Part shown: piece by piece, positions 1-64,000 of the stretch | How the letters are laid out: every line of letters starts with the position of its first letter | Position numbering within the stretch: position 1 is the stretch's first letter | Virus record (IMG/VR): IMGVR_UViG_3300045988_120248 | Coordinates: 32,001-96,000 of that record | Length of the DNA stretch: 64,000 nucleotides | DNA from: a virus | Reading direction: 5' to 3' (one strand) | Notes under the pieces: generated by a model | Told to the model about the DNA's origin: nothing | Database searches by the model: none | Seen by the model: only the letters and a program-made list of their open reading frames with translations | Position numbers and translations under genes: made by a program

Positions 1-1070
1 GCAGCATTCTTGTCCTTTTCAGCTTCTTGAAGGTAACACTCATGAACGACTTTAATGTCATTCCAGCCGCCGACGCGCATGGTGCGTTCCTCGCTCCAAC
101 CTAGATGATAGGCAAGGGAACAGAAAGAACGACGCAATCCATGGACACCAACCTGTGGCAGATTGTGTTCTTCACAAACGCTATTGATCCTACGAGTAAG
201 CGTATTAGGGTAACAATCAATTATTGGATCGTTATCCGGAATGATTTCAAGAAGCCGTGGAATGAGAACCGGAACAGGGCGTGTGGACTTCTCAGATTTG
301 TTAGTGTCTTTTCGAACGAGTTTTCCGTTTTCATCATAAACGATTGCTCCAACAACTGAAATATATTCGGAACCTTTAATGTCAAAATGGAAATTGTCAT
401 GGGTTACGGCCATAATTTCAGAACGGCGCAAAGAATGCAACGCTAAAAGGGCACCGAGTTCAATAGGTTTTCCGCGAATAGCCTTTACAAAAACCAAAAT
501 CTGCTCATAGTCGAGAGTCGGAAGACCCCCTTTTTTGAATGCGGGCAGAGTTACATTGGGTACGTCGACATCCAGATAATTCATTGTGGCAGTAATGAGT
601 GCCCATACATTGCAAACGGTTTTGGGGGCACAACCTTCTAATTCTTCACCAATGGCTACCTGCCACTCGCTCTTTGAAATGCTGGAAATGTCTCGACTCA
701 TATAATTGAGAAAATGGTTGTTCCTATACGATATATAGTTGCGGCGGGTCGAAGGGGAAAGCGAAGGGCCGCGTTCCAAAATCATCTTGTCAATGGCATC
801 CCCAACTGTCATCCGAGGTGCGTGTTTCTTTTGCTCGATAAACCCAGCCCGAACCGCTTTTGCTCGTGCAACGCATAGGGCTTTTGTCGGCTCTGTGATA
901 CTCTGTTTCTCAGCATCAAGGTAAATCCGGTAACTCCCACTTGCCAGTTTCCTCGGGGAAGGTATTTTTATTTCACCCTTTTTCTTCCGCTCTTTTAACT
1001 GCTTTTCACCGCACCAGTTACAGAACATGGAATTAGCCTCAATTTCACGGCCACAGGATTTACACTTCAT
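1..1070 (-). CDS. int: Tyrosine recombinase (phage integrase); C-terminus cut by window edge
   Basis: Hand translation of the minus strand from ATG at 1070-1068 gives MKCKSCGREIEANSMFCNWCGEK (N-terminal zinc ribbon), then LLALHSLRRSEI, VGVHGLRRSF and RVGGW. The R and HxLRR boxes are typical of tyrosine recombinases. It is missing from the ORF track because no stop lies in the window. Confidence 0.85.
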   Translation of the reverse strand, partial: MKCKSCGREIEANSMFCNWCGEKQLKERKKKGEIKIPSPRKLASGSYRIYLDAEKQSITEPTKALCVARAKAVRAGFIEQKKHAPRMTVGDAIDKMILERGPSLSPSTRRNYISYRNNHFLNYMSRDISSISKSEWQVAIGEELEGCAPKTVCNVWALITATMNYLDVDVPNVTLPAFKKGGLPTLDYEQILVFVKAIRGKPIELGALLALHSLRRSEIMAVTHDNFHFDIKGSEYISVVGAIVYDENGKLVRKDTNKSEKSTRPVPVLIPRLLEIIPDNDPIIDCYPNTLTRRINSVCEEHNLPQVGVHGLRRSFCSLAYHLGWSEERTMRVGGWNDIKVVHECYLQEAEKDKNA

Positions 1071-1263
1071 GATGAGTGGCCTCCTGCAATTCCTTTATTG
1101 CCTCATCGCGTTCCTGCATGATGCGAAGAAACTCTTGCTTCAAAGCATAAAAGGTATCGGCACATACGCCAATCTTGGGAGCAATTTTGATATTTTCTTC
1201 AAGCGCGTCCAGCACCGCTTGATCGCGCTCATTGAATTTGTTTTTCACAAGCATAACCTCCAT
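1060..1263 (-). CDS. Small helical protein just upstream of int (candidate excisionase/directionality factor, unproven)
   Basis: 67-aa ORF overlapping the int start by 11 nt. It is charged and helical with no motif I recognise; the role is suggested by position only. Confidence 0.3.
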   Translation of the reverse strand: MEVMLVKNKFNERDQAVLDALEENIKIAPKIGVCADTFYALKQEFLRIMQERDEAIKELQEATHHEV

Positions 1264-1305
1264 GTGGAATATTTGGAATATGTAAAAATGCTGGACGCAA
1301 ATAAG

Positions 1306-1932
1306 TTATTTCTTGACCCTAAAAGATGACTTGAAGATGCGGTATAGACTTATCACAAGTGTGGCAAAGGAAATGATAATAACCAAAATGAGAATCCAAC
1401 CCAATGCACCTATGTTACCGAATTTAATCAAACCAGCGTTTTGAATATTGGAATCAAAAATGAGATAGACAATGGAGAAAATCGTAAGTAGAAAGTTGAT
1501 GACAATTTGTAGGAATGTGACAGGGGTCTGTATTGCAAGCTGATTCGAGTGGAAGGTATCAAGCCGTTTATACCCATTGGCTTTTTCGGTGGCCGTATTG
1601 ACTTCGCCAGTTAGCCTCTGGATTTCTGCCTCTTTTTGAGCGTTCATAAGTTGCAGCTCATGAATTTCTTTTCGAAGTGATGATTCGTCATCAGCTGGGG
1701 TGGTTAACCCACATAGACGGTCGAGGGAAAGACCCAATACTTGCGCAACAGCTGCCTCGTTAAAAAGAAGAGGATTCGACTGCGTTGCAGCATTAACCCT
1801 GCTGACATTCGAATATGGAACGCCTGACTGCTCAGATAATTCTTTGACGGTTAATCCAAGTTCATTCCTGCGCTGTTTGATTTTTTCAGAATATGCGTCG
1901 AAGTAAGGCGCGAGTTTATCTGTTGCTGTCAA
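1306..1932 (-). CDS. Membrane-anchored XRE-type HTH protein
   Basis: N-terminal HTH (LGLTVKELSEQSGVPYSNVSRV), central coiled coil (EIHELQLMNAQKEAEIQRL) and two C-terminal hydrophobic helices (FLQIVINFLLTIFSIVYLIF; ALGWILILVIIISFATLVISL). TTG start with GGAGG about 9 nt upstream. Confidence 0.7.
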   Translation of the reverse strand: MTATDKLAPYFDAYSEKIKQRRNELGLTVKELSEQSGVPYSNVSRVNAATQSNPLLFNEAAVAQVLGLSLDRLCGLTTPADDESSLRKEIHELQLMNAQKEAEIQRLTGEVNTATEKANGYKRLDTFHSNQLAIQTPVTFLQIVINFLLTIFSIVYLIFDSNIQNAGLIKFGNIGALGWILILVIIISFATLVISLYRIFKSSFRVKK

Positions 1933-2399
1933 AATAAAACGCCTCCAATAGCAGAATTCTCAAAATAGAATAATAATTTCCATTTTAGATTACGAGATTC
2001 GCAATTTAGGGTAGCGATTCGAAATCGGGAATGTGGACTTTTTCGTCGAATATCTGCTACGATATAGGCGTAGCAGATCAGCGGATAAAGCAAGGTGGTC
2101 TGCTGCAAGGCCCCGCCGCCTCTAGCCCAGCCGGCGGGGCTGACGAAAGAGAATGGTATCTGTCCTTTAAATCGGACTTATCAGGTCTCCAAATAGTAGA
2201 AAATACAATGAAATGTTTGTGCAATATGAGCAGTTGAAATTTTCGAACATTAGTTTTAAAATAAAGGCACTTCAAACAAAGGCTCGTACAGGAAAGGAAC
2301 GGGAACATACGATGGAATTCGAAAAAGCACAGAACACAATCAATCTTGATGAGAAATTCAAGGAGCTCTTACAGGAAGTGGATGATAAAGAGGAATTCT

Positions 2400-2801
2400 T
2401 TAGATTCCTTTGTTTTTGCTTTCTTCGTCTACAAAGGTGCGACCCAATTCAAGAAATTTGGAACGATTGGATTCAGGCATCTGATTGAATAAAGAGACGA
2501 GCTCGTCAACCTCGGTACCATTTGTGGTGCCGGGGTTATTTTTTTGCGCATCAGGAGAAACAAAGGACTTACCTGTCAGAAGCCAGTCGGCTGAAACACC
2601 ATAGAAAGCTGCAATCTTTGGAATGTATTTCATATATGACTTCGATCTTCCTGCTTTCCACTCTGTTACCACGTTTTTTGCTTTTACATCAATCGCGCGC
2701 AGAAGCTCTAATGCGCCTCCGTGCTTGTCACCAATTAGGAAAAGAATGCGTTCAAGCACCTCGTCCTCTGAACTGTTTTTGATATTCGGCTCTTTAGACA
2801 T
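2400..2801 (-). CDS. CI-like prophage repressor (XRE-family HTH)
   Basis: HTH region NVVTEWKAGRSKSYMKYIPKIAAFYGVSADWLLTGK. The gene is divergent from a Cro-like gene across an operator-rich spacer. Confidence 0.75.
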   Translation of the reverse strand: MSKEPNIKNSSEDEVLERILFLIGDKHGGALELLRAIDVKAKNVVTEWKAGRSKSYMKYIPKIAAFYGVSADWLLTGKSFVSPDAQKNNPGTTNGTEVDELVSLFNQMPESNRSKFLELGRTFVDEESKNKGI

Positions 2802-2845
2802 AAAAATACCTCCAGATTTGTGCAGACATACAAAAACACATAAAA

Positions 2846-2968
2846 CATGTGATATTACTTGAAATCACATAAATCATGTGATATAGTATGGCTGTAAAGT
2901 AAATTTGACATGAACGGCAATAAAAAACCAAGCCTTTTGGGGATGAAAAACCAAAAGACAGTACCTGT
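2846..2968. promoter_or_regulatory. Operator/promoter region of the lysis-lysogeny switch
   Basis: CATGTGAT at 2846-2853, 2875-2882 and 2961-2968, with the inverted ATCACAT at 2864-2870. TTGAAA (2859-2864), a 17-nt spacer and TATAGT (2882-2887) point toward the cro-like gene. Confidence 0.5.
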
Positions 2969-2989
2969 TTCATGTGATTTGACACTAGC

Positions 2990-3253
2990 ATGATAATTTT
3001 TTTGCCCGCGTTTGTCAAGACCACTTTACAAAAAAATCATGAATTTTATGTGAATTTCGTAGGGGGTGTAACTATTTACGAACTTTTTAAAGCAGAAATC
3101 GTAAAGCAGAAGCGGATGCGGAAACTGACGAACGAGGATTTGGGGAAACTGACCGGCTATAAAAGGCAAACGATTGATGCGTTTATGGCCGGTGCCAGAG
3201 AGTCTGAAAATGTGGCGAAGGCTATTGCAAAGGTTCTCAAGATCGAACTGTAA
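2990..3253 (+). CDS. Cro-like HTH regulator (true start uncertain)
   Basis: C-terminal part LTNEDLGKLTGYKRQTIDAFMAGARESENVAKAIAKVL is a classic HTH. AGGGGG at 3061-3066 suggests a later, non-ATG start. Confidence 0.65.
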   Translation: MIIFLPAFVKTTLQKNHEFYVNFVGGVTIYELFKAEIVKQKRMRKLTNEDLGKLTGYKRQTIDAFMAGARESENVAKAIAKVLKIEL

Positions 3254-3264
3254 GGTGGAAACAT

Positions 3265-3405
3265 ATGGACAGTCTCGTATTCTTGGCACCAAACACAGAA
3301 GAACCGTTCGCGACATCGGAAGTCATCGCCGAATGCGCCGGAGTTCAACACCATAAGGAGTTTTTGGCGCACACGCAGCGCAAGGAGGAAGTATGCCACG
3401 TTTGA
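3265..3405 (+). pseudogene. 46-codon ORF resembling the N-terminus of Rha/antirepressor-type regulators (possible remnant)
   Basis: Hand translation gives MDSLVFLAPNTEEPFATSEVIAECAGVQHHKEFLAHTQRKEEVCHV*. The PFxTSxxIAE...H pattern recalls Rha N-termini, but full-length members are several-fold longer. Confidence 0.25.
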
Positions 3406-3614
3406 AGAAGAAAGAGCCTGACTTCATAAGGGTCACTCGTTTGATAAGAGGATATGCGCCTGTATCGAAGGTCGCGAAAATGATTGGGAGATCTGTACCA
3501 ACTGCTCGTAAAAAGATAAACGACCCTCGACAGTTTACGCTCGGAGAATTACAGATGATTTCCATGAGGGCGCATATTCCCTGGGAAGACATGAATCAGG
3601 CAGTGAAGCCATGA
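3393..3614 (+). CDS. Small basic protein, probably DNA-binding (hypothetical)
   Basis: 73-aa ORF. KVAKMIGRSVPTARKKIN looks HTH-like. GGAGG lies upstream, and the stop overlaps the next start. Confidence 0.45.
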   Translation: MPRLKKKEPDFIRVTRLIRGYAPVSKVAKMIGRSVPTARKKINDPRQFTLGELQMISMRAHIPWEDMNQAVKP

Positions 3615-4258
3615 GCCTAATCCGGAAACATTTTGAAGACCGGGACAGCTGGCTGATTGGCCGGCAGGAAATCGGAATCGGCGGCTCTGATGCTGCGGCT
3701 GTATGTGGGCTTTCCCCATGGACATCACCGGTGGAACTATGGAAAATCAAGGTAGGGGCTAAAAAACCAAAGGACATTTCGGCCAATGCAGCAGTGGAAC
3801 GCGGCGTTCGGATGGAGCCGGCGCTTCGAGAGCTGTATGCGGCAATGAATCCCTGCATGAAGGTTGAGCACTACCCATACGACATTCTGGCACAGAGTGA
3901 ACGTCCCTGGCTGACAGCAACGCTTGACGGAGACTTGACTGACGAGAACGGCCGACGGGGGATTCTGGAGATAAAGACCGGCCAACTCATAAAAAAGGCC
4001 GATTACGAAAAGTGGGCGGACGGAAATGTGCCGATCTACTATCTGACGCAAACCTGCTGGCAGCTGCTGGCTACAGGATGGGATTTCGTTGATCTGTTTG
4101 CGGCGCTTCAGGATATTCGCGGAGATTGGTCGATACGGACACGGCGCATCGAACGCGCCGAGCACGAGGAAGATCTTACATGGCTGCTGGGCAAAGCGGA
4201 CACATTCTGGGGATACGTCCAAAAGCGGCAGATGCCGCCGATGACACTGAGAATTTGA
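3611..4258 (+). CDS. YqaJ-like (lambda Exo-type) recombination exonuclease
   Basis: GIGGSDAAAVCGLSPWTSPVELW and GILEIKT motifs. It is the partner of the RecT gene downstream. Confidence 0.85.
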   Translation: MSLIRKHFEDRDSWLIGRQEIGIGGSDAAAVCGLSPWTSPVELWKIKVGAKKPKDISANAAVERGVRMEPALRELYAAMNPCMKVEHYPYDILAQSERPWLTATLDGDLTDENGRRGILEIKTGQLIKKADYEKWADGNVPIYYLTQTCWQLLATGWDFVDLFAALQDIRGDWSIRTRRIERAEHEEDLTWLLGKADTFWGYVQKRQMPPMTLRI

Positions 4259-4272
4259 ATGGAGGGAACACA

Positions 4273-4506
4273 TTGATCGTTGAAGTCAAATTTTACAGAG
4301 AAAGTGCGAAAGCATACGTTGGACGCGGGTACAGCTATGAAACGGACATGGCACTGAACGTTGGAGATCGTGTGCTTGTACCGGCTGGGAAAGGAAAAAA
4401 CAGAGCAATAGTCGTGGCGGTGAATGTGCCGCAAATTGCCGTCAATCCTGATTACTTCCCACTGAAGCGCATTACGGAATACGACATGCCGGAGGTGAAC
4501 GCTTGA
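4273..4506 (+). CDS. Hypothetical protein (TTG start)
   Basis: GGAGGGAAC precedes TTG at 4273. The 77-aa product is LIVEVKFYRESAKAYVGRGYSYETD...; it sits inside the recombination module. Confidence 0.45.
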   Translation: MIVEVKFYRESAKAYVGRGYSYETDMALNVGDRVLVPAGKGKNRAIVVAVNVPQIAVNPDYFPLKRITEYDMPEVNA

Positions 4507-5453
4507 TGGAAACAACGGAAATCAGGATGATAACCGACCTCGACAAAGCACTTCCACAGAGTATCGTATTCAACTTCGAGGAAGTGAAAACATGGCTGAC
4601 CGAGAATCTTACATCTTACAAGAGCATGGTCGTCACCGAAGACGAAATTGGAGCGGCAAAGGCCGATAAAGCCAAGATTTCAAAACTGTCAAAGACCATA
4701 TCAGAACAGCGCATCGCCATCAAGAAACGCTATCTGGAGCCGTACAACGTCTTTGAGGCGCAGATGAAGGAGCTTTCCGGCATGTGCGACGAGGCGGCAA
4801 AGAACATCGACGTGCAGGCCAAGGCGTTCGAGGAAAAGCGGAAGTCCGAGAAACGCGAGACACTGAGAGGATATTTTTCTTCCGTCAACACACAGGCGTG
4901 GCTTTCGTTTGAGCGGATCGAAAATCCGCGCTGGATGAATGTGACCTATGACATGGAAACGGCCAAGGCCGACATTCAGGCGGCTGTGACGGCCATCGGA
5001 GAGAATGTCACGACGATTACAGAGTCCGGCGGCGAGTTCGAAAACGAAATGCTGCTGGAATACCAGAAAACGCTGGACCTTGGAGCGGCTATGCGGCGCG
5101 GCAGCGAACTGAAACGCATGAAGCAGGAGGCCAGAAGGGCTGCGCAGGAGGCCGCTGAACGTGCAAGACGCGAGGCGATTGCGGCGCACGAAGCTGCTGT
5201 GGAAAAGGCAAAGCACGAACAGGACGAAAGGACTGCACAGCGGAAAATCGAGGAAGAAACCGCACGTCGGGCGGAGGAACTGCTGAATTCGTCAAATCTT
5301 TCTCACGTTGAGGGGATGGAAAACGCGCAAGCGGAACCGGTTTCTGTGCTCGATTTCAGATGCTTTGTCACGGCGGCTCAGAAAGCGGCGCTTCGGGACT
5401 GGCTGAACGCTAACGGCATCCGATTCTGCCGTGTACCGAAATTCGGAGACTGA
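4506..5453 (+). CDS. DUF1351-like phage protein with a charged coiled-coil C-terminal half
   Basis: The N-terminal pattern ITDLDKALPQSIVFNFEEVKTWL...YKSMVVTEDEI and a position next to recT match my memory of DUF1351. The ATG overlaps the preceding TGA. Confidence 0.5.
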   Translation: METTEIRMITDLDKALPQSIVFNFEEVKTWLTENLTSYKSMVVTEDEIGAAKADKAKISKLSKTISEQRIAIKKRYLEPYNVFEAQMKELSGMCDEAAKNIDVQAKAFEEKRKSEKRETLRGYFSSVNTQAWLSFERIENPRWMNVTYDMETAKADIQAAVTAIGENVTTITESGGEFENEMLLEYQKTLDLGAAMRRGSELKRMKQEARRAAQEAAERARREAIAAHEAAVEKAKHEQDERTAQRKIEEETARRAEELLNSSNLSHVEGMENAQAEPVSVLDFRCFVTAAQKAALRDWLNANGIRFCRVPKFGD

Positions 5454-5474
5454 TATACGAAAGGAATGTGAAAT

Positions 5475-6512
5475 ATGAACGCAACAACTAGACTTACGCC
5501 GCCTACTCAGAAGCAGACGTTCTCAAACGCGATTACATCCAATGCGATGCAAGAGCTTATTCGCAAGTCACTGAAGGACCCGCAGGCTGTGGCCAGATTT
5601 ACTGCGACGCTGATTCAAGTGGTCAATGCCTCCGATCAGTTGAAGGAATGCGATCCGGGGAGCGTAGTCGCAGCGGCACTTCGCGGCGAGGGAATGGGCC
5701 TGATAATCGGAATTCATTACCACCTTGTCCCGTTCGGACGGATGTGTAACTTCATCATTTCCTATAAGGGTCTTATTGCACTTGCCATTGCATCAAAGCA
5801 GTATAACGATATCGATTGTATTGATATCCGTGAGGGCGAGTACATTGGACGAGATTCTAGAACCGGAAGACCAAAATTCGACTTCAATGTTTATGCTACA
5901 GACGAAGCACGCGAGGCTGCACCGGTAATTGGCTACTACGCCTTTTTCGAACTGAAAGACGGGATGTTCCGTCAGGAATTCTGGTCGATGAATAAACTGC
6001 TGTTCCACGCCGAACGGTATTCGCAGGCATTTAACCGTGAAAAATTTGAGAAATTTGTTGCGGGCGAAATGACCAAAGAGGAAGAAGAAAAGATGCGGAA
6101 ATCCTCGCCGTGGAACGATGTTGGACATGGCCAGGACAAAATGTGCCGGAAAACAGTCCTCCGCAGCCTTTTGAACTCCGGTTATGCTCCGCTTTCCAAT
6201 GAACTCCAATATACGATGGACAATGATCATGAGACTGGCGTGATCCCAGACATGCCCATCATCAACGTCGACAAGGCTACTGGGGAAGTGGCCGGCGCGG
6301 TTCCAACGACTCCGGCTATCAATGCCGCATCGGACGATGACTTCTTCGATGCAACTGCTGTGAGCGCCGAACTTGACCGACGAAATGAGGCCAAGCAGGA
6401 AGAAGCACCAGCGCCCGCACCCGCCAAACGGAAAAAGGCTGAGACTGAAAGCCGACCGGAAGCAGTAGATACGTCCTACGCGGACGATGGCTTTTTCGGC
6501 GGTGGTGAATAA
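5475..6512 (+). CDS. recT: RecT-family single-strand annealing protein
   Basis: SVVAAALRGEGMGL, HYHLVPFG and ISYKGLIALA blocks, with an acidic tail, adjacent to the YqaJ exonuclease. Confidence 0.85.
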   Translation: MNATTRLTPPTQKQTFSNAITSNAMQELIRKSLKDPQAVARFTATLIQVVNASDQLKECDPGSVVAAALRGEGMGLIIGIHYHLVPFGRMCNFIISYKGLIALAIASKQYNDIDCIDIREGEYIGRDSRTGRPKFDFNVYATDEAREAAPVIGYYAFFELKDGMFRQEFWSMNKLLFHAERYSQAFNREKFEKFVAGEMTKEEEEKMRKSSPWNDVGHGQDKMCRKTVLRSLLNSGYAPLSNELQYTMDNDHETGVIPDMPIINVDKATGEVAGAVPTTPAINAASDDDFFDATAVSAELDRRNEAKQEEAPAPAPAKRKKAETESRPEAVDTSYADDGFFGGGE

Positions 6513-7087
6513 TGAGGCCAATCATAAATGGCGGGGTCACACAGGACCCAAAAGACCCGAAACGGCAGGCCTGCGAAACCATGCTTATCTGGGGAAAGGT
6601 TACGCGGGACGCAAAGCTCGAATACACAAAGGGTTCAAACAACAAACCCCCGATGCCAAAGGTCACATTCGGTGTTGCATACGAGGACAAAAAGTTTATG
6701 AACGTCCTCGCATTAGGGGAATCTCCTCAAACCAATATCGCGCAGCGCGTTCGGAAGGGCGATCAGGTCTTAATCGTCGGAAGATGGTCAAGCAAAGAAT
6801 ACAAAAACAGCGCCGGTGAGGAGAAAACGTGGGCTGAACTGAGGGTTGAACAGATTGCCATTCAGGGCGATGGATACCGCGAAGAAATGATCGACTGCCT
6901 CTGGACGGCGTTTGCAAGCGCTATGGCAAAAGGCTATATGCACGACAGGACAGAATTCATGCGGGCATTCAACACAGGGTTTGTGGATGCGTTCTGGGAG
7001 CTCTGCCAGTCAATGCAGGGCGAAGAACCGCAGGATACGGATGACGGAGAATCGGCTGGTGGCGACGACTACGAACTGACGATTTGA
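6512..7087 (+). CDS. SSB-like OB-fold protein with acidic C-terminal tail
   Basis: KGDQVLIVGRWSSKEYKNSAGEEKTWAELRVEQI resembles an OB-fold strand pattern. The C-terminus DTDDGESAGGDDYELTI is acidic. It lies directly after recT. Confidence 0.45.
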   Translation: MRPIINGGVTQDPKDPKRQACETMLIWGKVTRDAKLEYTKGSNNKPPMPKVTFGVAYEDKKFMNVLALGESPQTNIAQRVRKGDQVLIVGRWSSKEYKNSAGEEKTWAELRVEQIAIQGDGYREEMIDCLWTAFASAMAKGYMHDRTEFMRAFNTGFVDAFWELCQSMQGEEPQDTDDGESAGGDDYELTI

Positions 7088-7099
7088 GAGGACTTTCCA

Positions 7100-7642
7100 A
7101 TGGGAAAAGGAATTAGCATATCTGACTTGCCGGAACCATACAGACGTCAGGCAGAACAAAAACTCATACAGGAAATGCAGCGGAGATCGGCTGTACAACC
7201 ATCGGCCAATGTCGCAAGCCGGAAAACTTGCGGGAAAAAGGTAAAAACCGATAAGCCACCAAAAATGCGAAACAAGAAGGTTACTCGCGGAGGCAAGACC
7301 TTCGACAGCAAGCGTGAGGCGGATCGGTACGATGAACTCGTGCTTTTGGAAAAACAGGGGGTTATTCAGAACCTTGAATGGCAGAAAGAATACCTCCTGA
7401 TTCCGGCGCAATATAAAACCGTCGAGCAATACGGAAAGCATGGAGCGAGAATCAAGGACAAGCGCATCCTTCTCGAACGGAAAGTGTCTTATATCGCCGA
7501 TTTCGTTTATGAGAAGGATGGAGAAACAATCGTGGAGGACTCAAAGGGCTACAGAAATCCAGCTTCAGCACCTTATGCGAAGTTTGTACTGAAGCGGAAA
7601 CTGATGCTCTGGATACACGGAATCAGAATAACGGAAGTTTGA
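7100..7642 (+). CDS. DUF1064-type nuclease (putative Holliday-junction resolvase)
   Basis: FDSKREADRYDELVLLEKQGVIQNL, YIADFVY and VEDSKG blocks are characteristic of DUF1064. Confidence 0.6.
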   Translation: MGKGISISDLPEPYRRQAEQKLIQEMQRRSAVQPSANVASRKTCGKKVKTDKPPKMRNKKVTRGGKTFDSKREADRYDELVLLEKQGVIQNLEWQKEYLLIPAQYKTVEQYGKHGARIKDKRILLERKVSYIADFVYEKDGETIVEDSKGYRNPASAPYAKFVLKRKLMLWIHGIRITEV

Positions 7643-7643
7643 A

Positions 7644-7991
7644 TTGGAGGCAGAATCAATGGAATCGATGCGCGAAGATGTTTTCAGGCTGGCGGTTGCG
7701 CCGTGGAACAGTGCGTACAGGGAAGACCATGTAGAAAGCCATACTTGTGATACGCAGGACGAAATTGATTTCTGCCTCCATCATTGCCCTTATGCCAGTT
7801 CAGAGTGCTGTAACTGCTTGGAAGGTGGAACAAAAGAAAAGCAGGGACGGCCGAGTGGTGTCAGCCAAAACGACTTGAATCGGCTGAAGGAAATGCTTCG
7901 GTTGAAGACACCACAATCGAAGATCTGCGCGGAGCTCGGCATAACTAGGAGAACCGTGTACAACTACAAGAAAAAATTGGGGGTGATTTAG
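7644..7991 (+). CDS. Cys-rich protein with C-terminal HTH (candidate transcription regulator)
   Basis: CDTQDEIDFCLHHCPYASSECCNC cluster followed by SKICAELGITRRTVYNYKKKLG. Confidence 0.5.
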   Translation: MEAESMESMREDVFRLAVAPWNSAYREDHVESHTCDTQDEIDFCLHHCPYASSECCNCLEGGTKEKQGRPSGVSQNDLNRLKEMLRLKTPQSKICAELGITRRTVYNYKKKLGVI

Positions 7992-8173
7992 GTGATTCAT
8001 CTTGGCGATATTTGCAAAATCAACGGCGCGGAAATCGAACCGGTTGACTGCATAATTGGTGGTTCACCTTGTTAGACAGGACTTGTCAATAGCTGGAAAG
8101 CGAAAAGGGCTTGCGGGTGAACGTTCCGGGCTTTTCATGGAACAAATCAGAATTATCAAGGAGATGCGAGAAC

Positions 8174-8610
8174 ATGACAGAAAGACCGGACGGACAGGTG
8201 AGTTTGTTCGACCAAGATACATGGTATGGGAAAACGTCGTTGGTGCCCAGAGCAGCCAACAAGGCCGTGACTTCGCGGCAGTCCTCGAAGAAGCAATCCG
8301 CGTCGCAGAACCGGAAGCCCCCGATATTCAAGTGCCTGACAAGGGATGGCCTACATGGGGGGGTACAGGGACGTGGACGGACGATGGAGCGTGGCTTGGC
8401 GCGTCCTCGATAGTCAATGGTGGGGAGTCCCCCAACGCCGTCGTAGAATCGCGCTTGTCGCAGATTTTGGAGGAACGACCGCACACGAAATACTCTTTAA
8501 CGCCAAAGGCGTGTATGGGCATCTTGCGACGAGCGGAGAAACGAGGAAAGGAACTACCAGAGGCACTCAAAGCGGCGCTCACGAATCAGGCGCATGGGCA
8601 GGATGCCTGA
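8174..8610 (+). other. Alternative-frame ORF embedded in the methyltransferase gene, interrupted by the same G7 tract
   Basis: AAGGAGA (8158-8164) lies 9 nt before ATG 8174. The ORF reads MTERPDGQVSLFDQDTWYGKTS...FKCLTRDGLHGG up to the G run. In the next frame it resumes as TGTWTDDGAWLGASS...ESRLSQILEERPHTKYSLTPKACMGILRRAEKRGKELPEALKAALTNQ and ends at TGA 8608-8610. Confidence 0.35.
8357..8363 (+). repeat. G7 homopolymer at the frame junction of both overlapping ORFs
   Basis: Seven consecutive G (acatGGGGGGGtac), counted by hand. Confidence 0.9.
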
Positions 8611-9561
8611 CCCCATATGATACGCAGACAAATCGTGTATACGGCGCGGACGGAATCTGGCCTACGCTTCCAGCGCAGGAAAATAGCGGTCAGAACCGAC
8701 AAAGCGTTTTCTGTGTACCTATCAACGACAAGGCAACTCGATTCTCTGGTGGTGGGGACACCAGAAAAGACGATGGTGCGGGAAACGGACTTGGAGTGGG
8801 CCACGACGGAGACCCTTCACCGACGATCACGGCTGCGGACCGCCATGGCGTGTATTGCGCGGGATTCAAGCTTGGCAATAGCGAACAGGCACGGAGCATC
8901 GGCTACCAGGAGGAACAGTCACCGACGCTCAATGCAGAATGCGGAGGAAATAAACCGGCAATTCTGGACATGAGCCATGCGAACGACGTGATTCGGGAAT
9001 GCGGCGAAATTGTGCCGACACTGCAAAGCAGGATGGGAACCGGCGGAAATCAAGTGCCGCTGACATTCCAGCAAAACGGATTTGGAGACTACAAACAAGC
9101 TGAGACAGCTAGTTCTTGCAAACAGCGAGATTATAAAGACAGCACAGACTTGTGTACCCAATATGGCATAGTCCGCCGGCTGACCCCGATGGAATGCGAG
9201 AGACTTCAAAATTTCCCCGACGGCTGGACAGATATCGGTGGATGGACAGATGAAAAGGGGAAACTCCACAAGGAATCATCAGACAGCGCGCGGTATCGAG
9301 CACTCGGAAACTCTATCGCGCTGCCGCCTTGGAAATGGGTTCTGAAACGACTTTGCGTACAGTATGAACGTGATGCAACGTTAGGAAGCTTATTCGACGG
9401 CTTGGGCGGATTCCCTTTGATTTGGATGCAGCTCAACGGATGGAACAGTGTCAAATGGGCAAGCGAAATTGAGCCGTTTTGCATTGCGGTCACGAAACGG
9501 CATTTCGGGGATGAAAACAATCCCGGTGATGCTTGGAAATACCTGATTGGAGCACAGAAAG

Positions 9562-9804
9562 ATGGCTATATACATCCATGCTGATAATCTCGCAAAATAC
9601 ATTGATGCAAGACTTGAACACTTCAAAAGCCAACCGCAGGTTTGCTCTGCATTGATGGATATTCAAATGCGGTTCGTAGTGTTTCCAGACCGTTTCGGAT
9701 ATATCACAATGGGCGATTGCGACGGATGCCGGTGGAATGGCCGGCACCAGAAATGTTCGTGCTGCCGACGGAATCCAGGCATAAAAGATTGCTATGAGCT
9801 ATGA
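9562..9804 (+). CDS. Hypothetical Cys-rich protein
   Basis: ORF track (MAIYIHADNL...). C-terminal CDGCRWNGRHQKCSCC cluster. Confidence 0.4.
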   Translation: MAIYIHADNLAKYIDARLEHFKSQPQVCSALMDIQMRFVVFPDRFGYITMGDCDGCRWNGRHQKCSCCRRNPGIKDCYEL

Positions 9805-9813
9805 GGTGAAAGA

Positions 9814-10155
9814 ATGAGAACGGACGATATTATCCGTGGACTACGTTGCTGCTATGACACCACAGGGGAACTTGATTGCGAATCAATGTGTCCGTTCGTG
9901 AATACGGAGGATTGCAGAATCAAACTGCATGAAGCTGCCGCAGAACGACTTGAGTTCCTTGCATCAGAAGTAAAACGATTGGAAACTCTTGTACAGCCAA
10001 TAGGCAAAAACCCGTGCGACGGATGCAACCATGGATGGGGGTCAGTGGTAGGATACAAAAACGGGAAAGTGGAGTCAAAGAGCTGTATGGAAGAATGCCA
10101 GCTGCTGAAAGAGTATCTGGAGAAACAGAAGGAGGGACAGCCATGCTGCCCATGA
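9814..10155 (+). CDS. Hypothetical Cys-rich protein
   Basis: ORF track. Multiple CxxC-like pairs and a central coiled-coil segment. Confidence 0.45.
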   Translation: MRTDDIIRGLRCCYDTTGELDCESMCPFVNTEDCRIKLHEAAAERLEFLASEVKRLETLVQPIGKNPCDGCNHGWGSVVGYKNGKVESKSCMEECQLLKEYLEKQKEGQPCCP

Positions 10156-10445
10156 TGGAAGCAGGGTGCTATAACTGCCCGGTAAAAAACTGCACTGCGG
10201 CATATCGCGGGAGCGAGTGTGCCGCGAACCGTGCAAAGGCAGGAATCGATACCGACCCGCTAACCAATGGCGAATACATCAGGCAAGCAGATGACATTCA
10301 GCTTGCGGACATTCTGTACCAAGCTGTTTCTGGGATAGTAGCAGAGATGCTTCGCCGTCTCGGAATAACCGATTGGGAATGCCCGGACATCCGAGATAAA
10401 TACGTCGAGTGGCTGCGAAGCCCATGTGAAAAGGAGGCCAAATGA
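10143..10445 (+). CDS. Hypothetical protein
   Basis: Internal ATG of ORF 10014..10445 that overlaps the end of the previous gene. Confidence 0.4.
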   Translation: MLPMMEAGCYNCPVKNCTAAYRGSECAANRAKAGIDTDPLTNGEYIRQADDIQLADILYQAVSGIVAEMLRRLGITDWECPDIRDKYVEWLRSPCEKEAK

Positions 10446-10702
10446 AAACACTGAACGGCGGACAAACGCTCACAATCCCGTGTAAAATCGGAGACTACTG
10501 TCTGTATGACGCGGGACTATGTATCAAAAATCTTCGGGTCAAAGGTTTCTACTACGGATACCCAGATGGACTGCGTATAGACCTTGGAGACATTCAGCCG
10601 GTCGCATGGGACCGCTCAATCGTCGGCTATGTTGCAGCTGAAGACGATATTATGCAGAGCGAGGAAGCAATCAGAATGAGAAAGCAGGTTATGTATCCAT
10701 GA
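10442..10702 (+). CDS. Hypothetical protein
   Basis: ORF track. ATGA-type overlap at both ends. Confidence 0.45.
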   Translation: MKTLNGGQTLTIPCKIGDYCLYDAGLCIKNLRVKGFYYGYPDGLRIDLGDIQPVAWDRSIVGYVAAEDDIMQSEEAIRMRKQVMYP

Positions 10703-11313
10703 AGACTGAAATCACAAAAATCAAAGGTGACTGGATGGAGGTCGCTTCCGATTGCCGGTCAACGGTCGGAAAGCAACCACTCGACCATGAGCCGAGCACG
10801 GAATTTAAGAAGAAAATCCTCATTGCAGAGCACAGCCCGATTCGGGACATTTCCGTAAAGTGGACGTGGCACGGAATTAAAAGCTGGGTCGCAACGCATT
10901 GGAGCCGGCACAAATTCGAGAAGTACATCAAATCTCAGCGCTCAGACAGAACCGGCATAACGCGCGATAAACTGCCGCAGGACGCGCCTGTTGACTTCAC
11001 GGGCGATGCAAATGTTCAGGCACTAATCGATACCATGCGGAAACGCTTGTGCCGCCAGTCCTCAACAGAGACGCGACAGTATGCTGAAGACTTCAAGGCG
11101 GCGCTCCATGAGGTTGAACCGGAGATCGCAGATGTTCTGGTCCCACAATGCGTCTATCGTGCGGGCTGCGCAGAAATGAAACCGTGCGGAGACGGAAAAT
11201 GCTTTTTCGATGTCCTGATTGACCAGACAGCCGGTGCGGTTGCCACGACGCACATCCAAGACCGCTACGATGCATACAACAAGTTCTTTTACGAACGGAG
11301 GAAAACCGAATGA
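10699..11313 (+). CDS. ThyX-like (flavin-dependent thymidylate synthase fold) protein with a diverged signature
   Basis: AEHSPIRDISVKWTWHGIKSWVATHWSRHKFEKYIKSQRSDR follows the ThyX pattern (EH...F.F.I.G.S......RHR.....S.S.RY), but reads RHK...SQRS. Confidence 0.35.
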   Translation: MKTEITKIKGDWMEVASDCRSTVGKQPLDHEPSTEFKKKILIAEHSPIRDISVKWTWHGIKSWVATHWSRHKFEKYIKSQRSDRTGITRDKLPQDAPVDFTGDANVQALIDTMRKRLCRQSSTETRQYAEDFKAALHEVEPEIADVLVPQCVYRAGCAEMKPCGDGKCFFDVLIDQTAGAVATTHIQDRYDAYNKFFYERRKTE

Positions 11314-11507
11314 GCATCATTATCGAAACGTGTCCGAAATGTGGCGCGGAGCTTCAAAATATCGTGATCGCCACATTCCCGCCGATTCCCAAGAAACAAT
11401 GCTCCCGCTGCGGATGGAGTTGGACGGGGAAGCCAGAGAAGATCGTATACAAACCCTTTGAACCTTCGGATAAAATGGAGGATGTGCTGGAATGCAAGCC
11501 GTACTAA
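11310..11507 (+). CDS. Small zinc-ribbon protein
   Basis: CPKCG...CSRCG in 65 aa. Confidence 0.5.
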   Translation: MSIIIETCPKCGAELQNIVIATFPPIPKKQCSRCGWSWTGKPEKIVYKPFEPSDKMEDVLECKPY

Positions 11508-12091
11508 TCAGCATCAAACCAAAATGGTGCTCGAAGATTGCCAATGGCGAAAAAACAATCGAGGTTCGCAAGAAGCGCCCAAGTCTGGAAGCGCCATTTA
11601 AGGTGTACATCTACTGCACACATGGATCTGACATGCTTTGGATAATGAATCCAGAAGACAGAAAACTGTTTCCTGAAAAACCAACAGACGTTTTTACCGC
11701 GAAGGATGCGGGCGGGCTATATCCGGGAAATGGCAAGGTCATTGGGGAGTTAACCTGCGACCGGATTTATGAACTGGAAACAAAAGCAAAAGGCGGAAGC
11801 TACTACGTCAAAGGCGAGAATCAGCCAACGACAAACGATGTGGCGCGACAGTCGTGTCTTGACCTCAAAGATATGCACGCCTATCTGCACTCGCAAAAAG
11901 GATACGGCTGGCATATTTCGGACTTCAAACTCTATGACAAGCCGCTGCCGCTCAACACCTTCAAAAAGTGGTTCCGAGAGTGTGCATATTCAGATCTCGG
12001 ACTCGCCATCCCAGAATGCGAGAAATGCACGGACTCTGGCTGCTTCGTACAGAAGCCACCACAGTCATGGTGCTTTGTGGAGGAGCTGTAA
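11492..12091 (+). CDS. ASCH (PUA-like) domain protein
   Basis: N-terminus MQAVLISIKPKWCSKIANGEKTIEVRKKRP matches the ASCH pattern. Confidence 0.6.
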   Translation: MQAVLISIKPKWCSKIANGEKTIEVRKKRPSLEAPFKVYIYCTHGSDMLWIMNPEDRKLFPEKPTDVFTAKDAGGLYPGNGKVIGELTCDRIYELETKAKGGSYYVKGENQPTTNDVARQSCLDLKDMHAYLHSQKGYGWHISDFKLYDKPLPLNTFKKWFRECAYSDLGLAIPECEKCTDSGCFVQKPPQSWCFVEEL

Positions 12092-12402
12092 TGAGCGGAT
12101 TTTGCAATGGAAAAAACGTTGCATGCGAGTATGCGACGATCTACGGAGACTGCCAAATCACGGCGTGCTGCAAGCGCCATGAACCAAAAAAAGAATTATG
12201 CAATAGTCAGCTCATACGTTGCCCAAACGGGCATATCGTCGGAGTTTGCGGCGTGGACGGGACAGTAGAAATTAAACACAAGGGCCGAACAATAGTTGTA
12301 AGCTCATCAAATGCAAACGTGCAAATAACCTGCGAACAATGCGGCAAGATGGTCACAGTCTATCTTGACTGCGGAAAAACTGATGTGGAGGAGTGTATAT
12401 GA
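12091..12402 (+). CDS. Hypothetical Cys-rich protein
   Basis: ATG at 12091 overlaps the preceding TAA. Product begins MSGFCNGKNVACEYATIYGDCQITACC... Confidence 0.4.
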   Translation: MSGFCNGKNVACEYATIYGDCQITACCKRHEPKKELCNSQLIRCPNGHIVGVCGVDGTVEIKHKGRTIVVSSSNANVQITCEQCGKMVTVYLDCGKTDVEECI

Positions 12403-12848
12403 TAATTAAATCCGGAGATTATGTAGAAAGTCTGCATGGGAATGTTGGTGTAGTAAAAACAGTTGGGAAAACAGTGCCTGTTGACGGCAAGGAGCAATTC
12501 TCCTTCGATTGGGAAATCACGCGCCCGTCCATCAGAAGCGGAGACCGTGGCTTCTTTGCTGGAAGCGAATCCGATTTGTGGCTGCACTACCGTCAAATTG
12601 GCATGTATCACAACCCGTTCCAGAAAGAGAAAATGACAAAGCAGAGAATGGAAAAGCAGAGGATTGAACCGATTGAATTCGGAAAGATTGAAAAAGCAAG
12701 AGCAACGAAGGTGACGATTTCGACAGACGGTGATGTAAAAACCGAACGCGGCGAATTTGATATACTGAAACGCACCAAATTAACGGTCACAGATCTTGCA
12801 GTCAAAATCAACGAAATCATCAACTATCTGAATGCGGAGGAATGTTAA
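12393..12848 (+). CDS. Hypothetical protein
   Basis: ORF track; packed with its neighbours. Confidence 0.45.
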   Translation: MYMIIKSGDYVESLHGNVGVVKTVGKTVPVDGKEQFSFDWEITRPSIRSGDRGFFAGSESDLWLHYRQIGMYHNPFQKEKMTKQRMEKQRIEPIEFGKIEKARATKVTISTDGDVKTERGEFDILKRTKLTVTDLAVKINEIINYLNAEEC

Positions 12849-13159
12849 TGGAGCATATTGTACAGTTTGGCATCAACATCGATGACGAGGCAATCAAGCG
12901 TACCATAATGGAAAGCGGCGTTAAGACTATCGAAGCGCAGATCAAACAGGCAATCATCAATAAAGTTTTCACAGCATACCGATACGGAAATGCGAATCCT
13001 GCCAGCGATCCGTTATCTACATGGGCGCAGAATCTCGTAGCGGACACGCTCGCAGAAAACCGAGACGCGATTATCAACCAAGCAGCGGCAATCCTTGCGG
13101 AAAAGATGGCAAAGAGCACGAAAGTCCGCGAATCGGTCATCGCAAAGGCGGCGGAATGA
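12842..13159 (+). CDS. Hypothetical protein
   Basis: ORF track. An alternative start at 12848 would overlap the upstream TAA. Confidence 0.45.
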   Translation: MLMEHIVQFGINIDDEAIKRTIMESGVKTIEAQIKQAIINKVFTAYRYGNANPASDPLSTWAQNLVADTLAENRDAIINQAAAILAEKMAKSTKVRESVIAKAAE

Positions 13160-13536
13160 GTGTCATACTTAGAGAAATCGACATTACGTCCTGCTATCCC
13201 ATGACGTATCAACTTCAAGAAGGCCACGATTCAGGCGATCTTATTGATATCGATGAAATGAAATTCATCATTACCGATGAATCAAATTCCGTGATATATC
13301 TTGAAAAGGAAAACGAATGGCGCAACAGGTTTTACCCCGGAAAGTGGATTAGAATTTTCCCACTGGTCGGAATCCTTGAACTCGAATCGGATGAACCGAT
13401 TGATGTACCGGGATTCAGAAGATTTCCTTGGGGAGAGGAAAAAAGGTGGTTGCTCCGTAATGAGCAAATGGAAAAGAAATTGGCATGGCTGATTCAAGAG
13501 GAACGGAGAATAGCGGCATTGGAGGGGGAGAAATAA
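13156..13536 (+). CDS. Hypothetical protein
   Basis: Internal ATG of ORF 13021..13536 with an ATGA overlap to the previous gene. Confidence 0.4.
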   Translation: MSVILREIDITSCYPMTYQLQEGHDSGDLIDIDEMKFIITDESNSVIYLEKENEWRNRFYPGKWIRIFPLVGILELESDEPIDVPGFRRFPWGEEKRWLLRNEQMEKKLAWLIQEERRIAALEGEK

Positions 13537-14211
13537 ATGGAAGATTTCATGTGTGCGCGTATCTTCGATAATCTGCAACTTGAACTTCATAAGGACGTGC
13601 TGCGGGCGATAATCGATCAGGATGAGTTCTACCGAGTATTGGGGAACTTCTCCGTGGAAATCATGGGCGTTGCGCCTGATACCGGCGCGTTCATCCTCAA
13701 ATTCCATGACAAGGATAAAAAGCACGCGAAAACGGTCTGCGATGGCGAAGTCGTGGAAGTGACACCAGTGGATATGCTTAACCTCGATTTGAAGAACCGG
13801 TTCCGGGATTTGAAGAATCGGATTCAGAAGGGGAACTCAAATAAGTCGGAATCCAACAATGCAAACGGAGCAACGGAGGGAAACAAACCAGTGGTAACAA
13901 TTTATGGCTATAGCGACGATACGGTCGAAATTGAAAACAGCAGCTACAACGACGGCAGCATTGATTGCTTTGACAAGGATGTACGGTTGTGGTTTAGCGA
14001 CGGAACGATTATCCGCATCGGTTACTGCAAGCCAAATCTCGGTGTCTGGTACATCGTCAGAGAACATGTCGGAACGGCAGAGCAGACGCTTTTAGTTTGC
14101 GAGGACGAAGATGCAGACCCGTACAGCGATGTCTTTTGCATCAATGCGGAAATCGAACGGCATGAACTGCTGGGAGGAAACTATGGAGAGATTAACGTTA
14201 CGGAGCGGTGA
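13537..14211 (+). CDS. Hypothetical protein
   Basis: ORF track, 224 aa. Confidence 0.45.
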   Translation: MEDFMCARIFDNLQLELHKDVLRAIIDQDEFYRVLGNFSVEIMGVAPDTGAFILKFHDKDKKHAKTVCDGEVVEVTPVDMLNLDLKNRFRDLKNRIQKGNSNKSESNNANGATEGNKPVVTIYGYSDDTVEIENSSYNDGSIDCFDKDVRLWFSDGTIIRIGYCKPNLGVWYIVREHVGTAEQTLLVCEDEDADPYSDVFCINAEIERHELLGGNYGEINVTER

Positions 14212-14749
14212 CACCAACCATGAAAACGGCGTATGCTGCACACACTTCAAAAGCAAAGAGTGTCTCGAAGTCGGTGGGAACTGTGCTTACGGCTGCAAGT
14301 GGGAAGAAGCAGCATGGGAGAAACTTGCAAGCTATGAAGATTCCATGCTGTCTCCAGAAGGCTGCAAAGCGGCGGCAGAAGCCAATACCATCTTGGAGAC
14401 CTGCGGATTATCACTGGATCACATCATCGATCTGATAAAGGCCGACAAAGCAGGCATAAGCGTCATTCTGCCGTGCAAACCGGGCGACAAACTGTTTGTT
14501 TTGACATCTGACAGTTTGACCGGCATCGAGGTAACAAGATGCACGCGCATCGTAATCTGCAACGCCGCCGATGGCCTGTATGCAAAGATCGTTGCACCAT
14601 GCGGCTATGACGATGGGAGCTACGCGCATTGGGAGTTCACAGAAGGGGACTTCGGAAGAAAAGTGTTCTTAAATCGGGAAGATGCCGAAAAGGCTTGGAG
14701 GAAAAATGAACTGCAAAATAAAGGAATGTCCTTTTATCAGAAGCGGTGA
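14183..14749 (+). CDS. Hypothetical Cys-rich protein
   Basis: GGGAGGA precedes ATG 14183. Product begins MERLTLRSGDTNHENGVCCTHFKSKEC... Confidence 0.4.
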   Translation: MERLTLRSGDTNHENGVCCTHFKSKECLEVGGNCAYGCKWEEAAWEKLASYEDSMLSPEGCKAAAEANTILETCGLSLDHIIDLIKADKAGISVILPCKPGDKLFVLTSDSLTGIEVTRCTRIVICNAADGLYAKIVAPCGYDDGSYAHWEFTEGDFGRKVFLNREDAEKAWRKNELQNKGMSFYQKR

Positions 14750-14805
14750 GTGCGATGTGCCGCCGTGCGGAACGTGCTTCCTGCCGTGCGAAGCGAGGGA
14801 AGACC

Positions 14806-15000
14806 ATGATTGACTTAAAGCCATGTCCCTTTTGCGGCGGGAAGGCCGTCATGATAAGCGAACCATACACGCACGATAGATTCCTTGTAGCCTGCAAAAA
14901 TCGCGGGGACGTGTGCAAATGCGAACCGTGTACAAACTGGTTTGATACACGGGAAGAAGCTGCGGAAGTGTGGAATAGGAGGGAAAATGAACGATCTTAA
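14806..15000 (+). CDS. Lar-family (restriction alleviation-like) zinc-ribbon protein, paralogue 1
   Basis: MIDLKPCPFCGGKAV...C..C...EEAAEVWNRRENE matches the Lar pattern of an N-terminal CPFCGG and a C-terminal WNRR. Confidence 0.6.
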   Translation: MIDLKPCPFCGGKAVMISEPYTHDRFLVACKNRGDVCKCEPCTNWFDTREEAAEVWNRRENERS

Positions 15001-15196
15001 AGGCTGCCCGTTCTGCGGTGGAAAAGTCGAGGAACGGGGTGGAACCTGCAACTATGGAAAAAAGTTCATGACGCTGGATGTAAAATGCCAGAAGTGCGAG
15101 ACAACCTTTAAGTTTAAGCACAAATGGGCGCTTAACCCATACGTCGAAACCGTTGAGGCTTGGAACCGGAGGTTCAATGATGGAACAAATTCGTAA
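14987..15196 (+). CDS. Lar-family zinc-ribbon protein, paralogue 2
   Basis: MNDLKGCPFCGGKVE...KCQKCE...VEAWNRRFN. Confidence 0.6.
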   Translation: MNDLKGCPFCGGKVEERGGTCNYGKKFMTLDVKCQKCETTFKFKHKWALNPYVETVEAWNRRFNDGTNS

Positions 15197-15386
15197 CTGC
15201 CCGTTTTGCCACAAGTGCTCTGTGGAATGGCCAGTGTATCTTGATGAGATACACCAGTTTAATGCAGACATATACCCAGAAGTGATGTATCAATGCCGCT
15301 GCACATACTGCGGGGCAAGCGGACCGATAAAAGGTACGAAGCGTGCAGCTATCAAAGCTTGGAATAGGAGGAATGAAAATGGTTGA
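15177..15386 (+). CDS. Lar-family zinc-ribbon protein, paralogue 3
   Basis: MMEQIRNCPFCHK...CTYCG...AIKAWNRRNEN. Confidence 0.55.
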   Translation: MMEQIRNCPFCHKCSVEWPVYLDEIHQFNADIYPEVMYQCRCTYCGASGPIKGTKRAAIKAWNRRNENG

Positions 15387-15603
15387 AAATCGAGTGTGTT
15401 TTACCGTCCGAGGAGAGTTCGGAGCGCAGATGAGCTTCGAGTCAAAAAACACGATCCCGTATGAAGATCTGTGCAAGTGTGTCAATAAAGACACGCTGAT
15501 AGAGATGATGTGCCTTGACGTAGCCGGCTATACCGGCAAAGATATTCAGTTCATCACGCCAGAAGAATATGACGAGCAATTTGGAGATGACGAAGATGGT
15601 TGA
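15373..15603 (+). CDS. Hypothetical acidic protein
   Basis: Internal ATG of ORF 15343..15603 overlapping the end of the previous gene. Confidence 0.4.
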   Translation: MKMVENRVCFTVRGEFGAQMSFESKNTIPYEDLCKCVNKDTLIEMMCLDVAGYTGKDIQFITPEEYDEQFGDDEDG

Positions 15604-15805
15604 TTGCTGTGCGACCTGCGCATTCCACGAATGCCAGAAGGGGTATCTTTACCCGCACCGGTGCAAAAAGCACAAAGGCGAGCGCTTTTCAGAGGTCGAA
15701 TGGAATCGTATCGTGTACAGCCTGTACAAATGCGACGAGTTCAAAAGCATTGACGCTGTCAGTGATGTGGCGGACAGAGAATGTGAACATGAACGATGCC
15801 ACTAA
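15596..15805 (+). CDS. Hypothetical Cys/His-rich protein
   Basis: MVDCCATCAFHECQKGYLYPHRCKKHKG... Confidence 0.4.
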   Translation: MVDCCATCAFHECQKGYLYPHRCKKHKGERFSEVEWNRIVYSLYKCDEFKSIDAVSDVADRECEHERCH

Positions 15806-16316
15806 AATTGTCAGGGAGGACGCAATGATGAACCTGGAATCAGTTTTCAATGAAATCAAGGCAATGTCGCAGGAACAATTCGACGATCTCATGGACAAAG
15901 TGCGTGCAATGTCCGAACCACCATATGATGAGACTGTCAATGAAGAACCTGTAGTTGCGCCGATGAATCAGGCTGATATCAGCGAGGATAGCCGGTACAG
16001 GGAGCTGAAAGTGAACCCATGCGCAAGCGGCGTCCATTTTTCTGCTGTCATGGATGACGAAGACGGTAGCATTGTCGTTTTCGGAGAAGGTGGATGGGCG
16101 ATGGGGTACATCGACTACCCGATGGGCACGGCCAACTGGATTGTCACGGACGAGTGCAAGCCGGGTGTGCAGCGATATTGGAAGACGTGCTCGAAATGTG
16201 GACAGAAAAAATGGCTCTTCAACTATATCGACGCACGGAATCTGAAACAGAGGTATCCGCTCTGCGAGTGCGGGGCGAAGATCATTGGTGTGGAAGAAAG
16301 GATTGAATTTGAATGA
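15789..16316 (+). CDS. Hypothetical protein with C-terminal zinc ribbon
   Basis: CSKCGQKKW...CECGAK at the C-terminus. The start is uncertain (15765, 15783 or 15789). Confidence 0.4.
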   Translation: MNDATKIVREDAMMNLESVFNEIKAMSQEQFDDLMDKVRAMSEPPYDETVNEEPVVAPMNQADISEDSRYRELKVNPCASGVHFSAVMDDEDGSIVVFGEGGWAMGYIDYPMGTANWIVTDECKPGVQRYWKTCSKCGQKKWLFNYIDARNLKQRYPLCECGAKIIGVEERIEFE

Positions 16317-16341
16317 CACTTGTGCGTGAAAGGAGACAACC

Positions 16342-16839
16342 ATGATAATTTATACCGGAGAACGCGGTAGCGGAAAAACCACTATGCTCATCGAGATGTC
16401 TGAAAAAACGGGTGCGACCATCGTTGTGGCTACATACCCGATGGTCAAGTATATCCAGAAGACTGCGGGTCAAATGGGTAAGAAGATTCCCGTTCCTATC
16501 ACGGTGACAAACTACATTCACCTTCTTGCAAACGGTGGTCTCAGTAAAAGTCAGAAGTATCTCGTGGACGAACTTCAGATGATACTCCATGGCATGAACA
16601 TCGAAGTTGCTACATGTGACAATGATTGTTTGAGAGCGCTGGGAAATCTGTCGAGTGCGAAATCTCAGCCAGATCGATACATCAACGCTACACAACTGAT
16701 TGCCACACTGGAAGGTGCAATCGAGAGGGCGGAACGCGAAGAACCAGCAGGGATCGAGAAGCTTTGGGCTGTAACGTCGATGAAATATGCGAAACGGCTG
16801 CTCGAAGAAGCGTCCAAAACGGAGGGTGAACGTGGATAA
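16342..16839 (+). CDS. P-loop NTPase
   Basis: Walker A GERGSGKT at residues 6-13 and a Walker B-like YLVDE. Confidence 0.6.
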   Translation: MIIYTGERGSGKTTMLIEMSEKTGATIVVATYPMVKYIQKTAGQMGKKIPVPITVTNYIHLLANGGLSKSQKYLVDELQMILHGMNIEVATCDNDCLRALGNLSSAKSQPDRYINATQLIATLEGAIERAEREEPAGIEKLWAVTSMKYAKRLLEEASKTEGERG

Positions 16840-17212
16840 ATACGTTAATGCAACGCACATCATTGAGGGAATCAACAAAGCACTTGACTCCCTACGGCGA
16901 GAAGATGGCAAGCTACCGGACACGGAAGATGTCGATGAATTGCTTCGATTCAGGAGCAAACTGGAAGCCGCGCCGGAAGCCCCAATTAGGGATTATCGTC
17001 CAGAGAACGCACCGTTTGTGACGTTCAACGGCAATCCCGTTGGACTTCTGAAAAGCATACGACCTGATATTACTGAAATTGTAATTTCAACCAGCTACTG
17101 CGGATGCGAGTTTGTAAACGGTGAACTTGCATCAGTGGAAATTCTGAAAGAACCGTTGGACAAATTGGAGGAACGATATGGTAAAGCTATCGACGATTCA
17201 AAAGCACAATAA
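16832..17212 (+). CDS. Hypothetical protein (GTG start)
   Basis: GGAGGG (16821-16826) precedes GTG 16832, which overlaps the upstream stop. Confidence 0.35.
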   Translation: MDKYVNATHIIEGINKALDSLRREDGKLPDTEDVDELLRFRSKLEAAPEAPIRDYRPENAPFVTFNGNPVGLLKSIRPDITEIVISTSYCGCEFVNGELASVEILKEPLDKLEERYGKAIDDSKAQ

Positions 17213-17537
17213 CCCGCACGCCATCCTTCGGAGTGATAACGAAGGACCCGGAGGCGGCTATCACGATTACACTGTGATGGATGTGGACAGAAAAAGTGTG
17301 ATTGCACAGATAAAATTTCAGAAAGGCGCACGAAATGACCCGAATGCGCGTCATGGCGTTTTAGATGCTGACCTTTTGGAAATCGTGCGTGATAGGCTGA
17401 CGGCCTTCAACAAGGGCGAATTTGCCACACGGGAGAACGCCTGCGCAATCACGCATATTGAAGAAGCCCTCATGTGGATGGCGAAACGCGCCGATGATCG
17501 GGCGGAACGCGGGGTGTTGGGGACGTATAACAAATGA
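17178..17537 (+). CDS. Conserved phage protein of unknown function
   Basis: The block FQKGARNDPNARHGVLDADLLEIVRDRLTAFNKGEFATRENACAITHIEEALMWMAKRADDRAERGVLGT matches a motif (FQ.G....NG...E.LL....DRL..F....F..REN) that I recall from many phages. I cannot name the family with confidence. Confidence 0.5.
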   Translation: MVKLSTIQKHNNPHAILRSDNEGPGGGYHDYTVMDVDRKSVIAQIKFQKGARNDPNARHGVLDADLLEIVRDRLTAFNKGEFATRENACAITHIEEALMWMAKRADDRAERGVLGTYNK

Positions 17538-17848
17538 GAGAAGATAGATTTAAAACTATTTTCGTGTGCAACACAATAACGGGCTGCGTATGTGAGGAGC
17601 AGTGTGGCGTTGACATCGACGAGAAGTGCATCAAGAATATTTTGGAACGCGTTAAAGCGCGTGGAGAGGAATATGCTGTGTTTATGCTTCCGGGCGTTGT
17701 AAAACATGGTGACATTGTGAGATATGCCAATGCTGTTGCAGATTTGAGACGACTTCAAGATCCTAGAATCCAAGAAATTGTGTATAGAACGCAAAAAGCG
17801 ATTGAAATCCTGACGGACGGGAGGGAGAAACCGTATGGCGAAGCATGA
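17534..17848 (+). CDS. Hypothetical protein
   Basis: ORF track; ATGA overlap. Confidence 0.45.
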   Translation: MREDRFKTIFVCNTITGCVCEEQCGVDIDEKCIKNILERVKARGEEYAVFMLPGVVKHGDIVRYANAVADLRRLQDPRIQEIVYRTQKAIEILTDGREKPYGEA

Positions 17849-18236
17849 CCAGAGGTGGCGTGATGCCAGATGGAAGCAAAAGAAACGCCAGAGGGACGCT
17901 GAAAGCAAGCGACGGGAATGGGAACTGTCAGAATTTGCACGGCAGGCGGACGAAGCGCTTGAGCATATGCGGCAATTCTCCGATTGGGCGGAGCCGATGA
18001 TAGAAAGACTTGATTTTTTGAAGGAAATCGGGCCGGGAGTCAACTTCGCGGAGATACTGGAAGGAACCAAGTACAGATTCGTTTCGCAGAAGTACAACGG
18101 CGATGGGACATATGATGTCACGTTCGAGGTAGACGTGCTGAGCAATGACAGCAAACACGAAAAGATCGGCGTGCTGACGGCAACTGCTTTGCGCGTGTCG
18201 TATATCGCGGGGAGGTTAGAAGTTCATGGACGATGA
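17835..18236 (+). CDS. Hypothetical protein
   Basis: ORF track; basic N-terminus. Confidence 0.45.
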   Translation: MAKHDQRWRDARWKQKKRQRDAESKRREWELSEFARQADEALEHMRQFSDWAEPMIERLDFLKEIGPGVNFAEILEGTKYRFVSQKYNGDGTYDVTFEVDVLSNDSKHEKIGVLTATALRVSYIAGRLEVHGR

Positions 18237-18672
18237 TGAGAAATTTGAAGACTTCTACTCAAACGCAGAACGGCGCATCCGAGAACTTAACAAGAAACGC
18301 GACGATGCAATGAATGAAACACCACAGAAGATTTACGCGAAAATCGGCGAACTGATTGGGACACTCACTTTAGATGGCGAAGATTATCCAATAAAGGGGC
18401 TATCGGATAAAACCGCGCAGCTTCTTCACAGAACGGTTTGCCCAAACTGCGGTGCGCCGCACTCACCATGGGAAGCCCAATGCGAGTATTGCGGTGGGTA
18501 TGTTGATGTGGAAATGAATCAATTTGAGATAAAACCGCAAACTGGAGACTATTCGTTCATACGTTGGGACGGGGAAAGGTGGATACAAACACCTGCAAGA
18601 CTCCTGGACCGTATTTACGCAGAGAGAATATCGGAAGAAGACATCGTTGGATACAAGGAGGAAAAACAATGA
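18226..18672 (+). CDS. Hypothetical protein with zinc ribbon
   Basis: CPNCGAPHSPWEAQCEYCG. Confidence 0.45.
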   Translation: MDDDEKFEDFYSNAERRIRELNKKRDDAMNETPQKIYAKIGELIGTLTLDGEDYPIKGLSDKTAQLLHRTVCPNCGAPHSPWEAQCEYCGGYVDVEMNQFEIKPQTGDYSFIRWDGERWIQTPARLLDRIYAERISEEDIVGYKEEKQ

Positions 18673-18911
18673 AGAATACAGCAATCGCTTCAGTCGGCAA
18701 ACTTGTGGATCATAAGTTTGATCGCAGCGTTCCCGCCATTCCATGCAGAATGGAAGCAGGGAAAGCAGGGACAGACCCGCGTGTTTTTGAACTTCCGCAG
18801 GGAGCCATAGACCGAATTAACAACGAAGCATATGCTAATCCGTGTAATGGCATAGGAACGCTTGACGATGAAACGGCAAAGGCCATTTTGACCGCGTTTG
18901 AAACAGCCTAA
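18669..18911 (+). CDS. Hypothetical protein (last early gene)
   Basis: ATG 18669 overlaps TGA 18670-18672. Product begins MKNTAIASVGKLVDHKF... Confidence 0.4.
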   Translation: MKNTAIASVGKLVDHKFDRSVPAIPCRMEAGKAGTDPRVFELPQGAIDRINNEAYANPCNGIGTLDDETAKAILTAFETA

Positions 18912-18932
18912 AACAAACTTTTGCAACTTCTC

Positions 18933-18961
18933 TTGCATTTTTGCTGATTATATGGTATAAT
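18933..18961 (+). promoter_or_regulatory. Sigma-70-type promoter with extended -10
   Basis: TTGCAT (18933-18938), a 17-nt spacer ending in TGG, then TATAAT (18956-18961). Confidence 0.6.
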
Positions 18962-18987
18962 CAAGCAAAATAGATAGAGACGTTTAC

Positions 18988-19050
18988 GCGCTGTTCCGGT
19001 GCTTTTCCTATGGGAAAGGTATCGGGACAGCGCTTTTTGCGTTTTTTGGA
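18988..19050 (+). terminator. Intrinsic terminator in the leader of the late operon
   Basis: GCGCTGTTCCGGT (18988-19000) pairs with ATCGGGACAGCGC (19021-19033): 13 bp with two G-U pairs, plus inner pairing. TTTTTGCGTTTTTT follows. The site lies 27 nt after the -10 box and just before the first late gene. Confidence 0.6.
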
Positions 19051-19056
19051 GGTAAA

Positions 19057-20004
19057 ATGAGCGAAAATGTCAGCGAACTGGAACAGCAAGAATATTATGC
19101 GCAGCTTGCAAAAAAGACCTCGGAAAGTCTTGCATATTTCTACTGCTGCATCAAGTATGATGTTCCTTTTGCGCGCGACTGCGTACCGCGCGATGAAGGG
19201 CGCGACAAGTGGCTTTCGTACCTCGATAACCTCCATATCAAGAAACTGGATGCCAGCAAGAGCGGCGAGCGTTACGGCTTCCTCGATGGCTTGACCGACA
19301 TCACGAAGATATTTGGCGAGTGTCTGAAAGACGGAGAGTTTACGAAGGCCGTCTATGCAGAAAAAAATGCGCAGTCGGCCAAAACTGGCACGGTGAGGCA
19401 GCGGAAAGATTGGGGAACCGGAAACGACGAGCATCCATACACCAATGAAGACTATGCAGAATTCGACAGAATATACACTGTCCTTGCATCTGACTTGGGA
19501 GGTGAAGATGCTCTGAGTGCGAAACAGCAGCTTATCCTTCGCAACGTTTCCAAATGGACGAAGCAGATGAACGATGCTTCCGATGCTGGAAAATTCGATG
19601 CAGCGAGAAAACTGTCAGCCATCATACAGGAAAACTTGGCGAGCGATAACCTCAGAAAGCGCGATGCCAAACCGGTAGAGGAAATCCGGGTTGACGGCAT
19701 TACTGAACGGCTCGAAAAAGCTGGCCTGATGAAGAACGGTAAACCGGTAGACCCCGATACCGCATTTGAACTGCTTTTCCACAGAAGACCAAAGTATTCT
19801 TACACAAAAGACGCTGCGGAACAGATGCTTCTCGCAATTATCAACACGTCGCGTATGAATGATTCGCTCCCGGAATTCTCAACGCTACCGGATAGCGCAA
19901 GAATCAAAGATGATCTCCATGAGTTCGCAGAAGAACCGAATGAAATGGAGAAAACCGCATATGAAGGGTTCGGCTATGTGAAGATGCCCCCCGTAAAGGC
20001 ATGA
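19057..20004 (+). CDS. Candidate terminase small subunit / DNA-recognition protein (by position only)
   Basis: First gene of the late operon, directly upstream of the large terminase. No motif recognised, and 315 aa is long for a TerS. Confidence 0.3.
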   Translation: MSENVSELEQQEYYAQLAKKTSESLAYFYCCIKYDVPFARDCVPRDEGRDKWLSYLDNLHIKKLDASKSGERYGFLDGLTDITKIFGECLKDGEFTKAVYAEKNAQSAKTGTVRQRKDWGTGNDEHPYTNEDYAEFDRIYTVLASDLGGEDALSAKQQLILRNVSKWTKQMNDASDAGKFDAARKLSAIIQENLASDNLRKRDAKPVEEIRVDGITERLEKAGLMKNGKPVDPDTAFELLFHRRPKYSYTKDAAEQMLLAIINTSRMNDSLPEFSTLPDSARIKDDLHEFAEEPNEMEKTAYEGFGYVKMPPVKA

Positions 20005-20013
20005 CAAAAATTT

Positions 20014-21867
20014 ATGGCAAGACGATATGGTAAGGCTTGGGCACCAGGAGTCGGATGGATAAGTAAACGCGAGGTTGAACAGCGCGATTACAGTAACTTC
20101 GAAAATGATTTTTGGTGTCTTCTGATTTGGGTCGGAAGATTCTTTCCAGATATACTTGCGGATGTACTTCGTGCCGACGATGCAGACTACAAGACACTCG
20201 AAATTGTACAACGCGTCATGATGCGTGCAAATGCCAGATATCAGGATGTAGCAATCACGGGAACCCGTGGACTGAGCAAGACCTACTCAGAAATGCTCGG
20301 CGAGGAAATCAACGGTATTGTTTGGCCAGGAACGCGAGTCCTTTATACTGGTCCGGCACTCAAGCAATTATCTGATATCGGAAGTAAAACACACGCAGAC
20401 TTGGCAAAAAGCTACCCGTGTATTACAAAACACTGGCGTATTGCGGCAGAAAGCAAGGACGATTTCAGAATTACGACAGATTATGGGTCATCATTCTACA
20501 TAGGAGCAAAACGTGGTGACAACCTTCACGCTGTTATCGCGGAAGAATTTGCGCAGGAAGAACAACCTGCGTTTGACTTCAACGAATATACGACAGTTGC
20601 GCTTCCAGCTGTTCGATTGGCTCACAACGTAAACGGTGAGAAGGACGAAAACTTCGTCGCATATAAAAACCACTCGATTACCAGCGCAGGAAGAAAGCAG
20701 AATCACGCATTCTTGGTTCGCTGCGAAGTTCGCAAGGGAATGCGGAACGGGGACAGCAGTTTCCAGATGGATGTTCCGTATCAATGCGTAATCCTTCAAC
20801 AAATGCGCCCCTACTCATGGGCACAAAAACTCAAATCTAAGCTTACCCCAGAACGCTGGATGCGTGAGATGGAAAGTCGATACACCGGCGCGGATGAATA
20901 TCCCATTATCTCGGATGAAAGTCTTTCTGAAAGCTGCTGCTTGCAAAGCATGGAACGTCAGCATTGCTGCAAATACCCCGGAAACAAAACAGACCCAAAA
21001 GACGTGATATACATCGTCTGCTACGACGTTTCCTATGAAGACGCAAAAAAGAACGCAAAATGCGCTGTTGGCGTTTGGAAGCTTACGAAACAAGATGATT
21101 TCCTGAAACGGGACAGATACCTGAAGCAACTGGTGTGGCTGGACGATTGGCCCCCACCGGATAACGCTATGAAACAGGCACGAAAACTGAAAGACGTCTG
21201 GTATCGGTTTTGCTTTGATGGCGGCAACACCACCTATATTGCAATCGACGGATGGCAGTACGGCAAGGCGGTCATTGAAGACCTTATGAAAGACCTCGGT
21301 GATGGGTTGCCACCGCTGTGTATCTTAGACCATACCGAATATGTGGCTTTGGAACAGGATGGAGCGTTGCCAATCATTTACCCAATCAAAGCCGGTGGTA
21401 GCGGCGTTACAGACCCAGATGTTGAAATGATTCGGTACGCACAGACGCAGTTCGATAACCACAACGTACAGCTTCTTACGATGAATACTCGTGAGGGCGT
21501 GGAGGCGTACAAGCGGATTCATAAGATCAAGGACGATGATCTGGATTATCAGATTGCACGTCCATACCAAAAGACCAGAGAACTGTCTGGACAGATTCAA
21601 AACCTGAAGGCTGTCCCGTCGGGCGCTGGATTCAGCGAGAAGCGCATTTCCCGCGCAATACAAAGAGACAGCTGGTCTGCTATAAAGTACGGCTTGCGCC
21701 TTGCTCAAAAGCTGGAAAAAGAACTCGTCTTGAGCGAAGTCCGTAAAAAGAGCGACTGGGACGCGCTTCTTTCCAAGTATAAGGCAAAAGGGAACGTAAA
21801 AAACGTTACCGGAGGAAGCACAGGCGCAAGGCTTGTGACGCAAAGACGCGGAGGAAGGATTTTTTAA
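20014..21867 (+). CDS. Terminase large subunit
   Basis: Walker A-like AITGTRGLSKT, Walker B-like LHAVIAEEF, 617 aa, followed by a portal-sized gene. Confidence 0.7.
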   Translation: MARRYGKAWAPGVGWISKREVEQRDYSNFENDFWCLLIWVGRFFPDILADVLRADDADYKTLEIVQRVMMRANARYQDVAITGTRGLSKTYSEMLGEEINGIVWPGTRVLYTGPALKQLSDIGSKTHADLAKSYPCITKHWRIAAESKDDFRITTDYGSSFYIGAKRGDNLHAVIAEEFAQEEQPAFDFNEYTTVALPAVRLAHNVNGEKDENFVAYKNHSITSAGRKQNHAFLVRCEVRKGMRNGDSSFQMDVPYQCVILQQMRPYSWAQKLKSKLTPERWMREMESRYTGADEYPIISDESLSESCCLQSMERQHCCKYPGNKTDPKDVIYIVCYDVSYEDAKKNAKCAVGVWKLTKQDDFLKRDRYLKQLVWLDDWPPPDNAMKQARKLKDVWYRFCFDGGNTTYIAIDGWQYGKAVIEDLMKDLGDGLPPLCILDHTEYVALEQDGALPIIYPIKAGGSGVTDPDVEMIRYAQTQFDNHNVQLLTMNTREGVEAYKRIHKIKDDDLDYQIARPYQKTRELSGQIQNLKAVPSGAGFSEKRISRAIQRDSWSAIKYGLRLAQKLEKELVLSEVRKKSDWDALLSKYKAKGNVKNVTGGSTGARLVTQRRGGRIF

Positions 21868-22248
21868 ATGGCTGAAAATCAGGAAAAGATCTATCGGCTT
21901 TATGCGCTGACCATAACACAGGAATCTGTGGAAATCGCCATGATGGAACGGTTCAGCCGAATTGCACCGGGTTATATCCTGATTTATACGGCTGGAACAC
22001 AGCCTAAAGGCAGCATTGAGATAAACGGCGAAGATGTAAAGCGGCTGACGAAAGCCGACAGCGACTGGATTATGATCTGTGCTGCAACGCTGCTTCGGGA
22101 ACGTATGGAGCAAAACCAGACGCAATCAATGGAAAATCTGAGCCGAATGGTCGACCAACTTTCGGCAGCCCTCGCGGCGGAGCGCGAGAAGATCAAGACC
22201 GGCGGGGAGGAAATAACAGATGGCGATAGAGACGAGCGAACTCAATAA
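21868..22248 (+). CDS. Hypothetical protein
   Basis: ORF track; lies between terminase and portal. Confidence 0.45.
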   Translation: MAENQEKIYRLYALTITQESVEIAMMERFSRIAPGYILIYTAGTQPKGSIEINGEDVKRLTKADSDWIMICAATLLRERMEQNQTQSMENLSRMVDQLSAALAAEREKIKTGGEEITDGDRDERTQ

Positions 22249-23974
22249 GCTACAGTATTCTTCTTTTCCGAAGATTTTTGAACGGTTCCGTAAGATGGCG
22301 GCTGAAAATCAGGGTATCCCGATGTCCAGTATTACCTCCGCGTTTGCCGGAATCAATTCTGGCCGCTATGGTCTTGCGAACCCGTACATTCAGAACCGGC
22401 GTGTAAAGCAGATTTCATCGCTGCCGGCTGATTTTACAAAAGATCAGGTCGCAGAAATGCTCACAAAGCCGTATGACAGCGAACAGCCACTTCGGCAAGT
22501 GGCGCATATTCTGGAGTATACGGCGTATCCGCTTTTCCACATTCGAAAAGTCTATCAAGAAATGCTGACGTATCATAACTATGTGATGCCGAAGCTGACG
22601 GACTCGGCCGACACCAAAAAGGACGAGTTCATGCGCGAATGGAAGCTGCTCGAAAAGCTGCGCGAGGAATTCAAACCGAAGGAAACTGCGCATCAGATCG
22701 TAGGCCAAGTTGGCATAGAAGGGAAGGTCTTCTATTATCCTCGCTACAGCGTAGATAAGAGCCATAACAAGGTGAACTACGCATTCATGCAGCAGCTTCC
22801 CAGTGACTGGACGAAAATCACCGGATACAACAATATTTCCAAGTACACCGTGGCATTTAACATGATGTACTTCCTCCAACCGGGCTGCGTACCGGAGCAA
22901 TACGGTGATCTGTTTACGCCGTACCTTTACGATTTCAGCAGCGTCGTGCAAAAGCCCAAGGGAACTGGCACTTCGCTGATTTTCGCGCAAAAAACGCGCG
23001 TTGATATGCAGCAATTCCAGCGCATCCAAGCGCGCGGCGATATGGCCGGAACCCCAGATGTCTATTATCAGAATGGGCGCTGGTACTATTGGGTTTACCT
23101 ACCAGCAGATGCAGTATTTACGTTTGAAGCTGACGATGTAAGTCGGACTGCAATTTCTCCGTTTGCAGGACTGTTCCTCAACATGATTCAACTTGCTCAG
23201 ATGGAGCAAATTCAGTTGGAGCTGATTCAAAACCCGTTGGTCAGCCTTCTGCATGGTGAAATTCCGTACAGAGATGACAAAAATGCGACGGCAGAAGACC
23301 AATACAAACTTAGTAACGCCGGCCGACTCATGTTTGAAGCGATTTGGTATGATATGCTGCAGGCCAACAACACATCAGGTCTTGGCATTTATATGGCACC
23401 TGTGCAGTCAATGAAGCTGGAGACGCTGAGTGAAGCTCCGTCGGCTATGGACATCGTAAAACAAGGATATAGTGACACAATCAATCAAGCAGGCCTTGGT
23501 GGCCTTATGCCGGTTGATTCCGACGCGAAAGCAGCTACAACACAGATTTCGTTCCAAATTGAGAGCAAATTCATGAAGACGGTCTACCATGACTATGAGC
23601 GAATGATGAACGCAATCATCAAAAAACTCAGCCCTCGGTATGAGTGGAAGTTCGTCATGTTTGGAGATCTCTCCGAAGACGAAAAAATGCTCGAACGGTG
23701 CATGAATGGGATGGAACACGGCATTCTGCCGGATACCATCGTATATAATGCACTGCTTGACCGATCCATTCTGGACGATATGTGCCTGTCTGACGCGGTA
23801 TACAACAGCGGCATTTTGGACAAACGTATTCCACTTGTTACAAGCTATAACATGAAGCAAGAGTCTTCCGGATTGCCACCGCAGTCACCGGGAAGACCAA
23901 AGGGTGATGGTAATGTGACAAGCGAGGGAACTGAGTCGATGGTTGATACCTATGGGGATACGAACCCTATATAA
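22220..23974 (+). CDS. Portal protein (by size and position)
   Basis: 584 aa immediately after the terminase, with an acidic and Gly-rich C-terminus. Confidence 0.55.
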   Translation: MAIETSELNKLQYSSFPKIFERFRKMAAENQGIPMSSITSAFAGINSGRYGLANPYIQNRRVKQISSLPADFTKDQVAEMLTKPYDSEQPLRQVAHILEYTAYPLFHIRKVYQEMLTYHNYVMPKLTDSADTKKDEFMREWKLLEKLREEFKPKETAHQIVGQVGIEGKVFYYPRYSVDKSHNKVNYAFMQQLPSDWTKITGYNNISKYTVAFNMMYFLQPGCVPEQYGDLFTPYLYDFSSVVQKPKGTGTSLIFAQKTRVDMQQFQRIQARGDMAGTPDVYYQNGRWYYWVYLPADAVFTFEADDVSRTAISPFAGLFLNMIQLAQMEQIQLELIQNPLVSLLHGEIPYRDDKNATAEDQYKLSNAGRLMFEAIWYDMLQANNTSGLGIYMAPVQSMKLETLSEAPSAMDIVKQGYSDTINQAGLGGLMPVDSDAKAATTQISFQIESKFMKTVYHDYERMMNAIIKKLSPRYEWKFVMFGDLSEDEKMLERCMNGMEHGILPDTIVYNALLDRSILDDMCLSDAVYNSGILDKRIPLVTSYNMKQESSGLPPQSPGRPKGDGNVTSEGTESMVDTYGDTNPI

Positions 23975-23987
23975 GCAATGAAACACT

Positions 23988-24040
23988 GGGGATAGGGTAG
24001 CTCCTGAAAAGCGGTTCCCTTACCGCCTTCCCCTGTTTTT
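23988..24040 (+). terminator. Possible intrinsic terminator after the portal gene
   Basis: GGGGATAGGG (23988-23997) pairs imperfectly with CCTTACCGCCTTCCCC (24018-24033), followed by TGTTTTT. Confidence 0.35.
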
Positions 24041-24073
24041 CAATAAGGGAATTACTGAAGGGAGTAATTGAAC

Positions 24074-24952
24074 ATGCCGAGGTTCCAAGACCTTACTGGA
24101 GTGAAATTTGGCCGCCTGACGGTTATTGAACAGGCCGGGCGTGACAAAAATAGATCAATTAAATGGAAATGCAGATGTGAGTGTGGGAATTATACAACAG
24201 TCCTTGGAGGAAACTTACGAAAAGGGACTAGCAGAAGCTGCGGATGCCTTGCAAAAGAAATTGCAAGAGAAAGAGACAGTGCGGAAAATTTGACCGGCAG
24301 AACCTTTGGTCGGCTTACTGTCCTGTATCGTGTGGAAAATGATAGTAGTGGGAAGCCGAAGTGGCTGTGCAAATGTGAATGCGGAAATATGAAAGCTGCG
24401 TCAGCGAAACATCTCAAACACGGAGACGTAAAGAGTTGCGGCTGTCTTCCGAAAGAACACGCAAAAACACTGCATAAAATCAACGAAACACATGGAAAGA
24501 GTAACACTCGTTTATATCAGGTCTGGGAAGGTATGAAACAACGATGCAGACCAACATCTAAAAATTACGGCGCTCGTGGCATAAAAATGTGCAAAGAATG
24601 GGAAAACTTTGAACCGTTCTTTGAGTGGGCAATGTCAAACGGCTATGATCCTGGCGCAAAGCGGCTCCAATGTACACTTGACCGAATCGACGTAAACGGT
24701 GATTACTGCCCAGAAAACTGTAGATGGATTGACAACCTATCACAGCAAAACAATCGTCAAGATAATCACAAAATTACGTTTAATGGGGAAACACACACGC
24801 TTGCGGAATGGTCAAGGATACTCAATATGAAGTATGAAACACTTATAGCCAGAATCGAAAGATATGGCTGGAGCGTGGAAAAAGCGCTGTCCATACCAAC
24901 TGTTTCACCACATGACAAGCGACGATGCGCACATGGAGGTACAAATGATTGA
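24074..24952 (+). CDS. Repeat zinc-ribbon DNA-binding protein of the homing-endonuclease-associated / AP2-like type
   Basis: The unit G.(K/T)FGRLTV...KW.C.CECGN......L..G...SCGC occurs twice. It is followed by TRLYQVWEGMKQRC...YGARGIKMCKEW and NGETHTLAEWSRIL. No HNH or GIY-YIG catalytic motif seen. Confidence 0.5.
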   Translation: MPRFQDLTGVKFGRLTVIEQAGRDKNRSIKWKCRCECGNYTTVLGGNLRKGTSRSCGCLAKEIARERDSAENLTGRTFGRLTVLYRVENDSSGKPKWLCKCECGNMKAASAKHLKHGDVKSCGCLPKEHAKTLHKINETHGKSNTRLYQVWEGMKQRCRPTSKNYGARGIKMCKEWENFEPFFEWAMSNGYDPGAKRLQCTLDRIDVNGDYCPENCRWIDNLSQQNNRQDNHKITFNGETHTLAEWSRILNMKYETLIARIERYGWSVEKALSIPTVSPHDKRRCAHGGTND

Positions 24953-25109
24953 TTATGTCAAAAAAGAAGACCTCCACATTATCAACAGGGCGCTTAATAA
25001 TGGCAGTGATGTGAAGATTCAGCTCACAAAAGACGGATACCGTATCACGGAAGATACCATGAAAGTCCTGAAACGAGTGGCAATTAGTCAGGAAAAAATG
25101 GAAAAATAA
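24945..25109 (+). CDS. Small hypothetical protein
   Basis: GGAGGT precedes ATG 24945. 54 aa, beginning MIDYVKKEDLHIINRALNNGSDVKIQL... Confidence 0.35.
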   Translation: MIDYVKKEDLHIINRALNNGSDVKIQLTKDGYRITEDTMKVLKRVAISQEKMEK

Positions 25110-25119
25110 AAAATTGGAC

Positions 25120-25199
25120 CTGCGCCGAAAGAGCGGTGCAGAAGAGCCGAAGAGGGCTACCGACACAGTGAAATGTGCCGGTAGCCCTCTTTTATTTTG
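25120..25199 (+). repeat. Conserved hairpin + terminator module, copy 1 of 3
   Basis: Hairpin CTGCGCCG-AAAGAG-CGGTGCAG (25120-25141), then linker AAGAGCCGA. Stem AGAGGGCTACCG (25151-25162) pairs with CGGTAGCCCTCT (25179-25190), followed by TTTATTTT. Confidence 0.7.
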
Positions 25200-25218
25200 C
25201 AAGGAAGGAGACAACGAA

Positions 25219-25752
25219 ATGGCTCGACTGAAAGAACGGTTTGACTTCGAGAACGGTGCGCTTGCCGCTGTGCGAGATGCTGCGAAGGATGTAACCGGCG
25301 CGTATCAAGATGCTGCGCGTGGACTGGATACGCTGAAAGAATGGGTTCTGATTGAATTTGGAATGCCGAATACGGCCAATGCCATCCACAAACTGGCTCA
25401 TCTTCAGCCCCAGAGATTCGATGTAGTCGGAGATCTGCTGCATCAGCGGCATATCCTGCAAATCTACCCGGCAACTGCGGAGTACGAAGGACGGCCTGAC
25501 AATCTGGATGGTGTGTTTGAGTCCATCATTGACATGCTCCAGAAAGTCGAAGATGCGCTTCACAAATGTGTCGAGATCTGCGATAAAAACGGTCTTTATC
25601 CGCTTGGACGCGGATTTGAAAACCTTCAAATGGAAAACAGCGCAAGCTACGAGAAGTTCATGTATGCGTGGCAGATGTACTCCGAACACGAGATGAGCGC
25701 GACCAGTTTTGACGGCTGGATTGAAGAACTCTTCGAGGAAGAGGGTGACTGA
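25219..25752 (+). CDS. Hypothetical helical protein (head-morphogenesis region)
   Basis: AAGGAAGGAG precedes ATG 25219. 177 aa with an acidic C-terminus. Confidence 0.45.
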   Translation: MARLKERFDFENGALAAVRDAAKDVTGAYQDAARGLDTLKEWVLIEFGMPNTANAIHKLAHLQPQRFDVVGDLLHQRHILQIYPATAEYEGRPDNLDGVFESIIDMLQKVEDALHKCVEICDKNGLYPLGRGFENLQMENSASYEKFMYAWQMYSEHEMSATSFDGWIEELFEEEGD

Positions 25753-25754
25753 CA

Positions 25755-27161
25755 ATGCCGCTGACGAAAATCAAAAGACCAGTTGCAACCGGTCAACTCA
25801 AGGTGCTTCAAAAGCTGAATCCGTATGAGTTTGGCGTTGAACTGTGGTTGATGCGTGAAGGGGTCAACCAGAACCGGTGGAATTATCAGAACTTGGAGAA
25901 ATACTACAAGACGTTCGTGGGACGGCCAATTCTGATTGCCTACGTCATGGGGAAAATCGGCGACGGTCACAACAGCCAACGCAAAACTGACCCAAGAACA
26001 GGTGAACAGTATAACTCCTATACGGATGGGACGGCGGAACGCATTGTTGGAACGCTGTCAGATGATGAACGTGATTTCTCCCTCCAAAAGAGGGATGGTC
26101 AGACTTGGATTGTGGCGCGTGGAAAACTCTTCGCTTTCTATGCAAAGGAAACCGTAGATGAAATCGTGCGAACAGGGCGCATGGATGTGTCTGTGGAAAC
26201 CTTGATAGACGAAAACCACATGGACGGAGATGTCGAAGTTGAGGATGTCTGGTCTGGGGTTGGCGTCACGATCTTAGGAGCGGGCGTTGCTCCGGCTATT
26301 CCGGGGGCCAACATCGCTCGACTTGCCGCATTGGATGAAGAATTTAAAACATTGAAACTCAAAGCGGCATCTTTGCAGAAGGCCCCGGATAAGAACAATG
26401 CCCCGGATAACGGGAGTCTATCACACAAAGGAGTGAAAGATTTGAAAACTTATAACAAAAGACAGCTTGCTGAACTGGCAGCGCGTTTTACGGATTATAA
26501 GGTTCTGGCGGCGGGCGAGAAGGACGGGAAAGTCTATGTTTGCCTGATGGCGAAGAATGGCGCGTACAAGTACTACGTCATTGAGAATTCCGCAGAAACC
26601 ATTGTACCTGAACGTTTCCAGAGCATGTCTGTCAATGCGTCCATGCAGGTGGGCGAAGACTGCATCACCATGGAGGCACAGGACTTCGTGGATATGGTCG
26701 TCGTGGAAAACACAGACCGTCTGAATGCAGCCGAAAGCAAGGTTAATTCTCTGAACAAGGAACTTGAAACTGCAAATGCACAGCTCGATGCCATGCGTGA
26801 GTTTGAAAACAAGCGTCGGCTGAATGCTGCCAAGGACAAGGCAAAGGCAACTCTCGCAAAGTTCAATGCGAACCGTGAGCAGAAGGTTGCTGAAAGTGCC
26901 ATCGACAACATTCTGACCGATATCGAAGCTGGCCTCTACACGAACAGCTGCGACAAGGACAAGAACTGGACTGGCGAAACCGAGGTTGCGAAGGCCGTCT
27001 ACGCGGTTTGCGGTGCAGCTGTCGAGAAGATGGATGCGGAAGCCGCTCAGAGAAACAGAACAGTTTACGCATGGGACAAGTTCAAGAACAACAGCGGCGA
27101 AGACGATGGTTCCATCAATGGGCTGCTTGCCAAGTGGGGCGTCGAAGCTGCATCGAAGTAA
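25755..27161 (+). CDS. Putative scaffold / prohead-maturation protein
   Basis: Globular N-terminal half, then a long coiled coil (LNAAESKVNSLNKELETANAQLDAMREFENKRRLNAAKDKAKA). It lies upstream of the capsid gene. Confidence 0.4.
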   Translation: MPLTKIKRPVATGQLKVLQKLNPYEFGVELWLMREGVNQNRWNYQNLEKYYKTFVGRPILIAYVMGKIGDGHNSQRKTDPRTGEQYNSYTDGTAERIVGTLSDDERDFSLQKRDGQTWIVARGKLFAFYAKETVDEIVRTGRMDVSVETLIDENHMDGDVEVEDVWSGVGVTILGAGVAPAIPGANIARLAALDEEFKTLKLKAASLQKAPDKNNAPDNGSLSHKGVKDLKTYNKRQLAELAARFTDYKVLAAGEKDGKVYVCLMAKNGAYKYYVIENSAETIVPERFQSMSVNASMQVGEDCITMEAQDFVDMVVVENTDRLNAAESKVNSLNKELETANAQLDAMREFENKRRLNAAKDKAKATLAKFNANREQKVAESAIDNILTDIEAGLYTNSCDKDKNWTGETEVAKAVYAVCGAAVEKMDAEAAQRNRTVYAWDKFKNNSGEDDGSINGLLAKWGVEAASK

Positions 27162-27178
27162 GAGAGGAGTGAACAGAA

Positions 27179-27760
27179 ATGTTTAATGCAAAAACTGCAT
27201 TTGAGGCCCGCGTGACGAACAACTCCCGCAATGACCTCATCAATGTTACCGGCAGATATCAGGCGTCCAGCGCGGATGCAGACTGTGATGCCGGCCGTCT
27301 GGTCATCCGAAATGGCCAGCTTCCGTGCGCCGGTTTTACCGGAGTGAAGAATGAGAATGCGTGGTACATGAACGACGCTACTTCCACCACTACAGCTGGT
27401 GATGTGGTATATGCCGCGAATACCTACGAAATCCAGCTTCTTCAGGGTAAGCATGGCAACATGTATGCCGTTGGCACGGAAACACTTGGCCTTGGCATTC
27501 CTGCCGGCCGCGACGGTACGTTTACCAAGATCGTCTTCGACGGCGACCATGCGTACCGCTTCGGCATTGGCAACGTCAATGCCGCACTGAGCACCAATCA
27601 ATTCTTCACCATTGATGCAGGCCAGTTGAAGCCCGCAGCTTCCGCCCCGACCGGCAATGGTGCGCTGTACTTCAAACTGCTTGGAACTGGCAACTTCACC
27701 GAAGGAACCACTTCCAGCTTCGAGTACGTTGACGTGCAGGCCTTCACGGTCTACGCATAA
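27179..27760 (+). CDS. Hypothetical head protein (possible decoration/auxiliary capsid protein)
   Basis: 193 aa between the scaffold-like and capsid genes, with a strong RBS. Confidence 0.3.
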   Translation: MFNAKTAFEARVTNNSRNDLINVTGRYQASSADADCDAGRLVIRNGQLPCAGFTGVKNENAWYMNDATSTTTAGDVVYAANTYEIQLLQGKHGNMYAVGTETLGLGIPAGRDGTFTKIVFDGDHAYRFGIGNVNAALSTNQFFTIDAGQLKPAASAPTGNGALYFKLLGTGNFTEGTTSSFEYVDVQAFTVYA

Positions 27761-27777
27761 GGAAGGAGTGAATATCA

Positions 27778-29007
27778 ATGCCGAGAATCAATCTTAACAG
27801 CGTTTCTGCTGATGTTTTCCGCGTGAATGCTTCCACTGGAGAAGCCCAGCGTGCGGATATCGTCTCCAAGGGCCGTGTCCTCTTCTATGAGCACGCTCTT
27901 ACGGGCAAGGAAGCGATGCTGGCCGTCAACGGCCTTCAGTCCACTGGCATTTCCCATATGCTGTCCGCGAACGGCTACAAGGATCTGAACGAGAAATTCC
28001 AGCGCGAACAGCTTATGTATGCGGCAAAGATTTGCTGCGCACAGACTGGTGAGACTGCTCCTGCGGACTTTGAGTCCTTCAAGAGAAACGGTCAGCTCTT
28101 TTATGGCAATGCCGCTTTCTATCGTGTCCTTCAGGGCATTTGGCAGGAAGTCGTTTATCCGATTCTTCCCAATGTATTCTCCGAAGCCGTCGATTTCTTT
28201 GCAGAAACCGTTCAGGTCGGCTTTGGCGAGACTCATACAATCTCCATCGGATCTAACGACATTCCCATCTTCCAGGATTCTTCTTGGGGTGCATCCAGAA
28301 GCGTTCCTCGCAACCGCTTCTACAGCAAGGATTACACGCTGAATCCGCAGCCGAAGACCGCTCAGATCACCGCAAAGTGGCATCAACTTGTCGGTAACAA
28401 CACCGACTTCGGCGCGTTCTTTGCGAACCTCGTTGCTGGCATGTATGCGAAGGTTATGGGCATGTGGAACCAGTCTATGACTCTGGCTGCGGCCGACACT
28501 ACGCTCATCCCCACGAACCTGAACCAGACGTTCACCAACCAGAACTGGATTTCTCTGGCGAACAAGCTGTCTACCGTCAACAACGTCGGTCTGCGCACCA
28601 TCATCGCTACCGGTTCTCCGGTCGCTCTGAGCAAGGTTCTGCCGACGCAGGCTACCGGCTCCACCAACGTCAACATGGACGCCGCTCTTGCGATGCTCCT
28701 CGGCACTCAGTACAACAGCACCGGTATGCTGGGTGAGTTCCTTGGCGTTCGCCTGATGCCGCTCCGTGACGCTGCGAGCCCGTTGAAGCTGAACACCGAG
28801 CCGACGACCATCCTGTCTGCAAACGACATTTGGATGCTGTCTGCTGCCGGCCGTAAGCCTCTGACCATTGCTTACAACGCCGAAACGCCCATTACCATCG
28901 AAATCGACCCGACTCGCACGGCCGACTTCGAGATGGGCATCAACCTCACGACCGCTCTTGATTCGGTTGCAACGTTCTCCAGTAAGGTCGGACACGTGAC
29001 TGTTTGA
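27778..29007 (+). CDS. Major capsid protein (by size, position and composition)
   Basis: 409 aa after the scaffold-like gene, with a strong RBS (AAGGAAGGAG). A structured non-coding gap follows. Confidence 0.6.
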   Translation: MPRINLNSVSADVFRVNASTGEAQRADIVSKGRVLFYEHALTGKEAMLAVNGLQSTGISHMLSANGYKDLNEKFQREQLMYAAKICCAQTGETAPADFESFKRNGQLFYGNAAFYRVLQGIWQEVVYPILPNVFSEAVDFFAETVQVGFGETHTISIGSNDIPIFQDSSWGASRSVPRNRFYSKDYTLNPQPKTAQITAKWHQLVGNNTDFGAFFANLVAGMYAKVMGMWNQSMTLAAADTTLIPTNLNQTFTNQNWISLANKLSTVNNVGLRTIIATGSPVALSKVLPTQATGSTNVNMDAALAMLLGTQYNSTGMLGEFLGVRLMPLRDAASPLKLNTEPTTILSANDIWMLSAAGRKPLTIAYNAETPITIEIDPTRTADFEMGINLTTALDSVATFSSKVGHVTV

Positions 29008-29149
29008 CCTCTCCTCGCGGGGCGGGTTTTACCTCCAGCCCGTCCCGCACCATATGGCTCTGCATGGTGCTGCGAGAGACGGTTCGAGTCCGGACGGAGC
29101 CAACATACGTGGAGGAAAATAGCCATTAAATCTGGAAGGAGTGTGCGAC

Positions 29150-30046
29150 ATGGCTGAAAACAAGAACACTGGAAAGAAACCCGGAAGACCGAAGAAAACG
29201 CCTGTGGCGGAGGAAGTCAAGGAAGAAGATGTTTTCTTTGATGTTCCGGAAGAAGATCATACCGCGAATACTGCTGAAAAGGCAGAAACGGGCAAAGAAA
29301 ATATCCTGTCTGTCAATGCAGATGATGTGACAGGAATCCGATACGACGGAAGCGAAGTCCCGCTGACGGAAGTTGCGCCTGAATTGGCGGGTGAAACCGT
29401 TGAAGTTCACAAGGAAACGAACAATCAGGCAGAACCGACGTTCACGATGGCAGATGTGCAGAAGATGGTAGCCGATGCGGTTGCCAAGGCGGTTGCAAAT
29501 GTACAGCCGCAGACACCTGTGACTCCGCAGATTATTCAGGTAGCAAATGACTCCGAAATGGTGCATTTCCTCTGGGAAGCTCCTGTTGCGGACGATAACG
29601 TCGTATTCTTCGGAGAAGGCGGCATCTTCGGTCAGATCGTAGGCAAGAGTGGGAGTTTCTATGTGCCGCACCGTGATCTCTCCCGCGTTCTGACGGACGT
29701 GAACCGTGTCTTTATGGCGCGCAGATGGCTGATCGTTGTGTCCGGACTGAGTGACGATGAGCGCGAGGCACTTGGCGTCAACTATAAGGATGGCGAAATC
29801 CTTGACAAGAGAGTATTCGCAAGGATGGCGGAATACAGCGATGAAATGCTGTCGCTTTACCCGAAGCTTTGCGAAGGCCACAAGAAGATGGTCGCGCAGA
29901 CCTATGCGGAAGAATACGCGCTGGGCAATCCCAACATCACGCGAGAAATCGTCGTAAAACTGAACGAAATGAGCAAGACCCCGAAGAACCAGAGGGGTGA
30001 CTTCATCTCCATTATCGAAGAAATGAACGCGCGGGACGCGCAGTAA
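29150..30046 (+). CDS. Hypothetical structural protein
   Basis: GGAAGGAG lies 8 nt before ATG 29150. The N-terminal third is low-complexity and basic/acidic. Confidence 0.45.
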   Translation: MAENKNTGKKPGRPKKTPVAEEVKEEDVFFDVPEEDHTANTAEKAETGKENILSVNADDVTGIRYDGSEVPLTEVAPELAGETVEVHKETNNQAEPTFTMADVQKMVADAVAKAVANVQPQTPVTPQIIQVANDSEMVHFLWEAPVADDNVVFFGEGGIFGQIVGKSGSFYVPHRDLSRVLTDVNRVFMARRWLIVVSGLSDDEREALGVNYKDGEILDKRVFARMAEYSDEMLSLYPKLCEGHKKMVAQTYAEEYALGNPNITREIVVKLNEMSKTPKNQRGDFISIIEEMNARDAQ

Positions 30047-30087
30047 ACATTGCGCCGCAAGCGGGCGCAGGAAAGAGGTATTGAAAC

Positions 30088-31083
30088 ATGAGTAGTCCTG
30101 TCTATAGTGAGTTTTCCTTTGCGCCTGCGTCCGCATACGCGGCAAGCAAAAACGTTCTGCCGACGATTCGGACGGCAGTTGAAACCAACTTCAGCGACCA
30201 TCTTTGGAATGGTTCGGAAGCGGAAATCCTCGGCGTCGAGATGACAGCCGCCGCATCTTTCACGGTGAAACTGAACCGCGAAACGCAGCTGACAGCAAAG
30301 CCGGAAGGCGATGTATTTACTGTCCGGTATTATGGCCCGATTGAATATATCGTATTCAGTGCAGCTACAACACTTACCTATATGCACGTCAGATGGGCGG
30401 CGCAGAACAGGGTGCATGGAGTTGTTACGCTTACCGCTGTCACCGGCGCAAAAGTATCTCGTGGCGGTTATACAGTTCCAGAATCCGATGCTGGAAAGTA
30501 TGAGCTGCAAGTCGGGGGCTATATCGTTACGGCAAACGGAGTAAACAGCGGATTCTTCTATAATCTCGAAAATGCAGTTACGGTCAAGACCAGCATTGAG
30601 AGCGCAACTATTGTGGTGAGCGCGGCGCTTACCTATACGGGAAGCGAACAAACCAAAACGGTTACAAGCGTGACGCTCGGTGGAACAGAGCTTACGGCTG
30701 AAACGGATTACACCGTATCGGACAACAAAGGTACGAACGCCGGAGCATATTCCCTCCGAATTGACGGAATCGGAAACTATAAGGGAACCATCATTGTTCC
30801 GTGGACGATTGCAAAGGCCAGTGCTGGATTGAGCGTCAGTCCAGAAGCAATCGAAATGTCCGCTGGTGCAACCGAAACATTTACGATTACGACTGCATCA
30901 AATAGTCAGCTTACCATCGAAAACAGCAACCCTTCTGCGGTAGCAATCAGCCCAGTTGTGAACAATACCACCGTCACCATAGAGGGACTGAATGCAGGTG
31001 ATGCGGTTCTGTCTATCGTGCAGGAAGAAAACGACAACTATCTGGCAGGACAGGCGCAATGCACTGTTACTGTCAAGGCTTAA
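30088..31083 (+). CDS. Ig-like (Big_2-type) domain structural protein
   Basis: C-terminal SVSPEAIEMSAGATETFTITT...VTIEGLNAGDAVLSIV...CTVTVKA is a typical bacterial Ig-like repeat. Confidence 0.55.
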   Translation: MSSPVYSEFSFAPASAYAASKNVLPTIRTAVETNFSDHLWNGSEAEILGVEMTAAASFTVKLNRETQLTAKPEGDVFTVRYYGPIEYIVFSAATTLTYMHVRWAAQNRVHGVVTLTAVTGAKVSRGGYTVPESDAGKYELQVGGYIVTANGVNSGFFYNLENAVTVKTSIESATIVVSAALTYTGSEQTKTVTSVTLGGTELTAETDYTVSDNKGTNAGAYSLRIDGIGNYKGTIIVPWTIAKASAGLSVSPEAIEMSAGATETFTITTASNSQLTIENSNPSAVAISPVVNNTTVTIEGLNAGDAVLSIVQEENDNYLAGQAQCTVTVKA

Positions 31084-31107
31084 TATAGGAAAGGCGGCGG
31101 TCGAACC

Positions 31108-31257
31108 ATGGACAGCAAGGAAAGAATTGAGGCTCTATGCGGCATCATCGAATCTCTTCTGCTTCTGATTGAGGATGAGGCTGCCGCCGATTGTATCCGG
31201 GAGGAATACCAAAATACTATGAACGATTCTTCCTATGAAAAGGAGGAATGGGACTAA
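31108..31257 (+). CDS. Small acidic protein
   Basis: 49-codon ORF read by hand (MDSKERIEALCGIIESLLLLIEDE...). Its TAA overlaps the next ATG. Confidence 0.3.
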   Translation: MDSKERIEALCGIIESLLLLIEDEAAADCIREEYQNTMNDSSYEKEEWD

Positions 31258-31970
31258 TGGGAACCTCTTGGAGCGATATCATTACAAATCACGCCATGGT
31301 TATTATCGGCGATGACCGAATGACAGATGACCTGAGAACAGACGCAGCACTGTTTTTCCGACGTATGAGCGCATGGGTGAAAATGGCAATCCCTATGTTG
31401 AAAAGCCCGCCCGAACTGCTTGTGTTCCTGACAGAAGGACTTGAAGAACCACAGTATTCCGATTTCGATTGGACAAGCGAACAGAACAGTACAACGCAGG
31501 AAACAACGATTCAGACAGGAAAAGTTGGATATGAACTTTGCAGCTGCGTAAGTGTGCAGTACGCACGAAACGGGGATGCTTCATTTGTTCCATATACAGA
31601 TTTTACCTACGACTCCGAAACGGGAAATGTAACATTTCCACAGCAGGACAACGCAGGTATCGAATATCGTTTAGACTTCTATACAGACGGCCATTTTTAT
31701 CACGAACTTACGCTCAAACAGAAACGTCTATTGGGATTGGCCGTCGCGGTGACATGGGATAACCGCTTTAACCGTGAATGGCTGAACATCCAGCCGAAAA
31801 TAAAGGACAAGAGTTTTAATACACCGAACGAAAACACCACTATGAAGGAATCGACGGCTCGGTACAAGGAAAATTTGCAGTTATTCTACGATGAACTGCG
31901 TGGATATGAGCAGGAATGCGCGTATATGCGCCAGGTAAATCCAATGCGGCGTGTGTTCACGCTGCTCTAA
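31257..31970 (+). CDS. Hypothetical head-tail joining region protein
   Basis: AAAGGAGGA lies about 10 nt before ATG 31257. The ORF track lists it from 31248. Confidence 0.4.
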   Translation: MGTSWSDIITNHAMVIIGDDRMTDDLRTDAALFFRRMSAWVKMAIPMLKSPPELLVFLTEGLEEPQYSDFDWTSEQNSTTQETTIQTGKVGYELCSCVSVQYARNGDASFVPYTDFTYDSETGNVTFPQQDNAGIEYRLDFYTDGHFYHELTLKQKRLLGLAVAVTWDNRFNREWLNIQPKIKDKSFNTPNENTTMKESTARYKENLQLFYDELRGYEQECAYMRQVNPMRRVFTLL

Positions 31971-31997
31971 GAAGCATTCGAAAGGGGGCTGGACAGC

Positions 31998-33317
31998 ATG
32001 CCGCTCTCGGACAATATCAAAAACGGCCTGATTGCTTCCGGCCGCCTGAAAACAGCAATCAGAAATGCACCTGCGCAATATGGTGACCGGCAGAGGCAGT
32101 ACCTTGGAGATCCCAGCACAGAGTTTGTTCATCAATATGCAAAGTATGCAACGGATTTCATAAAAGCACGTGTGCAGGGCCTGAACCAAGATGCTCCATA
32201 TGAATGGGAAACCACATATATTCGTATGGCGGACATAGCGCCTGAGACTGCCTCCACGCTTCGGAAACAGGATGATTACAAGAGCGTCATGTTTGCGGAT
32301 GAAAGCATTGAATATGTGCCAGAAGGTACAAAAATTGATGCAATGGGCAGTATTTGGCTGGTCACAAATCCACAGAACATATCCAATGCTGTTGGCGGCG
32401 GCGTGATACAGAGGTGTAGGTCGACTTGGAATCATCTGGACTGGTACGGCAATCTCCTAAAAGAGCCGATTTGCGTCGAGAAGGCGATCTTAACTGCAAA
32501 CGAAAGTGATATGCAGGAATATGCGCTTATCACGAAGGGCTATGTCAACATTACGTGCCAGCGTAACGAAGAAACGAAAAAACTGAACACAAACAGCAGA
32601 ATCATCTTGGGGTCTGCGGCATACCACATTACCGGTTTCGGCGATTACGCGCAGGAATTTACCGGAGATTATGAATCAGTCCGGCTGCTTGAATTCACGG
32701 CTAGATATGAACCACCAAACGAAGAAATTGACGACATGGAAAACCATGTGGCAGGCGGAAAGACGTTTTCGTGGGAAATCCGAGTAAGCGGGAACCCTAT
32801 TATAAAAAGCGGCGCTACGGGCCAGTTGGAGGCCATCAGCCTTAGAATGGGCGAGAAAGCAGACAGCGACTATGACCATCCGATCAGCTACATATGGGAG
32901 AGCAGCGACAGCAATATTGCGGATGTTGGCATGGACGGAAGCATTTTTGGCGTTTCAGAAGGGACTTGCACTGTGACTTGCACATTGGAACAGAACCGCA
33001 GCATCAGCGAGACATATGAAATAACGGTCGTTCCGGCGGAAAGCGGAAACGAAGTGGCGTTCCTCGGAAATATCCCGGACAAGATTCGCCCGTATGAGTC
33101 TGTTACGCTGGATGCAGCTTACTTCGAAAACGGCGAAGAACGGCTGGACAAAATAACGTTCTCTTATTCAGGTGCGGATATAATGTCGTATACTGCGACG
33201 GAAGCAGGGAACAGCACGCAAATTACTTGCTGGTCTGCAAGCGATGCGCCGTTGAAGGTAACAGCGTCGTTTGGAGAATATGCAGCAAGCGTAGAAATCG
33301 GCTTGGAGGGCATTTGA
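31998..33317 (+). CDS. Structural protein with C-terminal Ig-like domains
   Basis: ISYIWESSDSNIADVGMDGSIFGVSEGTCTVTCTL and a second similar repeat. Confidence 0.5.
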   Translation: MPLSDNIKNGLIASGRLKTAIRNAPAQYGDRQRQYLGDPSTEFVHQYAKYATDFIKARVQGLNQDAPYEWETTYIRMADIAPETASTLRKQDDYKSVMFADESIEYVPEGTKIDAMGSIWLVTNPQNISNAVGGGVIQRCRSTWNHLDWYGNLLKEPICVEKAILTANESDMQEYALITKGYVNITCQRNEETKKLNTNSRIILGSAAYHITGFGDYAQEFTGDYESVRLLEFTARYEPPNEEIDDMENHVAGGKTFSWEIRVSGNPIIKSGATGQLEAISLRMGEKADSDYDHPISYIWESSDSNIADVGMDGSIFGVSEGTCTVTCTLEQNRSISETYEITVVPAESGNEVAFLGNIPDKIRPYESVTLDAAYFENGEERLDKITFSYSGADIMSYTATEAGNSTQITCWSASDAPLKVTASFGEYAASVEIGLEGI

Positions 33318-33318
33318 C

Positions 33319-34023
33319 ATGGCAATTTCAATTATGCAGGGCGACAGCTACTCCATGCCGTTTGTTCTGCGAATGCTGGATGGTACGCTCATTACAGAGG
33401 ATATGGTGGAAATTGTAGTTCTGAACCTCGGGAAACTGTCCAGACAGTATCCGGGCGATGTTACGTACAAGAGCGGGAAATGGCTGTTTCCAGTTGAGCA
33501 GGAACAATCTTTTTCGATGAGCGGGTGTGTCGAGCCACAGGCCAGAATACAGTTCAAGGGTGGGAATATTTTTGGCGGCATCGGCCGTCAAATCCGAATC
33601 CTGACAGCTGCAAACCGTGGCATTCTGATCGATGCGGATTCATCGGGCGGCACAGTCACGGATGATATTCCGGTTGAAATCGGCGCGGTAAATGGGAACA
33701 TTAGTGTAACGGTAATGGCGGCGGGCGTAAATGCCGCATTGGGTGCAGTCCGATACGATGTAGAACAAAACCTTACGCCGGAAGAGCAGCAGCGCGCACG
33801 CGCAAATATCGGCGTTGGTGCAGGCGATGATCTCCACTACGCATTTACGCAAAATGTAGCGTCCGATTTGTGGATGATACAGCATAACCTTGGCAAATAC
33901 CCGTCTGTATCAGTTGCAGACAGCGCGGGTACGGAAGTTGTGGGGGATGTGCAGTATATCGACAAGAATAAATTGTCTATCGCATTCACTGCGCCATTCT
34001 CTGGAAAAGCATATCTCAACTGA
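33319..34023 (+). CDS. Hypothetical structural protein
   Basis: Contains EEQQRARANIGVGAG, a motif shared with the fibre-like protein at 56865. Confidence 0.4.
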   Translation: MAISIMQGDSYSMPFVLRMLDGTLITEDMVEIVVLNLGKLSRQYPGDVTYKSGKWLFPVEQEQSFSMSGCVEPQARIQFKGGNIFGGIGRQIRILTAANRGILIDADSSGGTVTDDIPVEIGAVNGNISVTVMAAGVNAALGAVRYDVEQNLTPEEQQRARANIGVGAGDDLHYAFTQNVASDLWMIQHNLGKYPSVSVADSAGTEVVGDVQYIDKNKLSIAFTAPFSGKAYLN

Positions 34024-34052
34024 CCAGCAGACGGAAAGAGAGGAAATTTACG

Positions 34053-35585
34053 ATGAGTAGAAGTGTTCTTACAAACCTTGACCTCAATAAAAATGAAATT
34101 CAGAATGCGGTGCTTCAGCCGCTGGCTGCGGCTCCTGCGAACCCGAAGCAATTCCAAATCTATACGAATTCTCAGGATAAGATCATTTATCAGTATGACG
34201 GTGAGAACTGGAACCCGGTAGGTGTTGTTTACAATCAGGCTGGCAGTACCGGCGCGGTCATTGTCGGCCTTGGTTCAAACGGCACTGTTACTACCAAGAA
34301 GATCGTTGAGCTCACGCTGAATGATTATCAGCCGGTCGAAGGCGGCTATATTGCAGATGGCGATACGCTTCAGAAAGCATTTGCGGCGCTTGATACCGCT
34401 GTTAAGAACGCTGTAGCTGGCGGCGGTGAAGTCAACCAGAACGCGTTTTCTAATGTGACCGTTCCGACGCAGAGCACGAACGATACCGCCGAAGTTGCTG
34501 GGCAGAATGAAGCCGTGACGGTTTCTGCAACCAGCAAGACCGATACGTTCTCTCTTGCCTCCGGTGATAAGTGGATTCATGTCAACGGTGACGGCACGAC
34601 CAAAATTATCACACTCGGCCATGTGTTCAGCGGAGCAACTGCCGGTCAGTATGGTGACGCAACGCACACTGTTTCCATCACTGTTGACAAGGCCGGCCAT
34701 ATCACGGCGGCAGAAGTCGTTGAAATCGTTGGCGCACAGTACATTTCCGGCCTTACATCCGATGCACAGGCACAGCTTAATGCCAAGATTCCCGCATCTG
34801 AGAAAGGCCAGCCGAACGGCGTCGCAACCCTCGGCGCAGATGGACTTGTTCCATCTGGGCAGCTCCCCAGCTATGTGGACGATGTTGTTGAGGCATACAT
34901 CGTCGGTAGCACGCCTAGAGCAGCTGACTGGCTTTCCACCACAGAAGGCGGTGCTCCTCTGACACCGGAAACCGGCAAGATCTACATCGTCATGACGGAA
35001 GGCAGCTACCAGAACAAGCAGTACCGCTGGGGCGGCACAGTCTATGTTCTCTGTAACCCTTCGGACGTCAATTCTGTCAACGGCAAAACCGGTGTTGTTG
35101 TGCTGACGCAGGATGATATCGGCGAGGGAGAAACCTATACGCAATTCAGCAAGACCAATAAGACAAAACTTGATTCTGTTGCTGAAGGTGCAACTAAGAA
35201 TACCATCACGCAGAACGGAACAGAGGTTGCGAACCCAACATTCTACGCCCCCACGACCGGAGGCGAGACTGGGCAGGTTCTGACTTCCAACGGCGAAGGT
35301 CAGGCTCCTACATGGCAGGCTGCTCCGGAAAATCTGCACAAGTATTCCATCACGAACCCGGTGCTTTCCGCTTCCGGCGGTGCATTCACATGGCAGATCG
35401 CTGCGCAGGCGAACGGCCCCCAGACCCCGATGCTGGTACAGGTGTATGATACGGCTACAAACGCAATGGTTTTGACTGACGTAGAAATCGGTGCTGACAA
35501 CAGCATTACAATCACCATTAACCAGACCGACGCAAGCGTGACTTCTCTGAGCGCTGGAGCGTATCGTGCTGTCGCAATCGGCTGA
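34053..35585 (+). CDS. Fibre-like protein
   Basis: The N-terminus LTNLDLNKNEIQNAVLQPLAAAPANPKQFQIY is typical of phage fibre/appendage proteins. It has T/G/S-rich repeats including SVNGKTGVVVLTQDDIGEG. Confidence 0.55.
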   Translation: MSRSVLTNLDLNKNEIQNAVLQPLAAAPANPKQFQIYTNSQDKIIYQYDGENWNPVGVVYNQAGSTGAVIVGLGSNGTVTTKKIVELTLNDYQPVEGGYIADGDTLQKAFAALDTAVKNAVAGGGEVNQNAFSNVTVPTQSTNDTAEVAGQNEAVTVSATSKTDTFSLASGDKWIHVNGDGTTKIITLGHVFSGATAGQYGDATHTVSITVDKAGHITAAEVVEIVGAQYISGLTSDAQAQLNAKIPASEKGQPNGVATLGADGLVPSGQLPSYVDDVVEAYIVGSTPRAADWLSTTEGGAPLTPETGKIYIVMTEGSYQNKQYRWGGTVYVLCNPSDVNSVNGKTGVVVLTQDDIGEGETYTQFSKTNKTKLDSVAEGATKNTITQNGTEVANPTFYAPTTGGETGQVLTSNGEGQAPTWQAAPENLHKYSITNPVLSASGGAFTWQIAAQANGPQTPMLVQVYDTATNAMVLTDVEIGADNSITITINQTDASVTSLSAGAYRAVAIG

Positions 35586-35639
35586 TGAAAGCAACGCCTC
35601 CCGCGTGAAACATCGTGGGAGGCTAACTTGGAGGTATCT

Positions 35640-36026
35640 ATGAAAAATTTAAGTCGATACGATGAATCCTTGTCTGTTCCTCGCAAGGAAGATGTGGATG
35701 CCAAACAAGATACGATCAATGTAATCGGTGTCCTCCACGGAGACGGATCGGGCGGTATCTCTGCCGCCGAGACCACGCAGGCGGAGACGATTCCGATTCC
35801 GGCGGGTATCCTGAAGGGCACGGCGTCCGGCGGCATCACAGCAGCGGAAGCGGGCACGGATTATCTGACGGAAGCGCCCGTCACGTCTGTCAACGGCGAG
35901 ACGGGCGCCGTCACAGTCCGTGAGGTGCCTGCCGTGACGGCATCCGACAACGGTAAATTCCTGCGTGTGGTAGGCGGCGTGTGGGCAGCCGTCTCAATTT
36001 CTGATGCGAATGGAGGGAGCTTCTGA
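35640..36026 (+). CDS. Small fibre-associated protein
   Basis: VTSVNGETGAVTV repeat and a C-terminus DNGKFLRVVGGVWAAVSISDANGGSF, which is shared with the 56865 product. Confidence 0.45.
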   Translation: MKNLSRYDESLSVPRKEDVDAKQDTINVIGVLHGDGSGGISAAETTQAETIPIPAGILKGTASGGITAAEAGTDYLTEAPVTSVNGETGAVTVREVPAVTASDNGKFLRVVGGVWAAVSISDANGGSF

Positions 36027-37039
36027 TGAGTTTATCACAGGCTGTGACGGAATATTTGACGAATACGACTGACCTGACGGCGGTCGCCGACGCGATCCGC
36101 GCGAAGGGCGGCACGGCTGCGCAGCTGGTGTACCCGGCGGGCTTTGTGTCGGCCATTCAGGCGATCCAGACCGGCGTTACGCCGCAGCTCATCGTCACGA
36201 CGAGCGCAGGCGCGGCGGTCACAGCCACGAAGGGCTCCAAAACCGTCAGCGGGACGGCGGGCACGGACGGCACGTGTACGCTGGAGCTCTCCGAGGCGGG
36301 CGAGTGGAGCGTGACGGCTTCGCTGAACGGCAACAGCAAAACGGAGTCGATCATGATCGGGACACAGACGCTGGATGTAAGTATTCTCTCTGATACATTT
36401 GCGGAGAACAGCTGGGCGCAGATCGCGGAGGCCTGCCAGACCGGGACTGTTCCGAGTACCTGGATCGTGGGCAACAGCAAGACCATGACCATCGGCGGAA
36501 CAGACTATCAGATCGATATCATCGGCAAGAACCACGACCCGTACGCAGACGGCTCCGGTACGGCTCCGCTGACATTCCAGATGCATGACTGCTATGCAAC
36601 AACCTATGCCATGAACGCCGCGAACACGAACGTAGGCGGATGGAAGGAGTGCGCAATGCGCAAAACGCATCTGCCTGCCATTCTGGCGCTCATGCCGGCG
36701 GAAGTCCAGACCGGCATCCGCGAGGTGAACAAGCTGACGTCGGCAGGCAACACGAGCGCCACCATCGAAACCACTGCGGACAAGCTGTTTCTGCTGAGCG
36801 AGGTCGAGGTTTTCGGAACCAACAGATTTTCCTATGCTGGCGAGGGAACACGGTACGCTTATTATCAGGCCGGAAACACAGCCACCAAAAATCGGAACGG
36901 CTCCTACCAGAAGTGGTGGACGCGGTCTCCGTACAAATCCGACGGAGAGAATTTCGGCACGTCTGCCTACCAGCCTGCAGAACCGGACACGAGTGGAGCC
37001 AACAACTCTAATGGCGTGGCCTTCGGCTTCTGCTTCTGA
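36026..37039 (+). CDS. Receptor-binding-type fibre protein
   Basis: N-terminus TDLTAVADAIRAKGGTAAQLVYPAGFVSAIQ. The C-terminus YQKWWTRSPYKS...GVAFGFCF resembles the WLRSP...GVRPAF class of surface/fibre domains. Confidence 0.45.
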   Translation: MSLSQAVTEYLTNTTDLTAVADAIRAKGGTAAQLVYPAGFVSAIQAIQTGVTPQLIVTTSAGAAVTATKGSKTVSGTAGTDGTCTLELSEAGEWSVTASLNGNSKTESIMIGTQTLDVSILSDTFAENSWAQIAEACQTGTVPSTWIVGNSKTMTIGGTDYQIDIIGKNHDPYADGSGTAPLTFQMHDCYATTYAMNAANTNVGGWKECAMRKTHLPAILALMPAEVQTGIREVNKLTSAGNTSATIETTADKLFLLSEVEVFGTNRFSYAGEGTRYAYYQAGNTATKNRNGSYQKWWTRSPYKSDGENFGTSAYQPAEPDTSGANNSNGVAFGFCF

Positions 37040-37050
37040 GGAGGGGAGAT

Positions 37051-37590
37051 ATGGGCATCTTAATCACAGACGGCAAGCTGCTGGCCGTGGACGGCAAGCT
37101 CACCACGGCGAACGCCGCCCCGTCCGGCGGCGGTCAAGATGAGACTGCGGAAGCGGCCTTGATTTCCGATGTTGGTACAAACTTCCCAGCGACGTACAAA
37201 AACACGGTTGCTACGAAAATTAGGAACGCATGTTTTAACAGCTACACAAAGCTGGTATCGGTTGAATTTCCGGCGGTTACGAGCGTCGGTGTGCAGGCGT
37301 TTCAGAATTGTACATCGTTGAAAAAGGCAGATTTTAGTGTGCTTACCAACATCAGTATATGGGCGTTTAACGTTTGTAGTGCATTGAAGGCGTTGATTAT
37401 ACGGACAAATTCTGTATGCACATTGGCTGGAACCAATGCGTTTGCAAATAATTCTGGAATATTGGCTGGCACAGGATATGTCTATGTTCCATCCGCACTC
37501 GTAGACAGTTACAAATCCGCAACCAACTGGTCAACATACGCCGACCAAATTCGATCCATAGAGGACTACCCGTCTATTACAGGAGGCTGA
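37051..37590 (+). CDS. BspA-type leucine-rich-repeat protein
   Basis: Repeats IRNACFNSYTKLVSVEFP / VGVQAFQNCTSLKKADF / ISIWAFNVCSALKALI / AGTNAFANNS. Confidence 0.55.
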   Translation: MGILITDGKLLAVDGKLTTANAAPSGGGQDETAEAALISDVGTNFPATYKNTVATKIRNACFNSYTKLVSVEFPAVTSVGVQAFQNCTSLKKADFSVLTNISIWAFNVCSALKALIIRTNSVCTLAGTNAFANNSGILAGTGYVYVPSALVDSYKSATNWSTYADQIRSIEDYPSITGG

Positions 37591-37594
37591 TAGC

Positions 37595-37828
37595 ATGATT
37601 GTAAGAGAATTCTATGCAACTCGTAGAGACGGTGTGGACTTGTATCATACATATTCGGACGCCGGATACATGATCCGGCAGACGCAGACCGGCACGGAAT
37701 ACGCCGAGGCCGTCGACGTGGCCGACGCGCCGTACACCTACACAGAGACGGAAACGCCGATTAAAACGCCGGAGATGACTACAGAAGAAATGCTGGCAGA
37801 ATTGGGGGCGGCCTATGACAACGGATAA
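37595..37828 (+). CDS. Hypothetical protein
   Basis: ORF track, 77 aa. Confidence 0.4.
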   Translation: MIVREFYATRRDGVDLYHTYSDAGYMIRQTQTGTEYAEAVDVADAPYTYTETETPIKTPEMTTEEMLAELGAAYDNG

Positions 37829-38141
37829 GCTGAATCAGATCAAGAAGTCCATCACGGATGGCCGGATGGTGGCGAGAGCTGGCGGCATTTCGGTGGCGGT
37901 GGAGCAGAGCGACAAACTCGGCTTTGACTGGCGCAACATCTACGTCAACGACATTCTCGTCCGGCAGGAGTACGTCGAGCAGGCGGTCAAGCGCGGCACG
38001 GCGGACAACCCCATTGCATGGGCCTCCGGCATGGCACTGATCCAGAACGCTTATTACACCCACAACGGCGAAACAAAGGTCTGGATGGGCGAGGCCGGGA
38101 AGAAAGCAAAGTGGACGGACGCGGCCTTCGTGCCGATCTGA
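37815..38141 (+). CDS. Hypothetical protein
   Basis: ORF track, 108 aa, overlapping the end of the previous gene. Confidence 0.4.
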   Translation: MTTDKLNQIKKSITDGRMVARAGGISVAVEQSDKLGFDWRNIYVNDILVRQEYVEQAVKRGTADNPIAWASGMALIQNAYYTHNGETKVWMGEAGKKAKWTDAAFVPI

Positions 38142-38303
38142 TAGCGCGGAAGGGAGAAAATCATGGACTTGCAGGATCTGAACATTGCAGTCGCGGAGAG
38201 GCCAGACGCGAAATGAAGAAAGGCTGAACTTACATGAGTACCATCATTGACACCCTCATCACCGACCGGACGCAGGCGGAATGGCAGCCACGTAGGAGGA
38301 AGT

Positions 38304-38477
38304 ATGCAAGGAACGTGTGAGTACGCATACAGAAAAAACGGTGATGTCAGCCTGCATTGCCGTTATCTGACGGAGAAAAAGGAACGGCACGACTGGTGCG
38401 CCCATCAGTATCTGTGTGCCAGAACGAAAAAATGGGAAGTTTCTTCTGAATCTTCCCACTGTAAAATCAAACCCTAG
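38304..38477 (+). CDS. Small Cys-rich protein
   Basis: AGGAGGAAGT precedes ATG 38304. 57 aa, beginning MQGTCEYAYRKNGDVSLHCRYL... Confidence 0.3.
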   Translation: MQGTCEYAYRKNGDVSLHCRYLTEKKERHDWCAHQYLCARTKKWEVSSESSHCKIKP

Positions 38478-38520
38478 CGTACACTGAAAAAACCATACAA
38501 CCGAAAGGAGCTGTGAGAGT

Positions 38521-39099
38521 ATGGGAAAGATTCAAATCACGAAGGAAAACCTCATTCGGATGCCGGACTATGTGCCGCTGCGTGAGAAGATGCAGTTTGT
38601 AAAGGAAGCAGCAGACCTCTGCTTTGACCGCATTGAGATAAAAATCGACGGTGGTCTGGATAGCATGCCGATGCCGCCGCTTTACAAGGAAAACACGGCA
38701 ATCAAAAGCCGCGTCCTCATGGCGGCATATGCCAAACTCTATCTCAGCGAGCCGTATGAGTTTGAAAAGAATCAGTGGCTTATGACAGAACCAGAATATG
38801 ACCGCTTTGCCTCAAGTCATATTATGAACCAGTTTGAACGACTGAAACGCTGCGACGGTGAGGTTCGCGATAAGGCGTTTGACGTGATTTCAGATATGCG
38901 TGACCTTGAGAAGCGCCTGAACACCGAAATATACGGCCTTACACAGGTCATGAACGAACCGGTAACGCGCATTATCATGGCAGTGCAGCAGCAGACCACT
39001 CCAGAGGCCGTCAGCGGCGCACTGAACGAGCTGAAGAATGCGCAAAAGGCATTCACCGACTACATGGAAACGCGGCAGAAACAGGCGGAGGAAGGCTGA
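38521..39099 (+). CDS. Hypothetical head-tail connector region protein
   Basis: ORF track, 192 aa, with AAAGGAG upstream. Confidence 0.45.
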   Translation: MGKIQITKENLIRMPDYVPLREKMQFVKEAADLCFDRIEIKIDGGLDSMPMPPLYKENTAIKSRVLMAAYAKLYLSEPYEFEKNQWLMTEPEYDRFASSHIMNQFERLKRCDGEVRDKAFDVISDMRDLEKRLNTEIYGLTQVMNEPVTRIIMAVQQQTTPEAVSGALNELKNAQKAFTDYMETRQKQAEEG

Positions 39100-39100
39100 T

Positions 39101-39784
39101 ATGGCAGTATCGGTCAATTCGGACTCTTATCCCTATGAAAGAATTCAGACGGGTTTCAACAGGCTTCGCGGCACTGAAGAAATCCCAATCAAGATTCTGA
39201 AGTACCTGATGGATTTGCCACTTCCGGGCTACACACCGAAGGACGATAACGACCGCGCCCGCGTGCGGCTGATGAAGTATCTGTGGTACGACGGCGCGCG
39301 TCCGCTGGCAAATCCGCTTCCAACTCCGCAAGAAAAGCTGTCCATGCTTTTTGACGGAGATAATCCAGTTCTGAACACAGCGGAAGACAAGAAGCGGCAC
39401 CCGAAGGGATACCGCATATACCCACAAAGAGTTTGGGGGCAGAGCGATACAGAAGCGGACACGATACTGAAACTCTATATGGGAAGAACCATTGCAAAAG
39501 ACAATTTCCATACGGTTCTCGGTTTGCAGTTTGAAATCCTTGTGAATGTCAACATGGAGAACACCACGCGGACAGACGCATATTCCAGAGCCTACAGTAT
39601 CGAGCAGTGCATCATCGAAGCACTTCACGGAGTGAACATTACCGGAATCGGGGTCATTGACTTCGACCGGTACGCACACACCGACAATGGAAGCAAGAGT
39701 ATATTCGACTACGGAAACCATATTGGCCGCATGCCGCATATGAGCGTGGAGTGGTGTGACTCCGAAATGGATATACCTGAATAG
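39101..39784 (+). CDS. Hypothetical head-tail connector region protein
   Basis: ATG 39101 lies 2 nt after the upstream stop. Product begins MAVSVNSDSYPYERIQ... Confidence 0.45.
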   Translation: MAVSVNSDSYPYERIQTGFNRLRGTEEIPIKILKYLMDLPLPGYTPKDDNDRARVRLMKYLWYDGARPLANPLPTPQEKLSMLFDGDNPVLNTAEDKKRHPKGYRIYPQRVWGQSDTEADTILKLYMGRTIAKDNFHTVLGLQFEILVNVNMENTTRTDAYSRAYSIEQCIIEALHGVNITGIGVIDFDRYAHTDNGSKSIFDYGNHIGRMPHMSVEWCDSEMDIPE

Positions 39785-39797
39785 AAAAATATTTGAC

Positions 39798-39874
39798 CCG
39801 TGCCGAAAGAGCGGCACGGAAGAACCAGAGAGGGTTATCGACACATTGAGCTGTGTCGGTAGCCCTCTTTTTTG
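39798..39874 (+). repeat. Conserved hairpin + terminator module, copy 2 of 3
   Basis: Hairpin CCGTGCCG-AAAGAG-CGGCACGG (39798-39819), then linker AAGAACCAG. Stem AGAGGGTTATCGACACA (39829-39845) pairs with TGTGTCGGTAGCCCTCT (39852-39868), followed by TTTTTT. Confidence 0.7.
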
Positions 39875-39909
39875 CTTAACACGGCAATCAGAAAGGCGGA
39901 AAAGAAAAC

Positions 39910-40743
39910 ATGCAAGACCTTTCTCCTGAGATGGCAAAGGCCGTTCGGCGATTCGAACCGATTGAAACCGAAGGCTTGACCCTATATCCAATCTGCGTCA
40001 AGGACATCGATAGATTTACGGTAGCTAGGCCGGCAATCGAGTTTATGCAGCAGAGTCTCCCTGTGGCGCTGCTGTCAAAGCCTCTCTTGCAGGCGTACTA
40101 CACGCTGGAACTTGACGCGGCAGTAAATGGACAGCCCGGAGGCGGACTTTTTTACAAGAGCATTCTGTTCCTTCTGCTTGCGCTGCGGGCAGGGGATGGG
40201 CTGCCAGATGAGCAACGGATGGAGCTTGTGAATTTCGAGCTGAAGGAAAATGACCCGACGCGGCTGAAAAGTGTGCTCATTTTTGTGAACGGGGAAGTGA
40301 AAAGGATAACCCCGATGCAATTCCAGCGCCTGCGACCGATTTTGGCTGCTCAGAACGGCATTGAGCTGCTGTCTGAGAATGCCAACCCTGAGTTGGTTCA
40401 GGCGGAACGCGACTTGGCGGAAATGAACGCACCGAAACTCCAATACCGCATAGATGCACTGAAAGCTACAGTTGCCACTTTATCTGGGGCAGATGAATCC
40501 GACATGGAAGAGTGGCCAATCTTGAAGCTTTTGCTGCGGCGAGATGCTGTGCAGCGGATTGTTGGGTACATCGTTTGCAGCGTTGCAGAGGCGCAGGGCG
40601 CGAAATGGAAGCATGGAAACCCGTACCCGAGCCCTCTGTACGACCGCGAAATCGACTATTGCGGCGGACTGATCGATATGTCCACGTTCGCCGGCGGAGC
40701 CGGTATGCGGGCTGTCCAAAATGCAGGAAACCAGACCACATAA
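39910..40743 (+). CDS. Hypothetical tail-region protein
   Basis: ORF track, 277 aa, with GAAAGGCGGA upstream. Confidence 0.45.
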   Translation: MQDLSPEMAKAVRRFEPIETEGLTLYPICVKDIDRFTVARPAIEFMQQSLPVALLSKPLLQAYYTLELDAAVNGQPGGGLFYKSILFLLLALRAGDGLPDEQRMELVNFELKENDPTRLKSVLIFVNGEVKRITPMQFQRLRPILAAQNGIELLSENANPELVQAERDLAEMNAPKLQYRIDALKATVATLSGADESDMEEWPILKLLLRRDAVQRIVGYIVCSVAEAQGAKWKHGNPYPSPLYDREIDYCGGLIDMSTFAGGAGMRAVQNAGNQTT

Positions 40744-40788
40744 CACACACAAACATCTTTTTGAAACGCACAAAGGAGTGACAAAAGA

Positions 40789-41919
40789 ATGATTCGTTTT
40801 ACTGATTCTCGCCTTTACGCAAAAGGCATTGGCGAAGCGATTTGTACCGATAAGACTACCGGACAGATCCTTTACTTCTCCAACAAGTTCCAGACCGGTA
40901 ACGTGACACCGAGCGTCACCATCGGCGAAATCCGCGCCGGCCTCGGAAACGCTATCGCTACTACGCTTCCGTCTGACGCTTCTGTCAACGTCGAGTTTAC
41001 GGCTGCCGACTTCAACCTGTGGGCCAAGGCTGCCCAGATGGGTGCGATGCTCCGTCACAACGCTCCGGTCATGGTTTGCCAGACCGTTACTGCGAACGGC
41101 ACGGCGCTTTCCATCGACATCACCGAGGGTACGCCTGTCGCACAGAAGGGCTTCTCCAAGATCTTCTGCTACGTGCAGGAAGTCGGCGCTCCGTCTCCCA
41201 TTGCAACTGGTGGCGTGTCTTATGACCTGAATCCCACTACCGGTGCAGTCACCGGCTTCACTGCGACGTCCGGCAAGACTTACAAGGTCTTCTACTTTGT
41301 CAACAAAGCCACTGCTCAGATCGCGACCATCACCACGGCGATGGACCCGAAGGTCGTTCACTTCATCGCGACCGTTGCGGTCTTCTCCACTGCTTCCGGC
41401 TCCGCGCAGAACGAGGGCACTCGCGTCGGTACGCTGTACATCATCATCCCGTCTCTGAAGTTCGGTGCGAACGGCGGCGTTACCGGCGATCAGACCAACA
41501 ACGACACCACGTCTCTGTCCGGTCAGGCAATCGCGTATGACCCGGATGTCATCACTGACGGCTGTGACGAATGCACCGGCGCAGGCAGCGACCTTGCGTA
41601 CTACATCTACCAGCCGTGCGGCTCCGGTGTTGAGGAAATCGAGGGTATCGTTGCCAGCATCGGCGGCATTTCTCTCCCTGCCTCTACCACCTACCAGATG
41701 CAGCCGCGTCTCGCCATGAAGAACGGTGAGCTCGTCAAGGGCGATGCTGCGACGTTCACCTACACCGCGACTGGCGCTCCGTCCGGTACGACTGTCGGCG
41801 AGAAGACCGGCCTGATTACCGCAGGCACGACCGCTGGCGATTTCACCATTGAAGTCAGCTACACGGCGGGTGAATCCACCTTTAAGGACACCTGCGAAGT
41901 AGAAGTCACCTCGACCTAA
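40789..41919 (+). CDS. Major tail (tube) protein with C-terminal Ig-like domain
   Basis: Position two genes before the tape measure, with a strong RBS. C-terminal GDFTIEVSYTAGESTFKDTCEVEVTST. Confidence 0.5.
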   Translation: MIRFTDSRLYAKGIGEAICTDKTTGQILYFSNKFQTGNVTPSVTIGEIRAGLGNAIATTLPSDASVNVEFTAADFNLWAKAAQMGAMLRHNAPVMVCQTVTANGTALSIDITEGTPVAQKGFSKIFCYVQEVGAPSPIATGGVSYDLNPTTGAVTGFTATSGKTYKVFYFVNKATAQIATITTAMDPKVVHFIATVAVFSTASGSAQNEGTRVGTLYIIIPSLKFGANGGVTGDQTNNDTTSLSGQAIAYDPDVITDGCDECTGAGSDLAYYIYQPCGSGVEEIEGIVASIGGISLPASTTYQMQPRLAMKNGELVKGDAATFTYTATGAPSGTTVGEKTGLITAGTTAGDFTIEVSYTAGESTFKDTCEVEVTST

Positions 41920-42029
41920 CCACAAACCATATCCCGGAGGGGAAAAATCCCTTCCGGGGAATGCGCAAACCTATCAATCAAGTGCAAGCGAAATGTTGGT
42001 GGGCTTGCGCATTTTTAGAGGTGCTTGAC

Positions 42030-42488
42030 ATGAGAGACATTGAAAAAATGCTTGCGAAAATTTCAAATCTAAACCCGGCAATCGAAAATGCACTCGAACA
42101 TGAAGTGGCGGATGAAGCGCGTCTCGCTATTAAAGATGCGGCGGAAGAAAGGGTGTACGAAGCATATAAGCCAAGGTTTTATAGCCGCAGAAAGGAAGAC
42201 GGAGGCTTAATCGACCCGAACAATATCCTTTGCCAGGTATCCGGCGACACACTCACCATATCCAACGTTACAGGGCTTCAAAATCTGTGGGGCGGCGATG
42301 ACGCAAGCTTACTGACACCAATCGTCGAAGACGGAGTTCCGGCCTACAATATGCAGAAAGCTGGCCCGCGTCCGTTTATGGATTATGCAAAAGAACTTCT
42401 GCTTGGCGGCAGAGCCGACGCCGCTCTCCGGCGAGGGCTTGAACGGCAGGGGATTGACACTACAGGTCTTACATTCATTTTTGAGTAG
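42030..42488 (+). CDS. Hypothetical protein between tube and tape measure (assembly-chaperone position)
   Basis: Internal ATG of ORF 41961..42488. I could not find a slippery site. Confidence 0.35.
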   Translation: MRDIEKMLAKISNLNPAIENALEHEVADEARLAIKDAAEERVYEAYKPRFYSRRKEDGGLIDPNNILCQVSGDTLTISNVTGLQNLWGGDDASLLTPIVEDGVPAYNMQKAGPRPFMDYAKELLLGGRADAALRRGLERQGIDTTGLTFIFE

Positions 42489-42499
42489 GGGTTGAAAGA

Positions 42500-45400
42500 A
42501 TGGCTGAAATTATTACTTTAACTGTAAAACAGGTTGGTGTTTCGGACGCGAGTAATGCGCTGAGGGACATCCTTAAAACAATCAACACAATCAACTCCAC
42601 TCCGGTAAAAATCACCGTTGATGCTTCGGGGCTGGATGCAATCAAACGATTTAACACCGCTGTGCAGACCGTTACGCAGAGCGCAGATGGACTGAGCGGA
42701 AAGTTTACGCGTATATGGGCAGGCGCGGCGGACGGCGCACCGACCCGAACGATTGAAACCGTCAACGAGGGCCTTGGCCGGACTACTGAGATTATTCGGA
42801 CTCTGGACGAAGAAACACAGCAGTACACGACGGTTCAGACGAAAGCTACCACCAACTACGATGAGATGGCGAAAGCGGCGCAGAAAGCCGCTGAAAAGGC
42901 CGAAAAGGCAGCGAAAGAACAGGCAAAAGAAACCGAGAACGCCGCATCCAAGGTCGATACACTCCGCAAAGGATTCGCCGACCTCGGCTTGCAGATGAAA
43001 TCCGCAGCAGAGAAATATCCAACCGGTACATTCTCTGAAATAGAATCAGACGCAAAGCAGGCAAGCGCCGCGCTGGAAGACCTGTATAGCAGTTGGAAGA
43101 GTGGAACTATCAGCGATCAGGAGTTTGTCGCTGGCGTAAAGGACGCTTCCGGTTCGCTCAAAAACCTGCGTGCAAACTATGCGCAGACCCGTAACGAGAC
43201 GGACAAGCTTACAAACTCCACCAACGTCCTTGGTGATACGTTCAGTCATATCGTCGGAAAAATTACCGTTTGGCAGGTCGTTAATGCGGCTGTTGCAAAG
43301 GTAAAGCGGTCGTTTACGGAAGCTATCGATACGATGAAGCAGGTCGATACGGAAATGACGGCCATCCAGAAGGTCACGGGCAACACTGCCGCCGAGATGG
43401 AGAAGCTTGGCGATGCAGCGTATGAGGCTGCGTCCAAGTACGGCGTTGCTGTCACTGACTATCTGGAATCCGTCGGCACTTTCGCAAAGGCCGGCTATAA
43501 GGATATGTCGGAAGATATGGCAGAGCTTGCAACGAAGACGCAGCTCGTCGGCGATGTGACTTCTGATATTGCGAACCAATTCCTCCTTTCTGCTGATGCT
43601 GCTTTCAAATTTGAAGGCAACGTTACAGCTCTGAATACCGTTCTCGACAAAGCCAATGAAATCGAGAACAACTATGCCACGTCCATTCAGAAGATGGCCG
43701 AAGGCTTCCCGATTGTTGCGAACGTCGCATCGATGGCGAATATGTCCATCGATGAACTGATGGCGGCGCTCGGCACAATCACGGCTGTCACACAGGAATC
43801 TGGCACGAAAGCATCGACAGCTCTGCGCGCCCTGATTCTGAACATCATCGGCGACACCGAGACGGAAATTGAAGACGGCGTTTCTTGGACAAAGGAAGAA
43901 ATCAACAGCCTCAATGACGCACTCTGGATTTACGCAGAAGACGCGATGAAAGCCGCGCAGGAATCTGGCAAAATCGTTGACCCCATGAAAGCCATTGCGG
44001 CTCTTTCTCAAGCATATAAGGACGGCCTTCTTTCCCAAGCAGAATTGGCTGAATTGGAATCCAAACTTGGCGGCAAACTCCGTACAAACCAGCTCGACGC
44101 GCTCATCACGAACTATGATATGTACGCGGAAATGCTGGACAAGGTAGCGAACTCCGCTGGCAGTGCCGACAAAGAAGTCGAAATTATGCTGACGAGCTGG
44201 GATGCCAAGGCAAAAATCCTCAACAACACATGGACGAAGTTCATCGCCGACACTGTTGATACGAAATGGGCAAAGGGGCTGCTTGACATGCTCACTTGGC
44301 TCATTGAAGGATTCGGGAATCTCGGAAACGCAATCCTTATTGTTGCCGGTATCTTGGCAACGATAAAGATGCCGTCAATCATCTCAACGTTCTCAAAGTT
44401 CGGAGCAGGAATTTCAGCTCTGGCTCAAAAATTTGTACTGCTTACTACCAACACGACGGCCTATAAACTGGTTACTGATGCCACTGTTACATCTGTAAGT
44501 GCGATGCAGGCAGCAATGGGCGCTCTGACAGCGGTTATTGCAATCGTCACTGTGGCCTATAACAAAATCAAAGCTGCACAGGAAGAAACACGACAGGCAG
44601 CTATCGACGCAGGAGAAGCCTCAACGACAGAAGCAAAAGAAATCGTATCTTTATATCAGAATTATGAAGACCTACGAAAAGCGGTTGAAGATGGCACGGG
44701 TTCAAAGACCGAGTTCATTGATGCTTCTGATAGACTGATTGACAAACTCGGAATCGAAAAGAGCAGCGTATACGATCTCAAGAAGGAACTTGGAGGGTTA
44801 AGCGGGGCATATAAAGAAGCTACTGCGGCAAAGATTGAGAGCGCATTGTATGATGCGAAATCCGCAACAGCTGCAGCAGAAAAAGGTCTTAGAACTGCAG
44901 CCGAAAAAGCATGGGGTTCAATGCTTGCAGATTCTGGGAACTTAAAAGACCCATCATCTATTCTTGCTGACTACCAAAGCTGGATTGACGCGCGAAATAA
45001 GATGATTGACGAGGGGGATACATCATCTATCGCGTACAAGGAAGCCGAAAGAGTAATTTCAGCATATAAGCAAGCCGTTGAAGAATACAACAAAGCTGTT
45101 GAAGATCAAACTTATTTGGAAGGTGCGCACAAGGCCGCACTAGACGGAACGCTTGATAGTTACCTGAAATCCGAAGAAGCTGTCAATGATTACTCGGATG
45201 CGCTAGATAATGCGGCGGAGACTGAAAAGACGACAGTCGAAACGCTCCAAGAATACGCAAAGACGCTCAAGCAGCAGGAAAGTGACCTGACAACCGCATC
45301 GCAGGCGCTTGCTGAGTACCAGCAAAACGGCCGAGTCTCTGCATCTACAATGAAGTCGCTGATTTCCATGAGCGATCAATATGTAAATGCGCTGACAGAC

Positions 45401-47536
45401 GAAAACGGCAAACTCGATGTATCAGAGAAAAAACTGCGTGACCTCGTAGAAGCAATTTTAGACGATGTTGACGCGACGAATGACCTCATCGGTGTCACAA
45501 AAAAGTCCAGCGGAGCAATGGGGAGCTTCGTCACCGGCCTGAAAAATGCAGCGAAGCAGTCCGGCGTAACAGACGATGCTATAGATGGTGTTGTTGCACA
45601 GATGATTATCTTCAACAACACTGCGCTGTCTGTTTCAGACAAAATCGCCGCCCTTCAAGCCCTTGCATTGCAAGCTGGGGTCACGCAATCTGCGATTGCC
45701 GGCATTAGCCTGAACAACATCGGCCGAGACGCGGGAATGACTGCCGAGGAAGCCCAGAAAAAATACGGCATGTCTGCGACAGAAGCGCAGCGATATGTCA
45801 AGAGCCAAGCGGAAAAAGCCAAAAACAACGATCAGGCACTGATTGACTATTGGAATTCTCTCGCCTCGAAAATCCCGGAAACAAAGCCTTCTTCCGGTGG
45901 CGGCGGCAGCTCATCCGACGCGAATCTCGACGCACACAAGCAGAAAGTCGAGCTGTTGAAATCCGAGCTGACTTTGCTGGAAAAGCAGAATGCCAGCGAG
46001 GATTCGCAGAAGGACAAAATGCGGCAAATCCAGCAGGCGCTCCATGCGCAGGCGCAGTATCTGCGTTCCATCGGCGGCAGCCAGTCGGATATCAACGCGC
46101 TTTCTGCCGAATGGTGGGAGTGGCAGGAGAAAATAAACGGGACACTCAAGAACACGGATGATCTGCTGAACGAGCTGCAAGGTGTTATGTCGGATAAGCT
46201 TTCCGACCTCTCTGACCAGCGGCAAAATGAGCTGGATGCCATCGACGCGCAGATTGATGCGCTCAAACAGCAGAAGGACACCCGCGACGAGCAGCTTGAC
46301 CTCGAAGAAAAAATCCTCGCTGTCCAGCAGGCACAGGCCAAGCTTGCCAATGCGCAGAATGAGCGCACGGTTCGGCAGTATAACGCCCGCACTGGCCAAT
46401 GGGAATGGGTGGCCGACCAGAAGGAAGTTGACAGCGCACAGAAAGCCTTGGATGAGGCTAAAAAAGACCTTGAGGACTTCAAGGCAAACATGGCTTACGA
46501 AGCTGCACTGGCCGAACTGGAAGCCAAGAAAGACGCAATAAACGCCCAGTATGACGCGCTTGAAAGAAGCTACAACAATTTCCTGAAATCTCTCAAGGAA
46601 AAAACTCGCGGCATCGGTGAAATTTTGCAGGATATCTGGAAAAACGCCACGCCAGAACTCCGTCAGATCATTCAGGAAAACGCAGAGCTTTTCAAACAGT
46701 TCGGATTCGATGTGTCGCAGCTTTCCGACGCCGTAAATGACACTGCCAAGAAATTGTATGGTATCTCCAAGAATGGAGATAGGTACGAAATCGGCAGCGA
46801 TAAGGGCTTGGATTTCATCAACAATAAGCCTGCAGGTTCTACAATGACAGGCGGTGACGGTTCTACATGGACGAAGAACGCGGACGGAACAGTCACAATC
46901 GTTGATAAGGACGGCGTTACCTACACGGTATACCCGAACGGCGGTTCTGGTGGAACAGAAGATTCTACCGGTGGCTCGGCTTCTGGCTCAAAATACAGTG
47001 GCACCGTCTTTGCGAAACGATTGGACGGAAAGGGCGAAGACTACAAGATTTCCAGCGCGAACGGCCTGTACTTCCTGAACAATGCAATCGCCGGTGAGAA
47101 AATGGACGGTGGCGATGGTTCCCATTGGGTGAAGAACGAGGACGGAACAACATCCATCACAGACAAGTATGGCATCGCATACAAGGTCTACGACCAAGGC
47201 GGTATCCTGCACGGCATGGGTGGCATCAAGGCCACGATGCAGGACGAAGGAATTACCCCACCGGATGTAACGGCGCTGCTCAGAAAGCGGCTGTTGAAAC
47301 CCATTGAGGACAAGACATTCGGCCAGAACATGGATCAGATCAGATGGATGATGGCAAGCAACGGAGCAAATTCCAATGCTGTTCATAATGCTTCCTATGA
47401 TAACCACAGCATTGGCACGCAGAACAACGGAAATGTCTACAAGTTTAACGGTATAACAATCAACGAGCCGCAAGCAAGCTCAATGACGTTAAAACGTTTC
47501 GCAGATATTGCACACAATCTTGGAAACTTTAGCTAA
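42500..47536 (+). CDS. Tail tape measure protein
   Basis: 1678 aa of long coiled coils. It has the core block IQKMAEGFPIVANVASMANMSIDELMAALGTITAVTQESGTKASTALRALILNI, hydrophobic segments and a Gly-rich C-terminal part. Confidence 0.85.
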   Translation: MAEIITLTVKQVGVSDASNALRDILKTINTINSTPVKITVDASGLDAIKRFNTAVQTVTQSADGLSGKFTRIWAGAADGAPTRTIETVNEGLGRTTEIIRTLDEETQQYTTVQTKATTNYDEMAKAAQKAAEKAEKAAKEQAKETENAASKVDTLRKGFADLGLQMKSAAEKYPTGTFSEIESDAKQASAALEDLYSSWKSGTISDQEFVAGVKDASGSLKNLRANYAQTRNETDKLTNSTNVLGDTFSHIVGKITVWQVVNAAVAKVKRSFTEAIDTMKQVDTEMTAIQKVTGNTAAEMEKLGDAAYEAASKYGVAVTDYLESVGTFAKAGYKDMSEDMAELATKTQLVGDVTSDIANQFLLSADAAFKFEGNVTALNTVLDKANEIENNYATSIQKMAEGFPIVANVASMANMSIDELMAALGTITAVTQESGTKASTALRALILNIIGDTETEIEDGVSWTKEEINSLNDALWIYAEDAMKAAQESGKIVDPMKAIAALSQAYKDGLLSQAELAELESKLGGKLRTNQLDALITNYDMYAEMLDKVANSAGSADKEVEIMLTSWDAKAKILNNTWTKFIADTVDTKWAKGLLDMLTWLIEGFGNLGNAILIVAGILATIKMPSIISTFSKFGAGISALAQKFVLLTTNTTAYKLVTDATVTSVSAMQAAMGALTAVIAIVTVAYNKIKAAQEETRQAAIDAGEASTTEAKEIVSLYQNYEDLRKAVEDGTGSKTEFIDASDRLIDKLGIEKSSVYDLKKELGGLSGAYKEATAAKIESALYDAKSATAAAEKGLRTAAEKAWGSMLADSGNLKDPSSILADYQSWIDARNKMIDEGDTSSIAYKEAERVISAYKQAVEEYNKAVEDQTYLEGAHKAALDGTLDSYLKSEEAVNDYSDALDNAAETEKTTVETLQEYAKTLKQQESDLTTASQALAEYQQNGRVSASTMKSLISMSDQYVNALTDENGKLDVSEKKLRDLVEAILDDVDATNDLIGVTKKSSGAMGSFVTGLKNAAKQSGVTDDAIDGVVAQMIIFNNTALSVSDKIAALQALALQAGVTQSAIAGISLNNIGRDAGMTAEEAQKKYGMSATEAQRYVKSQAEKAKNNDQALIDYWNSLASKIPETKPSSGGGGSSSDANLDAHKQKVELLKSELTLLEKQNASEDSQKDKMRQIQQALHAQAQYLRSIGGSQSDINALSAEWWEWQEKINGTLKNTDDLLNELQGVMSDKLSDLSDQRQNELDAIDAQIDALKQQKDTRDEQLDLEEKILAVQQAQAKLANAQNERTVRQYNARTGQWEWVADQKEVDSAQKALDEAKKDLEDFKANMAYEAALAELEAKKDAINAQYDALERSYNNFLKSLKEKTRGIGEILQDIWKNATPELRQIIQENAELFKQFGFDVSQLSDAVNDTAKKLYGISKNGDRYEIGSDKGLDFINNKPAGSTMTGGDGSTWTKNADGTVTIVDKDGVTYTVYPNGGSGGTEDSTGGSASGSKYSGTVFAKRLDGKGEDYKISSANGLYFLNNAIAGEKMDGGDGSHWVKNEDGTTSITDKYGIAYKVYDQGGILHGMGGIKATMQDEGITPPDVTALLRKRLLKPIEDKTFGQNMDQIRWMMASNGANSNAVHNASYDNHSIGTQNNGNVYKFNGITINEPQASSMTLKRFADIAHNLGNFS

Positions 47537-47559
47537 CACGAAGATACGGAGGAAATAAT

Positions 47560-50500
47560 ATGCTGTATCAGCCGACGAATATCTATCCCAGCATGACAGG
47601 CGCTCTCGGAAACGGCGTAATTGATGCAAACAATAGTCTTCCCGTGAGCTGGCAGGTCAACGGCAATTCTCCAATGACCGCATATCAAATCACAATTTAT
47701 GCGAATAATACTGCGTCTACGCAACTGTTTTCCACGGGAAAACTGACGAACGGATGCCCGTTTTATGGAGTCAACTATGCTGGAGAGCCCCAATTCTTCT
47801 CTCATACAATAACAGCAGAACAGCTCTCCACAGCACGAATTGTGAACGGGCTTGACTACAAGATTGTCATCCAGCAGTGGTGGAATGACACGGACTCTGT
47901 TACACAGTCCAGCGCAAGCGTGTTTCAGGCAAGGACTGCTCCGTCCATCCAAATCGGCGCAATCCCGACACCGTTGGCAACAAGATCGTTCACGTTTAGC
48001 GCGTCTTATTACCAAAAGGAAAACGAACCGCTGAATTGGGCAAGATGGGAAATTTCCTCGGTGGAGAATGGAGAACACTCTATCATAAAAGATACGGGTA
48101 AGATCTATGGAGTATCGGAGTTGCTTCTTCCGTATGACGGATTCCTGACAGGACGCACCTATGCAGTAAGGTTATCCATTCAGACGGAGAGCGGAGTCGA
48201 CGTTACGACTGGATGGGAAGACTTTAACGTCAATTATACAGTAACCCCTATAACCGGTGAGCTTTCTGTGTGTCAAGCAAACAAGGCGCACGGAATTGCA
48301 ATCACTGCGCCGCAGATAAACAATATTCCAGCGACTAACACGGAAGGGGTTTATGTAAATGGCAGCAATATGGTGATTCCGCAAATTGTTTCATCTGAGG
48401 TGACATGGAAAAGCAAAAATGGTGAGCCATTATCCATAAAACCGCCGTTTGATTTGCTCTGGGATGGCGATGGATACTCCGCTGGTGACGTCTTAACCAT
48501 TAGCGGAACGGCAAGCTCATACGGATTCCAACCGAGTGAAGCATTCACGGGGGGGAGTGTAGGCGCTTATGGAAACGAGTATTGGTGCTGCTATGGCGGC
48601 GGAAAATACGTTGCAATCTTCTACGATGGAACAGTCAGGTATAGCACGGACTTCGTGACCTGGAATTCCTCGAAAATTCAGCTTGCCAATAATACCGGAT
48701 GGTGTGGAGTCGCTTACGGAAACAACACGTATGTGGCGATTTCCTACACTACAAAGTGTGTGGCGTATTCAACTGATGCGGCTTCGTGGACCGTTACAAC
48801 AAATGTGCCAAGTCAATTCATGTCCTTGATTTTCGCCGCTGGTAAATTTGTTGCAGGTGGAGAGGGACTCATCGCATATTCAACGGATGGAATTTCGTGG
48901 ACAACTGCAAACGCACCTGTTAGCAGCACAGAAGAAGTTACTGCAATCGCGTATGGAGGCGGAAACCCTTACGCAAGCAAATATATAGCATCGACTACAT
49001 CTGGCGCGATATACTATTCCACCAATGGAACAGAGTGGGTGAAGGGAAACGATACACTCCCCTTTTGGACTGGCTCTATTTGCTTTGGCGCTGCCACGGT
49101 CGGCGGATACAGAGAAGGATTCGTTGCAGTTTTCAACAGAGATGATACTATCGCTGTAAGCGCAGACGGTGTGAACTGGGAGACAAAAGGTATACATGCA
49201 CCCGGAAATCTTTATAGCATACATGCCTCGTGGAATCAGAATGACGGTTTCAAAATAGTTGCGGCTGGCGATGGATGTGTAATCTACAGCTCCGATTTGG
49301 GCGAGACATGGACATCCTTGAATAATGAGCCGTTTGCTGATTCGTCTGTTTATGTGTTTGAAGGAAACGGCGATGCCTTTGTTATAGCAGCCAGAACGGA
49401 CGGCGTTTATTCTACAGCAATGGCGTCGCAAGTTGCGCAGCCGACGGATATGGTTATCAATTTCTCGAGCGATATTTCCATTCGAACCAGAACCTCGGTG
49501 CTTCCAAGTGAAATCCAATGGAAGGATTGCGTATATGGCGATGGCGTTTATGTCGCTGTTGCATCCTATTCGGAAACAGCTCAGACAACGGCATTCGCCG
49601 CTACATCTGGAACCCTGACAGAGTGGACTTCAAGCCCACTTCCGAGTGGATACTGGAAAAGCATAAGTTACGGAAACGGTCAAGTTATTGCTGTCGGTAC
49701 GAGTGTTGAAGATTCAAAGCCTATTGCGGCGTACTCCCTTGACAAAGGAACGTCGTGGACGGTTGTTTCCATCGCGTGCGAGAATCCAAACTGCATAAGG
49801 TTCCTAAATGGAAACTTTTATATTGCGGGAAACGGCATTTACAGATCTCCAAACTGGGTTGATTGGGAAAAATGCACGCTGGAACAGTACCAAAACTATC
49901 CGCTGATGTCCTTGGCATATGGAAATGGAACCTATGTGTGTGTCACAACATACGAGTCTTATTACTCATACGACGGGATCTCATGGTCAAAGAGCCAAAC
50001 GTATAAAGATTGGTGGAGATGTGTTGCTTTCGGAAATGGTCTGTTTATTGCCGGCGGAATTGGAGGCACAACTTCGTATAGCAAAGACGGAATTACATGG
50101 GAGGAAACGCCTGGGACAAGGCCCGGAGATATTAGCTGGAACTGCCTTTGCTATGGAGCCAACCGGTTTGTCGCACTTTCTGGATACTTCGTTTACATGT
50201 CAATCGACGGAACTGATTGGGATCTTATTCAAAATATTCCTGCCAACGGGGCATGCTGCTTTGGAAACGGGACATTTGTGTTTTTCGGTGACGACACAAC
50301 GCTTTCAGAAACATACGGCCGTACTGCAAATGTTTTTGCTCGCTTGAATGGGGGGAATGTCGCGAAAGTCCCAATAGATGCGCCGAAGAAAATCCGGATG
50401 TCTACTTATGGTGAGCTCAGAAGCTTCGGCCTCGCTACGTCAGTGGACGGTATATCTACGGAAAAGGCGATGAGAGTTTTTGGAATGCCGCAGTTTTCTG

Positions 50501-51363
50501 AAATTACGTCCATTAAGGCGGGGGGCACACAGTCTACGAACTATATTTTCCTGAGTGATGGACATATCAGCTTTGAACAGATGGAAACGTTCAACGATGA
50601 TTGGAGTTACCATCCCTCCGACCTACCAAGCCAATTCTATGCGGACTTTACATCCGACCTCAATGGCGATACTTATGGAGGAACCGTTTTTTCAGAGCTG
50701 TATATTTATCGGTCGGCATTGGGGAACGGCACACTTCAAAGAGTCGCAAAAATAAGCGCGGAAGGTGGAAACAGAATCGTTGATATACGTGCGGCAAACG
50801 GCATACCATACACTTATTACGCGTTTGGCGTGTCTGACGAAGAGACCACGGATGCAATCATAAGCAGACAGATAACTGCGTGCATTTGGGATTGGGCGGT
50901 GATTTCCTGCAAAGCAGACAGCGACGGAGTATTCCACGCGCAAAAGATATTCGCCTTCGGGAAAAATTTCTCCAGTGGAGACATCAGCAACAATAATGCA
51001 CCACAGATTCTCCAAAATTTCACAAGATACCCGACGATTCAGCCACCGCCCTTCAACTACAAGAGTGGTACGCTGACGAGTTTGATCGGAACAATCTCAA
51101 ACGGTTCGTATTCAGATACGCTTGCCGGAAGGGATGACATTTTTGAATTGTCCACGACGAGCAATACAATGTTCCTGAAAAGTCGGAAAGGCGACTTCAT
51201 AAAGATCAGGATCAGCGGCGCGATAGAATGCACCACCATGGACAATTCTCCGACGCAGGCTCAGAACATCAAATTACCATGGGTGGAGATTGGTGATGTG
51301 TCGGATGCGCAAGTTATATGCACTATGGACGATGAAGCATGGCCTTATCAGGATGCGCCGTAA
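47560..51363 (+). CDS. Large distal tail protein carrying about eleven Asp-box/BNR-like repeats
   Basis: First gene after the tape measure. Repeated Y-S-x-D-G-x-x-W units include RYSTDFVTW, AYSTDAASW, AYSTDGISW, YYSTNGTEW, VSADGVNW, IYSSDLGETW, AYSLDKGTSW, YYSYDGISW, SYSKDGITW and MSIDGTDW. Confidence 0.6.
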   Translation: MLYQPTNIYPSMTGALGNGVIDANNSLPVSWQVNGNSPMTAYQITIYANNTASTQLFSTGKLTNGCPFYGVNYAGEPQFFSHTITAEQLSTARIVNGLDYKIVIQQWWNDTDSVTQSSASVFQARTAPSIQIGAIPTPLATRSFTFSASYYQKENEPLNWARWEISSVENGEHSIIKDTGKIYGVSELLLPYDGFLTGRTYAVRLSIQTESGVDVTTGWEDFNVNYTVTPITGELSVCQANKAHGIAITAPQINNIPATNTEGVYVNGSNMVIPQIVSSEVTWKSKNGEPLSIKPPFDLLWDGDGYSAGDVLTISGTASSYGFQPSEAFTGGSVGAYGNEYWCCYGGGKYVAIFYDGTVRYSTDFVTWNSSKIQLANNTGWCGVAYGNNTYVAISYTTKCVAYSTDAASWTVTTNVPSQFMSLIFAAGKFVAGGEGLIAYSTDGISWTTANAPVSSTEEVTAIAYGGGNPYASKYIASTTSGAIYYSTNGTEWVKGNDTLPFWTGSICFGAATVGGYREGFVAVFNRDDTIAVSADGVNWETKGIHAPGNLYSIHASWNQNDGFKIVAAGDGCVIYSSDLGETWTSLNNEPFADSSVYVFEGNGDAFVIAARTDGVYSTAMASQVAQPTDMVINFSSDISIRTRTSVLPSEIQWKDCVYGDGVYVAVASYSETAQTTAFAATSGTLTEWTSSPLPSGYWKSISYGNGQVIAVGTSVEDSKPIAAYSLDKGTSWTVVSIACENPNCIRFLNGNFYIAGNGIYRSPNWVDWEKCTLEQYQNYPLMSLAYGNGTYVCVTTYESYYSYDGISWSKSQTYKDWWRCVAFGNGLFIAGGIGGTTSYSKDGITWEETPGTRPGDISWNCLCYGANRFVALSGYFVYMSIDGTDWDLIQNIPANGACCFGNGTFVFFGDDTTLSETYGRTANVFARLNGGNVAKVPIDAPKKIRMSTYGELRSFGLATSVDGISTEKAMRVFGMPQFSEITSIKAGGTQSTNYIFLSDGHISFEQMETFNDDWSYHPSDLPSQFYADFTSDLNGDTYGGTVFSELYIYRSALGNGTLQRVAKISAEGGNRIVDIRAANGIPYTYYAFGVSDEETTDAIISRQITACIWDWAVISCKADSDGVFHAQKIFAFGKNFSSGDISNNNAPQILQNFTRYPTIQPPPFNYKSGTLTSLIGTISNGSYSDTLAGRDDIFELSTTSNTMFLKSRKGDFIKIRISGAIECTTMDNSPTQAQNIKLPWVEIGDVSDAQVICTMDDEAWPYQDAP

Positions 51364-52718
51364 AACCCCTGCCTTTAGGCATGGGGATATAAGGCGCTCC
51401 AGCTGATGTCAAAAACAATGCGTTCGACCGGGGGAAGCATTGGAAATATGACATAATGTAGCATGAAAGGCGGTGATTTCATGGAATATAGCTATAAGTT
51501 TCGCATCTACCCTACAAAGGAACAGACATTGCAGATTCAGCGTACCTTTGGATGCTGCCGTTTCATCTACAACCACTATCTTGCGGCACGCATTGAGTCC
51601 TATGAGGCGAACCGAACGACGTTCGGCTATAACGCCTGTTCCGCTGATATGACGGTTTTGAAAAAGTCACTTCCATGGCTCACCGAAGTAGACTCCACTG
51701 CGCTTCAATCCTCGCTGAAAGACTTGGATACCGCCTATCAGAACTTCTTTCGTCGAGTGAAATCTGGCGAAAAGCCGGGATTCCCACGATTCAAAAGCAA
51801 ACGTGACCACCGCAAAAGCTACAAGAGCAAAGCCGTGGGCGCGAACATCAAGGTCTTGGACGGCGCGGTTCAACTTCCGAAACTCGGCAAAGTCAAGTGC
51901 CGCATCAGCCGAAAGGTTGAGGGAAGAATCCTCTCCGCGACGGTATCGCAAAACCCAAGCGGCAAATATTTCGTATCACTCTGCTGCACTGACGTTGAAA
52001 TCGAGCCATTGCCGAAGACCGGTGCTGTGATTGGCGTTGATATGGGACTGAAAGCGTTCGCAATCACGTCCGAAGGGACGGAATACCAGAACCCGCGCTA
52101 TTTAGCCAAGAACCAGAAGAAACTTGCCAGACTGCAACGGCAGCTCTCCCGAAAATCAAAGGGGAGCAACCGGCGCGAAAAAGCGAGGATTCAGGTGGCA
52201 CGGCTGCATGAGCATATCGCAAACCAGCGCAGCGACATGATGCACAAACTGTCAACGCAGCTCATCCGCGAGAACGATGCGATCTGCATCGAGGACTTAG
52301 CACCGCAGAACATGGTCAAGAACCATCACCTTGCGAAGTCCATCAGCGACGCATCTTGGGGTGAGTTTCGACGGCAGTTAGAATACAAAGCTACGTGGTA
52401 TGGGAAGAAAGTAATACCAATAGACCGGTTCTTCCCATCCAGTCAGCTATGCTCCTGCTGCGGGTATCGGAATACCGACACGAAGAATCTGGCGGTGCGG
52501 GATTGGACGTGTCCTGAATGTGGGACGCACCATGACCGGGACATCAACGCAGCAAAAAATATTCTAAGCGAGGGATTGCGACTACTGGCCTAGCCCAAAC
52601 ATACGGTAGGGCGGGACACGTCCGAACCTATACGCTCGGGGAGACTGTGTAAGACGCCGCTACGGCGCGACGGTCGTAGAAGCGAGAATCCCCCGGCTTT
52701 AGCCGTGGGGATTGTCAA
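51349..52718 (+). mobile_element. TnpA-less IS200/IS605-family (IS1341-like) element carrying tnpB
   Basis: The right end closes with the hairpin ATCCCCCGGCTTTAGCCGTGGGGAT and then TGTCAA (TCAA at 52715-52718). The left boundary is inferred after TTAT (51345-51348) and could instead be about 51364. A subterminal hairpin CCCCTGCCTTTAGGCATGGGG is present. Confidence 0.6.
51481..52593 (+). CDS. tnpB: TnpB RNA-guided nuclease (IS605 OrfB family)
   Basis: [16 protein letters not shown]-terminus; RuvC blocks [15 protein letters not shown] and [11 protein letters not shown]; zinc finger CSCCG...CPECG. Confidence 0.9.
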
Positions 52719-52738
52719 TGAGAAAGGTGGGAGAATAG
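52560..52738 (+). ncRNA. Predicted omega-RNA (reRNA) of TnpB-1: scaffold to 52718 plus a guide of about 20 nt
   Basis: The tnpB 3' end and right end align base-for-base with the second copy (CTAGCC.AAACATACGGTAGGGCGGGACACG.CCGAACCTATACGCTCG.GGAGAC...GAGAATCCCC). The guide would be TGAGAAAGGTGGGAGAATAG. The 5' limit is not determinable by eye. Confidence 0.5.
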
Positions 52739-54019
52739 GTGGCAACAACTCCTTTGGCTATAAGCACGCATGCTTGGAGGACTAATGACTATATCGCGCA
52801 GCTTCGGACTCCGTTTACAAAACTATGCCGGCTTCGCTTCCTGCAGCCTGACGGAAGCACTGCATTTGCAGTTGACAACAATCCACTGAATAAACACAGT
52901 GGGACTTTTATCCAAGAAGGAAACATTACATGCAATCTGCAAAACGGGCAGCGGAGAACTGCAAGTGTAACGCTTTCTAACATCGACTCGGAATATGACT
53001 ACAACATCAATAACGTATGGTTTGGACAGCAGATCGCGATTGATGAAGGGCTGGTTCTCTCTGACGGTTCAGAGTATTACATCCAGCAAGGCGTGTTTTA
53101 TATCGCCGACCCACAGGAAACGTTAAATCCAAATCTGCGGACCATGACATACCCACTTGCTGATAAGTGGTCATACCTTGACGGAAGCCTGTTTGGCAGA
53201 CTCGAATCTACCTATGAGGTTCCAGCTGGCACAAACATATTTGCGCCGATATCAGCAATCTTGCAGCTCGACAGGGGAAATGGGAAACTGGTAGATTACG
53301 TGAAACCCGTATTCACAAACTACTACAATGGGATGTCGCAGACACTCCCTGACGGTACATCTGCTTTACTGACGGCGGCTCCGTATACGCTGCGGGTCGA
53401 CAGCGATGATGGAACATATGCTGATGTCGTTCTAGGAATGGCTGAAATGCTGAATGCTTGGGTTGGATACGACCAAACGGGTTCGCTGCGGGTAGACCCT
53501 TCACAGGATGATATCGTTGACACAAACAAGCCTGTCTTATGGCGGTTCTCCACGGAGGAGGCGCAACTGCTCGGAGCAACCTACACAATAAAGAACACGG
53601 AAGTCTTCAACGACTACATTGTCCTTGGCGAGCAAACAGACGATAACCCGCAGGCCGCAGGGAGAGCGCAAAATCTCGACCCAAGCAGTGATACAAACGT
53701 CAATATCATTGGGCGGAAAACGTATCGTGAAACTGCATCTGGATATTATACGTCGACACAGTGCCGCGATTTGGCAGAGTGGAAGTTGAAACGTGCGACG
53801 GTTCTACAAAAGGCAGTATCAATTTCATGCATACAGATGATGCACATATTTGAGAACAATCTTGTTGAAGTCGTCCGCACGGATAAGCCGGGTTCCCCAG
53901 TAGAACGGCATCTGATTCAAGGCTACACTAGGCCGCTTGCAACTAACGGAGCAATGACAATCAATGCCGTGTCCGTGGCGGATTTCCCAGTTGCAACGAT
54001 TACAAGCTGGCCGGAATGA
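52739..54019 (+). CDS. Tail/baseplate protein (Tal-like position), GTG start
   Basis: 426 aa. AAAGGTGGGA lies about 8 nt before GTG 52739. Confidence 0.5.
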   Translation: MATTPLAISTHAWRTNDYIAQLRTPFTKLCRLRFLQPDGSTAFAVDNNPLNKHSGTFIQEGNITCNLQNGQRRTASVTLSNIDSEYDYNINNVWFGQQIAIDEGLVLSDGSEYYIQQGVFYIADPQETLNPNLRTMTYPLADKWSYLDGSLFGRLESTYEVPAGTNIFAPISAILQLDRGNGKLVDYVKPVFTNYYNGMSQTLPDGTSALLTAAPYTLRVDSDDGTYADVVLGMAEMLNAWVGYDQTGSLRVDPSQDDIVDTNKPVLWRFSTEEAQLLGATYTIKNTEVFNDYIVLGEQTDDNPQAAGRAQNLDPSSDTNVNIIGRKTYRETASGYYTSTQCRDLAEWKLKRATVLQKAVSISCIQMMHIFENNLVEVVRTDKPGSPVERHLIQGYTRPLATNGAMTINAVSVADFPVATITSWPE

Positions 54020-54037
54020 GAAAGGGGGTGCATATAG

Positions 54038-54214
54038 ATGGCGGAGAAAAAAGCTTCTCAGTATGTCCTCAAACTCAAAACGGGAGAAACATTTCATGTG
54101 ATTGGGGAGACCGCGCGGTATTGGCTGTGCAAGGGAACTCAATTCAAGAAGACAAGCCGACAAGTGGAGAGCGTCAAGCGGCGCACGACAAGAAAGGACA
54201 CAGACGATGATTGA
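54038..54214 (+). CDS. Small basic protein
   Basis: 58-codon ORF read by hand (MAEKKASQYVLKLKTGETFHVIGETARYWLCKG...KDTDDD*) with AAAGGGGG upstream. It is below the ORF-track length cut-off. Confidence 0.35.
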   Translation: MAEKKASQYVLKLKTGETFHVIGETARYWLCKGTQFKKTSRQVESVKRRTTRKDTDDD

Positions 54215-54377
54215 CAAATGGTTGATTCGCAGATGGCTTGACGCTATCAGAAATGATACGAAATCGTGCAAAGCTTCCATTGAATCTGCATACGGAATCA
54301 GCGCCTGCATCCACTTCTTCTGTGGCAAGTGGATTCCACCCCCCATTGCAAAAAAACAGAATTATTTCCTGCGCTGA
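54207..54377 (+). CDS. Small hypothetical protein
   Basis: ATG 54207 overlaps the upstream stop region. Product begins MIDKWLIRRWLDAIRNDTKSCKASIE... Confidence 0.3.
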   Translation: MIDKWLIRRWLDAIRNDTKSCKASIESAYGISACIHFFCGKWIPPPIAKKQNYFLR

Positions 54378-54440
54378 AAGAGCGGTGCGGAAGAGCCGAA
54401 GAGGGCTGTGAGCGAAGCGAAAGAGGGCTACGTTCACTGC
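54369..54440 (+). repeat. Conserved hairpin + terminator-like module, copy 3 of 3
   Basis: Hairpin CTGCGCTG-AAAGAG-CGGTGCGG (54369-54390) overlaps the TGA at 54375-54377. The linker AAGAGCCGAAGAGGGCT is identical to copy 1. A diverged hairpin (GTGAGCG...CGTTCAC) and a pyrimidine/T-rich tract follow. Confidence 0.6.
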
Positions 54441-54485
54441 TCTCTTTCTCTTTGCTTATACAGAAAAAACGATTGGAGAAAAACA

Positions 54486-54791
54486 ATGGATATTTTTAAA
54501 GACATCGTGACCGTCTTCGGTGGTATTACTACGATTGGCGCTGTACTGGTGATCCTTGTCCGGCCAATCCGAGAGTGGGTCATGGGAGATAGCGCAATCA
54601 AAGCTGGGATGAAGTGTCAGCTTCGTTCGGACATGCTGCACACTTATTATAAGAACAAGGATGCACAGAAAATCCGGCAGTATGAAGCCGAGAACTTTGA
54701 GTATTCGTACAAAGCCTACAAAGCCTTGAAGGGAAATTCATTCATCGACAAAATCAAGAAGGAAGTGGACGAGTGGGAAGTGGTGACGTGA
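54486..54791 (+). CDS. Membrane protein with one N-terminal TM helix (lysis-cassette associated)
   Basis: FGGITTIGAVLVILV helix; TTGGAGAAAAACA precedes the ATG. Confidence 0.45.
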   Translation: MDIFKDIVTVFGGITTIGAVLVILVRPIREWVMGDSAIKAGMKCQLRSDMLHTYYKNKDAQKIRQYEAENFEYSYKAYKALKGNSFIDKIKKEVDEWEVVT

Positions 54792-54792
54792 C

Positions 54793-55059
54793 ATGGAGTG
54801 GAGCAAAAAAATCTTAATTTTCTCATACCTGATGCTGGGCGTCTTCATAATCATCTTTTTGGCTGTTGAAGACAAAACAGCTGCTGCAACCGTTCTTTGC
54901 GGTTGGATTGTAGAATGCGGTGGTGCTACTGCGTTCTACTTTTGGAAAGCAAAGAACGAAAACCGGAGCAAGTACGCATTAAAATTCGTCCGGGAACTGG
55001 CCGACAAGTACGGCCTCGACGCAACGGCACGAATTATTGAGTCAGTCCTTAAAGACTGA
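54793..55059 (+). CDS. Holin-like membrane protein
   Basis: Two hydrophobic helices (ILIFSYLMLGVFIIIFLAV; VLCGWIVECGGATAFYFW) and a basic region. Confidence 0.5.
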   Translation: MEWSKKILIFSYLMLGVFIIIFLAVEDKTAAATVLCGWIVECGGATAFYFWKAKNENRSKYALKFVRELADKYGLDATARIIESVLKD

Positions 55060-55073
55060 GAAAGGAAACTATT

Positions 55074-55295
55074 ATGAACAACAACTGGTGGCAAACTGTC
55101 GTCGAAAACTTATTCAAGGTTAAATCTCTCGTTACAATCTTGCTTACCACAGCATTCGTCGTAATGGCGCTCAAGGGTGGAGTGGAACCGAAAGATTTCT
55201 ATTCTATCATCGTTATGGTACTCACGTTCTACTTTGGATACCAAAGCGCAAAGAGCGAAGACAAGAACAACCCAAAACACGATGACCAAGAATAA
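55074..55295 (+). CDS. Holin
   Basis: 73 aa with two TM helices (LVTILLTTAFVVMAL; FYSIIVMVLTFYFGY) and a charged C-terminus, directly upstream of the endolysin. Confidence 0.6.
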   Translation: MNNNWWQTVVENLFKVKSLVTILLTTAFVVMALKGGVEPKDFYSIIVMVLTFYFGYQSAKSEDKNNPKHDDQE

Positions 55296-55328
55296 TCGCT
55301 GCATCCGTATGGAAGGAGGAACGTTAAA

Positions 55329-56846
55329 ATGACGATTCAGGATGCACAAAAGAAACTTATCTCCGTAGCAGAGGCCGAAGAAGGGTATTTGGAAAAAGCT
55401 TCGAATGCGAAGCTTGATGATAAGACGGCGAATGCCGGCTGGAACAATTACACAAAATACGCCCGCGATCATGCGAAATGGGGGACGTATCATGCTCCAA
55501 AACAAGGACTTGCTTGGTGTGATATGTTTGTTGACTGGTGCTTCATCACGGCGTTTGGATTCGACATTGGCATGAAAATGACATGTCAACCGAAGGGCGC
55601 GTATGGTGCAGGATGTACGGAATCGTACAACTACTACCGGTCTGCCGGCCAATCTGTCACTCTCGCGAATGTGCAGCCGGGCGATCAGATTTTTTTCGGA
55701 AATCTCGGAAACATGACACATACCGGGCTTGTGTACAAGGTGGATAGCACGAAAATCTATACCATCGAAGGAAACACAGGAGCTGGAAGCAATGTCGTGA
55801 TTGCGAATGGCGGGGGAGTATTCAAGAAGTGGTATTTCCGCAATTCTTCGGCTATCGGCGGCGTTGGAAGGCCCAAATGGGAACTCGTCACAAATATTCC
55901 GCAGAGCGTGACACCATCGTCAAAACCGGAATCTACGTCTGTGACCTACGCAGAGTTCCAAGGTGGAATTTTTGCAGAAATCCCATTCTCCTGCATTGAC
56001 CACATCGAACACGTCAAAATGAGCGATGCAAGGGGCGAGACGACGGGTAGCGTAGCGATTCGCGCACAATGGAATGGCCGGTATCCGGACATCGTTATCA
56101 ACGCCGAGCTGTTCAACTACGGAAAATACACGCCGGCCTCTGGTGTCAAGCACAAGGGAACCATGGAATATCAGGGGTGGCAACCGTTCATTGGCTTCAA
56201 GGATTTCAAAACACCCATTCATGAACCGCGTGGAGCCGTCACATCACCCGATGCCTTAGGGGGCTACCCAGCTATAGTCCAGAACGGAACGAAGGAGTTC
56301 ACGGTTCCCAAGGGTTTGGAGGGCAACAAGTACCGGACTGCAATGGGCCTGAGAGGAAAGACGCTCGGCATCATAGTCACGGAAAAGCCCGTCCCGATGG
56401 ATGTTGTTGCGAACAAGTTCGTCACGGAGAAGTACGATTTTGCAATCAACCTTGACGGCGGATCGTCCAGCAGCTACGTCACCCCTTCAAAAGTGTGGGC
56501 GCGTCCGAACAAACTGCGCGGGTTCGTGGCAATTTGGCTGAAAGGCGGAAGCGGGAACTATCTGAGCAAACGGCAGTACGGGACGAACCCGATTCAATCT
56601 AAGCCTGTAAAGTCTGAAGGCTGGACTGAACCAGATAAGTCGGCGTCAAAAGGTGTGAGGTTTAAAGTCACGGCAAGCGAATTGAACCTTCGCGCCGCTG
56701 CGTCGACCAGCAGTGAAATCCGATTTGTCCTGAAGTTTGGCGAAATAGTCACCTGGTACGGATACCAGACAAAAAACTGGTATTACGTGAAGACGGCTTC
56801 GGGCAAAGAAGGATATGTAAGCAAACGGTACGTCAAAAGGACGTGA
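55329..56846 (+). CDS. Modular endolysin: CHAP/NlpC-P60-type amidase/peptidase, phosphodiester-glycosidase-like domain and SH3b
   Basis: WCDMFVDWC (catalytic Cys) and MTHTGLVY (His), then a central FAINLDGGSSS block. C-terminal LNLRAAASTSSEIRFVLKFGEIVTWYGYQTKNWYYVKTASGKEGYVSKRYV is an SH3b domain. Confidence 0.8.
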   Translation: MTIQDAQKKLISVAEAEEGYLEKASNAKLDDKTANAGWNNYTKYARDHAKWGTYHAPKQGLAWCDMFVDWCFITAFGFDIGMKMTCQPKGAYGAGCTESYNYYRSAGQSVTLANVQPGDQIFFGNLGNMTHTGLVYKVDSTKIYTIEGNTGAGSNVVIANGGGVFKKWYFRNSSAIGGVGRPKWELVTNIPQSVTPSSKPESTSVTYAEFQGGIFAEIPFSCIDHIEHVKMSDARGETTGSVAIRAQWNGRYPDIVINAELFNYGKYTPASGVKHKGTMEYQGWQPFIGFKDFKTPIHEPRGAVTSPDALGGYPAIVQNGTKEFTVPKGLEGNKYRTAMGLRGKTLGIIVTEKPVPMDVVANKFVTEKYDFAINLDGGSSSSYVTPSKVWARPNKLRGFVAIWLKGGSGNYLSKRQYGTNPIQSKPVKSEGWTEPDKSASKGVRFKVTASELNLRAAASTSSEIRFVLKFGEIVTWYGYQTKNWYYVKTASGKEGYVSKRYVKRT

Positions 56847-56864
56847 CGAAGGAGGGGAGCTGCA

Positions 56865-57674
56865 ATGGATGAAAATCAGGACATGAAACGATTTGCAGAT
56901 CGGTTGTGGGAATACTTCAAGCCGAGAATTGAAGAACTCACAAGGTCTGGAATCTGGTATTTTCGCGCACAGGTCACAAAAGAAGCTGAGAACGGGAAAA
57001 TCACTGTGCAGCGTCCGTTTGATGGTGAAATTGCGCTCCCTTATGTATCGAGCATGGCAAATGCAGCTGCTGGAAGTCAGGTCACTGTGTTTGTGCTCGG
57101 CTCCAGCATGACCAACGCAGTTATTTGTGGCAACGGCTCGTTGAGTATCCTCGGCGGTACGCCGAATTCGGGCGGCGGAGGCGGCGATCCGGCAAACGCC
57201 GTTCTATACACTGCACAAATACTGAATTCTTCACAGCAGGCACAAGCCAGAACCAACATCGGTGCTGGTACAAGCTCATTCAGCGGCGCATATTCCGATC
57301 TGCGCGGTGCTCCTGACATTCCGACGAAGACCAGCGAGCTGAAAAATGACAGCGGGTTTGTCACTGCATCGGCAATCCCAGCCCCATATACGCTGCCCGT
57401 TGCGTCGGCAAACGTCCTTGGCGGTATAAAGGTTGGCGCTGGATTAACAATCAGCCAGCAAGGAACCCTGTCAGCAACCGGAAGCGGCGGTGTGGCGGAT
57501 TCAGTCGAGTGGGAAAATGTGCTTGATACACCTACGACTGTAGAAGGATATGGGATAAAAGACGCAATGAAAAAAATCCCTGTTACCGCAGATGATGACG
57601 GGAAGTTTATGCGTGTAGCCAATGGACAATGGGCAGCAGCCGATGTTGCCAACGCAAACGGAGAGAGTTTCTGA
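56865..57674 (+). CDS. Fibre-like protein encoded after the lysis cassette
   Basis: Contains QQAQARTNIGAG, ASANVLGGIKVG and the C-terminus DDGKFMRVANGQWAAADVANANGESF, which is shared with the 35640 product. Confidence 0.5.
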   Translation: MDENQDMKRFADRLWEYFKPRIEELTRSGIWYFRAQVTKEAENGKITVQRPFDGEIALPYVSSMANAAAGSQVTVFVLGSSMTNAVICGNGSLSILGGTPNSGGGGGDPANAVLYTAQILNSSQQAQARTNIGAGTSSFSGAYSDLRGAPDIPTKTSELKNDSGFVTASAIPAPYTLPVASANVLGGIKVGAGLTISQQGTLSATGSGGVADSVEWENVLDTPTTVEGYGIKDAMKKIPVTADDDGKFMRVANGQWAAADVANANGESF

Positions 57675-57681
57675 ACAAAAG

Positions 57682-57717
57682 AGAACCGGGGGATAATTGA
57701 ATCCCTCGGTTCTTTGT
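57682..57717. terminator. Bidirectional intrinsic terminator between convergent blocks
   Basis: AGAACCGGGGGA (57682-57693) pairs with TCCCTCGGTTCT (57702-57713): 12 bp with one G-U pair. It is A-rich upstream, with TTTGT downstream. Confidence 0.65.
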
Positions 57718-57720
57718 ATG

Positions 57721-58020
57721 TTAGTCGTGCCCCTCATCAAAATACATGATGCCGTCTTCACCTGAATCAAAGATTATTCTGTATCCCATATAGACGATTT
57801 CTTTTTGGTGATCCCAGTCTGTGCCACATGGTGTACCAAACAAACCATGATTTTCTTCAAGCCACCGGAGTGTGTTTGGCGTTGTGTGAATTGGGCCGAT
57901 GGGGTTTCCGCCGCATAGCTGACAAAGCACCTCAGCGACAGCATACGTTGGTGTCATTGGGGTTCCGTTTCCTATTACCAGAATCTGCCCGTTTGGCTTC
58001 GCGACAAAAGTTTTTCTCAT
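57721..58020 (-). CDS. Hypothetical protein
   Basis: ORF track. I prefer ATG 58020, preceded by a G7 run (C7 on the plus strand, 58027-58033) acting as the Shine-Dalgarno. Confidence 0.4.
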   Translation of the reverse strand: MRKTFVAKPNGQILVIGNGTPMTPTYAVAEVLCQLCGGNPIGPIHTTPNTLRWLEENHGLFGTPCGTDWDHQKEIVYMGYRIIFDSGEDGIMYFDEGHD

Positions 58021-58039
58021 TGCAATCCCCCCCACAATC

Positions 58040-58240
58040 TCAGTTTGCGCAGTCTTCCTCCGAAAGCAAGACGGTATAGAATCGGTCTTCTGGAAGCTTT
58101 AACACCGCTGCGTCCACGCTTTCTGCCTCGACAGTAATGAACTCAGCACCTTTTTCCCAGTACATCACATGGAATGTATAGCGCTTGTTGATTACGTTCG
58201 TGCGGAGTTTTCCGTCCATACACTCACTCCTTCCAAACAT
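58040..58240 (-). CDS. Hypothetical protein
   Basis: ORF track, 66 aa. Confidence 0.35.
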   Translation of the reverse strand: MFGRSECMDGKLRTNVINKRYTFHVMYWEKGAEFITVEAESVDAAVLKLPEDRFYTVLLSEEDCAN

Positions 58241-58568
58241 TTGCGACCGTGAAAGTCATGCGCAGCCGGCAGTTGACATCCGCGAACGTTACCATATCGG
58301 CCATCTTGTACATTTCGGAAATGCGATTGCGGATGCTGTCATTGAGAATACTGACTGGAAGAGGGAAGTCAACGTAGACGAACGTATTCTGCTCACGCAG
58401 TCCCAAATTATCCGCGTGCCACGGGGTACGCATTGCCTTGGAAATCGCTGCCGCGTGTTCCTTGAGTTTGCTGTATACCTCGACCTTCTCAGGAACCATC
58501 TCGGTCCCACGGAATGCCTCGTTCTTCGCTGCCATCGCAGCCACCATATCCTGAATATCCATTGCCAT
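58224..58568 (-). CDS. Hypothetical protein
   Basis: ORF track, 114 aa, with AGGAGG upstream. Confidence 0.4.
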   Translation of the reverse strand: MAMDIQDMVAAMAAKNEAFRGTEMVPEKVEVYSKLKEHAAAISKAMRTPWHADNLGLREQNTFVYVDFPLPVSILNDSIRNRISEMYKMADMVTFADVNCRLRMTFTVANVWKE

Positions 58569-58653
58569 TGTGTTTGCCTCCTATAATTTTTGATGTGCCC
58601 GTGAGGGCTTACAATTTTGATTCTACCGGAAAATCAGATTTGTCCCGCGTGGA

Positions 58654-59157
58654 TTAAAATATATTTCGCGGACGTGCTTTTTCTATGTCCAACAAATGAT
58701 CTGTAGCTTCCGCAACCCAAAGCACATCTTCTGATTCCAGAATCCTATTTAGTGCATCATGCGCCGCTGATTTCTTGAGGGAAATAAATATGTTATCATC
58801 TTCGGTTTCAGTTGAAATCCTTGCTAGATTCTCAGCGGCTTTCCCTGAAATGCCAAGTGTAGCAGCTGCAACTTGAATGTTTTGCTCAACGCTTTCAATG
58901 TTTGTTACACCTAGCAGCCAGTCCGTAGATACGCTGAAGTATTCTGCGATTTTTGCGATATTCTCCCAACTGGGCTGTCCAGAACCGTCACAGTATGCAG
59001 ATACAGACTGCCTTGCCTTCAGACCGAGATAATCCGCTAATTCTTGCTGAGATACAGTTCTGTTGATTTTCCCTGCGTCCCCACGCATGAGTCTACGAAG
59101 ACGGTTGGGGAATGGCTTGTAATAGTTGTCTGTGTAATTGAGTTTTTTGCGCGGCAT
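58654..59157 (-). CDS. XRE-family HTH protein with C-terminal extension
   Basis: VSQQELADYLGLKARQSVSAYCDGSGQPSWENIAKIAEYFSVSTDWLLG. The ATG lies 1 nt after the upstream TAA. Confidence 0.75.
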   Translation of the reverse strand: MPRKKLNYTDNYYKPFPNRLRRLMRGDAGKINRTVSQQELADYLGLKARQSVSAYCDGSGQPSWENIAKIAEYFSVSTDWLLGVTNIESVEQNIQVAAATLGISGKAAENLARISTETEDDNIFISLKKSAAHDALNRILESEDVLWVAEATDHLLDIEKARPRNIF

Positions 59158-59158
59158 A

Positions 59159-60247
59159 TTATATACCCCTCATTTCCCGCACATTCTGTGCCACGATTTT
59201 TACTGCGTCATCAATGATTTTGATATCTCGTTCGAGGTTCAGCCCGTAGTTATTGCCCATATCATTTGCATTCGGGTCGAGTTTGTAATCGAAGCTGAAC
59301 CGGATGGCCGACCGGGCGCGTTCCTCAGAATACCCCGAAGCGAGAAGCACACGGGATGGCGCGTTATCACCGCTGGAACACGCTGCGCCGGATGAAACCA
59401 TCAGACCGTCAGCCGAAAGCCGCAGGACGAGCGCATGGTTCTCAATTCCGGGGAAAGAAATGTTTGCGATATATGGAGACTGTCCAAACTGATGGCCAAA
59501 GCATTCCAAACCGTTTAGCTGCGCATCTGGTAGTTCATTCATAATACCATCGATCAAGTGGTTATGCAACACCCTCGTTGTTTCTGCGAACCAGTCCAGA
59601 TGATTTGTGCGGAATTCCAATGCGACAACAAACGCAGCGGCAAGCGGAGCGGATGGCGTTGCAAAATGGAAGTTCTCTGTGACTTCATCCGGATTTCGTG
59701 CAATTAACACACCGATTCCAATCGGAGCACCGAATTTATGACCCGCGCCGCATATGAAATCTATTCCGCTTTCACGGAAATTGATTTCCTGTTTCCCCAT
59801 GGCTGCGGTGCAGTCGGAGAATGTCAAGTCATACCCCGCAAAAGCGCTTTTCAAATCATAAATTTCACCGGTTTCGTTGTTTGTGTGGATATGAGATATA
59901 CCGCGCAGTTTGTTTCCAATACGGCTTATTGGCATCATGCGGTCTGTAATGCTTGTCACTGCTGCGTGCTCCGCACTGCTCGCAGAAATACCCTTGCATT
60001 TGTCATTCATAATCGTGAGCGCAATCCTGCACGCTTCCGTTGCGGACGAAACGAAGAAAACTTGGTCCGGCTCACAGCCCAAGCACAGCGCTACGCCCTT
60101 GCGGGATGCTTCAAATGCCTTTCTGGTAGCTTGCCCAAAGGAATGTATAGAATTCGGGTTCCCCCATACCGGCACCTGCGCCCCTACGAATGTTCCCATC
60201 GCGCCCTTAAGCGGGGGAGAAGTAGCCGCGTAATCCAAGTAAATCAT
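59159..60247 (-). CDS. Class V aminotransferase / cysteine desulfurase (NifS/IscS-like), short form
   Basis: MIYLDYAATSPP N-terminus, PLP-lysine block GAGHKFGAPIGIG and catalytic-loop SSGAACSSG. Confidence 0.75.
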   Translation of the reverse strand: MIYLDYAATSPPLKGAMGTFVGAQVPVWGNPNSIHSFGQATRKAFEASRKGVALCLGCEPDQVFFVSSATEACRIALTIMNDKCKGISASSAEHAAVTSITDRMMPISRIGNKLRGISHIHTNNETGEIYDLKSAFAGYDLTFSDCTAAMGKQEINFRESGIDFICGAGHKFGAPIGIGVLIARNPDEVTENFHFATPSAPLAAAFVVALEFRTNHLDWFAETTRVLHNHLIDGIMNELPDAQLNGLECFGHQFGQSPYIANISFPGIENHALVLRLSADGLMVSSGAACSSGDNAPSRVLLASGYSEERARSAIRFSFDYKLDPNANDMGNNYGLNLERDIKIIDDAVKIVAQNVREMRGI

Positions 60248-60789
60248 GCGCCCAACTCAACCTCCTTCGGCCAACGCGGCAACGCAGCGGCACAGATTTT
60301 TTCGTAAATTTCTTTCTGTGCAAGCAGCGTATCGCGTTCCTTCTGAATCACACGATATGCGTCTTCTAATCCGAATGGCTCGTTGAGTGGAACACGGATC
60401 TTTTCTGACTCTGACGCTTGAGAGGCAGTTACAATGCCAGTAGGGGGGGCGTTAAGCCCCAAGGAGACGATAACCGCTTGGTCAACAAGTTTCATTTCAT
60501 CGGATGTCAACGTGCAATAGTAGTTCTCCAGACGATCCTTATCGACCGTGTAGATTGCTTCGCAAAGCGCGGTCGACTGCTTGCCCATCGTATCAATGGA
60601 AACGTGCGTGGGCATTGGCTTTTTCTCGGCAGTCGTGAGATAAACAATCTCTACAGTGCCGGAATATGTATTGTTTTTTTCATTACTGACAATAATCGCG
60701 GGGCGATTCTTTTTTTGCTCGGAACCGACAGCAGCATAGTCCTGACGAACCCAGAAAATGTCGCCCCGATGGATTCTTATATCCTGCAT
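60244..60789 (-). CDS. MazF/PemK-family endoribonuclease toxin with a C-terminal extension of about 65 aa
   Basis: IHRGDIFWV...VGSEQKKNRPAIIVSN...PTHVSI...AIYTVDKDRL...SDEMKLVDQAVIVSLGL parallels B. subtilis EndoA/MazF block by block. The stop overlaps the next start by 4 nt. Confidence 0.8.
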   Translation of the reverse strand: MQDIRIHRGDIFWVRQDYAAVGSEQKKNRPAIIVSNEKNNTYSGTVEIVYLTTAEKKPMPTHVSIDTMGKQSTALCEAIYTVDKDRLENYYCTLTSDEMKLVDQAVIVSLGLNAPPTGIVTASQASESEKIRVPLNEPFGLEDAYRVIQKERDTLLAQKEIYEKICAAALPRWPKEVELGA

Positions 60790-60846
60790 AGAAGTGTATC
60801 CTTTCTGTATTTTTCAATATGTATAGGGGCTGTGAAGCCCCATGAA

Positions 60847-61122
60847 TTACTTTGCAACTGCGTTTTTCAGAATGCTGCTCGGCGAGAATTTGACCGAAAA
60901 ACGGGCTGGAACCTTGATGTTTTCACCGGTCTTCGGGTTCCGCGCATCTCTGGCCTTCTGGTACTTCGCAGCAAACTTGCCGAAGCCAGCGATAGAGACA
61001 TCTTCATGCGAAATGAGGGATTCTCCAATCGCTTCAAACACGGCATCGATGGCTTCCTGGCTGGCGGTCTTCGGCATATTAGTCTTGCTGGCAACTGCCT
61101 GAACGAGTTCTTCTTTGTTCAT
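60847..61122 (-). CDS. hup: HU-family DNA-binding protein
   Basis: MNKEELVQAVASKT...AIDAVFEAI...ISIAGFGKF...RNPKTGENIKVPA. The hairpin GGGGCTTCACAGCCCC follows the stop. Confidence 0.9.
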   Translation of the reverse strand: MNKEELVQAVASKTNMPKTASQEAIDAVFEAIGESLISHEDVSIAGFGKFAAKYQKARDARNPKTGENIKVPARFSVKFSPSSILKNAVAK

Positions 61123-61149
61123 GTGTAATCCTCCTTTCTCAAGAGTAAA

Positions 61150-61225
61150 TGGTGGGCCGTCTCGGAGTCGAACCGAGATTTTACCAGTTATGAGCTGGTC
61201 GCTCTAGCCTTTGAGATAACGGCCC
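61150..61225 (-). tRNA. tRNA with CAU anticodon (elongator Met or Ile2/lysidine type), CCA encoded
   Basis: Hand-folded. Acceptor GGGCCGU/ACGGCCC; anticodon arm ACCAG-CUCAUAA-CUGGU; T arm CUCGG-UUCGACU-CCGAG; ACCA end. The D stem is weak (3 bp), and no initiator features are present. Confidence 0.8.
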
Positions 61226-62009
61226 ATCTATAACCGGCTTGACGTACCGGCCGTGAGGTCTTGCGCGCAGACCAACGGCAAATTCAGGCGGTTGCACACC
61301 GGCGCTTGTGTGTCAACAGTCCTTAAAGCGTCCCCAAAGGTGCTGCCTAGTTTGGCGGATTTCAGTTCGCCCAAAGCGTTACGAAATTGTGCGGATTCAT
61401 CCGGTTCGACCACTAGTGAGTCTTTCCCGGCAAGCTGAACGGAACTTTCCAAAATGGACTTGTGCCGTCTCTACGAAGGTCTATATCCGCTTGACCTTTA
61501 CCTTTTCGGACCGAAACGCGCAAACGGCTTTTACTGCGCTGTCGGCACAAGTGTTACCTTGCCCCGGTGGGTTTTCACCACTATATTCTGTTAGTTTCGG
61601 TAGCCCACGCATCAAGCGTAGGGGATATGATGGCTGTTCATCAAACTCCATTTAACTCAGTCAAGCACCAACCTCCAACTTATTGGCCAATGCTTATCTG
61701 CTGCACCATCATTTTTTGAGCGATTAGGTACAAGCAATCGCTCGAACTTGGCTTCTTGGGTTCTCCCCGTCGTTGGACGGGCGGATTTGCCATCTCCGGA
61801 AAGGCTTCCGCATTGCCATTGCAGCGTAGCCATTATCCCGCTTTCGACCCATATAGCTGCATTTTGCCTCGTTCTCCTTGGACGCTGTGGGTCAGCGTCT
61901 TTAGCCGGTGGCGCTACGCTCCACGATCACGCTATTGCGTGCGTGAATGGATAGCTGTATGATTCCCACCATGTTAATTTGTCGCGCGGAGAACCCCAAC
62001 GGGCGGCTA
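61226..62009 (-). ncRNA. Candidate large structured non-coding RNA filling the gap between two tRNAs (identity unknown)
   Basis: 784 nt with no convincing ORF on either strand, abutting a same-strand tRNA at each end. It holds several perfect local stems. Strand is inferred from the tRNAs. Confidence 0.3.
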
Positions 62010-62086
62010 TGGCAGGGGTAGCAGGATTTGAACCTACGAATATGGGAGTCAAAGTCCCATGCCTTAGACCGCTTGGCGATACCCCT
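62010..62086 (-). tRNA. tRNA-Gln (UUG), CCA encoded
   Basis: Hand-folded. Acceptor AGGGGUA/UACCCCU; anticodon arm UGGGA-CUUUGAC-UCCCA; T arm GUAGG-UUCAAAU-CCUGC; GCCA end. Confidence 0.8.
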
Positions 62087-62239
62087 TTGTTGCCGGCCTT
62101 TCCCGGCTGTCAGAGTGCTTACATTCCCGAAGAACTCGTCCGTGGTATCGGCTATATCAACCCGACGACACCGCTGCCAGATGCGGAGGTTTCATTCCAA
62201 CTACGGTTTAACGAGTAACAACCTCGTATGTTGGTGGGC

Positions 62240-62269
62240 ATGGTGGATGCGGCGAGGATTTGAACCCCG
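62240..62269 (-). other. Orphan tRNA 3' half (T arm + acceptor strand + CCA) without a 5' partner
   Basis: The minus strand reads GCGGGGUUCAAAUCCUCGC-CGCAUCC-A-CCA. No GGAUGCG-type 5' strand or cloverleaf lies within 100 nt upstream. It may be an old att-site remnant. Confidence 0.3.
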
Positions 62270-62308
62270 CACGGTGCAGGCAGTATGCGACGAGCTTTGT
62301 TCCCGTCC

Positions 62309-62490
62309 GAGGTGGCTGCTTCAACCCCATTGACACTTCCCGTGGAAAAACAGGGGATTCTCGGTTCAGCGACCGTTGCGCCGTAGTTGCGTCTTACATG
62401 GTCTCCACGAGCGTATAGGTTCGGGCGTGTCCCGCCCTACCGTATGTTTAGGCTAGGCCAGTAGGCGCATTCCTTCGTGCAAAATGTTCT
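62309..62490 (-). ncRNA. Predicted omega-RNA of TnpB-2 (scaffold 62329-about 62490, guide 62309-62328)
   Basis: Homologous to the copy-1 scaffold. The right end finishes GTGTCAA (TCAA = 62329-62332 on the minus strand). The guide would be UGGGGUUGAAGCAGCCACCU. Confidence 0.45.
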
Positions 62491-63699
62491 TCGCGGCATT
62501 TACATCCCGGTCATGGTGTGTCCCACATTCAGGGCACGTCCATTCCCGTACCGCCAGATTCCTTGTTCCGGTATTCCGATACCCGCAGCAGGAACATAGC
62601 TGGCTGGACGGGAAGAACCGGTCTATCGCTATGACTTTCTTTCCATACCACGCGGCCTTGTACTCTAACTGCCGTCTGAACTCGCCCCATGCTGCGTCAC
62701 TGATGGACTTCGCAAGGTGATGGTTCTTGACCATGTTCCTCGGTGCTAAGTCTTCGATACAGATCACATCATTTTCCCGGATGAGCTGCGTTGACAGCTT
62801 GTGCATTATGTCCCCACGCTGGTTTGCGATATGCTCATTCAGCCGTGCCACCTGAATCCTTGCTTTTTCGCGCCGGTTGCTCCCCTTTGATTTTCGGGAG
62901 AGCTGCCGTTGCAATCGGGCAAGTTTCTTCTGGTTCTTGGCTAGATAACGTGGATTTGGATATTCTATTCCATCGGACGTGATTGCAAACGCTTTCAATC
63001 CCATATCAACGCCGATCACAGCGCCGGTCTTCGGCAGCGGCTCAATCTCCACGTCGGTACAGCAGAGCGATACGAAGTATTTTCCACTAGGATTTTTGGA
63101 TATCGTGGCAGACAGAATTCGGCCTTTGACTTCTTTTGAAACCCGACATTTGACACGCCCCAGTTTCGGAAGCTGGACGGCATCTTCAAAAACTTTTATA
63201 CCGCCTTTTGATTTATAACTCTGTCTATGCTCACGTTTGCTCTTAAATCGCGGAAATCCGGGTGGCATTCCATTCTTGACGCGGCGAAAAAAATTCTGAT
63301 ATGCGTCATCCAAATCCTTCAGCGATGATTGGAGCGCTGTAGAATCGGCCACTCGAAGCCACGGAAGAAACTTTTTTAGTTGCGTCATATCCGCGGAACA
63401 TTCACAATAGTTCATCATCTTGGAATCTTGTTCATATGCGTTTTGCCTCATTCTGAGATAGTAATTCCAAATGAACCGACAGCATCCGAATATCTGTTGA
63501 ATCAGACAGGTTTGGGAATACGAAGGATATATTCGGAATTTATAACTGTACTCCATTATCTCTCCTTGCATATTTTTTATGATTTCCATGGAAACGTGTG
63601 TCACGCTTTCCTGCACCGCATACCCTTGCTGCCTTTTCCATTCGGCCACACATCCGTATGTTTCTATTCGTTGTTGCTTTTGGGCACTAGGTACATTGC
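62329..63699 (-). mobile_element. Second TnpA-less IS200/IS605-family element
   Basis: TTAC (63703-63700, minus strand) flanks the inferred left end and TCAA closes the right end. Length is 1371 nt against 1370 nt for copy 1 under the same boundary rule. Confidence 0.55.
62453..63556 (-). CDS. tnpB: TnpB RNA-guided nuclease, second copy
   Basis: I place the start at ATG 63556 ([15 protein letters not shown], with AAGGAGAG upstream). The C-terminal two thirds are nearly identical to copy 1, with the same RuvC and zinc-finger blocks. Confidence 0.9.
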
Positions 63700-63939
63700 G
63701 TAAGAAATGCTTTCGCTGAACCTCACCGGATACTTTTCCATGAGATATACCATGAGTTCGTCCAAATCCAGCGCGTGTACCGAACCTTCTAGTTCTGGAT
63801 ATTTCCCAATGATGCCGTGCTCCCCAATATCCCAAGGATCGCGCCATCCAATTTCGTAGCACTGTTTCAGAATATCTGACAGATCGTATTTATCCAACTC
63901 CGCTGCAGCTTGCTTTGCTTCCAAACAATAGTCAAACAC
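63664..63939 (-). CDS. Hypothetical small acidic protein whose last 11 codons come from the IS left end
   Basis: The ORF reads ...FSESISY | [11 protein letters not shown]. The junction sits exactly at the TTAC target. Joining the two IS flanks gives ...SISYWG*. Confidence 0.45.
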
Positions 63940-64000
63940 CGTCGTACCACCCTTTCCTTTTTGGCCGTCTTCTCGCTTAGATTGTCACATCACGGGCATC

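Follow-up and report, generated by a model that had tools for sequence, protein, structure and literature searches.

The window analysed here, a stretch of 64,000 nucleotides of viral DNA (positions 32,001 to 96,000 of IMG/VR record IMGVR_UViG_3300045988_120248), carries a C5-methyltransferase (MTase) gene that probably belongs to a large family with about 140 dual-frame codons, in which the +1 frame encodes a beta-subunit module that lies nested within the fused genes. Sequence comparisons indicate that this second gene is real, ancient and widespread, and that it did not arise anew by overprinting but is a part of the MTase that has been displaced.

In the window, the nested ORF starts at ATG 8174 with a spacing of 9 nt from its Shine-Dalgarno (SD) sequence, and runs into a tract of seven G residues, past which the neighbouring frame reads TGTWTDDGAW...LSQILEERPHTKYSLTPKACMGILRRAEKRGKELPEALKAALTNQAHGQDA until a TGA (Table 1). 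All coordinates given for the SD, start, tract and stop in the initial annotation agree with the sequence. As had also been claimed there, inserting one G in the tract yields an uninterrupted 145-aa product from the ATG, and the same insertion links WPTWGG of the MTase to YRDVDGRWSVAWRVLD...QRRRR. That a single G repairs both frames is trivially true of any indel. Three frames are indeed open over the same DNA, in that ORFs 8056-8610, 8111-8413 and 8346-9584 keep all the forward frames open across 8346-8413, and the off-frame pairs listed (RYMVWENV with DTWYGKTS, and RRIALVADFGG..EILF with LSQILE..KYSL) are as described. The ORF at 8056-8610 joins an MTase segment to the C-terminal half of the nested ORF, as reported, and a G7-type chimera of this kind is also present in another sample (P0072/L176). 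With the tract as sequenced, a full-length MTase cannot be made from the window, and the same holds for the 145-aa module; what is left is the 184-aa chimera and a 412-aa fragment with motifs VIII-X, I and II (8346-9584).

Table 1. Features of the MTase gene and of its nested ORF, in positions of the window.
Feature	Position	Strand	Remark
Leader ORF, 27 codons, GTG start, VIHLGDICKINGAEIEPVDCIIGGSPC	7992-8075	+	Motif III/IV, catalytic Pro-Cys; ends in TAG
Chimeric ORF as sequenced, 184 aa	8056-8610	+	MTase QDLS-to-WGG joined to C-half of module
TAGA, 4-nt insertion between PC and QDLS	8073-8076	+	Stop plus +1 shift; TAG[A/C] conserved in permuted-MTase clade
MTase first body segment, QDLSIAGKRKGL...RYMVWENV...DKGWPTWGG	8077-8363	+	ENV at 8230-8238; PF00145 on repaired protein
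Shine-Dalgarno AAGGAGA	8158-8164	+	For nested ORF; made of MTase codons Lys-Glu-(Met)
Nested +1 ORF, N-terminal half, MTERPDGQVSLFDQDTWYGKTS...RDGLHGG	8174-8363	+	Predicted disordered; sequence largely tracks MTase frame
G7 tract	8357-8363	+	G8 needed for both frames; relatives G7, G8, G9
MTase second body segment, YRDVDG..	8364-9584	+	Motif VIII, TRD, IX, X, I, II; stop 9582-9584
Nested ORF, C-terminal half	8365-8610	+	One frame over as sequenced; TGA 8608-8610
Motif VIII, QRRRR	8433-8447	+	MTase frame
Conserved helical module, ESRLSQILE..KYSLTPKACMGILRRAEKRGKELPEALKAAL	~8446-8590	+	Within C-terminal half of nested ORF
Motif IX, RRLTPMECERLQNFP	9174-9218	+	Large MTase frame
Motif X	9306-9320	+	MTase frame
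Motif I	9393-9410	+	MTase frame, after motif X
Motif II	9459-9473	+	MTase frame, after motif I

Taken alone, the window sequence does not make the case for a second gene. A +1 run of equal or greater length was found in 27% of 5000 synonymous-codon shuffles of the repaired gene, so that the openness of the +1 frame in this sequence by itself is not beyond chance (p about 0.27), and its significance rests only on the family comparison. For this comparison, 160 loci were fetched from viral and genomic collections with the MTase motifs as the sole bait, and these are 45-95% identical to the window MTase. Of the 165 loci in which ENV and QxRxR share an ORF, 153 have a +1 frame that is open from a point 14-21 codons ahead of ENV, and in unsplit genes this frame closes 54-70 codons past QRRRR, a few longer outliers aside. 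LSQILE..KYYLS..KAC.GILRRA..RGK.LP is invariably part of it, and the +2 frame stays open over no more than about 30-50 codons. Among 95 unsplit (fused) homologues, we counted 2 stops in 12,426 codons of the +1 frame and 93 genes free of any stop, whereas stops occur at 0.046 per codon outside the overlap, and frame +2 has 0.047 per codon. From synonymous shuffling, 2.7 stops would be expected per gene, with only 8% of the shuffles free of stops. The homologues therefore keep the frame open beyond the codon-shuffled expectation, as the initial annotation had proposed to examine, while E. coli dcm, used as an outgroup control, has five +1 stops in the corresponding region.

The other comparison suggested there, for suppression of synonymous sites in the overlap, also came out in favour of a second gene. 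We scored how often a codon is identical given the same amino acid across 69 non-redundant genes of less than 80% identity; on this measure, which is uncorrected for phylogeny, the value is 0.34 upstream of the overlap, 0.49 in its N-half, 0.73 in its C-half and 0.35 downstream. In the C-half, the amino-acid identity of the +1 peptide is 0.60, as against 0.46 for the MTase peptide. In 132 of the 153 loci, an ATG is found at a distance of 10-22 codons ahead of ENV, and in 129 of these 132 an SD core built from the MTase K-E-M-R codons lies at most 20 nt from it. The N-half of the overlap mirrors synonymous MTase variation (GKT, GRT and GKM are variants of W-E-N-V), so that clear selection in the +1 frame is limited to some 55 residues; frame 0 dominates selection over motifs VI-VIII, and +1 dominates over the loose tail after motif VIII. 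By these comparative measures, the second reading frame of this MTase family is coding and selected.

What the +1 frame encodes can be read from split relatives. At 29 loci, the frame-0 ORF (motifs I-VIII, about 220 aa) ends 31-82 codons after motif VIII, mostly 31-35, and the +1 frame extends over 350-610 codons, spanning the target-recognition region (TRD), motif IX (RRLTPLECERLQGFPDGWT) and motif X (RYKALGNSVAIP). The alpha product of these split loci matches PF00145 at positions 1-160 and the +1 product at positions of about 210-322, and the two genes overlap by about 120 codons. Because in these relatives the +1 frame extends across the TRD and motifs IX-X, the nested ORF corresponds to the first ~140 residues of the beta chain of a split C5-MTase and is thus a displaced piece of the enzyme. 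Split genes can produce motifs IX-X only if their +1 frame is translated, and this anchors the coding status of the frame. The description of the ORF in the initial annotation as an overprinted, novel gene is thus not upheld: the module heads beta chains of ~280-730 aa and also occurs in phages of three bacterial phyla, whereas the product of a de novo overprinted gene would be restricted to the overlap and to few taxa. In one case, a fused gene (L018) and two split ones (L026 and L087) have cores that are 100% identical and differ by a 70-nt linker indel after the module, showing that fused and split forms interconvert easily.

The module is not confined to these loci. When its profile was searched against 1.84 billion representative proteins, 4,478 representative clusters were found to carry it. 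Of the best 150, nearly all have the module at their N-terminal end, and lengths range from 135 to 730 aa: 52 have at most 200 aa and represent stand-alone modules, 33 have 201-279 aa and 65 have 280 aa or more. A Pfam scan of six long members gave a match to the C-terminal portion of PF00145 in each, and motifs IX/X were recognised by pattern in 25-29 of the 65 members of at least 280 aa, none of which contains PCQ or WENV in frame. A tblastn search with the 145-aa product gave matches in 129 phage records, and many homologous peptides had already been called; the initial annotation, which had proposed such a search and had stated that similar peptides are annotated in related elements, was right on this point. 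In all seven annotated records that we opened, the match lies in the +1 frame of an annotated MTase. These are dmt of Escherichia phage P1 (163 codons with an ATG start, L178 2198-2689, with peptides ...LSQVLEQTSIPQR and YFLSSK), gp127 of Mycobacterium phage Omega (159 codons), the DNA-cytosine methyltransferases of Streptococcus phage Javan105 (135 codons) and Pseudomonas phage TC7 (149 codons), the DNA methyltransferase of Vibrio phage K453 (154 codons), and a hypothetical protein and a DNA methyltransferase in the gut-phage records PV036413 and PV036419 (138-141 codons). The nested ORF is thus retained among phages of Proteobacteria, Actinobacteria and Firmicutes. Literature searches for a description of such an overlap returned none.

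The module consists of a disordered N-half rich in Ser, Lys, Arg and Pro, followed by a short helical domain with the pattern LSQILE - KYxLS - KACxGILRRAxxRGKxLP - xxLxxAL. AF2 predicted the N-half as disordered (pLDDT below 50) and placed helices at residues 89-98, 111-124 and 130-141 of the C-half with pLDDT of 72-87, rising to 95 within a beta chain, so that the helical character ascribed to this half in the initial annotation has a confident model behind it. When a complete beta chain (P0128) was modelled, the mean pLDDT was 48, too low to show how the module packs. No family match was obtained for the 145-aa product or its profile in Pfam, PHROGs and NCBIfam, and the nested product does not match PF00145. 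Sequence searches of the PDB gave nothing with a first profile and two chance-level matches with a second (E = 1.5 and 1.7), and Foldseek against the PDB gave nothing below E = 2.7. The module profile did align with residues 284-338 of E. coli Dcm, just after motif VIII (E = 0.0067, probability 5.7%), pairing TLRDISECFP..LAQLLD..KYILTP with NTGESP..LSQILE..KYxLS. The position is the one expected, and the alignment weakly suggests homology to the canonical post-motif-VIII segment. We also considered a clamp-binding motif, since the N-terminal QVSLF resembles QL[SD]LF, yet it occurs in only 45 of 153 loci and becomes QVTWS where the MTase changes conservatively, and it was left as a weak idea.

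Based on these data, we conclude that frame 0 encodes the catalytic core, with motifs VI to VIII plus a loose tail, and that the +1 frame encodes the module from its own ATG, with an SD provided by the MTase Lys-Glu-Met-Arg codons. In the fused members, the permuted lineage of the window included, a linker indel attached TRD-IX-X to the alpha frame, and this fusion left the module as a nested ORF of 135-155 codons. In fused genes, the nested ORF is stop-free, the ATG and its SD have been kept, and the constraint on the ORF is stronger than that on the overlapping MTase tail. The module is presumably translated separately from this SD and ATG. In a parallel to the small beta chain of M.EcoHK31I, its product may join the large MTase chain non-covalently, where it could supply the post-motif-VIII/hinge element at a place at which the fused chain has a low-complexity linker.

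The MTase gene of the window has two further peculiarities. The repaired protein matches PF00145 (E = 1.5e-32) and PHROG 116, and ENV, QRRRR and motifs IX, X and I were located in it, in keeping with the C5-MTase family, whose members are expected to show PCQ, ENV, QxRxR, IX and GNS. The gene is circularly permuted, a feature absent from the initial annotation: motifs I and II follow motif X, and the order is III/IV-VIII-TRD-IX-X-I-II. It is also not a single uninterrupted ORF with the catalytic Cys, being broken by a TAG+1 after GGSPC (8073-8076) in addition to the G7 frameshift (8357-8363). The initial annotation had placed motifs IV-VI in one frame, which fails for motif IV, as GGSPC runs to 8072, is followed by TAGA, and continues from QDLS onward in another frame; the conserved break after the catalytic Cys had been missed. 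The 27-codon leader ORF and its stop are common to 14 loci, the window included, that are ~72-93% identical, and the 15 nt before the TAGA (ggtggttcaccttgt) are identical in 13 of the 14. Between the three lineages, pN/pS is 0.21-0.34 for the leader ORF and 0.14-0.19 for the frame downstream of TAG[A/C], values that indicate purifying selection on both. As TAG[A/C] is shared by diverged loci and both frames are under purifying selection, we interpret it as a conserved recoding or splitting site and not as decay. We also considered that the TAGA could be the footprint of a mobile element, given that a three-recombinase element sits a few nucleotides further on in L005. This was rejected: the element follows an intact PCQD and is bordered by a CCAGGA duplication and inverted repeats, so its insertion is a separate event. 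The neighbours of the MTase gene in the window (RecT, SSB, DUF1064 and an HTH_7 protein) form a phage recombination/replication module, and the closest relative found (L004) shares the order RecT-SSB-(one gene)-HTH_7-MTase, with RusA in place of DUF1064.

Regarding the G tract, its length differs among five relatives that are 85-93% identical, with G7 in the window, L045 and L176, G8 in L004 and G9 in L166, the last being one further relative obtained from an exact-pattern scan of viral contigs. The corresponding metagenome scan for tract relatives gave chance matches in unrelated genes only. L004, the nearest relative (93% identity), has both frames intact and a 145-aa ORF with ATG and SD (P0001). 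Between motifs VI and VIII, frame breaks were found at 4 of ~157 loci, all of them at the G tract (window, L045, L176 and L166). A G run of at least seven occurs in this interval in only 22 of 153 frame-intact loci, and 110 of the 153 have at most G4; long tracts occur in part of a single clade only. At the site of the tract, the +1 peptide varies (GGG, GGD, GAG). The RNA downstream of the tract folds no better than shuffled sequences (z = -0.19). Since the nearest relative has G8, the changes in tract length must be recurrent, pointing either to a real hot spot or to a recurrent assembly problem. The slipped-strand switch suggested in the initial annotation is therefore sustained in so far as tract length differs among relatives and the tract is the only site of breaks, but not by the short tracts in most loci or by any downstream structure. 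From these alignments, the tract is plausibly a hypermutable frameshift hot spot; that it is a programmed switch is plausible too, though unproven. For the G7 of the window itself, reversible switching, decay and assembly error are all possible origins.

These origins differ in probability. One is that the poly-G is an evolved contingency locus, in which slips from G8 to G7 or G9 and back toggle the phage reversibly between two states: an ON state with full MTase plus module, and an OFF or ALT state in which an alpha'-module chimera and a fragment with motifs VIII-X are made. We regard this as possible, if somewhat unlikely. It has in its favour that relatives of 85-93% identity have three G7, one G8 and one G9 tract with recurrent changes around a G8 nearest relative, that all frame breaks between motifs VI and VIII in ~157 loci fall at the tract, and that poly-G phase variation of genes, MTases included, has a literature. 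Homopolymer contingency loci are known from phase-variable DNA methyltransferases, for instance in Neisseria and Campylobacter, and the tract shows two of their features: it is a simple-sequence repeat whose length sets the frame, with G8 restoring it, and its length is polymorphic among close relatives, within an MTase ORF as in those systems. It differs from them in that it is found in a Firmicutes-type gut phage and in a dual-coding stretch, where one slip alters two products. Set against a switch are the restriction of the long tract to part of one clade, the G-richness already forced by W-G-G in frame 0 and G-G in frame +1, and OFF products that have no evident function. That the G7 is instead meaningless, because the true length is G8 and was mis-sequenced or mis-assembled, or because the MTase is dead and the gene a plain pseudogene, seems unlikely to us. 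Homopolymers are a classic site of indel errors, the relatives of deviating length all come from metagenome assemblies, and the window MTase is broken at two places; nevertheless, three independent G7 assemblies and one G9 from different projects are many for a consensus error in an 8-mer, the remaining gene (412 codons) is intact, and the TAGA break is conserved and thus not a sign of decay.

Two other alternatives concern the +1 frame as such. If the nested ORF of fused genes were a leftover of a split ancestor, neither translated nor useful now, its want of annotation or family model would be understandable, as would the origin of fused genes from split ones, or their interconversion, via linker indels. 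A relic is expected to gather stops, however, yet 93 of 95 fused genes are stop-free and synonymous identity reaches 0.73, and the ORF has been kept with ATG and SD in phages of the three phyla, which makes a relic very improbable. Hardly credible, in our opinion, is a recoding scheme in which ribosomes shift between the frames and make fusion proteins and no independent products. The MTase frame in the G7 state does contain an X_XXY_YYZ heptamer, G_GGG_GGU, at which a -1 slip restores W-G-G-Y-R-D, and a few database proteins fuse an alpha N-terminus into the module frame (P0062, P0082, P0095 and P0099). However, no stimulatory structure is evident downstream, the fusion junctions differ between proteins, as expected of mutations, and the +1 ORF comes with a conserved ATG and SD of its own. 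We therefore keep to the reading of the nested ORF as a displaced beta-subunit module. A bolder extension of it would make the family that includes P1 Dmt a three-part enzyme (core, ~140-aa module and TRD-IX-X) of freely reshuffled connectivity, with the module always over motifs VI-VIII in the +1 frame and acting in trans as an obligatory subunit in fused genes, with the poly-G of the window lineage as a true phase switch that repartitions both products, and with the TAG+1 as a further recoding or splitting step. Taken jointly, these statements are in our estimate distinctly unlikely to hold.

Long same-strand overlapping genes conserved across phyla are, to our knowledge, rare in bacteria and phages and usually missed by annotation. 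The overlap of about 140 codons described here recurs in thousands of MTase gene clusters, model phage P1 included. Current annotations of these MTases leave out a probable subunit, and heterologous expression or 'silent' recoding of the genes could destroy activity. The two textbook exceptions, M.AquI and M.EcoHK31I, also seem to understate how plastic C5-MTase architecture is.

Neither of these two precedents has the module or an overlap of 120-140 codons. The ORFs of M.AquI are said to overlap, according to Karreman and de Waard in 1990. In M.EcoHK31I, the alpha gene contains, in another frame and with a start of its own, the coding sequence of a small beta chain, and the enzyme needs both chains (PMC2836561, PMC3404938). 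The fused genes studied here share this architecture of a small ORF, with its own start, inside a large MTase ORF; this includes the G8 form of the window gene (L004/P0001), the copy in the window being interrupted by the G7. The nested chain of M.EcoHK31I supplies motif IX, whereas here motif IX is in the large frame and the nested ORF encodes the post-motif-VIII module. Moreover, the arrangement is family-wide here (4,478 representative clusters), and the role of the module as a subunit is a putative one. Split relatives such as L116, L133 and L142 resemble M.AquI, with alpha carrying motifs I-VIII, beta carrying the TRD and IX-X, and the same bisection point (PMC3404938, PMC5944983). They differ from it in an overlap of about 120 codons that lays the beta module over alpha motifs VI-VIII, and the window gene and L004 differ in being fused, with TRD-IX-X in the alpha frame.

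The permutation of the window gene also has a counterpart among known enzymes. Engineered class B permutants such as cp62M.MpeI have a new N-terminus between motifs II and III and are the most active permutants, and the natural permuted C5-MTases that the same study found in REBASE are all permuted in the variable region (type H, M.BssHII), with no natural class B among them (PMC5944983). The order III/IV-VIII-TRD-IX-X-I-II of the window gene matches class B, in a gene that is natural and not engineered. Finally, dcm and vsr of E. coli provide another case of a C5-MTase gene that overlaps a gene in a different frame (vsr 2449-2919, dcm 2900-4318, L177). Their overlap is of 20 nt only, at the 3' end, and involves an unrelated repair nuclease, and the region that is dual-coded in the family described here contains the five +1 stops in Dcm.

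The C5-cytosine DNA methyltransferase (MTase) gene of the window is circularly permuted. Motifs III and IV (HLGDI..GGSPC) come first, and motifs I and II are fused in frame 3' of motif X, where they form the end of the gene. The same permuted order was found in 33 fetched loci, and it is that of the engineered 'class B' permutants of M.MpeI and M.SssI. A survey of REBASE found no natural enzyme with the class B permutation (2018; PMC5944983).

Within this gene, a TAG stop followed by one extra base (TAGA or TAGC), placed immediately 3' of the catalytic Pro-Cys, is common to 14 loci that are only ~72–93% identical (the window and the relatives L004, L006, L012, L013, L015, L016, L018, L020, L024, L026, L027, L045, and L176), and the 15 nt preceding it are the same in 13 of them. 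Between lineages, purifying selection is seen on the 27-codon leader ORF and also on the downstream MTase frame (pN/pS 0.14–0.34). The site resembles one of conserved +1 recoding, or else a point where the gene is split, with a GTG restart within GGTGGT.

The arrangement of the parts varies among relatives. In Escherichia phage P1, dmt contains an unannotated +1 ORF of 163 codons that has an ATG start, no evident Shine–Dalgarno sequence upstream, and a C-terminal end reading ...CLLSQVLEQTSIPQRYFLSSKACAGILRRGEKRRKSLPPLLQMAL. In Mycobacterium phage Omega, the MTase is annotated as two genes in the same frame with a stop between them (gp127/gp128); its 159-codon +1 ORF starts ~60 codons before the motif VI landmark ENV and therefore overlaps motif IV too. 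Omega shows the same parts arranged in a third way. In relative L005, three tyrosine-recombinase genes lie as a block inside the MTase, immediately after PCQD, bordered by ~28-nt inverted repeats (ttatgccgagaaaatagttattccgaag and its complement) and with CCAGGA duplicated at the flanks; downstream of the block, the nested ORF and the remaining MTase are intact.

Residues 8–12 of the nested ORF read QVSLF, and a similar pentapeptide (QLTLF, QLSLF, QVSLF, or the like) was present at the matching position in 45 of 153 relatives. It resembles QL[SD]LF, the bacterial sliding-clamp-binding motif. As the pentapeptide has been lost in sub-clades with conservative changes in the MTase frame, this likeness may be incidental.

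Finally, locus L018 has a catalytic core 100% identical to those of L026 and L087, yet its gene is fused (one ORF) and theirs are split (an alpha ORF and an overlapping beta ORF). What sets the two forms apart is an indel of 70 nt in the linker that follows the module encoded by the nested ORF. Just downstream of the indel, where the target-recognition domain begins, there is a second G7 run (ATCAGGGGGGGCTGT). Elsewhere, the window has two more G7 homopolymers and one C7 homopolymer.

Coordinates of the features in the window and in relatives
Feature	Sequence	Position	Remark
Permuted MTase	window	7992-9584	
TAG+1 site	window	8058-8076	directly 3' of catalytic Pro-Cys
QVSLF	window	8195-8209	
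G7	window	48549-48555	
G7	window	60443-60449	
C7	window	58027-58033	
Recombinase block	L005	1-3925	
Fused/split comparison	L018	2890-3330	
+1 ORF in dmt	P1 (L178)	2198-2689	
gp127/gp128	Omega (L179)	1535-2839

Follow-up and report, generated by a model that had tools for sequence, protein, structure and literature searches.

A candidate large structured RNA of modular build between two tRNA genes of human-gut phages

Introduction

A 784-nt interval lying between two tRNA genes of a phage probably encodes, on the minus strand, a non-coding RNA of a previously undescribed family that forms part of the tRNA island. From comparison with related sequences, we put the probability of this reading at about 0.6. 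The interval is located in a stretch of 64,000 nt (positions 32,001 to 96,000 of IMG/VR record IMGVR_UViG_3300045988_120248), referred to here as the window, which is phage DNA encoding a portal, structural proteins, an endolysin and a methyltransferase. An original prediction, made from the letters of the window alone, had proposed a large structured RNA at this place on account of its tRNA borders, the lack of credible reading frames and several local helices. This interpretation is supported by sequence comparison, mostly through evidence other than the helices it had listed. Homologues, covariation, a bias towards G·U pairs and the lack of a conserved ORF all argue for a large structured RNA in the sense of the tRNAs within a phage tRNA island. 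Comparative analysis shows a predicted fold of four autonomous, heavily base-paired domains (A-D), with pseudoknots in C and D. Beyond rRNA, RNase P RNA, tmRNA and introns, known large structured RNAs are rare in bacteria and phages.

Genomic setting and coding potential

The genes on the minus strand follow the order TnpB, about 370 nt of non-coding sequence, tRNA-Gln, the 784-nt interval, tRNA-Met, HU, a PemK/MazF-like gene and a class-V aminotransferase-like gene. The features of this region are the following.

62453-63556, minus strand: TnpB gene (neighbour-gene annotation)
62010-62086, minus strand: tRNA-Gln (UUG) with encoded CCA (ARAGORN; Rfam tRNA model, 62.1 bits)
61226-62009, minus strand: candidate inter-tRNA structured RNA, 784 nt (homologues; covariation)
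61150-61225, minus strand: tRNA-Met (CAU) (ARAGORN; Rfam tRNA model, 57.1 bits)
60847-61122, minus strand: HU gene (neighbour-gene annotation)
60244-60789, minus strand: PemK/MazF-like gene (neighbour-gene annotation)

ARAGORN and Rfam reproduced the borders that had been proposed, with tRNA-Met extending to 61225 and tRNA-Gln starting from 62010, both on the minus strand. These are the only two tRNAs found by ARAGORN; tRNA-Gln forms the 5' border of the inter-tRNA RNA and tRNA-Met its 3' border. Since both are intact, a tRNA intron was ruled out. A tRNA-like element with encoded CCA is also present nearby at 62241-62329, where matches to the mascRNA model are weak.

The TnpB element was inserted at about 62330-63595, as many relatives are without it at this place and keep the flanking sequence. 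Its closest genomic relatives, with 72-75% identity, belong to Oscillospiraceae (Pseudoflavonifractor, Oscillibacter, Pelethomonas), which gives a weak, sequence-based hint of an Oscillospiraceae host. The position of the TnpB gene, 370 nt upstream on the same strand, recalls a TnpB omega RNA. This identity was rejected because tRNA-Gln intervenes, the insertion sequence is missing in L016, L001 and other loci that keep the RNA, and no similarity was found. A ToxI-like type III antitoxin for PemK/MazF was rejected as well: no tandem repeats are seen in the inter-tRNA element, and tRNA-Met and HU intervene. Moreover, L072, L081, L082, L083 and L215 have PemK homologues but not the RNA.

The longest ORF of the interval (61308-61655, plus strand, GTG start) would encode 115 aa, and one on the minus strand 74 aa. 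As had been claimed, neither is credible. The ORFs of the interval have no Pfam match in the window, and no ORF is conserved across the homologues, where indels are not multiples of three and frames are broken or different. A mini-ORF after an AAGGAG motif was discarded as its ATG is not conserved. One relative (L004) does carry a 73-aa MqsA-like zinc-ribbon gene, but this gene is an insertion and is absent in the window. A hidden small protein-coding gene, for which the bare presence of the 74-aa and 115-aa ORFs and the L004 gene might speak, is hardly credible, and no conserved one was found in the interval.

Composition and single-sequence folding tell little. The interval had been described as G+C-rich, which did not hold up, its G+C content being 52.4% against 49.7% for the whole window. 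The accompanying caution that helices read from a lone sequence count for little was well placed: compared with shuffles, the minimum free energy fold of the 784-nt interval has a z-score of -2.4 for the minus and -1.0 for the plus strand, and z values for single-sequence folding range overall from -2.4 to +0.1. Lone-sequence folding is weak evidence, the fold being barely better than chance.

Distribution among related gut phages

Homologous elements are carried by about 60 contigs of related phages from the human gut, in nearly all cases between tRNA-Gln and tRNA-Met. Queries against IMG/VR and metagenomes were made with the PemK protein, DNA motifs of the RNA, the 3' end of tRNA-Gln and HU homologues. 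The element is homologous in 27/27 of the IMG/VR loci first retrieved, and further contigs came from ENA, JGI and Logan. It is preceded by tRNA-Gln in nearly all relatives and followed by tRNA-Met in every one. Each genome carries a single copy, and nhmmer detected no further one in the window or the loci. The sequence search suggested earlier was thus rewarded among gut-phage contigs but not among cultured phages, as blastn against INPHARED gave no match to the element. A scan of bacterial and archaeal GTDB species genomes for its 5' motif gave 0 hits, so that no prophage copy or host came to light by this route. About 11 loci (L198-L207, L209) brought up by a pattern scan aimed at divergent members were chance matches and were rejected by nhmmer. 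As far as searched, the range is one group of human-gut phages. One related contig carries the label human gut metagenome.

The length of the element in relatives varies from 359 to 981 nt, with a deleted form of 48 nt. The forms are listed below.

359 nt: L023, L076 and L078
441 nt: L015
553 nt: L056 group
615-725 nt: most members, the 616-nt form among them
784 nt: the window
981 nt: L004, with the inserted 73-aa MqsA-like zinc-ribbon gene and its own promoter-like sequence in the P7 loop

All that remains in L215, whose HU is 86% identical, is a 48-nt piece in which the first ~27 nt are joined to the last ~21 nt, and the deletion junction falls at a shared GCGCG motif. In L082 and L083, the element is reduced to its last 74 nt. 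Because relatives have deleted it in this way, the element clearly appears, from these sequences, to be accessory and dispensable. In L194, L208 and L210, the element is divergent or rearranged and tRNA-Gln is absent.

Structure of the four domains

The proposed domains and helices, all on the minus strand, are listed in 5' to 3' order of the RNA.

61819-62007, minus strand: domain A, the 5' domain (covariation)
61988-61994 with 61871-61877, minus strand: P1 of domain A, GUUCUCC with GGAGAAC, an invariant 7-bp helix enclosing Pa, Pb and P5
61966-70 with 61907-11, minus strand: Pa of domain A
61949-55 with 61913-19, minus strand: Pb of domain A
61881-61899, minus strand: P5 hairpin of domain A, conserved and covarying
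61850-60 with 61819-27, minus strand: P6 of domain A, after the P1 unit
61714-61818, minus strand: window-only expansion segment, 105 nt, with three local hairpins
61506-61713 (about), minus strand: domain B (covariation in the P7 extension)
61703-13 with 61625-34, minus strand: P7 of domain B, AUGAUGGUGC with GCCAUCAU, with a hypervariable apical part
61604-24, minus strand: P8 hairpin of domain B
61594-600 with 61511-17, minus strand: P9 of domain B, CCGAAAC with GUUUCGG
61391-61501, minus strand: domain C, a pseudoknotted three-way junction (conservation and covariation)
61476-61498, minus strand: hC1 hairpin of domain C
61485-90 with 61391-96, minus strand: PK1 of domain C, GCGGAU with AUCCGC
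61408-61422, minus strand: hC5 hairpin of domain C, with palindromic loop ACUAGU at 61412-61417
61226-61390, minus strand: domain D, the 3' domain (covariation)
61350-61386 (about), minus strand: S1/S2 pseudoknot of domain D
61312-61347, minus strand: D-P2/D-P3 hairpin of domain D
61287-61300, minus strand: GGUG/CRCC hairpin of domain D
61257-61273, minus strand: palindrome-loop hairpin of domain D, with loop GCGCGC at 61263-61268
61234-61250, minus strand: terminal CCGG hairpin of domain D

The helices listed in the original prediction fared unevenly against this comparative model. The stem 61881-61887/61893-61899 is P5, which is conserved and covaries in relatives. The 8-bp stem 61718-61725/61736-61743 is present but lies inside the 105-nt insertion found only in the window. 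The same insertion contains one arm (61758-61766) of the 9-bp pairing 61758-61766/61988-61996, which exists in the window; the partner of GUUCUCC in all members is GGAGAAC (61871-61877 in the window). Both copies of ACGGGCGG (61777-61784 and 61999-62006) are likewise real, but the one at 61777-61784 is in the window-only insertion. The two ends of the interval can indeed pair (UAGCCG with CGGUUA), but this 5'/3' pairing is not conserved in relatives and was dropped. A pairing of 5' CGCGCG with the 3' palindromic loop was also dropped, as it is lost when the loop is GUGCAC.

The 105-nt segment holds a second copy of CCGCCCGU...GGAGAACCC, which could, judging by its sequence, act as a competitor for the P1 5' strand. 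The segment is present in no homologue and has no match elsewhere in the window or the loci, and its source was not found. The inner hairpin of domain A exists in three divergent alleles, with Pa and Pb kept in each. In domain B, the tip of P7 has at least 7 unrelated alleles, one of them with the inserted ORF, and the insert inside P9 (61518-93; about 68-76 nt) is optional, as some relatives have it and others do not. In domain C, PK1 joins the hC1 loop to the 3' end of the domain, thereby enclosing the arms hC2/hC3 and hC4/hC5. A second pseudoknot, PK2, is probably formed in domain D by pairing of the D-P3 loop with a downstream AAGCG.

Covariation and strand

An exhaustive search for stacked pairs was dominated by chance and linkage, and helices were therefore drawn domain by domain. 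RNAalifold on full-length MAFFT alignments gave doubtful long-range pairs. Overall, at least 18 of the helix pairs vary in a compensatory way. For domains C+D (alignment A4), 61 pairs were proposed, with 96.3% of cells paired, and both-sided changes occur in 11 pairs against 2.8±1.3 in shuffles (0/500 reach 11); sliding the partners by 1-3 columns left 1-4 both-sided pairs. For domain A, 32 pairs were proposed, again with 96.3% of cells paired, and both-sided changes occur in 7 pairs against 3.7±1.0 in shuffles (1/500). The counts of 11 and 7 were obtained on helices drawn from the same sequences in which they were then counted, and they err on the low side, since some divergent alleles were misaligned by MAFFT. 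The covariation analysis suggested earlier gave compensatory changes in both alignments. Sequence diversity is modest and mosaic, and many change 'events' are allele swaps.

Individual helices illustrate these changes. For instance, hC1 occurs as AAGGUC/GACCUU, as AAGAUC/GAUCUU (L186) and as AAGACC/GGUCUU (L194). PK1 is GCGGAU/AUCCGC in most members and GUGUC/GACAC, changed on both strands at the same positions, in L194, L208 and L210. Pairing is retained with different sequences in hC2, hC3, hC4, hC5, S1, D-P2 and D-P3. Additionally, the P7 extension of domain B covaries (UA/CG 14:8, AU/GC 12:10).

Helix cells contain 149 G·U against 20 A·C combinations, and this excess indicates that the folded strand is the minus strand, in the same sense as the tRNAs. 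The element thus shows the general marks of a structured non-coding RNA, namely compensatory changes in excess of controls, a strand-specific G·U bias and no conserved ORF. Furthermore, domain C has a mean identity to relatives of 96.8%, compared with 87% for HU, 84% for PemK and 76% for the aminotransferase.

One large RNA or several small ones

The main rival to one large RNA is a tandem of small structured RNAs or processing elements (A, B, C, D and a 74-nt tRNA-Met leader) that are co-transcribed with the tRNAs but would each function or be broken down independently, an explanation that we consider unlikely but weighty. Domains are shuffled, expanded or lost among the related gut phages, and they combine in different ways: L023 consists of A+D, L194 of C+D without A or B, L082 and L083 keep the 74 nt, and domain B is split and reordered in L210, absent in L023 and partly absent in L056. 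Domain alleles assort freely among relatives, and no covarying helix joining different domains was found; a single functional unit is therefore putative. On the other hand, no tRNA-like punctuation, promoter or terminator was found to separate domains A-D, and the whole spacer would be the default product of tRNA processing. The order A-B-C-D is retained in nearly all members, and GOLLD and ROOL likewise possess optional domains and variable linkers. One large RNA of exchangeable domains remains the preferred reading.

Palindromic loops

Two hairpin loops of the proposed RNA are palindromic. The loop of hC5 has 7 nt, a C followed by a 6-nt palindrome. Its three alleles, which are otherwise unrelated, are C-ACUAGU in 27/33 sequences including the window, C-GUGCAC in L056 and L085, and C-GCGCGC in L194, L208 and L210. 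The palindrome is broken by one base in three sequences. The loop at 61257-61273 in domain D consists of a palindrome followed by A, namely GCGCGC-A in 27 sequences and GUGCAC-A in 7, and its stem covaries (GGUCU/AGACC or GGUUU/AAACC; C-G 13, U-A 15). A random hexamer is a palindrome with a chance of 1/64. As both loops stay palindromic while their sequence switches, we infer pairing between RNA copies via one or both loops. By analogy with known RNAs, the RNA probably self-associates through these palindromic loops, and with two self-complementary interfaces either chains or closed oligomers could form. Each of the palindrome switches may have happened only once. As an alternative, the domain D loop could pair with an upstream GUGYGCA, through which the same substitutions are allowed by way of G·U.

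The same palindromes can be read at the DNA level, since ACTAGT, GTGCAC and GCGCGC are typical type II restriction sites. The interval would then be non-functional or act as DNA, made of decayed tRNA or IS remnants or serving as a recombination or protein-binding region, its conservation reflecting recent ancestry and its palindromes being restriction-type or dimeric-protein sites. The dispensable and highly mosaic nature of the element agrees with this, as do the TnpB insertion sequences active in the same island. However, compensatory changes preserve the helices as their sequence changes, the bias of G·U over A·C is a signature of single-strand RNA, and domain C exceeds the flanking genes in conservation. 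Moreover, the asymmetric loops (C + palindrome, palindrome + A) and the G·U stems are ill-suited to a site in duplex DNA, and the sequence resembles neither tRNAs nor the TnpB element. We regard the DNA-level explanation as quite improbable and return to a structured RNA with palindromic loops.

Palindrome-to-palindrome switching has been used as an argument for symmetric kissing loops in OLE L9.3 and GOLLD L21a (PMC12286853). In the present family, the palindromes GCGCGC and GUGCAC coincide with those of the HIV-1 dimerisation initiation site. That site is a 6-nt palindromic loop with unpaired flanks, whose variants GCGCGC and GUGCAC belong to subtypes B and A. The likeness is an analogy of mechanism and implies no homology; here the loops are carried by a DNA phage, two per molecule.

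Comparison with known RNA families

The interval has no match in Rfam release 15, neither in a scan of the window at gathering thresholds nor at E values up to 10. For the homologues L016, L083 and L210, where filters were relaxed and E values up to 5-10 allowed, Rfam returned tRNAs and chance hits only. Consequently, the candidate classes named beforehand for an Rfam scan (ROOL, GOLLD, tmRNA, RNase P, introns and OLE) all drew a blank. ROOL (RF03087) gave no covariance-model match in the window, L016, L083 and L210, and in the same four sequences GOLLD (RF01998) gave none to the model of its universally conserved 3' region. Group I/II introns, RNase P RNA, tmRNA, 6S, OLE and HEARO were likewise without an Rfam match at E up to 10, and ARAGORN found no tmRNA. 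No description of the family was found in the literature; the 8,495 short phage motifs of PMC10690425 were not compared by sequence. The absence of a covariance-model hit is thus accompanied by conserved homologues.

The comparison with ROOL and GOLLD that had been drawn earlier is apt in context and style and fails for membership. Like the inter-tRNA RNA, GOLLD is very large (about 800 nt) and is found in phages and prophages within tRNA islands. It was first seen beside a tRNA-Met and has a conserved part, a variable part and a linker tolerant of insertions (PMC12286853). Its hairpin loops also switch between palindromes, supporting homo-oligomers held by kissing loops (PMC12286853). The tRNA island and the covarying palindromic loops are therefore shared properties, but no proof of homology. 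GOLLD differs in that its covariance model gives no match and its sequence and helix pattern are unrelated; furthermore, unlike GOLLD, the inter-tRNA RNA is narrow in range and gains or loses whole domains, and its oligomers are putative. ROOL, of about 580 nt, occurs near tRNAs in phages and prophages of gut and rumen Firmicutes. It combines multistem junctions, pseudoknots, a non-conserved linker and a kissing-loop nanocage with no known protein partner, and its consensus has been described (PMC5737381). The present RNA shares its context, being found in a phage genome directly between two tRNAs, but it gives no match to the ROOL model, and ROOL spans three phyla whereas the inter-tRNA family is narrow.

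If the RNA were a far-diverged ROOL or GOLLD that escapes the Rfam models, the agreement in size, phage origin, tRNA island, optional domains, variable linker and kissing-type loops would be accounted for. Given that in the window, L016, L083 and L210 neither RF03087 nor RF01998 nor any other large-RNA model finds a match at E up to 5-10, such a membership appears very improbable. The best reading is to file the RNA as a new family of the kind of large ornate RNAs in phage tRNA islands, outside ROOL and GOLLD.

Proposed model and biological meaning

A scan of the element for promoter-like or terminator-like sites gave chance-level counts only; in view of this lack of its own signals, the RNA is probably co-transcribed with the tRNAs in a polycistronic transcript. 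Processing of the tRNA-Gln 3' end would free the 5' end of the RNA, and an RNase P cut at the 5' end of tRNA-Met would set its 3' end. In mitochondrial transcripts and in MALAT1 mascRNA, cuts by RNase P and RNase Z at tRNAs or tRNA-like structures set RNA ends. The layout here is the same, but the setting is that of bacteria and phages, and processing is suggested by the context. Symmetric kissing contacts between copies via C-ACUAGU of domain C and GCGCGC-A of domain D would then yield dimers or larger homo-oligomers like those of GOLLD, ROOL and OLE. By analogy, the RNA may be an abundant particle during infection. More speculatively, it would form a particle, RNA-only or RNA-protein, that acts in trans while the phage infects, in an accessory and non-essential role.

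A bolder version, which we offer tentatively and with the odds against it, is that the family founds a new class of self-assembling phage RNAs. Each would be a modular scaffold with cassette-like exchange of domains, in which two independent kissing loops, in C and D, assemble the copies into filaments or into homo-oligomers closed as rings or cages. Such an RNA, released by tRNA-punctuated processing in gut phages of Oscillospiraceae type, would represent a third evolutionarily independent solution beside ROOL and GOLLD.

To our knowledge, GOLLD, ROOL and OLE have recently been shown to be RNA-only cages or dimers, and we know of no function for them. The distribution of the present element is narrow and the element is dispensable, but from its sequence it is a plausible third self-assembling phage RNA. 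Its natural domain-deletion and allele-swap variants (359, 441, 553, 616 and 784 nt, and a 48-nt null) could be used for testing the parts for assembly and phenotype. An independent family with the same tRNA-island habit and palindrome signature would suggest that phages have turned to self-assembling RNAs repeatedly, beyond two isolated cases.

Elements upstream of the structured RNA

On the upstream side of the structured RNA that separates tRNA-Gln from tRNA-Met, the window carries a mobile element, a tRNA-like element and a short conserved block:

62330-63595 (-): TnpB-only IS200/IS605-type element
62453-63556 (-): tnpB ORF, with HTH_OrfB, OrfB_IS605 and Cas12f1-like TNB domains
62241-62329 (-): tRNA-like element of 89 nt (T-arm, 3' acceptor strand, encoded CCA)
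62146-62199 (-): conserved block of 54 nt, 98-100% identical in most relatives

The TnpB element is inserted in the spacer between tRNA-Pro and tRNA-Gln. It is absent at this site in relatives such as the gut phage contig L016, and related copies are found in other relatives at different sites within this tRNA island. The 123 nt lying 3' of the tnpB stop codon (62330-62452) should be the omega RNA scaffold of the element.

The tRNA-like element is 94-96% conserved among relatives, received no ARAGORN call and gave only weak matches to the mascRNA or tRNA-Sec models; it could represent a degenerate tRNA or serve as a processing signal. The 54-nt block is joined immediately 5' of domain C, the pseudoknotted three-way junction, in L194 and L208, two divergent or rearranged versions of the RNA.

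tRNA-Met allele

The tRNA-Met of the window (61150-61225, -) is only about 75% identical to that of most relatives, whereas the tRNA-Gln shares 97.5% identity with them. The tRNA-Met is a different allele that has been swapped in; it is of the 76-nt type, and the same type was called in L056, L082, L083, L186, L194 and L210.

Other features of the window

23985-24049 (+): int-alpA RNA (RF02996), 52 bits, above the gathering threshold
60244-60789 (-): PemK/MazF toxin-domain gene, with a fused C-terminal extension of about 70 aa

The int-alpA RNA lies directly 3' of a portal-like gene. The stop codon of the PemK/MazF gene and the start of a class-V aminotransferase-like gene (59159-60247) overlap, and no separate antitoxin gene is evident at the locus, because the upstream neighbour is HU.

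Insertion, deletion and reordering in related loci

L004, about 4790-5160: 73-aa ORF for an MqsA-like zinc ribbon (PF15731 in Pfam; E = 1.6e-5, which misses the curated cut-off)
L215, 2851-2898: natural deletion form of the RNA, with a tRNA-Gln to tRNA-Met gap of 48 nt
L210, 86-156: tRNA-Asn with the unusual anticodon AUU (ARAGORN call)

The apical loop of helix P7, in domain B of the RNA, houses the MqsA-like ORF together with its AGGAGG ribosome-binding site and an AT-rich stretch that resembles a promoter; this insertion shows that large inserts are tolerated at the site. The L215 remnant consists of the first ~27 nt and the last ~21 nt of the RNA, fused at a common GCGCG motif. The HU protein of L215 (P0004) was found on 7 contigs, the longest of about 121 kb, and the deletion was seen in L215 (34,849-bp contig), the sole one examined. 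The L210 tRNA-Asn heads a 1309-nt non-coding spacer, in which tRNA-like 3' halves that end up resembling the window's 62241-62329 element, CCA included, lie at about 690-755 and 488-518. In this spacer the module of the optional insert enclosed by helix P9 lies 5' of P7, and the modules are therefore reordered.
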